A model generated the notes under the pieces. That model was not told the DNA's origin and made no database searches. It was given only the letters and a program-made list of their open reading frames with translations. This document shows positions 1 through 64,000 of a stretch of 64,000 nucleotides of DNA, one piece after another; within the stretch, counting starts at the first letter, position 1, and each line of letters opens with the position of its first letter. The position numbers were made by a program, and so were the translations under genes. Source of the stretch: Octopus sinensis (lineage: Eukaryota); the NCBI RefSeq assembly GCF_006345805.1, contig NC_043005.1, positions 23,684,001 to 23,748,000 of the forward strand, given 5' to 3'.

Positions 1-352
1 AGACTGTACATCATCTTTAAAGAACTTTAATGAACTTTGGAAATCTGTTTATGTTACTTAATTATCTACATTACTTCATGAGTATAGCCTCAACCACTAA
101 GATGTCTAGAGAACTCACATGTATTTTAGCTGATGAGTACGGGACACGTTTATATGCTGCATTTTTGCAACTTTTAATAAAGCCTGTCTTTGTATGAAAC
201 GATTGTACTAAAAACTTATCCATTCTTGTTGCTTCTTTCTCGCTTATAATCACCCCACATTACTGTATTGTTAAAACCGTATAGTTTTTGGTGCATCTAA
301 GTTAGGTACCATATTCAAGTAAATTCATTAAAATTGACTTGAATCTTTATTG

Positions 353-433
<81 letters not shown>

Positions 434-548
434 CATATATACATATACATATATATATGTATATATCCATATATATATATCCATATAAATATATATATAT
501 GTATATATCCATATAAATATTTATATATATATATGTATGTATACATCC

Positions 549-579
<31 letters not shown>

Positions 580-640
580 CACACATATACATGCATACAT
601 ACATACACACACACATATATGTATGCGTGTGTATGTGTGT

Positions 641-803
641 AACGGGCTTCTTTCAGTTTCCGTCTACCGAATCCACCCACAAGGCTTTGGCCGGCTCGAG
701 GCTATAGTAGAAGACACTTGCCGAAGGTGCCACGCAATGGGACTAAGCCTGGGATTATGCGATTGGAAAGCAAGCTTTTTATCACGCAGTCACGCTTGCG
801 CCT
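641..803 (-). mobile_element. tRNA-derived SINE family A, partial
   Basis: Reverse complement of the family A head/body (GGCAAGTGTCTTCTACTATAGCC...GGTAGACGGAAACTGAAAGAAGCCCG) seen repeatedly in the window. Confidence 0.85.
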
Positions 804-1074
804 ATGTATGTTTGAATGTATATATATATAAATATACATCTTTAAAGTGTTTCAGCTTTGAAGCTATGATCAAGCTGGGGCACCACCGTTATGTATATCT
901 ATATATAATCAATTCAAATAAGAAACAATAAAATTTACAAGAGTAAACACCAAGAGGACGGGCACAAGGAATGTATTAGTTTGACACTCAATAAAAAGAG
1001 AGAGATTTCGTCGAAAAGGAGAAAAGGAAAAGTCTGAAAAAACGACATCGTACGTTGTTACATTATATATATTA

Positions 1075-1261
1075 GGCGCAGGAGTGGCTGAGTGGTAAGT
1101 AGCTTGCTTACCAGCTACATGGTTTCGGGTTCAGTGCCACTGCGTGGCGCCTTGGGCAAGTGTCTTCTACTATAGCTCCGGGCCGACCAAAGCCTTGTGA
1201 GTGGATTTGGTAGACGGAAAGTGAAAGTATCCCTCGTATATATATGTGTGTATTATATAGT

Positions 1262-1313
<52 letters not shown>

Positions 1314-1331
1314 CTATATATATATATATAT

Positions 1332-1376
<45 letters not shown>

Positions 1377-1550
1377 ATATATCTATATACATACATATAT
1401 ATATGTATGTGTGCGTGTTTGTGTGTTTCTGTTTATCCCCCACCATCGCTTGACGATCGGCTTACAAAGACTAAGTCCTGGGGTCGATTTGTTCGACTAA
1501 AGGCAGTACTCCAGCATAGCTGCAGTCAAATGACTGAAACAAATAAAAGA
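1075..1550 (+). mobile_element. SINE family A with expanded internal (TA)n
   Basis: Head GGCGCAGGAGTGGCTGAGTGGTAAGTAGCTTGCTTACC (A box) and GGTTCAGTGCC (B box), internal TA/TG microsatellite, tail CAGTCAAATGACTGAAAC. Confidence 0.9.
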
Positions 1551-1598
1551 TTAAATGCATATATATATTGTCACTCTGTCAGTTTATCTGTCTACTTG

Positions 1599-1644
<46 letters not shown>

Positions 1645-1646
1645 CA

Positions 1647-1755
<109 letters not shown>

Positions 1756-2176
1756 ATAGGCATTACCCATTGGTGGAGAATATGCAGTTTCTTGTGGAGA
1801 CTGAGTTGGCAGCTGCGTGCACCGGGGGAATAAGGAGGGTCCTTGTCAATGATAAAACAAAGAGAAAAGAAAGCATAAAGAAGAGTGCTTTCTTTTCTCT
1901 ATCACTTCATTTCCTCTCTTTCTTTGAACGGGCCTCCAGGAGTTCACCACACACATGCATGACCGCACATTCTCACATAGATGTACGCACGCAGAGAGAC
2001 ACATACACACACATCACACACAGAGATAACAAAAGGACATTTTCTTTCAGATTTGTATGAAAGACCTAACATTTTCTGTAAAGGCTTAAAATATGAAAGG
2101 CCTAAAATTATCTGACGAGGCTTGGAAACGAACAAAATAAAAGTGCTATTATGTAAAATCTGTATACCATTTCAGA

Positions 2177-2286
<110 letters not shown>

Positions 2287-2329
2287 GTCTCTCTCTCTCT
2301 CTCTTCACCATCTCTTCTTCTCTGTATAT

Positions 2330-2722
2330 ATATTTGGAATTTGGGATTAAGATTCCTGGCACATCTTTCTATGTGTTCACTCACCTTTAACTGTCTGTAT
2401 TGTGGGTGACGGATTTGCTCTTTGTGAATGGTGATTCTTTGACGGAGCGAAATTCCTGTTTGTCTAATATAGTTTACCACATCCTATGCATGTCATGTCA
2501 TAGATTACATTTGCTGAGGCATCACATGCGCCTCAGCAAATGTAATCTATGACATGACATGCATAGGATGTGGTAAACTCTATATTAGACAAACAGGAAT
2601 TTCGCTCCGTCAAAGAATCACCATTCACAAAGAGCAAATCCGTCACCCACAATACAGACAGTTAAAGGTGAGTGAACACATAGAAAGATGTGCCAGGAAT
2701 CTTAATCCCAAATTCCAAATAT
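2330..2722. repeat. Near-perfect inverted repeat (arms 2330-2520 and 2530-2722, 9-bp spacer)
   Basis: Left arm is the reverse complement of the right arm apart from a 2-bp CT deletion; the same peptide appears in ORFs 2277..2480(-) and 2554..2847(+). Confidence 0.95.
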
Positions 2723-2990
2723 TTCCCTTTTACCAATGTTCACAGAACACCACAATGCAACAAAGTTTGAATAAAGAGGCATTTTTCATCAATAAAATTC
2801 TCCCCCAACTAAATATGAACACACAACTCAATACAGAACACCACTAACTCTTCAATTGAAACCACTAAACCCTATACACTTCTTACACCACTCACATCTC
2901 TAAATCCAGAACTGCTTATCTCCCTTACAAATAATCCAGAACTACTTACCTCCCTTACAAATAATCTTTTTTTCAGGAACTATTAGACCT
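2521..2990 (+). mobile_element. Penelope-like element 3' fragment (GIY-YIG endonuclease)
   Basis: Translates ITCASANVIYDMTCIGCGKLYIRQTGISLRQRITIHKEQIRHPQYRQLKVSEHIERC...FQIFPFYQC...KEAFFINKILPQLN; homologous to the PLE endonuclease at 18231-18488. The 3' boundary is approximate. Confidence 0.88.
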
Positions 2991-3279
2991 GACACCGTGT
3001 ATTAACCGGCGTTGTTCAAACGATGAATAGCTTGCGTATACCATGGTCCGTTTTGTTCTCTTACTTTATTACCATCTTATAATCATCTCATAATATTGAC
3101 TTTTATGACCCGTATTACTACCTCAGTCAATCTAAATATATATATATTTGTCGTTACCTATCATAAATAGCCTTTTTTATTTGCAATGTGCATTTTCGTT
3201 GCTTTTTCATATTTTACCCTTACATTTCCACGTGTATTTTATATTTTCTTTTCGTAACATATTTCTACTATAGATATAG

Positions 3280-3338
<59 letters not shown>

Positions 3339-3415
3339 ATATATAATATATAGTATATATATATATATATAAAAATTTATATTTATTAACTTAATGCACT
3401 TTTTTCATGAAACAG

Positions 3416-3551
3416 AACGTATCCGTTTGGCTGACGGTTCAAAAACTGACGGTCGCGTGGAATTATTTCACAATGGGACATGGGGAACGATTTGCGATGA
3501 TAGCTGGGACAATTATGATGCCAAAGTTGTTTGTAGAATGCTGGGTTTAAG
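3416..3551 (+). CDS. SRCR domain 1, N-terminal half exon (internal exon; upstream exons not identified)
   Basis: aacag| acceptor and AG|GTGAG donor; reads (E)[44 protein letters not shown], matching the SRCR pattern RL..G....GRVE....G.WGT.CDD.W....A.VVCR.LG. Phase 1 in, phase 2 out. Confidence 0.95.
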
Positions 3552-3573
3552 GTGAGAAAATTATTATTATTAC

Positions 3574-3654
<81 letters not shown>

Positions 3655-4164
3655 TGTGTGCGCGTGTTTTAATTTGAGAATGTTTAACCCTGTTATCGTA
3701 TTTACCTAATTTTAGAATGTATATAAATGTATGTAGCAAAGGCGCTGCCCCAGTGGTTTTGGGCTCTGCAACCGCTATCTTGCGATCGTGATTTCTATTC
3801 CTAGACAAGGGCTGCGTTGTGTTCTTCAACAAAGCACTTCTTTCCACGTTGCTCCAGTCCACTCAGCTGTAAACGGGTCACCCTGCGATGGACTGACATC
3901 TCATTCGGGGTGAATATTGGGATGATCGCCTAGCTAGCAAAGTGGCATCATTTGAAACTGCAACAATGCGAGTAAGTGAATTATGACCAGTGATGTATAA
4001 CCTCATCTGATATATATACAAACATACATACCCACGCACATACATGCATACATACATACATACATAAATACATACATACATACATACATACATACATCAT
4101 ATATATATAATATTATATATAATATTATATCTATATCTATATATATATATATATAATATTATAT

Positions 4165-4314
4165 CTGTGTGGTAAGTAGCTTGCTTACGAACCACATGGT
4201 TCCGGGCTCAGTCTCACTGCGTGGCACCTTGGGCAAGTGTCTTCTACAATAGCCTCGGGCTGACCAAAGCTTGTGAGTGGATTTGGTAGACGGAAACTGA
4301 AAGAAGCCCGTCGT
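4165..4314 (+). mobile_element. SINE family A, 5' part
   Basis: CTGTGTGGTAAGTAGCTTGCTTACGAACCACATGGTTCCGGG...GAAAGAAGCCCGTCG. Confidence 0.88.
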
Positions 4315-4325
4315 ATATATGTATG

Positions 4326-4356
<31 letters not shown>

Positions 4357-4620
4357 TATATATGTAAATGTGGAACGATGACAATGAGTAGTCAACACCG
4401 CATAGGTGGATATAATGTCTGTATTTGTGAATTAAGGCTACCATTGGTTTCATATTAAGAAAAGTAGGAAAATAGCCCAGTGTCTTAACAATTTTTCAAG
4501 CCGATCACATGCAGAAAGGTGTATATATATATATATATAGTATTTCGGGAGGTAACTTTTTGGCCAGATAAACACACGCACTACATATTCGTTCTTCACT
4601 CGTTTATTAATGTTGTTATT

Positions 4621-6526
4621 CTAACTCATGTCCACATCCTCCTCCATCCTCAACGCCTCATTCAAGATCAGAGCGGGTTCCGTGTCAGCGTTGCCTGGGT
4701 ACAAGTGATATTTCTCATTGAGCCCCTTCAGCCTAAACGTCACGTCAAACGTTATGACCTCCACAGCTATATGCGGAGGCCATTCGGGATCCTGTGTGAA
4801 GGCTAAAGGTGCTCCCTTATGGTGCTTTTCCACCACCTTTTCAACCTCTCCGCCTCTATAGAATAAGAAGATCAATAATTCGTCTTCCTCCGGGGGAGGT
4901 ATATCTAATTCTTCCGTTGGCGGCACAGTTCTCGCCAACGGTGTCTCTTCTCCTGCCGGTGGCACAACCCCAAACGATGTAGTTCCGGGACATTCCGGTA
5001 CTATGTCACCGAATGCCGGCAATGTCCCATTTCCTCTTCTTCTTTTTTTTCTTTTCAACTGAGGAAAGATGTGTCTCCTCCGTGACCGGGAGATTCGCCT
5101 CCCCATCCTCATCCCTAGGATCCTTCGGTGAGCACCCATTGTTGCTCACCTTCTTCCTCTTGCGGCCCCTGTTTGAGGAGTCCTCTGCCTCCTCGGCCGC
5201 CTTCATTCCCTCCTCTACAGAGGTCTCACTCAACTGCTCCGGGACCTTATTTTGTTCCTGGGGACAATTTTTCACTGATAAAACCTGGTGGGGTGACTCT
5301 GAAGAATCACCGGATACCTGCACCCGGCCATTTAAAAAAAAATCTGGAAAAACCAGATTGGCTGATTGAGTCCAAAGGGTCAAAACAGCTTTTGACCCAA
5401 CCCAATCAGCTGCAGGAAAAACTTTCACATTAAGGAGCTTGGCTCCGCTGCCACCCAGATCCCGGCGGATAGTCTCCTCTATCCACTCGGGTTTTATCCC
5501 GGGTGGCAACCTGCAGACCCAAGCTTTCGTCAACCTCCTCCCACAATACGTGGGAAGAAACAAAATTTCCTCGCCCTCCAAGGGCTGACTCGCAAATTTG
5601 CGAGCCTCTTCAGGGGTATCAAATAGCAACCACACCGTTGCGTATTTGACACCCCTGGAAATGAATTTAATTGTTGGCAAATACTCCGCCAACTCCTTTT
5701 CAATTGCCGTCTTTTCGAATAGGGCGATGGTGTCGAGTGACTTGGAGTAGGTTCTCAACACCACCGTCCTATCTTCACGGTCTTTCAACCACTTTTTAGG
5801 CGGTACAACCTCCCACTCCAAAACTTTGTCCGTTTTCATTGCCATATTTCCCTCTTTTTTTTAAACGGTTCGAAAATAATTCAAAATAAAACTTAAAAAG
5901 GGAGAAGAAAAAAGAAATCAAAAGAAAGTCACAACAAAATGGAAAGGAGAAAAGGAAACAATTCACAAAAAAGAGAAAGTCAAATAAAGTTTAGAAGAAA
6001 GAAACAATAGTTCAGAAACACAGCAAAGAAATCTTCCGGCCATTCGGTACTCCCGGCCTAGGTTGAACCCGGAACGCTACAACTGGAACACAACTTCCAC
6101 AAAAACTGGTATACAAATTGTTCAATCTTCGGAGGCAAAGACACTCCCCCAAACAGCAGTTCTCACAATTATCTTAAAATTCTTCAAAAAGTGAACAAAT
6201 TTTTAGTAGGCATAATACACCCCCAAGCAACAATTCTCATAATTAAGTGAGAAAAATATTCATTCAACATAAACTACTAACTAGGAAGACGAATACGCGC
6301 CCAAACAAAAATTCTCACAATTATGCAGGCAGAACCAGAATTCTGAATCCAGTAGGACTTCTTGCCTGTATATAAAAAAAAAATTCTCAACAAAAATTCC
6401 CACTGGACCCCAAAAACAGAACCTTACCTTACAGTGGAGCTTCAACATTTTTCAATTCGAAACGGTTTTAAAAGCACGTCCCACCGCTTTGGTCCCAAAC
6501 ACCACAATTACTCGCACATGCGCAGT
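4621..6526 (-). mobile_element. ORF1-only non-LTR-like element, copy 1 (frameshifted ORF ~5845 to 4621)
   Basis: ORFs 5006..5845 and 4621..5139 align with the decayed ORF at ~46803-47608 (PPKKWLK...TVVLRTYS; FASQPLEG.EI.FLPTYCG; DELLIF.YRGGEVEK; FTQDPEWPP.IAVEVIT); the 5' UTRs are also homologous; the 5' end abuts a SINE A head. Confidence 0.85.
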
Positions 6527-6563
6527 GGAAGCAAGCTTCTTACCACACAGCCACGCCTGCGCC
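6527..6563 (-). mobile_element. SINE family A head, interrupted by the ORF1-only element
   Basis: Minus strand reads AGGCGCAGGCGTGGCTGTGTGGTAAGAAGCTTGCTTCC and then switches to the element 5' end (ACTGCGCATGTGCGAG). Confidence 0.88.
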
Positions 6564-6648
6564 TATATATTAAATAACCACCGAATATTTTCTTGCATTC
6601 CTATTGATGAACTTAGTAAAATAACGTATACTTTTTATTTTTATTTAG

Positions 6649-6821
6649 CGACGGAACCGCTTTCACTAAGGCCTGGTTCTCCCAGGGCAAAGGAGAAATA
6701 TTCATGTCAGAAGTACAATGTTTGGGGTCCGAATTATCTATTTGGGAATGTCCATTCAAAAGAGAGCACTTTTGTTCTCATCGTGAAGACGCTTCTGTTG
6801 TTTGTAGTGAACGTCGAAATG
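6649..6821 (+). CDS. SRCR domain 1, C-terminal half exon
   Basis: ttttatttag| acceptor, G|GTAAAT donor; phase 2 joins the previous exon (AG+C=Ser); reads SDGTAFTKAWFSQGKGEIFMSEVQCLGSELSIWECPFKREHFCSHREDASVVCSERRN (SRCR F.QG.G.I....V.C.G.E..I..C...C.H.EDA.V.C). Confidence 0.93.
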
Positions 6822-6933
6822 GTAAATTGCTTCAATAATTTTCGCCTTAATTACTAATTACATGAATTAATATATCAAATATTTAAAAATATTTTACTTT
6901 TTTGTTTGTTCTTTGTATTCATATTGACCATAA

Positions 6934-7016
<83 letters not shown>

Positions 7017-7017
<1 letters not shown>

Positions 7018-7107
7018 GTAAAATAATATGTGACAATTATTCGGTAGCCAAGATAAAACTCAGAGTTTTATCTTGGCTACCGAATAATTGTCACATATTA
7101 TTTTACA
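7017..7107. repeat. Perfect hairpin (45-bp arms, 1-nt loop) at the end of a mini-element in (TA)n
   Basis: TGTAAAATAATATGTGACAATTATTCGGTAGCCAAGATAAAACTC-A-exact reverse complement. Confidence 0.97.
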
Positions 7108-7229
7108 CATAAATTTCCTCAATTTACATAATATTGAGGTCTCTTTCTTTCTTTTGTTATCTTCCAGTTTTTACCAATATATATAATATATATATATATA
7201 TATTTATGTGAATTTGAAGGTAAGATACT

Positions 7230-7380
7230 TTGGTCTCAAATCATGACACAAAACCAGTAATTTCAGTGGAGGGCTAAGTCGATTAGGCCGACCCCAGTGC
7301 TCCACTGGTCCTAATTTTATCGATCACGAAAAGATGAAACGCAAAGTCGATCTCGGTGGCATTTGAACTCAGAACTCAAA
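7230..7380 (-). mobile_element. SINE family B (MetaSINE-like core), partial
   Basis: GACCCCAGTGCTCCACTGG...ATCGATCACGAAAAGATGAAACGCAAAGTCGATCTCGGTGGCATTTGAACTCAGAAC; shared with other copies in the window. Confidence 0.75.
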
Positions 7381-8184
7381 GCTTATGAACTTCATTAGCT
7401 TACTGCTGTTTCCAGTATCATTTGCGGTGGAGTGTCTGAATCATAGTTGAGTGTCTGAATCATCCCTTACTGCTTCATCAAAGCCTCAAACATGAAGTGT
7501 TCACATTTATTGAGAAACTAGCTTACAGTGGTACACAAATCTCAACCGAACCATGTGTTAAATTCTTCATAGACTGGCACAGTAGACCGTAATTCGACAT
7601 CTCGAGACTCTAATTGAGAGAAGCGAATTTAGAAAGATACGTGGCTGCATGGTGTCTATCTTTGTGTCACTGCAGAGTATCTGGAATGAAAATCTACTGA
7701 AAAATTACCTGCTAAGCGTCAACCGCATGAGACGATATACCGATATTGTTTTACAGTCTAGATATCTGTATTCCAACTTCAATTTACTTTCCTCTGTAGT
7801 TGATTTAAAATGAACTTCAAACCAAACTAATTTTTATCTAATATTTATAGCAAATATTTGTCTGTATTTTTGTCAGTTTCCACTGTTTTCTTTTCCAATT
7901 TTTACCAAATGTAATGTTATTAATATACCTTTATACAGTTTGTAGCTATATGATGCATTGTAATGATGATACACAACAATGTTGAAACAGACCTGATTGA
8001 AAATATACACGAATAAATATTGTTGTTGAAGCACAAGTAAATTAATTAATAAAAATTCCATCAACAGCTCTCTTCTTTTCATATAAACTAGGCTTTAAGA
8101 AAGAAATGAGCTTTGTCACATTCTCTCGCTCTTTCTTTCTCTTTCCCCACCTCTCTCTCCATATATATATGCATATTATATTTT

Positions 8185-10480
8185 TTATCAGTTTCAGCTC
8201 AAAGCTGTGCCTATGCTGGGGCACCGCCGTTTTGTTACTATTATTATTGACAACCTCCTTTAATATATGGTATTTGGTGAATAAGGAGTTTGATTTCGCT
8301 ACCCTCATTTGCACCTCCTGCCGGGAGGTAGGTTCATCTGGGACTCTCGACAAGAAAAAATCCAGTTTTGATTTGAAAACACCTACATCACCTTTGTGTA
8401 GGTTCTTCAGGCTCTTTGGGAGAATATTAAAAAGCTGTGGGCCTCTGAAACTCAGGCTGTTGCAGTAACTGGTCCTGAAGCGCTGTGGCATTGCTGGGAT
8501 CTTTGGCACTGTGCAGTGGCGATGCGTTCTAGCATTTGTGTAGTTTTCAATGCCAAAATTTGGTACAATCCCTTCCAGGAGCTTCCAGATGTATATTACT
8601 ACATATCTCTCCCGCCTTCGCTCCAGAGTCTTAGCTCTTTCAGCCTATCCCAGTAGCTGAGCTGTTGCAATGAGACGATCTTCTTTGTGAAGCTTCACTG
8701 AATTGCTTCAAGGTCCGCTGTTAATTTTACACTGTGGGGTGACCATAGCTGGGAGCAATAATCCAGGTGGCTGAGGACGAATGACCTCCAGAGGACCATC
8801 ATGGTTTCCTTCTCTCTGGTTCTGAACGTTTTCAAGATCCATTCAGCCAGTCGTCTGCACTTTGTCGCAATCCTGGTACCGTGCACTTGGAAAGAGGTAT
8901 CATCACTCATGTCGATACCCAGGTCCCGCACTGATTTAGGCTCTGGGATTGTAATCCCCCGTGGACCAGTGCACCCTGTAAATTTAAATTCAGTTTTGGA
9001 CACTGGTAGCGCAGGACTTGGAATTTTTCAGTATTAAGCATATTATTGTCCTCAGCCGATCTGTAAACTGAGTTCAACTCCTGATGCAGGTGTGCAACAT
9101 CGCTGGGATTCTGTACTTTCTGTGAGACTTTCGTATCGTCTGTGTAGCTTGCAAGGGTGGCTATCCGGGTTCTTGAGGGCATATCTGAGAGGGCCACTAC
9201 AAAAAGCAGTGGTCCCAAGACAGTGCTCTGTGGAACACCGCTCACTATTTGTGTTTTCTTTGAGGTGGCTCCATTGGCCACTGCTGCCTGAATTCTATCT
9301 TTCAGAAAGTCATGTAACCACTCTCCAAGTTTTCCAGCTTTACCGAGATCACGCAGTTTGTGGCATATCACCATGATCCACTTTATCAAAAGCTTTTGCC
9401 AGGTCAAGGTATATTATGTCCACATTTGAATTGTTGAGTAACTACGTCAACATCCAGTCATAGTGCTGTAAGAGCTGGGTCAGGCAGCACCTACCTGGTC
9501 GAAAGCCATGCTGGGTATCGCTCAGCAAGTTGTTTTCTTCAAGGAATGCGATTAGGTTCCCTCTGACTATCCGTTCCATGAGTTTGTTAATGTGTGAAGT
9601 CAGAGAGATAGGCCTTTAGTTTTTGGCATCTGCTCCGCTTCCCCCTTTATGGATTGGGCATATTATTCACTCCTTCAGTTTGCTTGGCAGCCTGCCATTT
9701 GCAAGAAAGCTCTGGAAGATAATCTGTTGTGGTTTCACCAGGGTACGCTTACACGATTTGAGGTCGATTGCTGGGAAACTATCAGGACCAGCAGTTGAGT
9801 TTGCGTCCACCTATTCTATGGCTAGTAACATCGTAACTGTATCGCTGGTTATAGGCGAGACGGCAAAGAAATCCACTGGTTCATTCACTTTTCTGTGTTC
9901 CAACAGGGTGGTAAAGACACTTTTGAACTGGTCATTCAGTACCTCACTGATATTGGTTGGACTATCTCTGAGGGAGCCATCCTTTTGGAAGAGGGATCCT
10001 ATTTTGCCGCGTACTGAGGCTGTTTCTTTGGCATGATTACTTAATGTTTTTTTTATAACCCAGGCTTCTTTGTCTGCTCTCTCTCCCTCTCATAGGATTG
10101 TTGCATGCTTCAATCTCCGTCAGTGTTGTTTTTAGGCGGGATCTTTCAGTACTTTTGGGATGTTGGTTGAAGCGATTTGCAACCTTCGTCCATCGTCCCA
10201 TGAAGATCTTTCTTTCCCTTGGAATCTTGTTCCTTTCTGTGTTGACCTTGGGACACATCTCTGGGACACATCTCTGGCATATGGTTTGCATAAAAGACAT
10301 GAAATATTTTAGTTTCATGCCAATGTCTGGTTTTCCTGCATGTTTTGTTCCAACGTGTATCCTGTTTCTCTGGATTGGGTCTAAAAAAGTTTGCTGTAAT
10401 TACGTTGATATAAATTTCCAGTGTTACTAATTATATTTGAATTGTTAGAAAGCTGGTTTTACGAGTGAGAGGACAAACGA
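8185..10480 (-). mobile_element. Decayed CR1-clade LINE (RT and 3' end), 5'-truncated
   Basis: Frameshifted RT motifs SGVPQSTVLGPLLF, YTDDTK, VRDLGI, HLDYCSQLWSP, FRGPQLFNILP; 3' tail GGCGGTGCCCCAGCATAGGCACAGCTTTGAGCTGAAAC. Confidence 0.92.
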
Positions 10481-10534
10481 AAGAAAATGGCATTCAACAC
10501 ATTTAGTAGGAGTTCCATCTATTATTTAAAATAC

Positions 10535-11313
10535 TTTGATTCGGATCCGTGCTGCTTCAAGTTTCGCAGGACCCTAAGGTTGAGCCCGACTCTTTCAAGT
10601 TTCTGTAGTGACTGAATTCAGGAAGTTCAAGATGGCTATCAGATGATGGGCTGCTATTGATACAGGAAGGTCACATGGTGTTATGGTGAATAATGCTAAG
10701 TCGTTAGCGGCACCAGTTTCATAAGAAAAAGGGAGTTTCTTTGATTGCGTGGTTGGACAGGAAATTGGTGGCGTTACTGTGTCTTGATACGGCAGCGGTA
10801 AGGTAGGTGAGTGTATGAGTTTAAATGCGTGCATGTGCGCGTGTGTGCGTGAGTGTGTGTGTGTATGTGTGTATGCGTGTGTGTATGTATATGTGTGTGG
10901 TGTACCCGCATACATATGCATATACGAGAAGTGTGAATGCGTGGATGTCGGTATGTTATTGATTATATGGGTGTACGTGTGTGTATGTGTATGCATATGT
11001 TTGTCTTTACGTATGTGTTGGCTGCTGATATGTTGATATTGGTATATTGGTAGAGCTTGTGAGTGTGTGTGGTGTGTGTGTGTGTTTGGTGCCTGCCGCA
11101 TACGCGTGCACGATGGGACGGGTTTAGGGTGTAAGTATGGGTGTGTGGGGGTGCTTGTGGGTGTAGGTGACCCTCCATGCCCAATAGCAGTCCATCATCC
11201 TGTAGCTACCTTGGACTTCCTTGAACTCTCCATTCAGTCATTCCAGAAGCCCGAAAGAATCCAGCTCCCCTTAGGGGCCTGCAAAACTTGAAGTAGCACG
11301 GAACTGAGTCAAA
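10535..11313. mobile_element. Fold-back PLE-like remnant: diverged ~140-bp inverted arms (10535-10674, 11167-11313) around a TG-rich spacer
   Basis: TTTGATTCGGATCCGTGCTGCTTCAAGTTTCGCAGG...GATGATGGGCTGCTATTG matches the reverse complement of CAATAGCAGTCCATCATC...CCTGCAAAACTTGAAGTAGCACGGAACTGAGTCAAA; each arm has a decayed hammerhead-like motif. PLE origin is inferred. Confidence 0.7.
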
Positions 11314-11345
11314 CTGAGTCAATAATAACAATAATAATGATGATG

Positions 11346-11391
<46 letters not shown>

Positions 11392-11444
11392 GAGAAGAAG
11401 AAGAAGAAGAAGAAGAAGAAGAAGAAGATAAGAATAATCCTTTT

Positions 11445-11605
11445 CTACTGAAGGCACAAGGCCTTAAAAAATTGTGCGGGAGGGGGATTAGTCGATAATA
11501 TCGACCCCAGTACTCAACTGGTACTTAATTTACCGACCCCAAAAAAGGGTGGAAGGCAAAGTCGAACTCGGCAGAATTTGAACTCAGAACGTTGCGACGG
11601 TGAAG
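11445..11605 (-). mobile_element. SINE family B
   Basis: ATCGACCCCAGTACTCAACTGGTACTTAATTTACCGACCCC...GGCAAAGTCGAACTCGGCAGAATTTGAACTCAGAACG. Confidence 0.8.
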
Positions 11606-11679
11606 TACCTTAATAATAATAATATTGATAATAATAATAATAATAATGATAATAATAATAATAATAATAATAATAATAT

Positions 11680-12822
11680 TGTATGGTAGCCAGTGGTGAG
11701 ATGATGAAGGCTATTCAACCTCAATTTAGCTATAAATACCTGGGTAAACTTGAGGCAAATGGAGTCAAACACCACGACATGAAGGAAAAGACAAAAAGAG
11801 AGTACCTGCGGCGACTGAGAAAAATATTGGCTTCAAAGCTGAATGCCAGGAATATAATTTTGGCAATAAATTCGCACGTAGTGGCAGTAGTTCGGTATGG
11901 CGTTTGAATCCTGAAGTGGACAGAAGAGTAGCTAAAGGAAATGAAGAAGAATTACGCAAGAAGGGATTACGCAATCAATTCCATATAGCCACAACAGAAG
12001 TTGCTGGAAAAGGTGGGATTGGCTGATGAAAGGCTCCCCCCCCCCAAAAAAAAAGAGACCGAGAGCACTATACTGGCAGCGCAAGACCAAGCTTTGGCCA
12101 CAAACTGGAGGGTCAACTTTAGGAATGAGCAAGTGTCTCTGTTGTGCCGCACCTGCAATAGAGTGGATGAAACTATTGCCCATATCACGAACGAATGCCC
12201 CAGACTTGCCCAAAACCACTATAAGTTGTAGCAGCATTACCAGGTAGCGAAAGTGCTACATTGGAAAAATGTGCGAGAAGTTGTGGCTAGAGAGAGGCAA
12301 GACGTGGTGTGAGCACAAACTGCAGAGAGTGACTGAGTCGGAGACAAGCAAAATCCTCTGGGATTTCCAAATCCAAACAGACCAGGTGCTAGAGTACAAC
12401 AGACCGGACCTAGTGGTTGTGGACAAGGTGCACCACATATGCTATATAGCTGATGTTACATGCCCCTTTGACCCACAAATAGTGAAGAAGGAAGGCGAAA
12501 ATATAAGATTAATACAACGCTCTTAAGTACGTAATAGCCCGTCTATGGAAAATGAAGAAGGTGAAGATAAGTGCCAATTATTGTTGAGTCCTTGGGAACA
12601 GTATCAGAAGGCATCAAGAGGAATATAGAAGAAATTGGAATAGAGTGCCCAGTAGAACTCTTACTAAAGGTTTGCTTCCTTTGCACGGCCAGAACAACCA
12701 GGAAAGTACTAGATAGCTGAAAAGAATGAATAACATGGTACCGTAGGCTGCAGGTAGTAAGCCCGCTACGCATGCAAGACTCCAGGAGCTCCAACAAAGG
12801 GTGTGATAAAGAGAAAATAACA
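11680..12822 (+). mobile_element. R4/Dong-like RLE non-LTR retrotransposon, decayed 3' part, adjoining (TAA)n
   Basis: YKYLG...EYLRRLRKILASKLN..N.ILAIN; ESTILAAQDQAL; CCHC CRTC...ETIAHITNEC; KILWDFQIQTD; RLE motif NRPDLVVVD. Confidence 0.92.
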
Positions 12823-12922
12823 ATATTATATATATATATAAATTAAGCAGAAAATGCAGAAATATTGATCAACAACAGTTGGCTAACATCGATTATTATT
12901 TTTTAATACAAACCCTTATCCC

Positions 12923-13038
12923 ATCTAACAGCCGTTTCTGCTTCCAATGTCCCATGGTGTTGCCAGTGAAAATTCTAAGAATAATATTCGTCATATTTTG
13001 TAACGCATCCGATCTGGAACATGGACTTCATCAGAGTG
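12923..13038 (-). ncRNA. Type I hammerhead ribozyme-like motif with extended stem II
   Basis: Minus strand: CACU-CUGAUGA-aguccauguucca...uggaagca-GAAA-CGGCUG-UU-AGAUGG. Core boxes intact, near-palindromic stem III, weak stem I. Confidence 0.55.
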
Positions 13039-13830
13039 AAGAAAAATACATAAAAGAAAAGAGGAAGAGTCTCGAGAAGAAGAAAGGTGTAATATATTTA
13101 AATCATACCATTTTGCAGTGTAACGCTATAGAACGTTGAGTAAATGACTAAACTAGAAATATTAATTCATGGGTTTTTCTTTCTTTAGGGGTAACAGGGT
13201 GTATAAATAATAAAAAGTGAAATAAATACTTTACTATAACGGGATACGCCAATAGGTCTAGAAAAAGTGGGGGTGGTAGTGCCATAATGTTTAGAAGTAA
13301 TCATAATAGTTCTTAAGATTATGTTACTAGTACTAATTAATAGTTTATCCTAATAAAATGCCCATCAGTTAATTACAATTATTTACTTACTGATATGTTG
13401 TAAAGACCAATCACCTATTGCCCGTAATGGAATTGACCAAAGACCAGCTTTCGATATAATTGGTCAGTTAAATTTAAAAATAAAGGGCAAGCTATTAAGA
13501 CCGTTATACGGGTAGATGTGAATAAAAAATAAATAAAAAGTAGAAGTATGGAAAAGTATTATACGTTATAAGTGGCTCAAAGCCACTTAGGACATTATAA
13601 ACAAAACAAACAGCAGTAATTTTATTCAGCTGAATACACGTCATTGATTGGTTGAAATTACCGAAATACGACAACTTTAACACGAAATAAATTTGAAAAT
13701 AGAAATTTTTCTCAACAACACTAAGAGTAAAAGATGTTTTATATGACACATTCTACCAGTATCCGAAGTTTGAAAGTGTTTAGTTACAAAAAATTAATTT
13801 CCCGAACTGCCGTTCAAAGGGAAAATATCC

Positions 13831-13887
<57 letters not shown>

Positions 13888-13985
13888 CATTATTTATTTA
13901 TTTTTAATATTACTAACCATGTCAATATATCAACCTGTGCTTGGGTACATACATATGGGACTACCATAATTGCACTTCCATGCAT

Positions 13986-14060
<75 letters not shown>

Positions 14061-14280
14061 GGTGCTCCAGCATAGCCGCAGTCAAATAGCTGAAACAGAT
14101 AAAATGATATATATACATACACACATAGACATTTATATATATTTGAAAGATTTTAGAGATATTGAAGAAAGATTTTTATTAAGCTATACATTATTAATAA
14201 TATTTAAAAACCTTTAAAATCCCACATTGACACGATCTTTTGGAAGAAGTTTAACGTGAAGCACTTTTCAATTTTTTCAG

Positions 14281-14345
14281 ATTTTTTAAACTATGGTCAG
14301 AGACGGACATTTGATCCTGATTTTGATATATATTATAACATATGA
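14281..14345 (+). CDS. Candidate last coding exon of SRCR gene A (exon continues non-coding to a donor at 14530)
   Basis: Strong acceptor cttttcaattttttcag|; phase 1 joins 6821 (G+AT=Asp) giving DFLNYGQRRTFDPDFDIYYNI* (TGA 14343-14345); consensus donor AAG|GTAAGT at 14530/14531. No recognisable homology. Confidence 0.45.
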
Positions 14346-15237
14346 GATAGCTATCAAAATGATATTAGAAAAACAAAACCCATTTCAATTGTTAGCCCTA
14401 GATAACAATATAAAGTATTTTGATACACTTCCAAGAATAGCTGTATGGGAAAACTGTGTGCGTCATTTAATTACATCAACAGGAAAACTCAATTTAAACT
14501 ATTACACCGGATGGGGTATGCTTATTTAAGGTAAGTATGCTAATTTAGGATAAGTACATCGGTAATTCAATTTGGTGCACTGGCATGGCTCTATAGACGT
14601 TCGTTTCACAACAAAGTAGTTTCCAGTTCAATCTCACTGAACGACACCTTGGAAAATTTGATATACCTCAGCGTTGGGTTAAACCTTGTGGGGGAAATTT
14701 GTTGGCGGAAACTGTGGAAACTAGTCGAAGGGTTGGTTCTATATTTGGGGAGTAGATTTAAAAAGTTTTCTGACCATAGAGGGTTGCAGTAGCTTTCATT
14801 TTGTTGCAAACATTTAGATCAAGTCTTTGATCCATGAATAACTACATTATTTCCTTCTGCTAGACATGGGGGCCATGAAAAGTTCATAGATGCCACCCTC
14901 CGTCTCCTACCAAACCATAAAAACTCCGTAAAATACTTAGATATTGGAATTAGTTTAAGTTTACATTGTTTAATAGATGGATATGTTGTCAGTTAATCGA
15001 AACTCACCAACAATAACAACGACGACTATTACGACAACCACTACGACAAAGACGAAACTATACAACCTTAAATAGCCCTATAGATAACTTGAGCAATGCT
15101 ATTATGTACTTGTCTATGTACTTAGTTAAGATAAGTCAACAATACAGAACGGATTGACGTATCATTTGTTAAGATAAGGTAACACCTTAGAAAAATTTGC
15201 CATTACGTAAACTGACGCGAATATTAGTTGATATAGG

Positions 15238-16250
15238 GTAGTGGTTTTTAACCTCGGCAGTAGTGCTCCTTTGAGACATTGTAAGTTCCTAAAAGTACAC
15301 AAATTGTCAAGAGGGCGTTATGGGCTTGCGTGTTCTGGGTGAAAGTCGCGATTTTTCTGAGCAATAAAATATCTAAAGTCTGTACAATACATGTTTTAAG
15401 CGCAATTATGTTCATTTAAGTATTTTTCAATAAAGATTATAACCTAATAAGATAGTTAAAAGTTAAAGTATTTTCGTTTTGGGAAAGTATGGTTGTGATA
15501 AAATACAAAGTAAACAGCGTATGGTGCTTGTTGAAAACATGATTCAACGAAGTAGCTAATCTCCTGCTAATTGGTGAAATTTCGTCTATGCTTAATTATG
15601 ACAAAATAACAATATGCTTTATACAAAGCAGTGATAAGTCTAATCAACAACTGAAATAATGAGCATTCCTGCTTTTTTTTTTACTCAGCTACATTTCTGA
15701 TAATATTATTAAAATCAATCACTCTAAGATTTGATTCTAAGATTCTGTCATCGACATACATTTGAGTTTGCTAAAAAAGGATTTTGCTGATACTGTTTTA
15801 GCCAGAATTTTCGATAGTATTTTCAAATTAACACAAATATTTGGAAATATCTCACTAAAATAATGGTTAATAAACTAAACAATTCTACACAGATTTCGGT
15901 CCTAGTTTTCAAACTTTGCTTTATGAACTGGCGGTGAGTATTGTATCTTGCTGCAAAATCATCCTTGTTATATTCAGAAAGACAACGGTGTGTTGACACT
16001 CTCTTTTAAAATAGTTTTTCCAGCTTATTTTCAGACACCGTGGGACATTTTGAGAAGAAATCAAAAGTTATACCTTAAAAAGTGTAATTAATCCTGAAAT
16101 TTCAGTATCAATAAAAGCTGAAGTAGGTTTTTTTTCTTGTGAGTCCTCTGTATCAGCAATTCATGCCGGCTAGCATTAGGGAGCTATGTCATTGAACTCC
16201 CTCCTCTTTTATCTCACACACTTAGACTCCTGGGAGAGTTTAATTTCCCT
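15238..16250 (-). mobile_element. Highly decayed hAT transposon remnant
   Basis: Minus strand ~15860-15760 reads FSEIFPNICVNLKILSKILAKTVSAKSFFSKLK, resembling the hAT C-terminal dimerisation motif (FPN..IAL.I.LT.P.T.ASAERSFSKLK); hAT-like terminus TAGTGGTTTTTAACCT near 15239. Boundaries approximate. Confidence 0.5.
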
Positions 16251-16310
16251 CTCGCGATCTCACAACACTTCTTTCGTTGATTCATGAATTAATTTCGGCA
16301 CAAGTCCAAT

Positions 16311-16637
16311 CGTGGCACTCCGTTGGTTACGACGACGAGGCTTCCAGTTGATCCAATCAACGGAACAGCCTGCTCGTGAAATTAGCGTGAAAGTGGCTGA
16401 GCACTCCACAGACACGTGTACCCTTAACGTAGTTCTTGGGGAGATTCAGCGTGACACAGAGTGTGACAAGGCTGGCTCTTTGAAATACGGGTACAACAGA
16501 AACAGAAAGAAAGAATGAGAGGAAGTTGTGGGGAAAGATTAGAGCAGGGTTCGCCACCACCCCCTGCCGGAGCATCGTGGAGCTTTAGGTGTTTTCGCTC
16601 AATAAACACTCATAACGCCCGGTCTGGGAATCGAAAC
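16311..16637 (-). mobile_element. SINE family C, head truncated
   Basis: Near-identical to 38006-38395 and to the reverse complement of 36173-36523. Confidence 0.92.
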
Positions 16638-17782
16638 GACAGTCCAATATTTTGGATATTTTATCAATCCCAAAAGAACGAAAGCCAAAGCTGACTTTGA
16701 CGGGATTTGAACTCAAAAAGTAAATCTCAAAATATTGCAGATAATTATTTCTGATACATTAACGATTCTGCTCACCCACCGCTCATCGATTCTCTAATTA
16801 ATAGCGAGTATTTGACTTTATTTCGTTAGCCCACTAAAGCCTGAACAATGACGTCTAATGCATTTTGTTCGATGTAGCCTAACTTTTTCTAGGACGGACA
16901 CTGTCTTTATTGTAATTTACTATTAAATCAGTTTGGCGATCAATCAATCGAACACTACGGTGACCATCTTACTGCAGTATGTTTAGTATCTAAGTTTTTC
17001 AATTCTGTATTTTAAGCACATTTACGAAAGCTTAAATGTGCTTAAAATTAGATTTGAGTTCGCTGCACAACTATTAGCATTCTGTCTATGCTTTATAAAA
17101 TTTTCGTAAGTTAAAACTGATTTGCGCATTTACCATCAGAGTTTATTTGTTAGAGTGGACTCCTGCACCTTCAACTCTTGCATATTGTATTATTATTATT
17201 CAACACAGGCCAATGGAACTGACTTTTCCACTCTTTGTTATCTTGTCCACTATTAGTATTCTATGCCCCCCATTATATTAATATAATTAGGTAAAAGTTT
17301 ACTGTGATGTCGTTGCTTGAGAATACGTTTTTACTTAACGAAAGTCAGAATACTCCGAAATCCAATCACATGTGGTTAAAAGAGAATAAACAAGAAACAA
17401 AGAAATGAAATAAACACCACATAAATCTTCTATATTCATGTGGAATACATATTACTGTCAATAAAATATTAATTTCTTTATGATAATAATGAAAAGTTAA
17501 AAGGAAAACTTCTTTTACATAATAAAATCCCTTCCCATAAAGGATCTGTCAAGATGTATTATCAAGAACACATATATTTTCTCAAATGAACTAATCTGAT
17601 ATTACATTATCTGATCTAAACTTTCATTGTAGTAGGTTAGGTTAAGTTAAATAAGTCACTTAATGGAATATATAAAATATTTATACTGAAAATATGCTTC
17701 TGTGTATTTACTGTGCTAGTAATAAACCATAATTGTTTAATATCTAAAAATATAGAAAAACTATTAATTCACGTTTTGATGC

Positions 17783-17930
17783 AGGCATGGATGTGTAGCT
17801 AAGAAATTCGCTTTGCAATCACAGGGTTTCAGGTTCACTCCCACTGCACAGCACCTTGGTCAGTAAGTATCTTCTACTGTAGCACGGGGCTGACAAATAC
17901 CTCATAAGCGACTTTGTAGAAGCCCGTCGT
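17783..17930 (+). mobile_element. Diverged SINE family A
   Basis: GCAGGCATGGATGTGTAGCTAAGAA...GGTTCACTCCCACTGCACAGCACCTTGG...AGAAGCCCGTCG. Confidence 0.7.
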
Positions 17931-18083
17931 ATAATATATTGAGTCATCGCATAAATAACGAGGTTTTTTATACTTTTATTTTGCAAAATTAAGATACACA
18001 AAGTTATATTTTAATCTAAAATATAGTCTCCTTCATTTTCAACAATGCTCCTCCATCTATCCGGTATATGTACATATGTGTAG

Positions 18084-18138
<55 letters not shown>

Positions 18139-18141
<3 letters not shown>

Positions 18142-20944
18142 AATACAATTTACTTTACAAAATTGGTCCTTCATCTAGTACAAATTATTGTAGAAATAAA
18201 TTCAACCATTCAATTTGGGGGAGAACTTAGTTATGAAGTATTTTCCATATTTTTCCTGAAGGAGGTGTCATTCTTTGGGCATTTATAGAAGGGAAAGATC
18301 TTAAATTTTCCTTCTCCACATGTATCTAGGTGTTTACTCAGTGGAATCTTTCGCAGTTCCTCCTGTCGGACATGTTGTCGGTGAATTCTGGTTCGTTGGA
18401 ATAAAGAATTTCCAGTTTCACCTATATAATTCTCCTTGCATGTGGGGCAGGTTATGCAGTATATTACGTTCTGCGTCTTGCAGTTCATGTCTGCATTTAC
18501 TTTGAATATGTGACCACTCTTAAATTTTATTTGTTTGTTTCCCTCTATGTATTTGTAGGTGGGGTTACTGCATATCCCACATCTACCATCTCCGCACTCT
18601 TTTACAAAGAATTCGGTTTTACTCTTTGCTGAGAATTTCTTGTTAGTTGTTTCTTCAGGTTTTTGTCTTGGCGTTTACTGTTTTTTATTCAATATTTGTT
18701 TAATATGTTTCCCATTTTGGGGCTTTGTAGGACTATTGGTAAGTTTGAATGTATGATTTGAAACATGTTGGTAACTCCAGGGTTGTGTGTGATTATGAAA
18801 GGGATGATGTTCTCTTTGCTTTTCGTTTTTGGAGTTCTGAGTTGTGTGATGTCCAGTTTCATTGCTCTTGAGATTCAATTTTTTAATAATTTGAGTGGGT
18901 ATTTTTGTTCTAGTAAGACGTTTTTAAGTTCATTTAGTCTCATTTGGCGTGTTTGTGAGTCGGTTACTATGCTGCAAATGCATCTTGCCATACTATATGG
19001 AATGTTTCTTTTTATGTGGGATGGGTGGCAGGAGTAAAAATTTAAATATTGGTGTGTGTCGGTTTTTTTTGTAGTAGATGTCTGTTGTGACGATGGAGTT
19101 GTGTATCTTGATGTTGATGTCTAGGAAGGGAAGTTCGTTGTGGCTGGTATCTATCGCGAAGTTGATAGATAGGTGCAGTGTGTTGAGGATGTTGTGGAAT
19201 GTTCGTAGATCTGCTGATCTGTTCCAAAAGATGAAGCAGTAATCGAGGTAGCGTTTCCACTTTTCTTGATGTCTTCTCTGAAGTCGTGTTCGAGGACTTT
19301 CCCTATTTCATCGAATAGTTTGTTCTCAAGGAAACCCATCACCAGGTTGGCATATGAAGGCGCGAATTTTGTACCCATAGCGTGCACTTTATCTGTCGGT
19401 ATGTCTTGTTAAATAAGAATGTGTTTTCTTCAAGTATTAATTGGGTGGCTTTGGTGATAAAGTCTGGTTTGAAACGTTTATCTATGAGTTCCCTGTATTT
19501 TTCTATCCATTGTTTTATCGCTGCCAGACCCAGGATGTATGGTATGTTCGTGTATAAGTTTGTGACATCGAAGCTTGCAAGTATGGTGTTTTCCGGAACT
19601 GTATTTGGAATGTGTGTGTCATCCCTTATGTAGCTTGGTATCAGTGGGCATCAAGGTTTGAGGAGTACATCTATGAAGTGGCTTAGTTGTTGTGTTGGCG
19701 CCTGGGGCCCTGCCACTATTGGTCTCATTGTGAGACCAATTCTTATATAATGGTTCCTCTGTTCCTTTATGACTCTGTATTTCAGAGCTTTTATGAACTT
19801 TAGGTAATCCATAAAAGTTGCTTTCTTTGGTTCTTGAGTTGCATGAATAGTCTTTCTCCTTGTCTGTAAAGGAGTCCTGGTATTCATTGACTAATGTTCC
19901 AATTTTTTTAAATTTTAATTTTCCTTCAAAAAAAATATGGAAAAATACTTCATAACAAAGTTCTCCCCCAAATTGAATGGCTGAAAATATTTCGGATCTT
20001 TTCAATTCTGAAGCCAGTTTTTTCAAATTTTTCCTACTGAACCAAACAATTTGAAACTTCGTATACTGGTAGAATGTGTCAAAAGTAAACTTAATTGTAA
20101 ACCAGAATGAAAACGGAATTGTAACTTCTAAGTTTAACGTTGTTTAATAATTAGAATTTTAACCAATGATATTCCGTCATTCGGCTTTATTTTATTTACT
20201 CCGTCTCGACCACCAATTTGGTGACGTATTAAACATCTTAAATGTAAACAGACCGCATGTCTCCGTGAAATCTCCTTCTAATTATTTAACGTACTCATGT
20301 TTCCAGGATCCTATAGTCAGCCACCTTCTAATAACAATATTTAAAACTAGTTAATAAGCCACATGTATTAATGGAAAATGTTTCCATTCTGTTAGTACTT
20401 GCTTTCGTTTGCTATTAAGAAGTGGCATCTCAGTGACGAGGCTTCTAACAAGATTTCGTTTCTAAGCTAATGCGTTTCATTTCACTTATTGTATTTATTT
20501 GTGCAAAAGGCAAGAAATTTAATATTAAAAAAGCAAAGAGCTGGCAGAAACGTTAAGCACGCCGGGCGAAATGCGTAGGCCGTATTTCGTCTGCCGTTAC
20601 GTTCTGTGTTTGTTTACAGTTTTCAAACGAACGTTAGTACGTCACAAAGCGCTTTCTACGTCACACTATAGAATGCAGTCAATTTTACACATGAAAACAA
20701 ACAATCTGATTGGTTAAAATTCGCAGTTTTAATCTACGATTAAAGTCATAAAATAGATTTTTCTCAAATAAACTAGTTCCAACCTGTGTCTTGTTTTGCT
20801 AGACTCTATCAGCATACGAAGTTTCAGATTATTTAGTTAAGTAGAAAGATCTGTGGTCCTGGCTTCAGAATTGAAAAGATCCAATATTTCTATAATAATT
20901 TGTACTAGATGAAGAAACAATTTTGTAAAGTAACTTGTATTAAA
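18139..20944. mobile_element. MITE / non-autonomous DNA element with long imperfect TIRs; left TIR split by a PLE
   Basis: 18139-18198 plus ~19985-20085 match the reverse complement of ~20794-20944 (TTTAATACAA.TTACTTTACAAAATTG..CTTCATCTAGTACAAATTATT.TAGAAATA | TT.GGATCTTTTCAATTCTGAAGCCAG). A related sequence lies at ~13700-13820. Confidence 0.8.
18201..19985 (-). mobile_element. Penelope-like retroelement (RT + GIY-YIG), 5'-truncated, with an inverted copy of its 3' end
   Basis: FYGLPKVHK, RPIVAG, AMGTKFAPSYANLVMGFLE, WKRYLDYCF, LPFLDI, NVIYCITCPTCKENYIGETG; 19923-19985 is an inverted copy of 18201-18262 (..NMEKYFITKFSPKLNG*), the typical inverted pseudo-LTR arrangement. Confidence 0.95.
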
Positions 20945-20948
20945 CTCG

Positions 20949-20979
<31 letters not shown>

Positions 20980-20987
20980 CACACACA

Positions 20988-21031
<44 letters not shown>

Positions 21032-21316
21032 CACGACAGAAATAGAGAGGCAGAAACAGGTGTCTTGCTATAGTGGAGGTACATTGTTACCCAGCGAGAG
21101 AAAGATAGGGAAGAAAGAAGAGAAAGAGATGGGAGAAAGAAGAGAAAGAGTAAGGGGGAGAGAATGAGAGGAAGAGAGAGACGAAGAGGAAAGTACAAGA
21201 AAGAAGACAGAAACAGGTGTGCTGAAATACTTGGTAAAGAGATACTTGGTTATCTAGTCAGAGGGAAGAGAAAGAGAGAGACAGAAAGAGAGAGAGAGAG
21301 TGGGAAATAGTAAAAG

Positions 21317-21367
<51 letters not shown>

Positions 21368-21859
21368 AGGGGAGAGAGAGCAGGAGAGAGAGAGAAATGT
21401 TAAAGTGCCAGGGTATACTCACAAATAATAAGGATCTGAGCATAGATATGATGGTAGAGTAAGGAAGAGAGAGGCAAAGATGTCAAAACATTTTTTCCCT
21501 CTTTCTCTCTTCCTATGAGGTCAGGTATTGCCAAGAAGGCCCAAGTAGGGAGTGGGGTTGGCAGTGACTGGTGAAAACCTAGTTACAAAGATGGGGTGGA
21601 TGGGGGAGTGGCGATACAGTGAGCAGGGTAGTGAAGGGAAAGAAAAGGATTGGAAGACAATCATAGTTTATGAAGGCGAAATAAGAAATCTAAATAAATG
21701 CAGGGCTTTAAATAATATATGGTTGAAACGATTTTGGATATTCAAGTAATGTAAATTTTCATCAAATGTTTAAATCTGAAACCGAAACCAGATACGGGGT
21801 ATTATGACTCATCTCTTCACCAGAGAAAATTATTTGTAGGCACAAATATATAAAATATA

Positions 21860-21900
<41 letters not shown>

Positions 21901-21958
21901 TATGCATGTATGTATATGTATATAAATTTTCAATTTGTTTACAGGAAACGTTTTGAAT

Positions 21959-22013
21959 ATGCAAATGAAGCTCCTCTTCTATTGTGTCGGCTACAGTCTA
22001 TCGATGCTGACTT
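21959..22013 (+). CDS. Candidate signal-peptide exon of SRCR gene B (exon 21945-22013)
   Basis: Acceptor ttttcaatttgtttacag| before 21945; ATG at 21959 gives MQMKLLFYCVGYSLSMLT (short basic then hydrophobic, signal-peptide-like); donor T|GTGAGC in phase 1, compatible with exon 28402. Confidence 0.5.
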
Positions 22014-22549
22014 GTGAGCCAGTTTTTGGGGGGTTACACTGAGCCGTACCGATATAATGTGGGATCAATATAGGAATGATAACAATAATCCTTGGATGGA
22101 ATTTATAAATATTTTAATGCTTTAGAATATTTATAAATTCCATCCAAGGATTAATGATATTTTACCATATATATATGAATGAGTGTGTGTATATATATAT
22201 ATATATGTATGTGTATATATATGTATATATATATGTATGTGTGTATATATATGTGTGTATATATGTATATGTATATATATGTATATATATGTGTGTATAT
22301 ATATGTATATATATATATAAATATGTATATATATGTGTATATATATGCATACATATATCTATATATAAATATTTATATATATCTCTATACAAATATGTAT
22401 ATATATATGTATATATACATATGTACATATGTATATATATATATATATATATAGGTATATATAAATATTCATATGTAAAGATATATGTATATGTATATAT
22501 ATCTTAGATATATATATATATATATATATGTATATTATATATCTATGTA

Positions 22550-22584
<35 letters not shown>

Positions 22585-22619
22585 AGATTTTATAGTTTGC
22601 TGGAGCATTGTATATGGAA

Positions 22620-22849
22620 TACAATGTTCAAAAACTTAAAAGGCCAAACAATGCGAATAGAATTATTTTATCTCCTAGAAAAAACATCTTACCAAGGAGA
22701 GTTCCTTTTTAACACTCAAGAAGGGACTTGTATGTCCCGAAATATTGCATACATATAAGACCAAAGATTACCAGGTAACCTACTTTTAGTTTACGTTACT
22801 TCATCTTAAAATCTATATGCATTTTTGGGCCTTTTAAATCTTTCAACAT

Positions 22850-22853
<4 letters not shown>
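22620..22853 (+). mobile_element. Fold-back mini-element in (TA)n with a decayed hammerhead motif
   Basis: ~42-bp imperfect inverted ends (22620-22661 vs 22812-22853); internal CTCAAGA-AGGGAC-ttgtat-GTCCC-GAAA at 22715-22742. Confidence 0.6.
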
Positions 22854-22884
<31 letters not shown>

Positions 22885-22971
22885 ATAATATATATATATA
22901 TATACATACATATGAATATACATATATATATATATGTGTATATATATATGTATGTATATATATATATATAT

Positions 22972-23361
22972 ACTCTTTTACTTGTTTCAGTCATTTGACT
23001 GCGGCCATGCTGGAGCACCGCCTTTAGTCGAGCAACTCGACCCCGGGACTTATTCTTTGTAAGCCCAGTACTTATTCTATCGGTCTCTTTTGCCGAACCG
23101 CTAAGGGACGGGGACGTAAACACACCAGCATCGGTTGTCAAGCAATGCTACGGGGACAAACACAGACACACAAACAAATATATATATACATACATATATA
23201 CGACGGGCTTCTTTCAGCTTCCGTCTACCAAATCCACTCACAAGGCTTTGGTCGCCCGAGGCTTATAGTAGAAGACACTTGCCCAAGGTGCCACGCAGTG
23301 GGACTGAACCCGGAACCATGTGGTTAGTAAGCAACCTACTTACCACATAGCCACTCCTGCG

Positions 23362-23363
<2 letters not shown>
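22972..23363 (-). mobile_element. Full-length SINE family A
   Basis: Head, internal microsatellite and CR1-like tail all present; near-identical to 39791-40256 and 44353-44748. Confidence 0.95.
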
Positions 23364-23410
<47 letters not shown>

Positions 23411-23416
<6 letters not shown>

Positions 23417-23679
23417 TTTTATAATTATGAGTATAATTATAACTAGGGTTCAGCAAAAAAAAAAAAAAAAATTGCGTCCCTACATACCGAAATTTAGAAA
23501 TAGCAGCCAAAGAAACTAGCTATTTTTCTACTATAAGAAAATCTCCCAGACTACATTTTCTTATAGTAGAAAAAATAGCTAGTTTCTTTCGCTGCTGTTT
23601 CTAAATTTCGGTATGTGGCGAAGCAAATTTTTTTGCTGAACCCTAATTATAATTGTACTCATAATTATAAAAAAATATT
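23411..23679. repeat. Imperfect palindrome (~130-bp arms, 12-bp spacer CTCCCAGACTAC) beside (TA)n
   Basis: AATATTTTTTATAATTATGAGTA...CTACTATAAGAAAAT versus ATTTTCTTATAGTAG...TACTCATAATTATAAAAAAATATT. Confidence 0.93.
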
Positions 23680-23791
23680 GTTTAAGTTTATCGATAATGG
23701 TCCTTTTGTCATGCCGAATACTACTTGGTGGAATTATTAATTATTAATTAATTAATTAATTTTACTCTGTATTATTATTGATATATATATA

Positions 23792-24727
23792 TTGGGTTGG
23801 CAACTAAGTTCCCGCTGTTTTTTAATTAAAATTTTTAAAAGGTTTAATAAGAAATAACAACTAATTAATGAATAATGTATTCATCCTTCCGTAGAAGAAA
23901 AATTCAAATCGGACCATGTTAACACCAAAAATTATTTACATAAAAAAGTGCCTTCTTTCTATGAAAATCTCTATTTTTTACGATGTTTTGACTGCTGTGT
24001 CGCCATTTTTCGGTGTATATCACTTAAAGAGAATAATGTATTCATCCTTGTTGTTTACAACTACTTCCCAACGTTCAACAAGGTTTTCAATACCTCGTTG
24101 GTAGAAATCACCCGATTTCGACTTTGATCCAACTGGCACCATTTTTCGTCGCCTGTAACGATTCGCTAAAGAAATCGCTGCTTGTGTCCATGAGTTGAGC
24201 GGTAACGAGCAAGCAAACCAGCGGAGATTGTGTCTCGTTGATTTCTATAGCAATGTGGGAGCATTCCATTTTCTGTGCCAGTTCCCTTGTCGTTTGACGA
24301 AGATTTTCGTGCAAAAGTTGGTTTAATAGCAGCTAAAGAAACTCAACTGGACGGCCAGAACGAGGTGCATTTTTGAGGTCAAAAGTTCCATTTTTGCACT
24401 TGGCATACCAATCACGACCGGTTCTTTCAGCTATGGCACCGTCTCCATACTCAGCACAAATGTCGCGAGCAGCTTTTGCGGCCTTAGAACCTTGATTAAA
24501 AGCAAAAAGAAATATGTGTCGAAAATGCTCGTTTTTCTTAACTTGACATTCCATTTTAATGATCTGAAAATAAACAAAAATTAACTAAATTAACTAGAAA
24601 AAATAAGCAAAATAGATTCCAAAATGATTCAAAAATAAAATTCTCGAAAAAATAGATTCCAAAATTTAAAAACGCAATAAATTCCAAAATTTAAAAAAAA
24701 AACGGTGGGACTTAGTTGCCAACCCAA
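23792..24727 (-). mobile_element. Mariner transposon, internally deleted
   Basis: TIRs TTGGGTTGGCAACTAAGTTCCCGC / GGTGGGACTTAGTTGCCAACCCAA flanked by TA; transposase N-terminus HFRHIFLFAFNQGSKAAKAARDICAEYG...PRSGRP and QTTRELAQKM. Confidence 0.95.
23889..24030 (+). repeat. 142-bp insertion matching 27462-27603, flanked by a 19-bp duplication
   Basis: GAATAATGTATTCATCCTT at 23870-23888 and 24031-24049; ORFs 23916 and 27489 share an identical 40-aa translation. Confidence 0.93.
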
Positions 24728-24852
24728 TATATATGTGTATGTATCTATATGTATAATATAGATAATTTTTTTTCGAATCCAAAAATATGTCTAGACAGAA
24801 TATAATATCACAGCATTGGTCCTAGTCTTGTATATGTGTCCTATCTCTCTTT

Positions 24853-24934
24853 TCATCCTGACGAGAGGGTCATTACCGTGACATGCATCAATTGCAATCT
24901 AATGGTGATGTACTCCCGAAACAGCCATAGATGA
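24853..24934 (+). ncRNA. Decayed type I hammerhead ribozyme motif inside a fold-back mini-element (~24768-25200)
   Basis: TCATC-CTGACGA-gagggtcattacc...ggtgatgtactccc-GAAA-CAGCCA-TA-GATGA; stem I TCATC/GATGA; stem III looks like a mutated CAGCTG. Inverted segments at 24768-24803 and 24975-25010. Confidence 0.6.
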
Positions 24935-25192
24935 TATGTTTAGTTTGATAGGTGAATCCTTACTCTTGAAGTTCTATATTCTGTTTGGAAACATTTTTCG
25001 ATTCCAAAAATATTTTTTACGCATGGGTTATTACCTTTTGGTGTGAGTGAAATAAACATAACTTTTTAGTCGATTTATTCTTTGCTTACCCGCTTTCTCA
25101 ACTTTTTTAGCACCAAATATTTTTAGTATTTTAAAGTATTTTATAAATTTTTAGTCGTTTTCTGATGGAACGTTCATATACGTGCATTTTTT

Positions 25193-25228
<36 letters not shown>

Positions 25229-25477
25229 AACTTGGTGGCTTTCCGTATTTGTATGTCGTATATATTTTATATTTTGATTTACATATTATGAAAGCCGTGG
25301 TAATATTTATTTATATATGATGTGTGTTGGAGGTTTGATACCACATATAAAGTCGTTAACTCATTTTAATGTTTGTTCTATGACCAATGGTTATTATACT
25401 TGCCTCATTTATATGTTTTTTGCAGTCCTATTAACTCTTTGTCTCTTTTGAATGAAACTAGTTATTTCTTGACGTAT

Positions 25478-25524
<47 letters not shown>

Positions 25525-25843
25525 TATATATACACACACAATATATATATATAATACAATATATCTATCTATCTATCTATCTATCTCTCTCTATATATAA
25601 ATAATATATATACAGATAATATATATTATTATATATATGAATATACACACATATATATATATAATAAATATAGATATATATTATATATATATGTATATAA
25701 ATAATATGTATGTATAATAATATAATATGTATTATATATAATATATAAATATATATGATATATATATATAATATGTATATATATATAATACATAATTATA
25801 CATTATATATATATATACACACTCACACACACACACACGCACG

Positions 25844-25889
<46 letters not shown>

Positions 25890-25905
25890 ATATATGTATA
25901 TATGT

Positions 25906-26166
25906 ATCAAAATAAGCAACGTGGAGGATAGCTCTGCATTTAAATTGCTATAATGATTGCATTGTTCAATTAAATGGACCGCTGGAAATGGTCGCACTGC
26001 ATCACCTCTGGATATCCTGTTGCTTATTTTGATTTTATTCACATTATTTTGAAAATGTACGGATAATACCGCACTATTTTTTGTGCCTCAACTTAAGTAC
26101 CTAATTCATCTGAATCTCAATTATAGAACATATATGCATACATACATACATACATACATACATACA

Positions 26167-26202
<36 letters not shown>

Positions 26203-26574
26203 TAATATATATATATATATATAATATATATATATATATAATATATAATATACATATATATATTGTATATATATAATATGTATATATACATATATATATA
26301 TGAATATATATATTTAATTATACACAATATATATAAATAAATAAATATATATGTATAAGCAACGTGGAGGATAGCTTTGCATTTAAATTGTTGTAATGAT
26401 TGCATTGTTCAATTAAATGGAGCGCTTGAAACGGTCGCACTACATCACCTCTGGATATCCTGTTGCTTATTTTGATTTTATTCACCTTATTTTAAAATTG
26501 TATGGATAATACCGCACTAACTTTTGGTGCCTCAAACTACGCACCTAATTCATCTGAATCTCAATTATAGAACA
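25906..26574 (+). repeat. Two diverged direct copies (~220 bp; 25906-26130, 26355-26574) of a mini-element separated by microsatellite
   Basis: ATAAGCAACGTGGAGGATAGC...CTGAATCTCAATTATAGAACA occurs twice; the 5' end ATCAAAATAAGCAAC is the reverse complement of internal GTTGCTTATTTTGAT. Confidence 0.88.
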
Positions 26575-26683
26575 CACACACACACACACACACATATATA
26601 CGTACATGCGTATATATAATATATATATTATATAATATAATATATATATATATATAATATATATAACATACATATATATATAT

Positions 26684-26722
<39 letters not shown>

Positions 26723-27358
26723 TATCTAATATATACATATGATATATATGTCTATAATATGTATATATGATATATGTATAATATATATATGTATAATATA
26801 GATATGTATATATATTATAATATATATATATGTATAATATAGATATGTATAATATAGATATGTATAATATAGATATGTATATATATATATATAATATATA
26901 TATATATATATTATATATTATATATTATATATATATATATATAAAACTCAACTTGTGTGTCTGTATGTGTATCTGTGTGTGTGTCTGTGTGTTTAACTTC
27001 CCGGCACATCTCCTCCTAGCCAACAAATCGTAGAACCACCAAAAATGGGTCACTTAAAGTTTAGGCGAATGAAAATTCAACTGCGCTACTTCTGTTCCGA
27101 AATTCATCTCACAAGTGCAAAAATCGATAATGTGTTTGTTTAGGCCTTATCCCATGCATTGAATAGGGAACTTTACTCAGTCAGCTGTTTGACGTGAACT
27201 GTGTTCACCACGCGTGCAAGAATGCGTAAATTGCAGGAAAAATAAAAAATCAAGATATAAAAACGAATCGCCGTAAACATTGTAGAAATTCGGCAAAGAA
27301 ATGAATTTTCGGGATGTAGCTTGGAGAGTTTTTTCGTATTAATATATATACATATATA

Positions 27359-27403
<45 letters not shown>

Positions 27404-27718
27404 TACATATATACATATATATATATATGAGAGTATGGTAGAAGAAGGTTAACTCTTCCTTCCGTAGAAGAAAAATTCAAATCGGACCATGTTAACACCA
27501 AAAATTATTTACATAAAAAAGTGCCTTCTTTCTATGAAAATCTCTATTTTTTACGATGTTTTGACTGCTGTGTCGCCATTTTTCGGTGTATATCACTTAA
27601 AGAGAATAACAAGCTACATAATGCCAGCGGGGTGGCGTCATTCGAAGGCTAAAACAATGCGAACGCATTGTGACCAGTGATGTGTAACTACATCTGATGG
27701 ACTGGTCAGTCACGTGAT

Positions 27719-27761
<43 letters not shown>

Positions 27762-27996
27762 GTATATATATATGTATATATATATATATATTATATATAT
27801 ATATATATATATAATATATATATATATTATATATATGTATATATTAGAAGAAATGAGGTAATCAGAAGATCGGATTGTTCATATTTATAGATATTTATTT
27901 ATATATTACATTTTTTACATATATATATCATATCATTCAGATCATATCATTCAGATTATTAGTGCTTTCTCCCATTCTAGTGGGGTTTCAAATCAA

Positions 27997-28037
<41 letters not shown>

Positions 28038-28401
28038 ATATATATATATATACATGTATATATACAGTCGAATCCTGGTAAAAATCCAAGAAAATGTATG
28101 AAAAGCTACAAGATGGTTAAGCCCTGCAAAATAATACTTGAAGAATATGTGAGGCTTCGTTTTAGATAAGAAGTGTATCGGCTATTTACGAGCTCTCATT
28201 TGGCTGTTCGGGTCCCGAACCCCGATGTACTGACTCAAGCATTCTCATAAACACTGCATACGCATGTACGGGGATAAATGCATACAGACGCACACACATA
28301 CATACACATGCATATACACGCACGCACACATTTTCATATTTATATATATGTATATATGTGTGTGCGTGTGTAACAATTTATATATTTGCTTCATTTTGCA
28401 G

Positions 28402-28449
28402 GCAGCAACATAATTACTACGACTGAAACGCCTAAGGTTTTAAACACTG
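28402..28449 (+). CDS. 48-bp Thr-rich linker exon preceding SRCR domain 2
   Basis: tcattttgcag| acceptor, G|GTATGT donor, symmetric phase 1-1; reads (x)SNIITTTETPKVLNT(G), in frame with exon 29378. Confidence 0.75.
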
Positions 28450-29377
28450 GTATGTATTCTTCTTCTTCTTCTTCTTCTTCTTCTTCTTCTTGTATCTGTC
28501 TCTTGTTTGAAAATTTGTTTTTGACTTTCCGCTTGCAATACGTTTCATTCAAGTATTACGAATCGAAATTTTCTCAGAATTACCTGTAAACTGCATTATA
28601 ATTGCTTAAAGAAATAGAAAATGATATTTCTTTCACAAAGTTTTAGAATTCTGTTTAGACGCTACTTTTTCACATCCAAAATGGCTACCAGACATAACAA
28701 TGCAACACGACAAAGCACTTTAATAACTAATAAATCGACTCAAAGTCAAGGAAGACTACTAAATATACAAGAGGGAAAAGAAAATGAACGGATTAGTGAA
28801 CGATTAATAAAAGTGCCAAATATGCAAATGAGAGATTTGTAAGACATCGACTGCAATAATAACAACAATAGCCATAGCACTCCTTACACGTTTCCAAATA
28901 TTGTGGTCTGTCCATGTAACTGCTGTGTGAAGGCAATCATTCCATTAGTATAAAAAACGAGATTAAATTGATTAAATTTACTCTCACATCAACCAGTAAA
29001 ACAACCTCTTCTGGATATAACGAAACAAATCATCTCAATTGAAAAAGGCACTTTGTTTTTGCACCAAAGATGCACGAAAACCCGAAATTGAAATTCCTTT
29101 CACTATACATGATCTTACACTCTTCGTTTCTTTTGTCTCCTATCATCATGTCTGCTCTCCTTTTACTTTTACTCTCCTATCTGGGTGCTATCTATGATTC
29201 ATAGTGACCATCTCTCATTTTCTCCTTGTAACGATGATACTGTATTTCCTCCTCTAAGTCACACATCAGATTATTTTAGTTTGCCTCCATCCCTTGTTTT
29301 AATTATTATTTTCCGTGTTATTCGGTATCCTTGTTCAATAATAATTAAATTTATTTTTTCTTAATTTCAAACACTAG

Positions 29378-29525
29378 GAAATGGTTCGGGAGTGCGACTA
29401 GTTGGAGGTGACAACAATACCCATGGCCGTGTTGAAGTGTTCCATGAAGGAATATGGGGCACTATCTGTGATGACTGGTGGGATGTACGAAATGCTATCG
29501 TGGTGTGCCGCATGATCGGATTTAG
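29378..29525 (+). CDS. SRCR domain 2, N-terminal half exon
   Basis: acactag| acceptor, AG|GTAAG donor; reads [49 protein letters not shown]; same intron position and phase as exon 3416-3551. Confidence 0.95.
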
Positions 29526-29772
29526 GTAAGATTGTTGATAACGATGTCTAGCAACGCTGGTGCTGGTTGAGTGTTCTTTGAAACGGCGTTTATGTTGGTG
29601 GTGTCAGAGTGATATAGGGATTGATATACTTAAAGGATTCTACCTTCATCGCTTACTTCAAAGAGCCTAATAACGTTTGTGTATATTTCTGTGATGATAA
29701 TGATTACATAGTGAAAAAAAATCCCCTCAAAATGTTGTGAGAAAATACGAAATGTAAATGAAAACCAAATTA

Positions 29773-30358
29773 AACTAGAAAAGCACTCGGAGAGCGCAGA
29801 CCTCCGCCAAGCAGCTCATTTCCACCCATATACACAATTTCCCAAACCTACGCCGGCAAAAACATAACCTCCTTGGTGGGGGTAAAAAAAAATAACACAG
29901 CCGTATGATTTTAAAAAATCCCTTTAAAAACATGAATCATCTAAAGCAGTTATAATGCATCAATGACAACAGGAAGCTAGTTTCACCATACAACTAAAAT
30001 GAAACAATTACCTAAAACTTGAGTGATACACACACAACAAATAAAATTATTAATAAAGAAACGAAAATAAACTTTGGAAACAGCAGCGCCACCATAGGTT
30101 ACGTGGAAACGATGAACGTGTTTTCAAGGAAGATAATCAAAGAATGAAACATTGTAATACTTCATGTAAAGTAAATATAACTAATGAAAATTCCTTCAAG
30201 AATCCATAAAAATTCCCGGATCACTACCAAAATTTCATCATCTTTTTCTTATGTCATTACCAACTTTTCTTGCAAGTTTCATCAAATACCGTCCACAACT
30301 TTTTGAGCTATTTTGCACACAGACCAACGTCGATGAAAACATAACCTCCTTCCTTGGA
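29773..30358. mobile_element. Non-autonomous Helentron/HINE-like or MITE fragments (29773-29884 and ~30215-30358)
   Basis: AACTAGAAAAGCACTCGGAGAGCGCAGACCTCCGCCAAG ... AAAACATAACCTCCTTGGTGGGGGTAA with subterminal inverted repeat ACCTCCGCCAAG/CTTGG.GG.GGT; the second fragment ends in the same AAAACATAACCTCCTT. The class assignment is inferred. Confidence 0.55.
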
Positions 30359-30781
30359 CGATTCGAACAGAAAATCATACTTAAACAACCACTTGAATGT
30401 TTTCTAAACTGAATTTAAAAAAAAAAAAAAAAAAACAAGCCCCAAAAAGGAAGCAGACAGTAGAAGTTTTTAATATGAAGACAAAACAAAAGAAGAAAAT
30501 AATGAATAAAATGTAATCATAATTCAAGTGGAATGTCAAATAAAATAAAGAAACAATTCATTTCTAAATCTCTGAGAAATTTATGCATTAGCAGCACGAT
30601 AAAGTGACAGCATGTTGTCAACTCAATATGACAGTCCCATAAAAGGGAAGAGTGCTATTGTTGTTTAGCCCTAGGAAACACCGTTTCTTGTTGGACTTGA
30701 CACATTTCCTGTGTCCTTATGTTTTCAAGGTGGAGACAAGCATCTCCACCCAGCAAAACCAGCATCCAGAGACTAGTTTCT

Positions 30782-30995
30782 TTTCTACTCTAGGCACAAA
30801 GCCAGAAATTTTTTGGAGAGGGGCACCAGTCGATTAGATCGACCCCAGTACGCAACGGGCACTTAATCTGTCGACCCCCGAAAGGATGAAAGGCAAAGCC
30901 TACCTCGGCGGAATTTGAACTCAGAACGTAAAGACAGACGAAATACTGCTTAGCTTTTCACCCGGTGTGCTAACGATTCTGCCAGCTCACCGCCT
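30782..30995 (-). mobile_element. SINE family B
   Basis: GACCCCCGAAAGGATGAAAGGCAAAG...CTCGGCGGAATTTGAACTCAGAACG...GATTCTGCCAGCTCACCGCCTT (head on the minus strand). Confidence 0.88.
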
Positions 30996-32504
30996 TTAAA
31001 TAAAGAAACAATTGACAAAAATATCTCTCCGTCGTCGGTCACGTGGACGCTAGTATAGCTATATTGAAATGTTCGATTCGCAACCAAGTGCTTTCGAGTT
31101 CGATAACTCTGTCAATCCAGGCAGGTATCTTCTACCGTAGTTTCTAGTTGACCAATACTTCTTTGGTGAAATTAGCTCCATCATATATCTACATCTGTCT
31201 GTCTGTTTGTCTCTTTATATATGTATGTTTCTTTTAACCCCTTCTCTTCTAAATGTGTAAACGTTTCGTTGGCGTATGTTATCGAAAGATATAAACGTCA
31301 GAGACAATCTGACAAAACAGAGTTTTTGAGCTAAAATACCATGTAATATTAATTTCCTTTGTTAACCTTGTATCAAAATTAGAAACCAAATTAGTTCTGT
31401 CTGAGTTACGCAATCATTTATTTCTTCCTTCTGTCAGCGTAAATACATGGAAGTAATAATTAGACTATTGCGAACCTGTAAGCATGGCGCTATCGTTCAC
31501 AAAATGGGATATGAAGTGAATATATCGTTGCTATTATGTTAAACTGTCGTATATCAATATTTGTCTAAATGCGTTTTTTTCAGTATTGATTTTTGCTTGC
31601 AATAGCCGGTTCTTTTGGTCAAACTATCGTACTCCAGCTGCTTCGGATGCCAAGATATCAAAAATTGTCACAGTATAGTACAACGGTTTTGCGGTGAAAG
31701 GTGAAACTTTTCGTTTTCTGAGAAAGCAACGTTTTGGACTTACGACACTTTTGCATAATAGCAACGATATAAATAAGACTTACGTCTTCTCTTGGACTTA
31801 CAACTCCAAATGACGTAATATGAGCGTCATCGTAACATATGACATGCTTTGGGCATATCTAACCGGTTGGAACTAATCCATCTCTAGTTTCAACACAACT
31901 GTTTTTTTAAAGAGAGAATACAAGTGAAGGAGAAGAAACAACCTTTGTATTAGACTGGTACGTTGACGTCGAAAGGAAGAAGGGTAAAGTTGGCCTTAGC
32001 GGGTTTGAGTCAAAGAGTCAAAACGAATACTGCAAAGCAATCTATCTCACGCTTTAGTGATTCTACCAACTCGCTATTTTTATATAAAACCGGATAAAGA
32101 GGGAATGTACAATTATGAAAACCAAGAAGAGTTCAAAAACTCTTGACTAAAGGTAGAAAGTTCAGAAGCTATGGACTAAAGGTCTGATTTTAACTATAGA
32201 ATATCAATTCTTAGCCACACAAAATATACGAAAATAAAATAAGATTTGGCCGGCGTCAACTGCAAACCGTGGATTAAACATAAAGAAAGAATTGACCGTA
32301 TCATTTCATGTAACACATTCCTTAAAAAAAAAGCAGTATATATCTGCAGACACGAACAATTTTGTAAATATGTAGACACATTTCACCCGGCAAAAAAGGA
32401 CTATGTTATTCTGGTGCACATCTGTCTCAAAAGTTATCAAAGAAGTACCCATATTATGTGCGAGCTCTTCAGAATGTGGAGGATAAGTTTGATACTAATA
32501 ATGT

Positions 32505-32720
32505 TTTCTAATTTTGGTAAAAGGCCTGTAATATTGAGAAGGGTAAGTCGATTACATCGATCTCAGTATTTGAGTGATACTTTATTTTATCGATCCCGAA
32601 CGGATGAAAGGCAAAGGTGACCTCGGCGGGATTTGCGCTCAGAGCGTAAGGCGTTTCAGAACGTAAGGCGTTTCAGAACGTAAGGCGTTTCATCCGACTT
32701 CGTAAATGATTCTGTCCGTT
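32505..32720 (-). mobile_element. SINE family B with an internal 17-bp triplication
   Basis: Family B core plus (AGAACGTAAGGCGTTTC) three times, first copy with one mismatch. Confidence 0.8.
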
Positions 32721-33777
32721 CACTATCTCAAAATTGATACCAGTAATATTAGAAATACTAAGCTCAATTTTTCAAACTTACACCCGGCTTTGACTACAGC
32801 TACAGATAAACATGGAGACCATATAAAAACTTAATACTTTATAAATATATTACAGTTTGCCAGTAATAGTGTTATAGATTTTCAATATGCCAATTAGCGA
32901 AATTGATAAAGGAGTGTTCTGCAACTCGAATAAAACAAATACCACAATACAATTGTTGTTCGAAAGTGGCGGTTTAGGACTAAGTGTAATATCACGTTAC
33001 TACATTAAAAATATATTGCAATTTGTCAACGATATTGTTATTTGTTTATAAGTTTTCAACACTTGTTCATTGTATTTAGGATGGTTATATTGACAAAAGT
33101 CGCGACAAATATTACAAAGCATTTGTTGTTTGAAAGTGGGATGTCATATCACTTTATAAGTAAACTTCGTTTCTGAATGACAAAGGGGAAAAGCAGCCTT
33201 ACAACAAAATTGAATATTGTTAAAAATAAAAAATATATACAAACTCTATAGTAGCTATAATTAACACTATACAACTGAAACACTAAAAAATCTGAACACA
33301 TTGCAGAAGAATCCTCCCAGTAAAGACATACAATATTAAAACTTTCAAAAATATTCCAGTATCTGCAGATTATGATTTACAGATTGGCTGATTCTACTAA
33401 CCGACACATGAAGTACCAAAAGATTCAACTCGAATAAACCAAATCACAATTTAAGCTAGATGCGGATTGAGAGATATGAACTATTTGCATAGGAGATAAA
33501 ACATTTGTGGGCAATGAAAAAGGTTTGAGGTAATCTCATTTGTAGTCGTAGCACTTGGTACTGTAAGCAACAGAAATGAAAACTACTTAAAAAAATTGGG
33601 GAAATATCAGAGTGGGACATTACATCCCTTGAAACTGCTAGAATACTCAGAAAATTGTTTGACAAGTAAACGTGTCACCCCAGTCCACTGTTTGTGGACA
33701 ACTAACACCCGTATTACATCATCAGTAACAAATGCTCTTGCGACAAGCAGAATAATAATAATAATAATAATAATAAT

Positions 33778-34160
33778 GGTTTCAAATATTGGCACCAGGT
33801 TACCAATATCGGGGAAGGAGATATGTCGATTATATCGACTCCAGTGCTTGACCGGTACTTATTTTATCGACCCTGAAAGAAAGGCAAAGTCAAGATCAGC
33901 AGAATTTGAACTCTGAACGTAAAGCTGGACAAAATGCCGCGAAGCATTTCCCCCGACGTGCTAACGATTCTGCCAGCTCGCTGCCTTTGACTTGGCTTCA
34001 AATTTTGACACAAGACCAGCAATTTAAGAGAGCGGTGTAAGTTTATTACATCGACGCCAGCGCTCAACTGATACTTATTTCACTAACTCCAAAAGAACTA
34101 AAGGCAAAACTTACTTTGGTAGAATTTGAACTCGGAACATAAAGGCCGACAAAATACCAG
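33778..34160 (-). mobile_element. Two adjacent SINE family B copies
   Basis: GGTTTCAAATATTGGCACCAGG...GAATTTGAACTCTGAACG...CTGCCAGCTCGCTGCCTT, followed by a second GGCTTCAAATTTTGACACAAGACC...GAATTTGAACTCGGAAC. Confidence 0.82.
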
Positions 34161-35532
34161 ACGCAGAGAGAAACCATGAGTTACAAATCAAATGAAAAAT
34201 TAGATGCTGAGTACAGAAGATCTTACATAAAATGCTACTTGAGTAATGTTTAAATAGAATGTTTAGAGAATGTAAGAAGGTTATGAACAAAGAAGTAATA
34301 AATATTATAGTGGAACACCAAATGTTGTTTGGGGAGGAACACCATGGCGACGGGGTGATTGATAAGGGTCAGTCTTTTCCACTTGGGTGAAACAAATACC
34401 ACAATGTAAATTTTGCTTGAAAGCAAATAAACAGAAAGATCATATATTTACTGGAAAATATAAGATTTAAGTAACGAAGACTGATTCGTATTTACGTTTT
34501 TAGGTTGAAGCCTAAGCAAGCAAAACTGATTAGCTACTTTTTCATGTCAAAAATAGCTACTAAAACTTCCCCTTCGAGGTGGCACGCCCTATCACCGAAG
34601 CTGTAACTATGTGGTAGCAAAGTAAAATTCTTAGATTAATAATGAAACAACAATCTTTGTATTGTAACAAACAATATTCTCTCCTACTTGATCCACGACA
34701 TTCAAAACCCACCCGTGAATCATTGTCGCTCAGAAGAAGTGCGATGACTCTGTTCTGGAAATCCCGATCTCGCTGATGGTTGTCACATCTATATGTAGTA
34801 AGCTAAATTCTTTAAGCAAGTAACTTTACTTTCAGAGCCACCACAGATCATGTGCATTTATACTATCCGCTTTTAGTATCGCCGTGTTGGACATAGCAAT
34901 AGTGAGAGAGATCTCTTTATTTTGGGACCTAAGTCGGCTGCTCTGACGATCGCCGTCAAGCACTGACGGAATGCTTTGTATAGAATTAAGTGGATTAGAG
35001 CCTGACCAAAGTCAGGTTTATAACTCATTAACTACTATGCATTAATACTAGTTACTTCTGATTTAGGTACCAGCAATTTTGAAAAGAAGGGATTATTTGA
35101 TACCATCTATTCGAGTACTTGATTATTACTTTATTTTGTTGACTCCGAAAAGATGAAAGGCAAAGTTGACCCCAGTTGGGTTTGAACTCAGACTATAAAA
35201 AAATGGAACAAAGCTGCAAAGTAGTTTTCCGATGCTTTTACGGCTCTGTACCAGGAAATAGCAATACTTAGAATTGTAGAGGTTATGAAATCAGTCTCAC
35301 ACTAAATTTGTTAAACATTTTTATGCATATTTCCCGGATAATCCGAACTAGTTTTGACATAAGAGAAGAATCTCTTCAAGTATTTATGAAACTACCAATA
35401 ATAAAATAGTCTTGATGTGTTATCTATGAAACTACGAATACTAAAAGTAACATTAAAATTGATGATAATGCTAATAAATATTGCTGTTTGTTTTCTTCTT
35501 ACCAAAGTTCTATTTTTCTTTCCTAAATTCAG

Positions 35533-35692
35533 TACTGGCAAAGAACATAAGCCAACGCCTGGAGACGGTCCTATATGGTTAGATGACGTGAAATGTAAAG
35601 GATGGGAAGAAAAGATATCTGACTGTGACAGGAAAAACTGGGGTGATCACGACTGCTTCCACAACGAGGATGCCGGTGTTATATGTCAGTAA
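35533..35692 (+). CDS. SRCR domain 2, C-terminal half, probable terminal exon
   Basis: ttttctttcctaaattcag| acceptor in phase 2; reads STGKEHKPTPGDGPIWLDDVKCKGWEEKISDCDRKNWGDHDCFHNEDAGVICQ* (TAA 35690-35692). Confidence 0.93.
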
Positions 35693-35799
35693 AATAATTT
35701 CAAAATGGTTTTTCCCATTATGGTTATTAAAATACTTATTAAAAGTAATATAAATGGATAAACATGCATGGATAAACGTATTATAACATTTTAATGGCG

Positions 35800-35805
35800 A
35801 ATAAA
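35800..35805 (+). terminator. Candidate polyadenylation signal of the SRCR gene
   Basis: AATAAA ~110 nt after the stop codon; context is AT-rich, so a chance match is possible. Confidence 0.35.
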
Positions 35806-36034
35806 ATATATTTACTCTGCTCATTTCAGACAATTCCATTGCTTGTTAGAAAGGCATTAACGCCATAACTGTACATTCATGTTGGCATTGGTGAAAACGA
35901 AGCATTAGTTAAATATATAAATAAAAACGATATTAACCACAGAACTAAGATACGAATTGGACACATACACATGCATTCATGTACAACAAAGCATGAATCA
36001 GATGTACAGAATTAAAAAGCCTGAAAGTAATTAA

Positions 36035-36660
36035 AATTATAATTACAGTTAAATAGATTAAATTTTAAAATGTAAACGCATTCTTCTAAGCTTTTGATTT
36101 TTGGAAAAAATGGTGAGAATGGGAGACTTCTGAAGGACCGTTTCACAATTAGCTGATAGATTATCAGAGAATGTGCAATGGCCCAGTGGTTAGGGTAGCG
36201 AACTCACGGTCGTAGGATCGCGGCTTCGATTCTCAGACCGGCGTAGGGAGTATTTATTGGGCGGAAACACTTAAAGCTCCACGAGGCTACGGCAGAGGGG
36301 TAGTGGCGAACCCTACTGTACTCTTTCACCACAACTTTCTCTCACTCTTTCTTCCTGTTTCTGTTGTACCTGTATTTCAAAGGACCAGCCCCGTAACACT
36401 CTGTGTCACGCTGAATCTCACTGAGAACTACGTTAAGGGTACATGTGTCTGTGGAATGCTCAGCCACTTGCACGTTAATTTCACGAGCAGGCTGTTCCGT
36501 TGACTGTAACCGACGGAGTGCCATGATGTCTTTTCTGATGACAAAACTATTGACAAAACGGTCCGTCAGGACTCTCCTTCCATTTTCCCGAAAATAAAAG
36601 GCATAGAGGAAAGTATTTACATTCTTATAATTAATTTATATAACTGTAATTATAATTATA
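36035..36660. mobile_element. Palindromic mini-element with a hammerhead-like motif at the inner end of each arm; SINE C at the centre
   Basis: 36035-36172 is the diverged reverse complement of 36530-36660. Right arm: GTCTTTT-CTGATGA-caaaactattgac-AAAA-CGGTCCG-TC-AGGAC. Left arm (minus): TTCT-CTGATAA-...-GAAA-CGGTCCT-TC-AGAA. Confidence 0.75.
36173..36523 (+). mobile_element. SINE family C
   Basis: tRNA-like head GCAATGGCCCAGTGGTTAGGG...GGCTTCGATTCTCAGACC; body shared with the 16311 and 38006 copies. Confidence 0.92.
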
Positions 36661-37370
36661 TATAATAAATTTCACAGAGAAGCCATTTCTAGTATCTTTC
36701 TATGTGTTTGTGTGCGTTTGAAGAGTTTAATATAGTTTAATTATATATGCGATATCTTGATCAGCAAAACGATAGATTTGGGTTTCACTGATACATCGTG
36801 GTTCATTGTTGCTATTGTAACGTAGTTACACGTCGCCAATTATTGTAGTAGCGCCACTATTTATGACGATGCTTGTTTACACGAAACCGTGTAGTAACAA
36901 TAAACACATAACAAAGCAGGGTAACAACAGCGTAACAATCCAACAAACTCTCCACAAACCCACAAACGATATTCCGACAAACAACCAAAACGACACCTTA
37001 CGACTTCCTGCGATTAACTTCCTATTCTAGCCGTCGCACTCAGACCGCTACTATTCATAGTTCGGGCAAGTCTATTTTCGCAGGGGGTGTCGTGACTCTC
37101 GGCTCAGCAGTCGCAAAGATATCTAATCAGGAAATATTCAAGTCTAACATTATTTAATTCCGGTTAGTGAAGCAGAAACACGAGATGGCTTTTATTCATA
37201 CATACATACGATACTACGATACTTTCCTTCTAATGACAGAGTCTTTTTCTCCAGACTAGAAGCCAGTTCTTACCACTACAGAGGAATTAAAAAAAAAACG
37301 AACCAAGAACATATATAAATGCACACATACATGCACACGCACCCCCACACACGCACACACACACACACCG

Positions 37371-37404
<34 letters not shown>

Positions 37405-37530
37405 CACACACACCACACACACACACACGCACACACACACACACACGCACACACACACACACGTGTATATTTCGTTTTTGTATCTGGTTTGCAGATAATG
37501 ATAATAATAATAATAATAATAATAATAATA

Positions 37531-38460
37531 TTTATCTAGGTATAAAAGATGGGCTACAGCAAATATTCTGCTCAATACCACATATTTGCTTGTAACTTGT
37601 TTGACCTTAACCAGTTGAGCATGCCCCTTAGTGGCTGACGATATGTGCATCTCTGATCACGAGCAGAAGTAGTGGGGAAGCATCATAGCCATGTGTTGAG
37701 AGGGATACTTTGGGATTTGAATAATTCACCTCTGGAAACATGGGTGTTTCGTTCAACATCCTTAAACGATCCTTATTCAGGGCCCTTTTGAGCGGTATGG
37801 GCTACTCGATCTGAAGTAAATTCTAACTGTAGAACCAATAACTGTCGGAGCCTTGGGAACAGTGAGCAAAAATCTCGAGAAGTATGTGGAACAAATAGGG
37901 GCTGCAATAAGGATGGAGCACTTGCAGAAAACTGCACTGCTTGGAACCGCTCGAATACTCCGGAAAATGATTGAAAAATAAGAGGTGTTACCTTCGTTCA
38001 CTGATGGATGGAAGCACTCCGTCAGTTACGGCGACGAGGGTTCCGGTTGATCCGATCAACGGGACAGCCTGCTCGTGAAATTAACGTGTAAGTGGCTGAG
38101 CACTCCACAGACACGTGTACCCTTAACGTAGTTCTCGGGGATATTCAGCGTGACACTGAGAGTGACAAGGCCGGCCCTTTGAAATACAGGTACAACAGAA
38201 ACAGGAAGTAAGAGTGAGAGAAAGTTGTGGTGAAAGAGTACAGCAGGGATCACCACCATCCCTGCCGGAGCCTCGTGGAGCTTTTAGGTGTTTTCGCTCA
38301 ATAAAACATTCACAACGCCCGGTCTGGGAATCGAAAAACCGCGATCCTACGACCGCGAGTCCGATGCCCTAACCACTGGGCCATTGCGCCTCCACCGTTC
38401 ACTGATAGTGAACAGCTGACACTGTAGTACATCTCCAGCGTTAGAAGCTGTGCAAAGGCA
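37531..38460 (+). mobile_element. Short bipartite element: non-coding 5' part fused to an RLE-LINE 3' end, in (TAA)n, interrupted by SINE C
   Basis: (TAA)n on both sides; ~37829-37980 reads VEPITVGALGTVSKNLEKYVEQIGAAIRMEHLQKTALLGTARILRKMIEK*, the R4/Dong-like C-terminus. Confidence 0.7.
38006..38395 (-). mobile_element. Full-length SINE family C with 11-bp TSD
   Basis: TSD CGTTCACTGAT at 37995-38005 and 38396-38406; head GGAGGCGCAATGGCCCAGTGGTTAGGG on the minus strand. Confidence 0.95.
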
Positions 38461-39070
38461 ATAATAATAATCATCATTAGTTTAGCTTTTACTAATTGGA
38501 CTTAATTATATTCAATACATTTCTAAAAAAAGCGGCAAATGTTTTTTTTCGATTCGATTTATCATTATTATTACTAGTATTGTTGTTATACATACAAGCA
38601 TATGATAATAAGTGGATGTAAACACATGAACAAAATAAGAATAAACAAAAACAACAAAAACAAAATACAAATTACATGAACATATATAAACAGAAGATAC
38701 AAATATTACAGGCATCCCCCCACATACACACACTAAATAAACATAAACGCACATAGAGATATAAGCATGCGCAAATGAAGACATACAATAGAAATACAAA
38801 ATGGCTGACGGTTAGTAAGGAGAAACACAAATAAGAAAGAAGAAAACAAAGGACCACTGATGCGGTCACAGGAGTGTGACGAAAGAACTCTGGCCGAAAT
38901 AAGATTAAGATTAATGTAAAAAATAAATAACACTGAAGCAAAATAACACCAAATATATAGTGCGTGTGTTTTTATTGGCTAAACTGGCAAAATGACCATT
39001 CCGAAATATAACAATATCTGTTTCAACACACGACTTCACATAAAAAGTCTTGCACAACAAATATTTAAAC

Positions 39071-39117
<47 letters not shown>

Positions 39118-39790
39118 ATGCATGTATGTGTGTGTGTGTGTGTGTGTGTGCGTGTGTGTCTGCGTATATGTTTGTGTGTCTGTGTTTTTCCCCTACCATC
39201 GCTTGACAACCGATGCTGGTGTGTTTACGTCACCGTAACTTAGCACTTCGGCAAAAGAGACCGATAAGATATATATATGTATATTTGTGTGTGTGTGTGT
39301 GTGTGTTCAAGCAAAATCTTTTTATGCATTTGAGAAGGTGCTGATATTTCTGATTCATAAAGCAATAACTAAACAAAACTGCAACCTTATAACGTGATCC
39401 GACTCGATAAAAGCTCTTCATTTTTCAAATGGCTGTGACATGAGAAGCACATTACAAGAACTACTTCAAGTGAAGGACTGAATTTGATGTTATTTTACTA
39501 AGAGTAAGAGGTACAAGGATGACAGTGTACAATACTTCCAAAAGGAATGTGGGGCAACGTGGGTTTGTAGCTACATGAAGTCGTACCAAGGTGGTATGAT
39601 AGTTGGGAAGACAAGTAGAGCGGTGACTGACAAACTGTAAAAAGAAGCAAAGTGTATATTATAATGCATATGGTTGATCGATGTGGAAGGAGAATCGAGC
39701 TGAGAACGGAGATCAAATATTAAAACAAAATAGTCGCTACATGTTTGGTGTATTAAAGCTGTCCTGTCCTTGCGTGATTGGCTGCATATA

Positions 39791-40015
39791 CTCTTTTACC
39801 CTTTTACTTGTTTCAGTCATTTGACTGCGGCCATGCTGGAGCACCGCCTTTAGTCGAGCAAATCGACCCCGGGACTTATTCTTTGTAAGCCCAGTACTTA
39901 TTCTATCGGTCTCTTTTGCCGAACCGCTAAGTGACGGGGACGTAAACACACCAGCATCGATTGTCAAGTAATGCTAGGGGGACAAACACAGACACAAAAA
40001 CACACACATACATAT

Positions 40016-40093
<78 letters not shown>

Positions 40094-40256
40094 CGACAGG
40101 CTTCTTTCAGTTTCCGTCTACCAAATCCACTCACAAGGCATTGGTCGGCCCTGGGCTATATCAGAAGACACTTGCCCAAGATGCCACGCAGTGGGACTGA
40201 ACCCGGAACCATGAGGTTGGTTAGTAAGCTACTTACCACACAGCCACTCCTGCGCC
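39791..40256 (-). mobile_element. Full-length SINE family A
   Basis: Complete head, expanded internal (TA)n and tail. Confidence 0.95.
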
Positions 40257-40873
40257 TATATATGTAGATTCAGAATAAATATCAATCGCATTGATATCAT
40301 CAGGATTAGCGAAGCTTTTGGGCGCTTCACATTCCTCATTACGAACCATTAACGTTAAAATTCATAATCTTAACAAAGAAGTCGTTGAGTTCCAAGCAGT
40401 GAACCATTTGAACTCCACTGCAGCACGTCATTTTAGCTTTCTATGGTAAATAATATCAAATGTATTGTGTTCGACTTTATTACAACGTCTTGTTAGGAAT
40501 ATTTCACCAATATTCTTGTATTGGAAGAATGCATATATTCAAGAACCGAAGTATTTATCCTTGGGTGTTGTATAATATTTTAGCAGTAATGTTATATCGC
40601 AAAAGAAACTAATATCTTTATGTGATTTTAAGCTGCCGAATCGTATATGTAATATATTTCAAAGAAATGGGCAATATATTCTATAGAAATATGGCATAAT
40701 CGACATATTCAATCCTATTTTGTAGTAAAATAGGCGTCACTGCATATATTTTCCAATATATTTAATAGCTTATGCTAGAATTTGCATTGTAAATGCATAA
40801 CCTTGAAGACAAGGTGTGATGGGATGTAAGGGCTGAGTTTAAAAGACGACAACCTTTTCGCCGATTTATTCAT

Positions 40874-41384
40874 TTGCATGTATGTATGTATGTATGTATG
40901 TATGTATGTATGTATTTATGTATGTATGTATGTATGTATGTATTTATGTATGTATGTATGTATGTATGTATGTATGTATGTATGTATTTATGTATGTATG
41001 TATGTATGTATGTATGTATGTATTTATGCATGTATGTATTTATGTATGTATGTATGTATGTATGTATTTATGCATGTATGTATGTATGTATGTATGTATG
41101 TATGTATTTATGCATGTATGTATTTATGTATGTATGTATGTATGTATGTATGTATTTATGCATGTATGTATGTATGTATGTATGTATGTATTTATGCATG
41201 TATGTATGTATGTATGTATGTATGTATGTACGTATGTATGTATGTATGTATTTATGTATGTATGTATGTATGTATGCATGCATGCAAGCAAGCATGCATG
41301 CATGTATGTACGTATGTATGTATGTATGTATGTATGCGTGCATGTATGTATGTATGTATGTACGTATGTACGTATGTATGTATG
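40874..41384. repeat. ~510-bp (TATG)n microsatellite with variant units
   Basis: Direct reading; source of the MYVC pseudo-ORFs. Confidence 0.97.
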
Positions 41385-41559
41385 TTTTGCACACACACAA
41401 ACACATGGCGCAGATGTGGCTTTGGCAAGAAGGTTGCATCCCAACCGCATTACTCCGGGTTCAGTCTTACCGCGTAGCACCTTGAGTAAGTATCTTCTTT
41501 TATAAAGTTAATTTTCTCCGGCCACCTGCATGGTAGCAATGTTGTGAAGAAAAGAATCT

Positions 41560-42345
41560 TGTTTTGTTCATCATCCTTTAATCCTTCGGATGATCTTGCA
41601 GATTTTTATTGTCCCAGATATCGCGATCATTTCTAGTTTATAAATTACGGAGTTGTGTTCTCTATCCAAGAACCCAATTTCAGCCACATTTTGCCCCTGA
41701 CGGGTTGACATGTAGCATGTTGTTCTAAAGATAATATGTATGAAGCTGAAAATGCATCTTAGGTATTGGATTTGCACACGCCTCATCAATGGTATATGTA
41801 TATTCTATTTCTCTTGTATTTTTCTAACTGAATTTGTGACCAGAGGGCAGCTGATTTCCACAATAGCGCCTCTGGGCGGTTGTGTTTCAATTTCGTGGCC
41901 GTTTTAATTTTCAAGTTTCACCGATATTCTTTTGATCCACTGATCTCAACATACTCAACTTTATCGGAGTGTTTTTTTCTTTTGGTGATCCTGTTCCAGA
42001 TTGTTCTCGCTACTGCATCATGCCTCATGGGAAGATAATATCTGGAAGACATTCTCTCGCAGATGGCAATAATGTGGATGATGTCTTCAGCTTTGGGATG
42101 GCAATAATGTGGATGATGTCTTCAGCTTTGGTCTTGCACAGTCTGCATTTTTTGTCTATTAGTGTTTTCAACCTTTTAATCTGTTGGTACTCGGTAGGGG
42201 CCTCTTGTTCTTGGATTGCTTGGTGGTAACCTTCAAAGCGTGATATCATAAACATATTAGTACTCCTTGCCAAGCTTTTCATATTATTTTCTCGAATCTT
42301 TCGGGCCAAGTATCCACGCAATATCCTTCCGGTGCACTGGCCCGA
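41560..42345 (-). mobile_element. Decayed RLE non-LTR retrotransposon 3' fragment
   Basis: SRFEGYHQAIQEQE...KCRLCKTKAEDIIHII (zinc knuckle); C-terminus ISGTIKICK, homologous to 50060-50238. Confidence 0.82.
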
Positions 42346-42477
42346 TTTCAATTTTATGCATGTGTATATATGTATATATGTATTTTCGTATGTATGTATT
42401 TGTATCAAACCTCTAGCTACCTAATTAATATCTTTAATGTCGACATAGAAATCAAAAGATAAAGCCAACTGTGTATC

Positions 42478-42895
42478 GTTATCACTGCAAATAATTACAT
42501 AACTCACTGCGAAATATTGTCGTTACTTCCTATAGTCACAGCGTGAGGCAAATTGCCATCGTTGTAGATTGCGGTGAAATACTGTCATCATTATATATTT
42601 ATATCAATTATGTGAACCTTCTGTGAAATATAGCTATCACTGCAAATAACCACACAATGTAATATATTGCCATCACTGTAAATTACGGTGAAATACTATC
42701 ATCACTGTAATAATTATACGAACCTTCCGTGAAATATTGTTTCAATTTAAGCAATCGCGCAGCCTGCTGTGAAATATTATCATGACAGTAAACAATCACA
42801 CAAACTCTGGATTATTGTTATCATCCTAAGTAATCACATAATGTTATCGAAGTAAACGATCACAAAAACCGTGAAATATTGCCATCATAGATAAC
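42478..42895. repeat. Degenerate minisatellite with recurring GTGAAATA(T/C)T(G/A)(C/T)CATCA motif
   Basis: The motif and ATCACTG(C/T)AAAT recur many times at irregular ~25-50 bp spacing. Confidence 0.65.
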
Positions 42896-42899
42896 GCAA

Positions 42900-43808
42900 T
42901 CCCTCCTCCTCTCCTCCTCCTCCCCCCCTCCCCATCCTCGATCTCCTCTTCCTCCTCCCCCTATCGATCTCCTCCTCCTCCTCCTCCTCCTCCTCCTCGT
43001 CTTCTTCATCATCATCCTCGTCCTCATCATCTTTCTTTTCTCTTCCACCTCGTCTTTTTCCTCCCACTCCTTTCCACCCCCTCCTCCTCTCCCTGCCTCA
43101 TATCCTCCTTCCCTTCCTTCCCCTCCTCCCCTCTCCTCTCCCCTCTCCCCGCTCCCCATCCTCCCCTTCGACACACCTCCTCCAACCTCCCTTCCTCCTT
43201 TCCCCTTCCTCTTCCTCTTCCTCTTCTTCTTATGATATCACGCTTTGAAGGTTACCACCAAGCAATCCAAGAACAAGAGGCCCCTACCGAGTACCAACAG
43301 ATTAAAAGGTTGAAAACACTAATAGACAAAAAATGCAGACTGTGCAAGACCAAAGCTGAAGACATCATCCACATTATTGCCATCCCAAAGCTGAAGACAT
43401 CATCCACATTATTGCCATCTGCGAGAGAATGTCTTCCTCTTCTTCTTCCTCCCCTCCTTCTCCTCCTCCTCTTCTTCTTCTTCTTCCTCCTCCTCCACCT
43501 CTCCTCATTCTCCCCTCTTTTTCTTCTTCTCCTCCTCCTCCTCATCATCATCATCATCATCCCCTCCCCTCCCCTCCTCTCCTCCTCCACTCGTTCCTCC
43601 TGATCCACCTCTCCTCCCTCTCCCCCTCTTCTTTTCCTCCTCTCCTCTCCTCCCCTCCTCCCTCCCCTCTCCTCCTCCTCTCCTCCTCCACTTGTTCCTC
43701 CTCCTCCACTTTTCCTCCTCCTCATGTTCGTCCGCCTCTTCCTCCACTTCTTCCCTTCCCATCCCCTTCCTCCGCCTCCTCTTCTTCTTCTTCCTCATAT
43801 CGTCGTTG

Positions 43809-43840
<32 letters not shown>

Positions 43841-43860
43841 GTCGTCGTCAACAGCAGCAA
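42900..43860. repeat. Polypyrimidine (CCT/CTT/CAT) low-complexity tract containing a 208-bp inverted copy of 42044-42251
   Basis: Direct reading; the insert is at 43230-43437. Confidence 0.93.
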
Positions 43861-44352
43861 TAACATATACTTCATAACTCCTCCCATGCCATCAGATTGT
43901 TCCTGATGTCAAATGATTACCAACGGACGGCAATCAATCCAAGAAAAACGGGGCAGCTACCACCATTGCTACTACTTGCTGTCAGAAGGTGTGTGAATTA
44001 TTTGTCTAACTAAATCCACAACACAGACTCTTAATTAACTGATTGAAAGTATTTGAAATCGCTATTTAATTGTGAAGATTTGCGATATTGTATCGGGAAA
44101 AATTATAAATTGCCTAATGAAGTGGTAGTTTATGTTTAATTAGTGTTGGCGGCTAATATCTGTATTATTAATGAGGTCTATAGATTTACGTAAGCGCATA
44201 TCCTTCTCTCAAGTATTCTGTATTTGTCTGCAATACCGAACCCTGACATAAACAATGGCTTACGTTTCTTAGGGGACGCACTGGAAGTTTTCTTCATGTC
44301 TCTTGGTATCTGAAATTGTGTTCTCTACTTAGCGAAAATAATATTAGCTAGT

Positions 44353-44748
44353 GGTGGCTGTGTGGTAAGTAGCTTGCTTACCAACCACATGGTTCCGGGT
44401 TCAGTCCCACCGCGTGGAATCTTGGGCAAGTGTCTTCTGCTATAGCCTCGGGCCGACCAATACCTTGTGAGTGGATTTGGTAGACGGAAACTGAAAGAAG
44501 CCTGTCGTATATATGTATATATATGTGTGTGTATATGTTTGTGTGTCTGTGTTTGTCCCCCTAGCATTGCTTGACAACCGATGCTGGTGTGTTTACGTCC
44601 CCGTCACTTAGCGGTTCGGCAAAAGAGACCGATAGAATAAGTACTGGGCTTACAAAGAATAAGTCCCGGGGTTGATTTGCTCGACTAAAGGCGGTGCTCC
44701 AGCATGGCCGCAGTCAAATGACTGAAACAAGAGTAAAAGAGTAAAGAG
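44353..44748 (+). mobile_element. Near full-length SINE family A (reference for the uninterrupted target site)
   Basis: GTGGCTGTGTGGTAAGTAGCTTGCTTACCAACCACATGGTTCCGGGTTCAGTCCC...CAGTCAAATGACTGAAACAAGAGTAAAAGAG. Confidence 0.95.
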
Positions 44749-44789
44749 AGTAGTGATTAATTATCGTTTATTTCTAATCAGCTCATATA

Positions 44790-46031
44790 CGAGGGGTGTA
44801 TGAAACGTTTTGAGCCTAACCTAGAAACGGGGCTGCTAGGTAGCTGAAACAATTTTTTTCTGGTAAGTACAGTCTTTTCAGTGTATTCAAGCTCATTTTC
44901 ATGATACTGTTATTTTAATTTTTTGTTTGTTGCAGACTTTTAAATAAACAAGTGTTGAGGTTACATGGAAAATGGAGAAAACTGAGTATCGTGCTGTCAT
45001 AAAGTACCTTCATTTGAAAGGCATGGCTCCATCAGAAATCCATGAAGATATGTTGAGATCCTTAACAGACAATGCTCCTTCATATGCAACAGTCAAACGC
45101 TGGGTAAATGAATTCCAGCATGGCAGGGAGAGTGTGGAAGATGATCCCAGACCAGGGAGACCTCCAACTGCAACCATCGGGGACAACGTTGACCTTGCTC
45201 TTGGTATGATAATGCAAGATCGTCGAATATCATGTCATCAGATAGCCGAGAGACTGGGCATCTCAGCTGAAAGAGCAGACAACAGTGTAACAAAAGAACT
45301 TGGGTTCTCAAAGGTTTCTGCAAGGTGGGTCCCTCGCCTTTTGACTCCTGAACATAAATGCATTTTGTTCACGAGCAATCTAGAACTGTTTGAAACCAAT
45401 GAAGAGAATTTTATTGCTTGTTTTATTACTATAGACGAAAGTTGGGTTCATCACTACCAGCCTGAAACCAAAGAACAATCAAAGCAGTGGAAGCACACAT
45501 CTTCTCCTACCCCAAAGAAGGCCAGGGTCATTCCTTCAGCTGGCAAGGACATGGCGTCAGGTTTTTTCTGATTCTCAAGGTGTCTTGCTGATCGATTATC
45601 TTGGAAAGGGTTACACCATGACAGGACTGTATTATTCTCAGTTACTGAAACGCCTCCGGGAAGCTATCAAAGAAAAAAGGCCGGAGGAGTTCTTTTTCAT
45701 CACGACAATGCTCCAGCCCACACCTCGTGATTGTGGATATGAACTTGTTCTCCATCCACATTATTCACCAGACTTAGCCCCCACTGACTTTCATCTATTC
45801 CCCAAAATTAAAAAAGCCCTGGCTGGTCGCCATTTTACCAATGATACAGATGCTGTAGGAAGTTTCTTGGAGTCTCAAACAAAAGAGTTCCTCTACGCCA
45901 GGATAATGGCACTTCAGTACCGCTGGAGAAAGTGTTCAGCCATCGAGGGGGACTATGTTGAAAAATAAATCATCAGAAGTCTTGTACTGTTTTGTATTTT
46001 TTGGGGCTCAAGACTTTTCATACACTCCTCG
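44790..46031 (+). mobile_element. Mariner transposon with pseudogenised transposase (44972-45968)
   Basis: TIRs CGAGGGGTGTATGAAACGTTTTGAGCC / GGCTCAAGACTTTTCATACACTCCTCG with TA TSD; motifs WVPRLL, TIDESWVHHY, YSPDLAPTDFHLF; frameshifts near 45570 and 45690. Confidence 0.97.
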
Positions 46032-46079
46032 TAAGTTTACATTTTTTTAGTGTTCTATATACAAAACGTGTGAAGGCTA

Positions 46080-46165
<86 letters not shown>

Positions 46166-46214
46166 AAATAGAATAAGGCGCAGAAGTGGCGGTGTGGTAA
46201 GTAGCTTGCTTACC

Positions 46215-48127
46215 TCATTGTGCATGAGCGAGACAGAATTGTGTTTGACACCGAAGCGGCAAGACGTGCTTTTGAAGACGTCTTAAATTGAAGACTTTTG
46301 AAACTTAGCAGCAAGGTAAGACTTTCTTCTGTCTTGTGAGAGCCTGTTGTAATTCGCGATTATTTTTAAAAACAAGAAGTCCTCACTAGACTGTAGTCTA
46401 CCTGAGGTTGAGTGAAAATATTTATTCACTTAATTGTGAAAATATTTATTCATTTAATTGTGAAAATTATTGGTTTGGTGGGCGTATACTGCCAAAAATT
46501 TTTTTGTCTGAAAATAGTGTTTCAACAATATTGTTCCTGTCAAGGAGTACCTAGAAGAAAATTGAAATGATTTTTAACTGTTTTACAATTGTGTTAAAAT
46601 TTTGGCCTGGAGTACCAAGTAGCCTTTGCTGTATTTTGAACTGTTGCTCTCTATTTTTTAAAAAAACTCTTTATTGAACTGTTAATTTTTTTCTCTCCTT
46701 CCTTTTTGTTTGGACTTTTTTTCCTCTTCCTTCTTTTTCTTTAATTATCTTATATTTTAACGACTGTATTTTTGAACTCTTTAAAAAAACAACAAAAAAA
46801 ACATGGCAAATAACAATGAAAAGTTGGTGAAGTAGGAAATTACACCACCCAAAAAATGGTTAAAAGAACTTGAAAGTAAGACGGTGGTTTTGAGGACCTA
46901 CTCTAGAACCCTCGACGCCATTGCCGTTTTCAGGAAAAAAGCTGGCAGAATTTAAGCCAGCGATTAAGTTTATCACTCGGGGGGGGGGGTCAAATACGCA
47001 ACCGTGTGGCCCAGAAGTGGCCCGTGAATTTGCAAGTCAGCCCCTGGAGGGCAATGAAATTTTCTTTCTTCCCACTTATTGTGGAAAGAGTCTGACGAGG
47101 GCTTGGGTTTGCGGCTAGCCACCCGGATTTCATTCCCAGTGGATAGGAGATACTATCACCAAGCTCCTCAGCGTAAATATTCTGTCTGCAGCTGACTGGG
47201 AGGGGTAAGTCGGAGACATGATGCCGGAGTGTCACGGAGCATCGTCGGTTGTGCCACCGGAGGGGGGAGACACCATTGGCGGGAATTGTGCCGCCAACGG
47301 TAAAATTGACCCCCTAGGACCCGGAATACGATGAACTGTTGATCTTCTTTTATAGAGGCGGAGAGGTGGAAAAGCTAGTGAAAGAACACTACGAGGGAAT
47401 ACCTTTGGTCTTCACACAGGACCCAGAATGGCCTCCTTAGATAGCTGTGGAGGTCATAACGTTGCGCGTGTTTATAAAGCTGGAGGGACTAAAAGAGGAA
47501 TATCGCTCGTGGCCGGGTGACGCCAACTCGGAGCCCGCCTTGATTTTAAAGGAAGCATGGGCTATGGGGGAGTACACGGACACAAGCGATGATGAGGTGG
47601 AAAATTGACAAGAGGTTGAAAAGCCTCAGCGTTATAATGTGTAAGAGGGTCAGTAAATGTACTAGTGTTGATTGTATATTGAATATTTCATTGTATGTTA
47701 TTGCATGTTGTTGACTATTAAGTCCAATAATTGTTAGAACTGTAGTGAGAGGTTCAATACCTCGTTGAGGTGGAAAAATTGACAAGAGGTTGAAAAGCCT
47801 CAGCGTTATAATGTGTAAGAGGCTCAGCGCCTCATTTGTAAATGAACTAGCGTTGATTGTATATTGAATATTTTTTGCATGTTAATATTTGTAATGGACT
47901 ATAAAGTCCAATAATTGCAAAAACTGTTGTGAGAGGTTCAATACCTCGTTTTGTTTATTCTGTTGAAAAAAGAAAAGAACAATGTCTTAGAGAAGCAGAA
48001 AATCGGCGGCCGTTTTTTGCCTTCTCTTATCAATAGCAACCTTATTTTATCATTCACCTCATCAATGTATATGTCCATCCCACATGCTATTCTATGTAAT
48101 GACTTTATGGCAAATTTCAATGAAATA
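46215..48127 (+). mobile_element. ORF1-only non-LTR-like element, copy 2, inserted in a SINE A head with TSD
   Basis: SINE head at 46177-46214 ends AAGTAGCTTGCTTACC; after the element's AATAAA the SINE resumes AAGTAGTTACTTACC-AACCATATG (48128-48510). Decayed ORF from ATG ~46803 is homologous to 4621-5845. No RT or endonuclease motifs seen. Confidence 0.88.
47593..47950 (+). repeat. ~175-bp tandem duplication in the element 3' UTR
   Basis: GAGGTGGAAAATTGACAAGAGGTTGAAAAGCCTCAGCG...GAGAGGTTCAATACCTCGTT occurs twice. Confidence 0.9.
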
Positions 48128-48542
48128 AAGTAGTTACTTACCAACCATATGATTCCGGGTTCATTCCCACTGCATGGCACCTTAGGCAAGTGTCTTCTAC
48201 TATAGCCTCGGGCCGACCAAAACCTTGTGAGTGGATTTGGTAAACGGAGACTGAAAGAAGCCCGTCGTACATATATATATATATGTATGTGTGTGTATAT
48301 GTTTGTGTGTCTATGTTTGTCCCCCCAACATCACTTGACGACCGATGGTTGTGTGTTTACGTCCCTGTCACTTAGCGGTTCAGCAAAAGTGACCGATAGA
48401 GTAAGTACTAGGCGTCCAAAGAATAAGTCCCGGGGTCGATGTGCTCGACTAAAGGCGGTGCTCCATCATGGCCGCAGTCAAATGACTAAAACAAGTAAAA
48501 GAGTAAAGAGTAAACATCGTATGCATATTCATCCCTAAACAA

Positions 48543-48605
<63 letters not shown>

Positions 48606-48713
48606 AAAAAGGAGATGTGGAACACGAGTTGTGATATATAAAAAAAAGGAAATGAAGAAAATGCTGACAAAATAATTTAAGTAAGAGAGAGTGTATTTAA
48701 TTAGGTGAAAGTT

Positions 48714-48751
48714 CTTTTTACCGGTTGCGCATTTGTTATGCTTATCAAAAG
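48714..48751 (-). ncRNA. Decayed minimal hammerhead motif
   Basis: Minus strand CTT-TTGATAA-GCAT-aacaa-ATGC-GCAA-CCGG-TA-AAAAG; architecture retained but three core substitutions. Confidence 0.4.
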
Positions 48752-48800
48752 ATATTTTTTAAAGAGAGATAGAGTTCCTTTCTGATAGATTTTTTCTCTT

Positions 48801-49256
48801 ATCTTGAAGCGTTGCTGTGACTTCTGTCTCGTTTACGTCGGAGTTTATTATACACGCCTGGTCAAGTGGGAAGGCTTCAGCGTCTCGACAGTTACAACTG
48901 GGAGTGGGCTCATGTGGGTGCTAACAAGTGATAATGTTCTTCATATGAGTACCTTTTCAACACTGATATATATGTGTGTGTGTGTGTTGGTTTCAAATTT
49001 TGATGCTAGGCGAGCCAGTTCAGGGGAGTGTGTTGGTTTCAAATTTTGATGCTAGGTGAGCCAGTTTCAGGGGAGCGGGTACAGAGACCCTCAGTGTTGA
49101 AAAGGTACTCATATGAAGAACATTATCACTTGTTAGCACCCACATGAGCCCACTCCCAGTTGTAACTGTCGAGACGCTGAAGCCTTCCCACTTGACCAGG
49201 CGTGTATAATAAACTCCGACGTAAACGAGACAGAAGTCACAGCAACGCTTCAAGAT
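48801..49256. repeat. 166-bp inverted repeat (48801-48966 vs 49091-49256); spacer holds a ~45-bp tandem duplication
   Basis: ORFs 48804(+) and 49020(-) share an identical 55-aa translation. Confidence 0.95.
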
Positions 49257-49950
49257 TACCTATCCGTAAAGAAAAATTACATCGGGTTATGTGAAGGCGA
49301 TTTCAAAAGACGTTACGCAAACCATCTATTTTCTTTCCGGCATATCGACAAAAGTAAAGTCACTAAGTTGACTAACCACATATGAGATTTGAAGACCAAT
49401 GGACCACACATTGAATCAGTGGAGAATCGTAGAGAGATTCATGCTATATGTTAATGGATCTAAGAAATGCAAATTATGCGTAGCTGAAAGATCACATATT
49501 CTTTTTAGATCTAAGAATTTTACCAAACTACTGAATTCCGGATCCGAAATTCTCAGTAAGTGCATATATATGGACAAATTTCTTTTGGCGAAGTGGAGGA
49601 CCCCTCCCCCTTAATTGAACAGCTCTCTCAAAGACTGTGAACCCCTCTCGCTTGAATTAATCTACAACAATTAGCTAAATTATGGCTTCACGTCAATGGG
49701 TACATAACTCTGAAATTCTTTTCTTTTTCCGTTTTTATTCACCCTTTCAATTTTTGCATCTACCTTCTTGTTTATTTTTATGAATTTTTTTTGTACCAGC
49801 ATCCTGATTTGCAAATTCAACAAACCCTGTGCTGAGAGCCCGATGATTGTTTGGAAATACACGGCTTGTTATAAAAACCTGCCTAGACCCGCGTCTCCAA
49901 TGCAAGGAACTGTTAGTAGCTCGTATCTTTATACTATGTACATTAAATGA
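49091..49950 (+). mobile_element. Decayed Penelope-like element 3' fragment (GIY-YIG, second family)
   Basis: CNCRDAEAFPLDQAC...NYIGLCEGDFKRRYANHLFSFRH...KCKLCVAE..HIL...LLNSGSEILSKC; the 3' boundary is approximate. Confidence 0.85.
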
Positions 49951-50059
49951 TATTTATTTTTCACCGGATAGAATACTTCTTTCGTTGATCTGACCATATC
50001 GGAACAGTAAGCTATACATACATACATACATACATACATACATACATACATACATACAT

Positions 50060-50430
50060 ACCAGGTTTATACCTGTAATTATTGGGACCCTGGGATAATT
50101 AACACACTGCCTAAATACCAATATTGAGAAATTAAGCTTCTTAAAACCAGAAAGGAGAAAGCTAATTCGAAGACTACAGATCCAATTCATCATTGGAACT
50201 GTAAAAATCTGTAAAACTTTCCAGAAGTTTATCATTTAAATATATATGAGCATGTCTAGACATGTGACTATATGCATGAAAATACATAAAACATACAAAT
50301 CTGAACATACATACATACAAAAATACCCAGCTGTTGATGTTGAAATTCCAATGAAGGAACCTTGGAACTAGGTTAGAAAGCGGTTCTTTGTCTATTGGAA
50401 AGAAATCTTGAAATAAACTGAGTAATGACA
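50060..50430 (+). mobile_element. RLE non-LTR retrotransposon 3' end between (TACA)n tracts
   Basis: RFIPVIIGTLG...KLIRRLQIQFIIGTVKICKTFQKFII*, then a UTR ending in GACATACATACATAC; (TACA)n also at the 5' junction. Confidence 0.75.
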
Positions 50431-51209
50431 TACATACATACATGCATGCATATGCACGTACATACATACATACATACATGCAAACAGACAGACGTACGTA
50501 CACACAAACACACACACACACGTACGCACATATACATAGACATACATATACATGTGCATATATACATATATATATATATGTATGTATATATGTGTATATA
50601 CGCGTGCTTATGCACATGCATGAATGTACATACACACGTTTGTACATATATGTATGTATGTGTAGCATATCACCTTACATATATGTATATATATATATAT
50701 ACACACATACATCCCTATACATATAATATATATATATATATATATACACACACATATATATATATACGTATGTATGTAAATATATTATATGCATTATATA
50801 CATGTGTGTGTGTATATCTATGTGTATGGATTGTGTATTTGTATATATTCACAAACATGCATACACACACTATCATAGACATGCATGCACACACGTACAT
50901 TTCCATGCATATGTACATGTACGCATATCACTTCAATAAAAGCATGTTCTCTACATTAATTAGACACTCTATGAATATGCATTAAGTTAGTCCTGGAAAC
51001 TGATTATTATTTCATTGCAGAAGGTGAATAAATACAATGGCATTGATTATAACTACACTGACAATTACGTTTCTCTTCATTCATACATGGTGTGTCAGTT
51101 TCCTGTGTAATTCCAACAACCATAAAATAAACAATAACAGCAGCAGCAGCAGCAGTAGCAGCAGCAACAACAGCAACAACAACAACAATGATACTTTTTC
51201 TTTCTAATT

Positions 51210-51411
51210 TTGGAACAATGCCGGCAATTTTGAGAGAAGAGGACAAGTCGATTGCATTGACCCCCGTACTGGTACATATTTTTTTATCGACCCCGAAAGG
51301 ATTTAAGGATAAGTCGACTTCGGCGGAACTTGAACTCAGAACGTAAAGAGCCGGACGAAATGACGCTAAGTATTTTATCCGGCTGTCAGCGATTCTGCTT
51401 GCTCGCCGCCT
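51210..51411 (-). mobile_element. SINE family B
   Basis: ATCGACCCCGAAAGGA...AAGTCGACTTCGGCGGAACTTGAACTCAGAACG...GCTCGCCGCCTT. Confidence 0.85.
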
Positions 51412-51413
51412 TC

Positions 51414-51472
<59 letters not shown>

Positions 51473-51500
51473 TATAATAATGATAATAATAATAATTATT

Positions 51501-54500
51501 AATAGGTCAGATATAGTTGTCACAGATCATGAAAAAAAAATGCTTTCTAATTGATGTATCAATATCAGCAGATGGCAACGTTTCTCTAAAAGAAATGGAG
51601 AAACTTTCAAAATACAAAGACCTGGAAATAGAGGTAACTCGAATGTGGAATCTAAAAACAGAAACAATTTACAGGCCTCCCCAGGCACCTCTAAAGTACT
51701 TTGAAGAGTGCCTTAGCAAAGTCAAGTCCTTCCTTCGGAAGTACCACTCCGGAAACATAATAGTGATGGGTGATTTTAACCTCCCTCATGTGAACTGGCC
51801 CACAAATACTCCGAAGTTGGGCAAGTGCTCTACATCAGATAGGGCAGCAGCAGAACTGCTCTTTAATCTGATGGATGAGTATTTCCTGACTCAGCTAGTG
51901 CTTGAACCAACGAGACAGAATAAAACGATCTTGGATCTGGTACTGACCAATCACTCTAGCTACGTTCACAGCATTTCAGTCGAAAAAACTCTCCTCTCAG
52001 ACCACGACATGGTACTCTGCAATCTTAATTCCCGACGTATAAAAACCAAACCAGCCAATCCCACTCCATGGCACCCATTTGACAACATAAATTTCCACAA
52101 AGCGGACTGGGGAACAATCAGAAAGGATCTGTCTTCCATCGACTGGTCTTTTACTCTCAATTCCCCTCATATTGAGACCGCGTGGCAGCACTTTGAAACC
52201 ATTGTCACCTACACATGCTCTAAACACGCTCCCAAGAAATCTACTAACACAAACAGAAACCGGCTCCCTAAAAAGAAAAAAACACTCATCAGGCGCATCA
52301 AAAGACTCAACAAAAAAATCAACCAATTAAAATATTCCCACACGCAACATCCACATTCAACAACAATGAAAAGACTGGAGCTGGAAAAACTTCATCTGCA
52401 GACTAACATGAAAACCTCCATTGAAAATCAAAGAGCTGTGGAGGAACAATGGGTAATCAAAAACATCAAACAGAACCCAAAAGTGTTCTATTCTTATGCA
52501 AATAAGCATAGAACCACTGTCTCACCTATTGGGCCATTGATTGATGAAAACGGCATTCCCCAACACGATGCTAAAGAAATGGCAGAAATACTGCAGAAAC
52601 AATGTTGCTCTGTCTTCAGTGTTCCCACTGATATTGATGTGAGGGAAACGAACGAAGCTGACTCCCAACTCAAAATCGCAGACATAACCTTCACTGCCAC
52701 CGACATCGTAGCAGCAATAAATGAGGTCAAACATTACTCCGCTGTAGGCCCTGATAGATTTCCCGCCAGTCTCCTGAAGGAATGTAGATATCAACTTGCA
52801 GTCCCTCTGACCAACCTCTGGAGAAACTCGTTAGACGCAGGTTATATACCGAAAAAGTTTCTATCCCAGTCGGTCATCCCGGTTTTCAAACAGGGAAACA
52901 GATCCCTCGCAGTCAACTATCGCCCAATCTCACTCACCTCCCACATCATTAAAGTGTTTGAAAGAGTGTTAAGATCAAGGATAGCTGACTTCCTGGAGAC
53001 CCACAAACTCCTAAATTCAAATCAACATGGCTTTCGCTGTGGCAGGGACTGTCTAACACAGCTCTTACACCACATTGAAGATGTACTCAAAGCCTTGGGA
53101 ACAGGTTCGAACTCTGACGTCATATACCTTGACTTCAGTAAAGCGTTCGACAGGGTAGACCATAACATCCTACTCTCAAAATTGGCAAATGTTGGAATCC
53201 GTGGAAAAGTTCTACACTGGATTCAGTATTTCCTAGCGAATAGAACACAACATGTAGTTGATGGAGTCCACTCAAACCCAGCAAAAGTCACCAGCGGTGT
53301 TCCCCAGGGAACTGTTTTGGGTCCGCTACTCTTCATAATTTATGTAAACGACCTTTCCAGTGTCGTACATCACTGCAAAGTGAAAATATTCGCTGATGAC
53401 ACTAAGCTCCAGCAAATCGTTAATGAAGAAGCAGACCGAACTCAACTCCAGTCTGACCTATATGCTGTGAGTCAATGGGCAGACAGAAACAAAATGCAAC
53501 TGAATGAGGGAAAATTTGAGCTGATGCATTTTGGAAGAAATTCCTCACTAAAACAACCATACTCTCTTCCTTCAGGGGAACCGCTCACAGCCTCTAACAA
53601 TATCAGAGACCTGGGTGTAATTGTTGATGACGATCTCAGTTGGAGTGCACACATCAACAAGAAGGTCGATACAGCTCGTAGGATGAGTTCCTAGATCTTA
53701 AGAACTTTCCGGTCCAGAGAACAAGGTGTCATCATACCACTTTTTTCATCCTTTGTACGGCCACACCTTGAATACTGCTGCCCACTGTGGTCTCCTCACA
53801 CAAGACAAAACATCTCCAGAATTGAGTCACCCCAGAGGGCTCTCACTAAACAAATTGAAGGCATGGCTGCTCTCGACTATTGGGATCGCCTTAAAGCCTT
53901 GAAACTTTACTCCCTCCAGCGTCGCCGTGAGCGGTACATCATTTGTACGATGTGGAAAATATACCGCCAACTTTGCCCAAACGACCTAAACATTAGCTTC
54001 AAGGTTCATCCGAGACTTGGACCACGGGCTATACGTCCCCTGCCAAATTCAAGATCACAACATACATGTACACTGCAACATAATTTCTTTTCCTCAACAG
54101 GCCCTGCCCTATTTAACATTGTCCCGAGGGAGATCAAAGAGGAAAAGGATCCCATCAACTTCAAACAGAGTCTGGGTAGATTCCTTCAAAGAATACCAGA
54201 TAAGCCACCCATAATTGGATACAACTCACCCAACAAGAACTCACTACTTGAACAAAACTGGATACAACTCACCCAACAAGAACTCACTACTTGAACAAAA
54301 CTTGACTTAAACAGGATTCGAATAATCCTATCAGGTGGTGCTATTAAGTTAGACATGGCCTGGACCAATCTCTGGTCGAAACATATCTAAGTTCTAAGTT
54401 CTAAGTTTTATCATAGTAGGTGCATTAGGCAGGATAAAAAAATATTCAGACAATTACATAACAAAAACTTTAGGACTTACAAATATATACAACATACAGA

Positions 54501-54650
54501 AAATTGCTCTACTGGGCACTGCACACATCCTACGCAAAACACTTTCAATACAGTAACCGCAAGAGCATCACAGCAAACCACAGCACATACCCAAGGCGCA
54601 CAGAGCTGCGCTCGGTAGTGAAGTGAAAGCACGCTATAAAAATAAAACTA

Positions 54651-54652
<2 letters not shown>
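51501..54652 (+). mobile_element. R4/Dong-like RLE 3' fragment in (TAA)n, split by a CR1-like insertion
   Basis: NRSDIVVTD...CFLIDVSI...EKLSKYKDLEIEVTRMWNLKTETI (to 51669) resumes at ~54410 as IIVGALG...IQKIALLGTAHILRKTLSIQ*. Confidence 0.9.
51668..54407 (+). mobile_element. Young CR1-clade LINE, 5'-truncated ORF2 (APE-RT), one in-frame stop
   Basis: YRPP, MGDFN, LDLVLTN, SDH, YRPISLTS, YLDFSKAFD, GVPQGTVLGPLLF, FADD, RDLGV; TAG at 53692-53694 where Trp is expected; the frame continues to 54294; tail (TCTAAGT)x3. Confidence 0.97.
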
Positions 54653-54705
<53 letters not shown>

Positions 54706-54749
54706 CTACTGAATAATAATAATAATGATAATAATAATAATAATAACCC

Positions 54750-55025
54750 AAAATGTCAGAAATAACCCAAAATGGTGAAATTCAAAAGATAGTGCTCATG
54801 GGAACTGCTCATATCCTACGCAAAATACTCTCTATGTAATCCCAAGGTTTAAAACAAACTTTTTTTTTATGTATTAGACATTCACTAGTACAACACCAAA
54901 AAAACCCCCAAATATATGGCACACTAGGCATAACAACAACGTGAACTTCCAACCTGTTGTCTCTTGAGGTCTTTGGGTGAGACTTGGAGCCAACTTGTAC
55001 AGACATAAAGCAAAAGTCAAACATA

Positions 55026-55118
<93 letters not shown>

Positions 55119-55262
55119 TAATAATGATAGAGCCCAGTAGAACTTACAAAAGGTTTGCCTCCTTAGCGAATAGCATGGTACCGTAGGCTGCAGGTAATAA
55201 GCCTACTACGCATACAAGACTCCAAAAGCTCAAAAAAAAAAAACTGTGATAAAGAGAAAATA
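54750..55262 (+). mobile_element. Cluster of very short RLE-LINE 3' ends in (TAA)n arrays
   Basis: IQKIVLMGTAHILRKILSM* (~54780-54839); 55135-55260 matches the 3' end of the 11680-12822 element (CATGGTACCGTAGGCTGCAGGTA...TGTGATAAAGAGAAAA). Confidence 0.75.
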
Positions 55263-56393
55263 ATAATAATAATAATAATCATAGCACTAAGAATCTAGAA
55301 AAGAACAAGACCCCCAATTTACTCCAAATAGACAAGTCACTAAACAATGTGAGCGGGAGGAGGACTCGCCATCACTACTCCACTCATCTTGACACACATA
55401 ATTAATCATTCTTAATTCTAACAGTCAGTCTAAAGCTACGCTGTTATTGTAGATCATTAGCCACGATAATGTCGTCGCTCTCACTCATCTTTCGTGTTAT
55501 TGGAGGGTGGCATTTCCATCTCTCCACTCACCCATTCATGTTGTACTAGAAGAATTTGATGAGCACTTGTCCAATGAGTGAACGCTTTGTCCTCAAACTT
55601 TGTCCACATCTGATGATATAAACTAGCAAATTAACAACGCATGGATGCTGAACGAGTCCGTTTTGGACGGTTTTGTCGACTTGCGCACATCTCAGAGATA
55701 TTCGGCTACCAGTGACACCGACACGGCAATGAGGAGTGATTGCAGAGTTTATCACGAACAAACAATATATCCCTCCCTTCTAAGAATGGTAACCCAAGGA
55801 CGTTTGCAAATTATCCATAATAAGTGACCTGAAATATCACCTAGGAGACTCTTCAGAATATCCTAGTTGGTGTTTAGAATCGCTCCGAAGCAATTGCCAC
55901 TCGTATATTCCATTAACTCTCTTTATAATGCGATGGTAGACTTTCCATCGACCATACGGTCCAGTTGGTAAAGTGAAATAAGAATAACACGAATGATGTG
56001 ACGTTGACAATAGAAACAAAGATTAAAATAACATGCAGACAAAAGTCACAAGAATTACAAATATATGCAACATACAAAAGAGCCCAGCATTACTAGGTGC
56101 TGCAAACACTTTACGTAGAATACTGTCAATACAATATAAATAGAAAACCAAAAACAATGTATTGCACATATGGAAGAAATTCAGAGCCGCCATTTGTAGT
56201 GCAGTGAATGCGTTCTATGAAGAATAATAACGATAATAATAATTATAGCAATAGTTAAATAATAGAAATAGCAATGATTGCAATTATAATAATAATAATA
56301 ACATATCATTGTTGAAGAGGAATATGATTATATTATAAATATAAGGTACAATTGCATTTATGATAATGAATATACACGTTCGCACAGATACAG

Positions 56394-56525
<132 letters not shown>

Positions 56526-56526
56526 G

Positions 56527-59032
<2,506 letters not shown>

Positions 59033-59355
59033 GCCTGTCTCTCTGTTTACCTGCCCGCCTACCTGTCTGACTGTCTTTCACCCTCTTTCTGAATATGTTT
59101 ATGCCATGGAATCTCCCAAAACTAGGCATTATCCATGCCTTAAATGACTACCTATGAAGAAAACCAACCAATATCAATGTAAGTAATCTCAACAAATCAT
59201 GAATCAACAAACACTTTGCTCTTTAATAGAATGAAAGACAACTCAAAATAACGAGACTGAGATATAGAAAATTCACGTGAAAAACATAAACGCTGCCTGG
59301 GAACATATATACATATGTATACATACATACATTCATACATAGATACATACATACA

Positions 59356-59386
<31 letters not shown>

Positions 59387-59394
59387 GTACATAC

Positions 59395-59435
<41 letters not shown>

Positions 59436-59534
59436 CACACACACACACACCCACACACACACATACATATATATGCATACATATATACATGCATACATAC
59501 ATATATACATATATTCATACATACATATACATAC

Positions 59535-59596
<62 letters not shown>

Positions 59597-60110
59597 CTTT
59601 TCTATATGTTTGTATATGTATATATGTATACATATACCTATATACATATTTGTATACATATACATATATATATTCATACATACATGAATACACACGCACA
59701 CACATGTATATGTGTGTGTACACACAACAAACATAGATAATTCTCTCTACACCTCCCAATATACTTTTTAACGCACGTACACATGGATACATTACCTATA
59801 TACAGTCCCACACTCATATATATATGCATATATGTATATGTATACACACACGCGCACACACGTACACAAACACATACACACATATAAGTACATGATAATA
59901 GTTATGTTTTCAAATAAAAATCATCAACGGAGAGAAAAAAAAAAACTCAATATAAACATGAAGTAACGTATATTTATTCCAACTAAATAATTTGATGCAC
60001 TTCAAGCATCGTCTGTCGATTTTTCAAACATTATGGTAAAGTATTCAGAGCAATTGAGAATTTATACACACGCACACACACACACACACACACACTCATA
60101 CACATTTTGA

Positions 60111-60188
<78 letters not shown>

Positions 60189-60909
60189 CTTTCTTTCTTT
60201 CTTTCTATCTATCTATTTACATGTATGTACGATGAATGTGTGTGTGCGTGCATGCGCGCATGCGTTTGTGTTTGTTATAAATTCAACGCGGAGTTGGAAA
60301 AGTTCCAGTAAATGCTATTAGGTACGCCTTAATATTTATATAAAGAAACAATTTTTGTCCACAATTAGATTTGATTGAAATTAATGCTTTTATTTCATTG
60401 AGTGACCTCCACTTTTATCTCTTACACTGGAGGCAACGGAGGTACGCGAGAAGTGAGTACATATATTACACTATTACCATCAATTCAAATTCAACAAGAC
60501 TTTGTTTTGTTTTTACTCTTAAATCAATATTTCTTATGGAATATACGATGTACTATTTCCACCTTCATATAGATTTCACTTTGTTCTAGCTTCTTCATAT
60601 TTATACCCAAGACATAATCTTTTATTAGTTTCATAAAATAATTACATAAAAGTCAGTATAATCTTTACAATCTTATTTTCTATTCAATTACAAAGCCGTT
60701 AGCATAAACCAAAGGTATTTACTTCTCCCCTCTTCTTCTTCATCTTCTTCATCTTCTTCATCTTCTTCATCTTCCTCATCTTCCTCATCTTCTTCTTCTT
60801 CTTCTTCTTCTTCTTCTTCTTCTTCTCCTCCCCTCCTTCTCCTCCCCTCCTTCTCCTCCCCCTCCTCCTCCCCTTCTTCTTCTCTTCTTCTTCTTCTCCT
60901 CCTCCTCTT

Positions 60910-60940
<31 letters not shown>

Positions 60941-62271
60941 ATCTAATATACCTACTTTGTTATGGAAATAGAAACAGTTTGTATTTAAATACAGTTATTT
61001 TTACATGCAGCATTTAATTAAAAAAAAAGTCTAATAATTTTCTTTGCACCCGCATGGCTTCTTTAAGTCCGTTCCTATTATCTACAAAGATGAAAGACAA
61101 ATTTTCTCACGTAGTACCTGCTTCCAGAGATTTTGTTTATCATCTCTGATAACTTTTTACTTCTCATTCTATTCTATTTCCATTCTATAACTTTAGTACT
61201 GCCACTTAAATTTTTCTTTTATACGGGTCTATATAATAACCAAGCTCCTAACTCACTGATCCTCCTGTATTTTCTTTCATCCAAAGCCAGGAAATGATCG
61301 AAAAAGAACGCCAGTGTAACCAGGAGAACCCTCGAAGCTATATACACTATACATGCTTTCATTCTGAGATATTAACTGAAAAATGCAATGTCTATGCTTA
61401 AGAACATTTAGGATTTAAAGGAAATGACATAAACATGATAATAAAATGGGAAATAATATTCTGGGTACTCACTTATATAAACACTTCCAGAATATTCTCC
61501 ATTTGCATCCCAGAAAAATACATCATTATCACGCAAATAAGATCATATCACGCTACAGATTATATCGACCACAGTGTTCAACTGGTATTTATTTTATCGA
61601 CCCCAGAAAGATGAAAGGCAAAGTTGCCCCCGGGGACATCCGAATCCAGAACATAAAGACAAAACCAATCAAATATTACAATAAAATATGTAAATTGTGC
61701 ACTGCGATTTTGTTTTCTATGTCCCTCCATTTTTTCAGTTAATTTCTACCTGTATTTACAATACAAATAATCACAAAAAGTTTAGTATAGAGCGTAACCC
61801 GTGAAACAGTCTATTGCAACATTAATACCATGTCTTGTTAGGTCCTATCTTATTTATTTTCAATATAGTGTATATTTTTGTACATATTTTAATATTTTTC
61901 TAATAATATTTTTCTAATATGTAAAACAGCAGTTTATACCAAATGTATCTAAAGACTTCAACAAACCGGATTCTTTATATTCTAGCCAACTATGATGGTC
62001 TTAAAATAACTCGACTAAAAAGAAGTAAATATAGAATGCTTCCGATTTTTCGTAAATAAAATTGTTCTTTCTCAAATAATAGTTACACATGAACTTTAAA
62101 ACTGTCATGTACAATTGTAAACATAGATGTCAAGGAAGTTAATCCACGGTATATCTCTTTTTATATGTTCGCCAGGAATTAAAACTTTTTATCTCCTTAC
62201 TCTACGTATATAAAAAAATAAAAACGAAACAAAGATACTTCGGAAAAATATTTTTTATAGGACTTTTTCTA

Positions 62272-62308
62272 TACTTCTGACGAAGAGCTCCGCTCGAAAC
62301 GTGAAATC
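62272..62308 (+). ncRNA. Minimal hammerhead ribozyme-like motif in a short repeat (related, deleted copy at ~935-1050, minus strand)
   Basis: CTT-CTGACGA-AGAGC-tcc-GCTC-GAAA-CG-TG-AAA; both core boxes intact, cleavage triplet GUG is non-canonical. Confidence 0.55.
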
Positions 62309-62423
62309 CTCTTTCTTTTCTTTACTTTCCTGAGCGTACTTATTCCACGTCCTCGCGTTGTTGTTTTTTCTTGTTTATTCTTGCTTGTTCATGTTTGGAT
62401 TAACTATATATATACATACATAC

Positions 62424-62478
<55 letters not shown>

Positions 62479-62486
62479 TATATATG

Positions 62487-62543
<57 letters not shown>

Positions 62544-62596
62544 ATATATATGTATATATATATATTGTGTATATATATATGTATATATATATGTAT

Positions 62597-62734
<138 letters not shown>

Positions 62735-62744
62735 TATATATATA

Positions 62745-64000
62745 TGACTCACCTGAACAACACCCATATGGACGCAGAGGTGAAAATAAAAGATTTCACC
62801 ATTGTTCGTGCGGATCGCACAGACCGAAATAAGGGAGGGACAGCCATCTTTATCCATGACTCCTTTTCACTTGATGCCAAGGACACATTTTCCAATACCT
62901 ACTGTGAATCGGTATCAGTATACAACAAAGCCAAGGACATAACCATTGTTGGTCTTTACAGGCCTCCCCAGGCACCTCTAAAGTACTTTGAAGAGTGCCT
63001 TAGCAAAGTCAAGTCCTTCCTTCGGAAGTACCACTCCGGAAACATAATAGTGATGGGTGATTTTAACCTCCCTCATGTGAACTGGCCCACAAATACTCCG
63101 AAGTTGGGCAAGTGCTCTACATCAGATAGGGCAGCAGCAGAACTGCTCTTTAATCTGATGGATGAGTATTTCCTGACTCAGCTAGTGCTTGAACCAACGA
63201 GACAGAATAAAACGATCTTGGATCTGGTACTGACCAATCACTCTAGCTACGTTCACAGCATTTCAGTCGAAAAAAACTCTCCTCTCAGACCACGACATGG
63301 TACTCTGCAATCTTAATTCCCGACGTATAAAAACCAAACCAGCCAATCCCACTCCATGGCACCCATTTGACAACATAAATTTCCACAAAGCGGACTGGGG
63401 AACAATCAGAAAGGATCTGTCTTCCATCGACTGGTCTTTTACTCTCAATTCCCCTCATATTGAGACCGCGTGGCAGCACTTTGAAACCATTGTCACCGAC
63501 ACATGCTCTAAACACGCTCCCAAGAAATCTACTAACACAAACAGAAAACCGGCTCCCTAAAAAGAAAAAAACACTCATCAGGCGCATCAAAAGACTCAAC
63601 AAAAAAATCAACCAATTAAAATATTCCCACACGCAACATCCACATTCAACAACAATGAAAAGACTGGAGCTGGAAAAACTTCATCTGCAGACTAACATGA
63701 AACCTCCATTGAAAATCAAAGAGCTGTGGAGGAACAATGGGTAATCAAAAACATCAAACAGAACCCAAAAGTGTTCTATTCTTATGCAAATAAGCATAGA
63801 ACCACTGTCTCACCTATTGGGCCATTGATTGATGAAAACGGCATTCCCCAACACGATGCTAAAGAAATGGCAGAAATACTGCAGAAACAATATTGCTCTG
63901 TCTTCAGTGTTCCCACTGATATTGATGTGAGGGAAACGAACGAAGCTGACTCCCAACACAAAATCGCAGACATAACCTTCACTGCCACCGACATCGTAGC
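62745..64000 (+). mobile_element. Second copy of the young CR1-clade LINE, next to (TA)n, running off the window
   Basis: From ~62956 near-identical to 51668 onward; extends further 5' into the APE domain (RADR...GGTAIFI); single-base frameshifts near 63275, 63548 and 63700. Confidence 0.96.

Follow-up and report, generated by a model that had tools for sequence, protein, structure and literature searches.

The 64,000-nt window analysed here, a stretch of contig NC_043005.1 of Octopus sinensis, contains two ORF1-only retrotransposon copies on opposite strands, each beginning at the same position of a SINE head. This raises the question of whether such elements insert repeatedly and independently at one fixed site and, if so, whose enzymes insert them and what directs them to that site.

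The minus-strand copy and its ORF1

The stretch 4621-6563 was confirmed, as judged from its sequence, as a copy, broken and truncated at its 3' end, of an abundant HAL1-like retrotransposon of the L1/Tx1 type that encodes ORF1 only, and it is a dead relic. Read on the minus strand, a SINE head is followed by the target motif AAGAAGCTTGCTTCC, the 5' UTR and ORF1, in agreement with the junction reported in the first-pass annotation; the last few bases of the motif may be a tag brought by the element RNA. The copy lies antisense within an intron dividing one SRCR domain, whose half-exons were found on either side of it (Table 1), as had also been proposed. Two overlapping frames of 279 and 172 aa had been described, and these frames exist (the second measures 174 aa from stop to stop), but not as separate ORFs. 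Alignment to four other copies locates three indels: one nucleotide is inserted at ~5340, 22 nt that include the core of the CCHC knuckle are lost at ~5272, and a further 5 nt are missing at ~5035. Intact copies of the family have a single ORF of 422-425 aa, and the two frames are one decayed ORF of ~425 aa interrupted by these changes. The loss of the 3' end and of the SINE remainder was likewise borne out: beyond ~4625, where homology stops, the 3' UTR, the tail and the rest of the SINE are all missing, and the nearest following SINE (4167) has the opposite orientation.

Table 1. Positions of the two ORF1-only copies and of the flanking host features in the window
Feature	Position	Strand	Basis or remark
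Host SRCR half-exon, profile 5-43, upstream of intron	3439..3555	+	profile match
C-terminal ~90-aa alpha/beta domain (predicted), unmatched; element homology ends here	4624..4887	-	alignment, model
Low-complexity linker, Lys/Arg tracts, 5-nt deletion near 5035	4888..5265	-	alignment
Remnant of single CCHC knuckle, with 22-nt deletion	5266..5290	-	alignment
ORF1 N-terminal part, two predicted RRM-like domains	5312..5845	-	ATG at 5845
Element 5' UTR, CCACTGCG-start subfamily	5846..6526	-	about 680 nt
Target motif, AAGA variant, left copy of duplication	6527..6541	-	sequence
Host SINE head, 5' part (A-box-like), 5' of insertion site	6542..6563	-	sequence, alignment
Host SRCR half-exon, profile 51-100, downstream of intron	6668..6808	+	profile match
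SINE head and target motif, AAGT variant	46177..46213	+	head 46177-46198, target from 46199
Older ORF1-only element, internally deleted, complete 3' tail	46214..48127	+	alignment, tree
Right duplication and SINE remainder	48128..48515	+	sequence

The subfamily of this copy (L002, L003, L004, L006, L012, L024 and L169) has an internal element tail and target motif, which appear to be a captured downstream neighbour. A splice-donor-like motif is present at ~6425 (-) in the 5' UTR, with a pyrimidine tract ahead of the ATG. Of 49 loci, 42 have such a motif 60-220 nt downstream of the 5' junction (counted without a control), and an acceptor-like sequence precedes the LINE ATG in the 5' UTR of L068, a full-length LINE described below. 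No genomic copies of a precisely spliced element were seen among the loci inspected; contigs of four presumed-RNA runs match parts of a copy, with no joint at the donor motif among the matches listed.

The second copy is only 69-74% identical to the first in alignment and, therefore, the pair is not a recent duplication. This agrees with the first-pass annotation, which had also noted that the SINE variants differ (AAGA at the minus-strand copy, AAGT at the second). The second copy sits on a long branch of the tree and preserves both junctions. Its 3' UTR contains a tandem duplication of ~165 nt (47590-47950), and the region just upstream, 44790-46030, is presumably a decayed mariner-like transposase. 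Elsewhere, the window contains a perfect inverted repeat of 208 nt (42044-42251 and 43230-43437, spacing 978 nt) and a long LINE ORF2 of another type (51517-54294), of which a near-identical partial second copy lies 11 kb away (62729-63744).

The N-terminal half of ORF1 corresponds, according to the predicted model, to an ordinary LINE ORF1 layout with two RRM-like domains and a CCHC. Residues 1-205 (pLDDT 81) resemble tandem RRM proteins, with 61 PDB matches at E<=0.001 (Raver1 best, 1.7e-5); the zf-CCHC profile is matched by 12 of 18 aligned ORF1s, and the Atlas lists ZCCHC3-like clusters for ORF1 at 0.90. A homology search with ORF1 returned two relatives only, both annotated Octopus proteins. 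Estimates of dN/dS across genomic copies, a check suggested by the first-pass annotation, were 0.11-0.47 in 55 of 55 pairs for the N-terminus (stop-free segments chosen), indicating purifying selection between subfamilies. For the C-terminal block they were 0.22-1.54 (45 pairs) and 0.45-0.68 between the most distant groups, and its constraint appears weak, although the block is retained in distant half-families at 24-36% identity. These C-terminal 93 aa are predicted to form a small alpha/beta domain (pLDDT 78.5). The block had not been recognised at first reading and it found no match in Pfam or the Atlas, no profile match among 1.84 billion representatives, no significant fold match (Foldseek best E 0.37, VIA best Z 4.8) and no similarity (0.2%) to the C-terminus of the partner ORF1 described below; a missing match does not prove a new fold. 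As to whether the protein could be a standard LINE ORF1 followed by ORF2, which would have spoken against the first reading, the N-terminal half is indeed an ordinary ORF1, but no ORF2 was found after it in the family loci inspected.

A family of half-elements at one SINE site

A genome search with ORF1 gave 10,624 first-look candidates, 150 of which were scored; 50 loci were fetched by ORF1 and, after removal of two duplicates of a third, 48 were classified. The family inserts into a tRNA-like SINE head between GGT and AAG(A/T)AG. The 5' junction adjoins a SINE head (35 loci) or the tail of another element (7) in 42 of the 48, the other 6 being unclassed, while the 3' end adjoins the SINE remainder in 40 and the target motif plus other sequence in 4, and was not reached in the remaining 4. 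No ORF2 was found within 2-3 kb of the ATG in these 48 loci: family members consist of one ORF1 with UTRs and have no ORF2 before the 3' end (the minus-strand copy lacks its own 3' end), and are hereafter called half-elements. Genome-wide, the target follows 88 of 95 exact element ends (7 of 95 are without an exact target), and 347 AAGA and 948 AAGT exact junctions were counted among 118,284 sites (18,717 AAGA and 99,567 AAGT). These matches are not due to chance: where the patterns themselves were matched 302, 95, 88, 347 and 948 times, their reversed versions, run as controls, had 0 matches in the whole genome. An automatic junction-pairing tally (99/118) contained many false 5' junctions and was set aside in favour of the 48-locus classing.

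The family comprises many dispersed copies with target-site duplications (9-17 nt in truncated copies) and 5' truncations; no poly(A) was found at the junctions of the loci inspected, and heterologous elements are stacked head to tail with a single target motif between neighbours. Several loci are individually peculiar: L025, L026 and L027 are identical and come from two small contigs, which could reflect either a duplication or redundancy of the assembly, L097 has a SINE head inserted inside a duplication, L069 is a half-element split by an RT fragment and in L074 a 1.3-kb unit comprising element end and SINE is duplicated in tandem. The host SINE is the commonest short repeat of the genome, and A and B box-like motifs are visible in its head, for which ARAGORN and Rfam gave no tRNA match. 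Octopus SINEs go by the names OR1, OR2 and OK.

A second ORF1-only group occupies the same site (L222, L226, L227, L229, L237, L249, L268 and L272; about 1.45-1.7 kb where measured). This group likely had an independent origin, because its ORF1 is nearer to the autonomous ORF1s (32-46% identity) than to that of the family of the minus-strand copy (23-29%).

A probable partner LINE and the choice of SINE variant

ORF2 sequence was contained in 2 of 30 junction loci, L061 and L068, both of them 5.4 kb long and carrying ORF1 as well as ORF2 (Exo_endo_phos, RVT_1 and zf-RVT). This ORF2 has the layout of the L1/Tx1 group (APE endonuclease, RT and C-terminal zinc-binding domain), and the best solved relative of its endonuclease is human L1 EN (E 9e-12); the Tx1 label is tentative and follows from domain layout and target specificity. 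A homology search with ORF2 returned four proteins, unnamed or hypothetical. All 30 of the closest (young) LINE copies terminate at the target, and what follows is the SINE remainder in 28 and a half-element in 2; older copies, down to 73%, mostly terminate there too, and a sister family at 65% terminates in (CT)n. Against the >20% of flanks of a single repeat type taken as a criterion in PMC4494074, SINE forms 28/30 autonomous and 40/48 half-element 3' flanks. At L154, what we take to be a reverse-oriented tRNA-like sequence lies in the 5' flank of a 5'-truncated LINE. The window itself contains a 5'-truncated L1/Tx1-type ORF2 within (CTAT)n at 56605-58930 (+), which was considered as the partner and rejected, since it ends in (CTAT)n. 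A young family related to it ends in (CT)n (L197-L203), and the L1/Tx1-type group appears to comprise several lineages, each with its own target.

Full and half-elements have ~30 terminal bases in common, including a 4-bp hairpin. This hairpin, drawn by eye on the same sequences, shows covariation (88% of cells paired, 24 double changes, 0/500 shuffles); RNAalifold predicted no consensus structure on the element tails, and a best-placement scan for the hairpin was noisy (54/80 vs up to 28/80 in controls). The ORF1s of half-family and partner are only ~28% identical and, therefore, the half-family does not derive from the present partner; a partnership between them would rest on the common tail and site. 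Our main reading, held at a probability of about 0.8, is that the SINE-site ORF1-only family is copied by the endonuclease and reverse transcriptase of the autonomous LINE that occupies the same site. The half-elements encode RRM-RRM-CCHC plus the C-terminal domain and no ORF2, and they join AAG(A/T)AG directly and without poly(A) through the same short tail and covarying hairpin as the full elements. The LINE ORF2 would bind this tail in trans and nick the bottom strand between GGT and AAG, with a second nick 9-17 nt off; the target site is seen to be regenerated at the 5' junction, where copies can stack in tandem. The insertion would separate the A and B boxes and so silence the host SINE copy.

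The two site variants are not used at random. Element tails and SINE variants are completely linked (GTAATG with AAGA in 49/49 and GTTATG with AAGT in 39/39, counted manually), and the variant is the same on both sides of the insertion in 35/35 loci. AAGA host SINEs form a distinct older class (11.7% vs 5.4%), and since, in addition, both sides agree, the variant is that of the genomic target. On the ORF1 tree the variant label requires 2 changes, compared with 11.9 when shuffled, and a young AAGT half-element clade is nested among AAGA-type copies. AAGT SINEs, 4.5-5.4% from their majority, are five-fold commoner than AAGA ones (18,717 of the 118,284 sites). The half-subfamilies diverge from their own majorities by 2.0 and 2.7% (AAGA, n=7 and 9) and by 2.3 and 3.1% (AAGT, n=5 and 13), in a comparison that spans different sequence types and in which the dated elements are top matches; a tail-based age of the GTAAT group (0.196) mixes subfamilies and was set aside. 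The two types of half-subfamily are separated by few tail bases. Sampling 60 of the 347 AAGA junctions (in listing order, known loci skipped) recovered ORF2 in 5, all old (14-23% from the nearest neighbour), while 6 of 20 AAGT junctions had ORF2, young copies among them. Long branches (0.06-0.11) are also seen for nine more LINE copies of the AAGA type, and a search with one such copy, in which 150 candidates were scored, found nothing nearer than the young AAGT family and none closer than 86% to L188. By contrast, some AAGA half-elements differ from one another by as little as 2.3-5%. Young AAGA half-elements probably used an enzyme encoded by LINEs that themselves insert at AAGT, because they are young and the sampled AAGA-type ORF2 copies are all old; with 0 young autonomous copies in 60 AAGA junctions, the upper bound is about 5% of the 347, and a few low-copy ones could have escaped.

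These patterns suggest that RNA-DNA pairing, besides the endonuclease, selects the target. The terminal AATA of the element and the AA of the target would form a polyadenylation signal spanning the junction, because of which the RNA is expected to end within the SINE remainder, into which transcripts would run on; one subfamily with internal tail and target is a sign of such read-through. The tail would then anneal to the nicked strand, favouring the SINE variant of the donor and holding each lineage to AAGA or AAGT sites, the variant base being placed fourth from the 3' end of the primer strand. A CTAAC-type tag occurs at the 5' junction in 5/6 informative copies (full-length young LINEs within TTAC-type SINEs), showing target-derived bases carried along at the 5' end of young LINEs. 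That the passenger RNA, and not the enzyme, picks the landing variant through such donor-derived tails is a tentative proposal, to which we give somewhat less than an even chance; it would fall if young AAGA-type LINEs existed at low frequency or if different types of sequence evolved at different rates. If true, half-LINE lineages served by one ORF2 keep to different single-base SINE variants for millions of years, a natural case of RNA-guided target choice in trans.

The variant could also be chosen by endonucleases alone, through AAGA- and AAGT-specific autonomous lineages that each mobilise half-elements of their own by stringent tail recognition. Autonomous copies do form separate AAGA and AAGT clades (3 changes, compared with 8.0 when shuffled), and Tx1L EN reads ~10 bp, enough to include the variant base (PMC1919474), but the age of every sampled AAGA-type ORF2 copy beside the closely related AAGA half-elements, and the few tail bases that distinguish the half-subfamilies, make this a doubtful though still serious explanation. 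It is unlikely, in our view, that the LINE also mobilises its own SINE target through a common tail, a self-amplifying loop that would be compatible with the main reading: the words ATGGC and TGAAA followed by AAGTA are found, by eye, at both ends, but alignment of the SINE tail to four LINE tails is no better than shuffles (566-1981 of 2000), the target follows 0/145 SINE tails, and SINEs end in AAAAGAGT repeats, TATAG, AATAG and CATAG mostly preceding them. A succession in time, with old elements meeting only AAGA SINEs and young ones mostly AAGT, would fit the greater age of AAGA hosts and the nested AAGT clade, and 39/39 AAGT gives P~0.001 only at 84% availability; it is nonetheless improbable, as 49/49 AAGA has P~2e-15 even at 50% availability and the half-subfamilies have similar ages, 2.0-2.7% for AAGA and 2.3-3.1% for AAGT, neither of which reaches the AAGT SINE median. 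Finally, amplification of a single ancestral element-bearing SINE as a composite, with which the covariation of element lineage and SINE variant would agree, is scarcely credible and is refuted for the sampled copies, above all by the greater divergence of host SINEs than of elements (9.9 vs 2.0%, n=25; 14.4 vs 5.8%, n=48) and by private SINE mutations duplicated on both sides of the insertion (L020, L023, L114, L148 and L158), but also by uncorrelated distances (rho -0.09 and 0.05 in the n=25 and n=48 sets), 5'-truncated copies that join SINE heads at many points and heterologous tandem stacks.

The repeated, independent and target-specific insertion proposed in the first-pass annotation is, thus, upheld by the junction counts, the divergence gap and the duplicated private mutations. 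Its opposite, that SINE heads and elements diverge as one unit, holds only in that variant and lineage covary; the uncorrelated distances speak against movement as a unit.

Relation to known elements

A SINE-targeting LINE, or a protein-coding half-LINE at the same target, was unreported in the literature searched, although Repbase and subscription papers may contain them. OR2 is described as an octopus SINE in PMC4758252, and the accessible text of PMC13282606 mentions Tx1 once, in a table, and does not use the word "target"; its supplements may contain these families. The two RNA-binding domains and the CCHC of ORF1 are also found in ZCCHC3-like proteins, from which ORF1 differs in being mobile and multicopy and in having one knuckle and an unmatched C-terminal domain. 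Dada transposons likewise target an A box, that of genes transcribed by Pol III (PMC8869645), but they are DNA transposons in true tRNA genes, with a chemistry unrelated to that of the SINE-site LINEs. A parallel is offered by R1Bm, which requires downstream target sequence, and SART1, whose RNA may anneal to the target (PMC7265360): a target-like RNA 3' end has been proposed to anneal to the nicked target, although R1Bm and SART1Bm belong to the R1 clade and have rDNA or telomere targets, whereas here the pairing would act in trans and is read from genomic patterns only.

Like the half-family, mammalian HAL1 is a non-autonomous ORF1-only LINE derivative with multiple origins (PMC5753468), and multiple origins are also suggested here by the second, 1.45-kb half-group with a different ORF1. 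The half-family is not HAL1 proper, given the lack of poly(A) at its junctions and its different type of ORF1: RRM-RRM-CCHC is unlike the mammalian L1 ORF1, and the site is sequence-specific and the host a mollusc. Among Tx1 families that target transposons, Tx1L inserts in Tx1D, Tx1-Mar in Mariner-N4_AMi, and Tx1-8_Crp is a further case (PMC4494074). As described there, these are APE-type LINEs with a fixed site within another mobile element, non-autonomous passengers at the same site and tandem insertions, and they have microsatellite sister families (Kibi and Koshi), comparable to the (CT)n and (CTAT)n families found here; the octopus system departs from them in its tRNA-like SINE head target, its protein-coding passenger and its partition by a single-base variant. 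The system combines two known kinds, a transposon-targeting L1/Tx1 LINE and a HAL1-like passenger, and what is new is the complete link of element tail variant to SINE variant. With its 1,295 or more junctions, out of some 118,000 sites, it is a large natural dataset for weighing endonuclease against RNA-DNA pairing in LINE targeting, a question relevant to LINE-based gene insertion tools.
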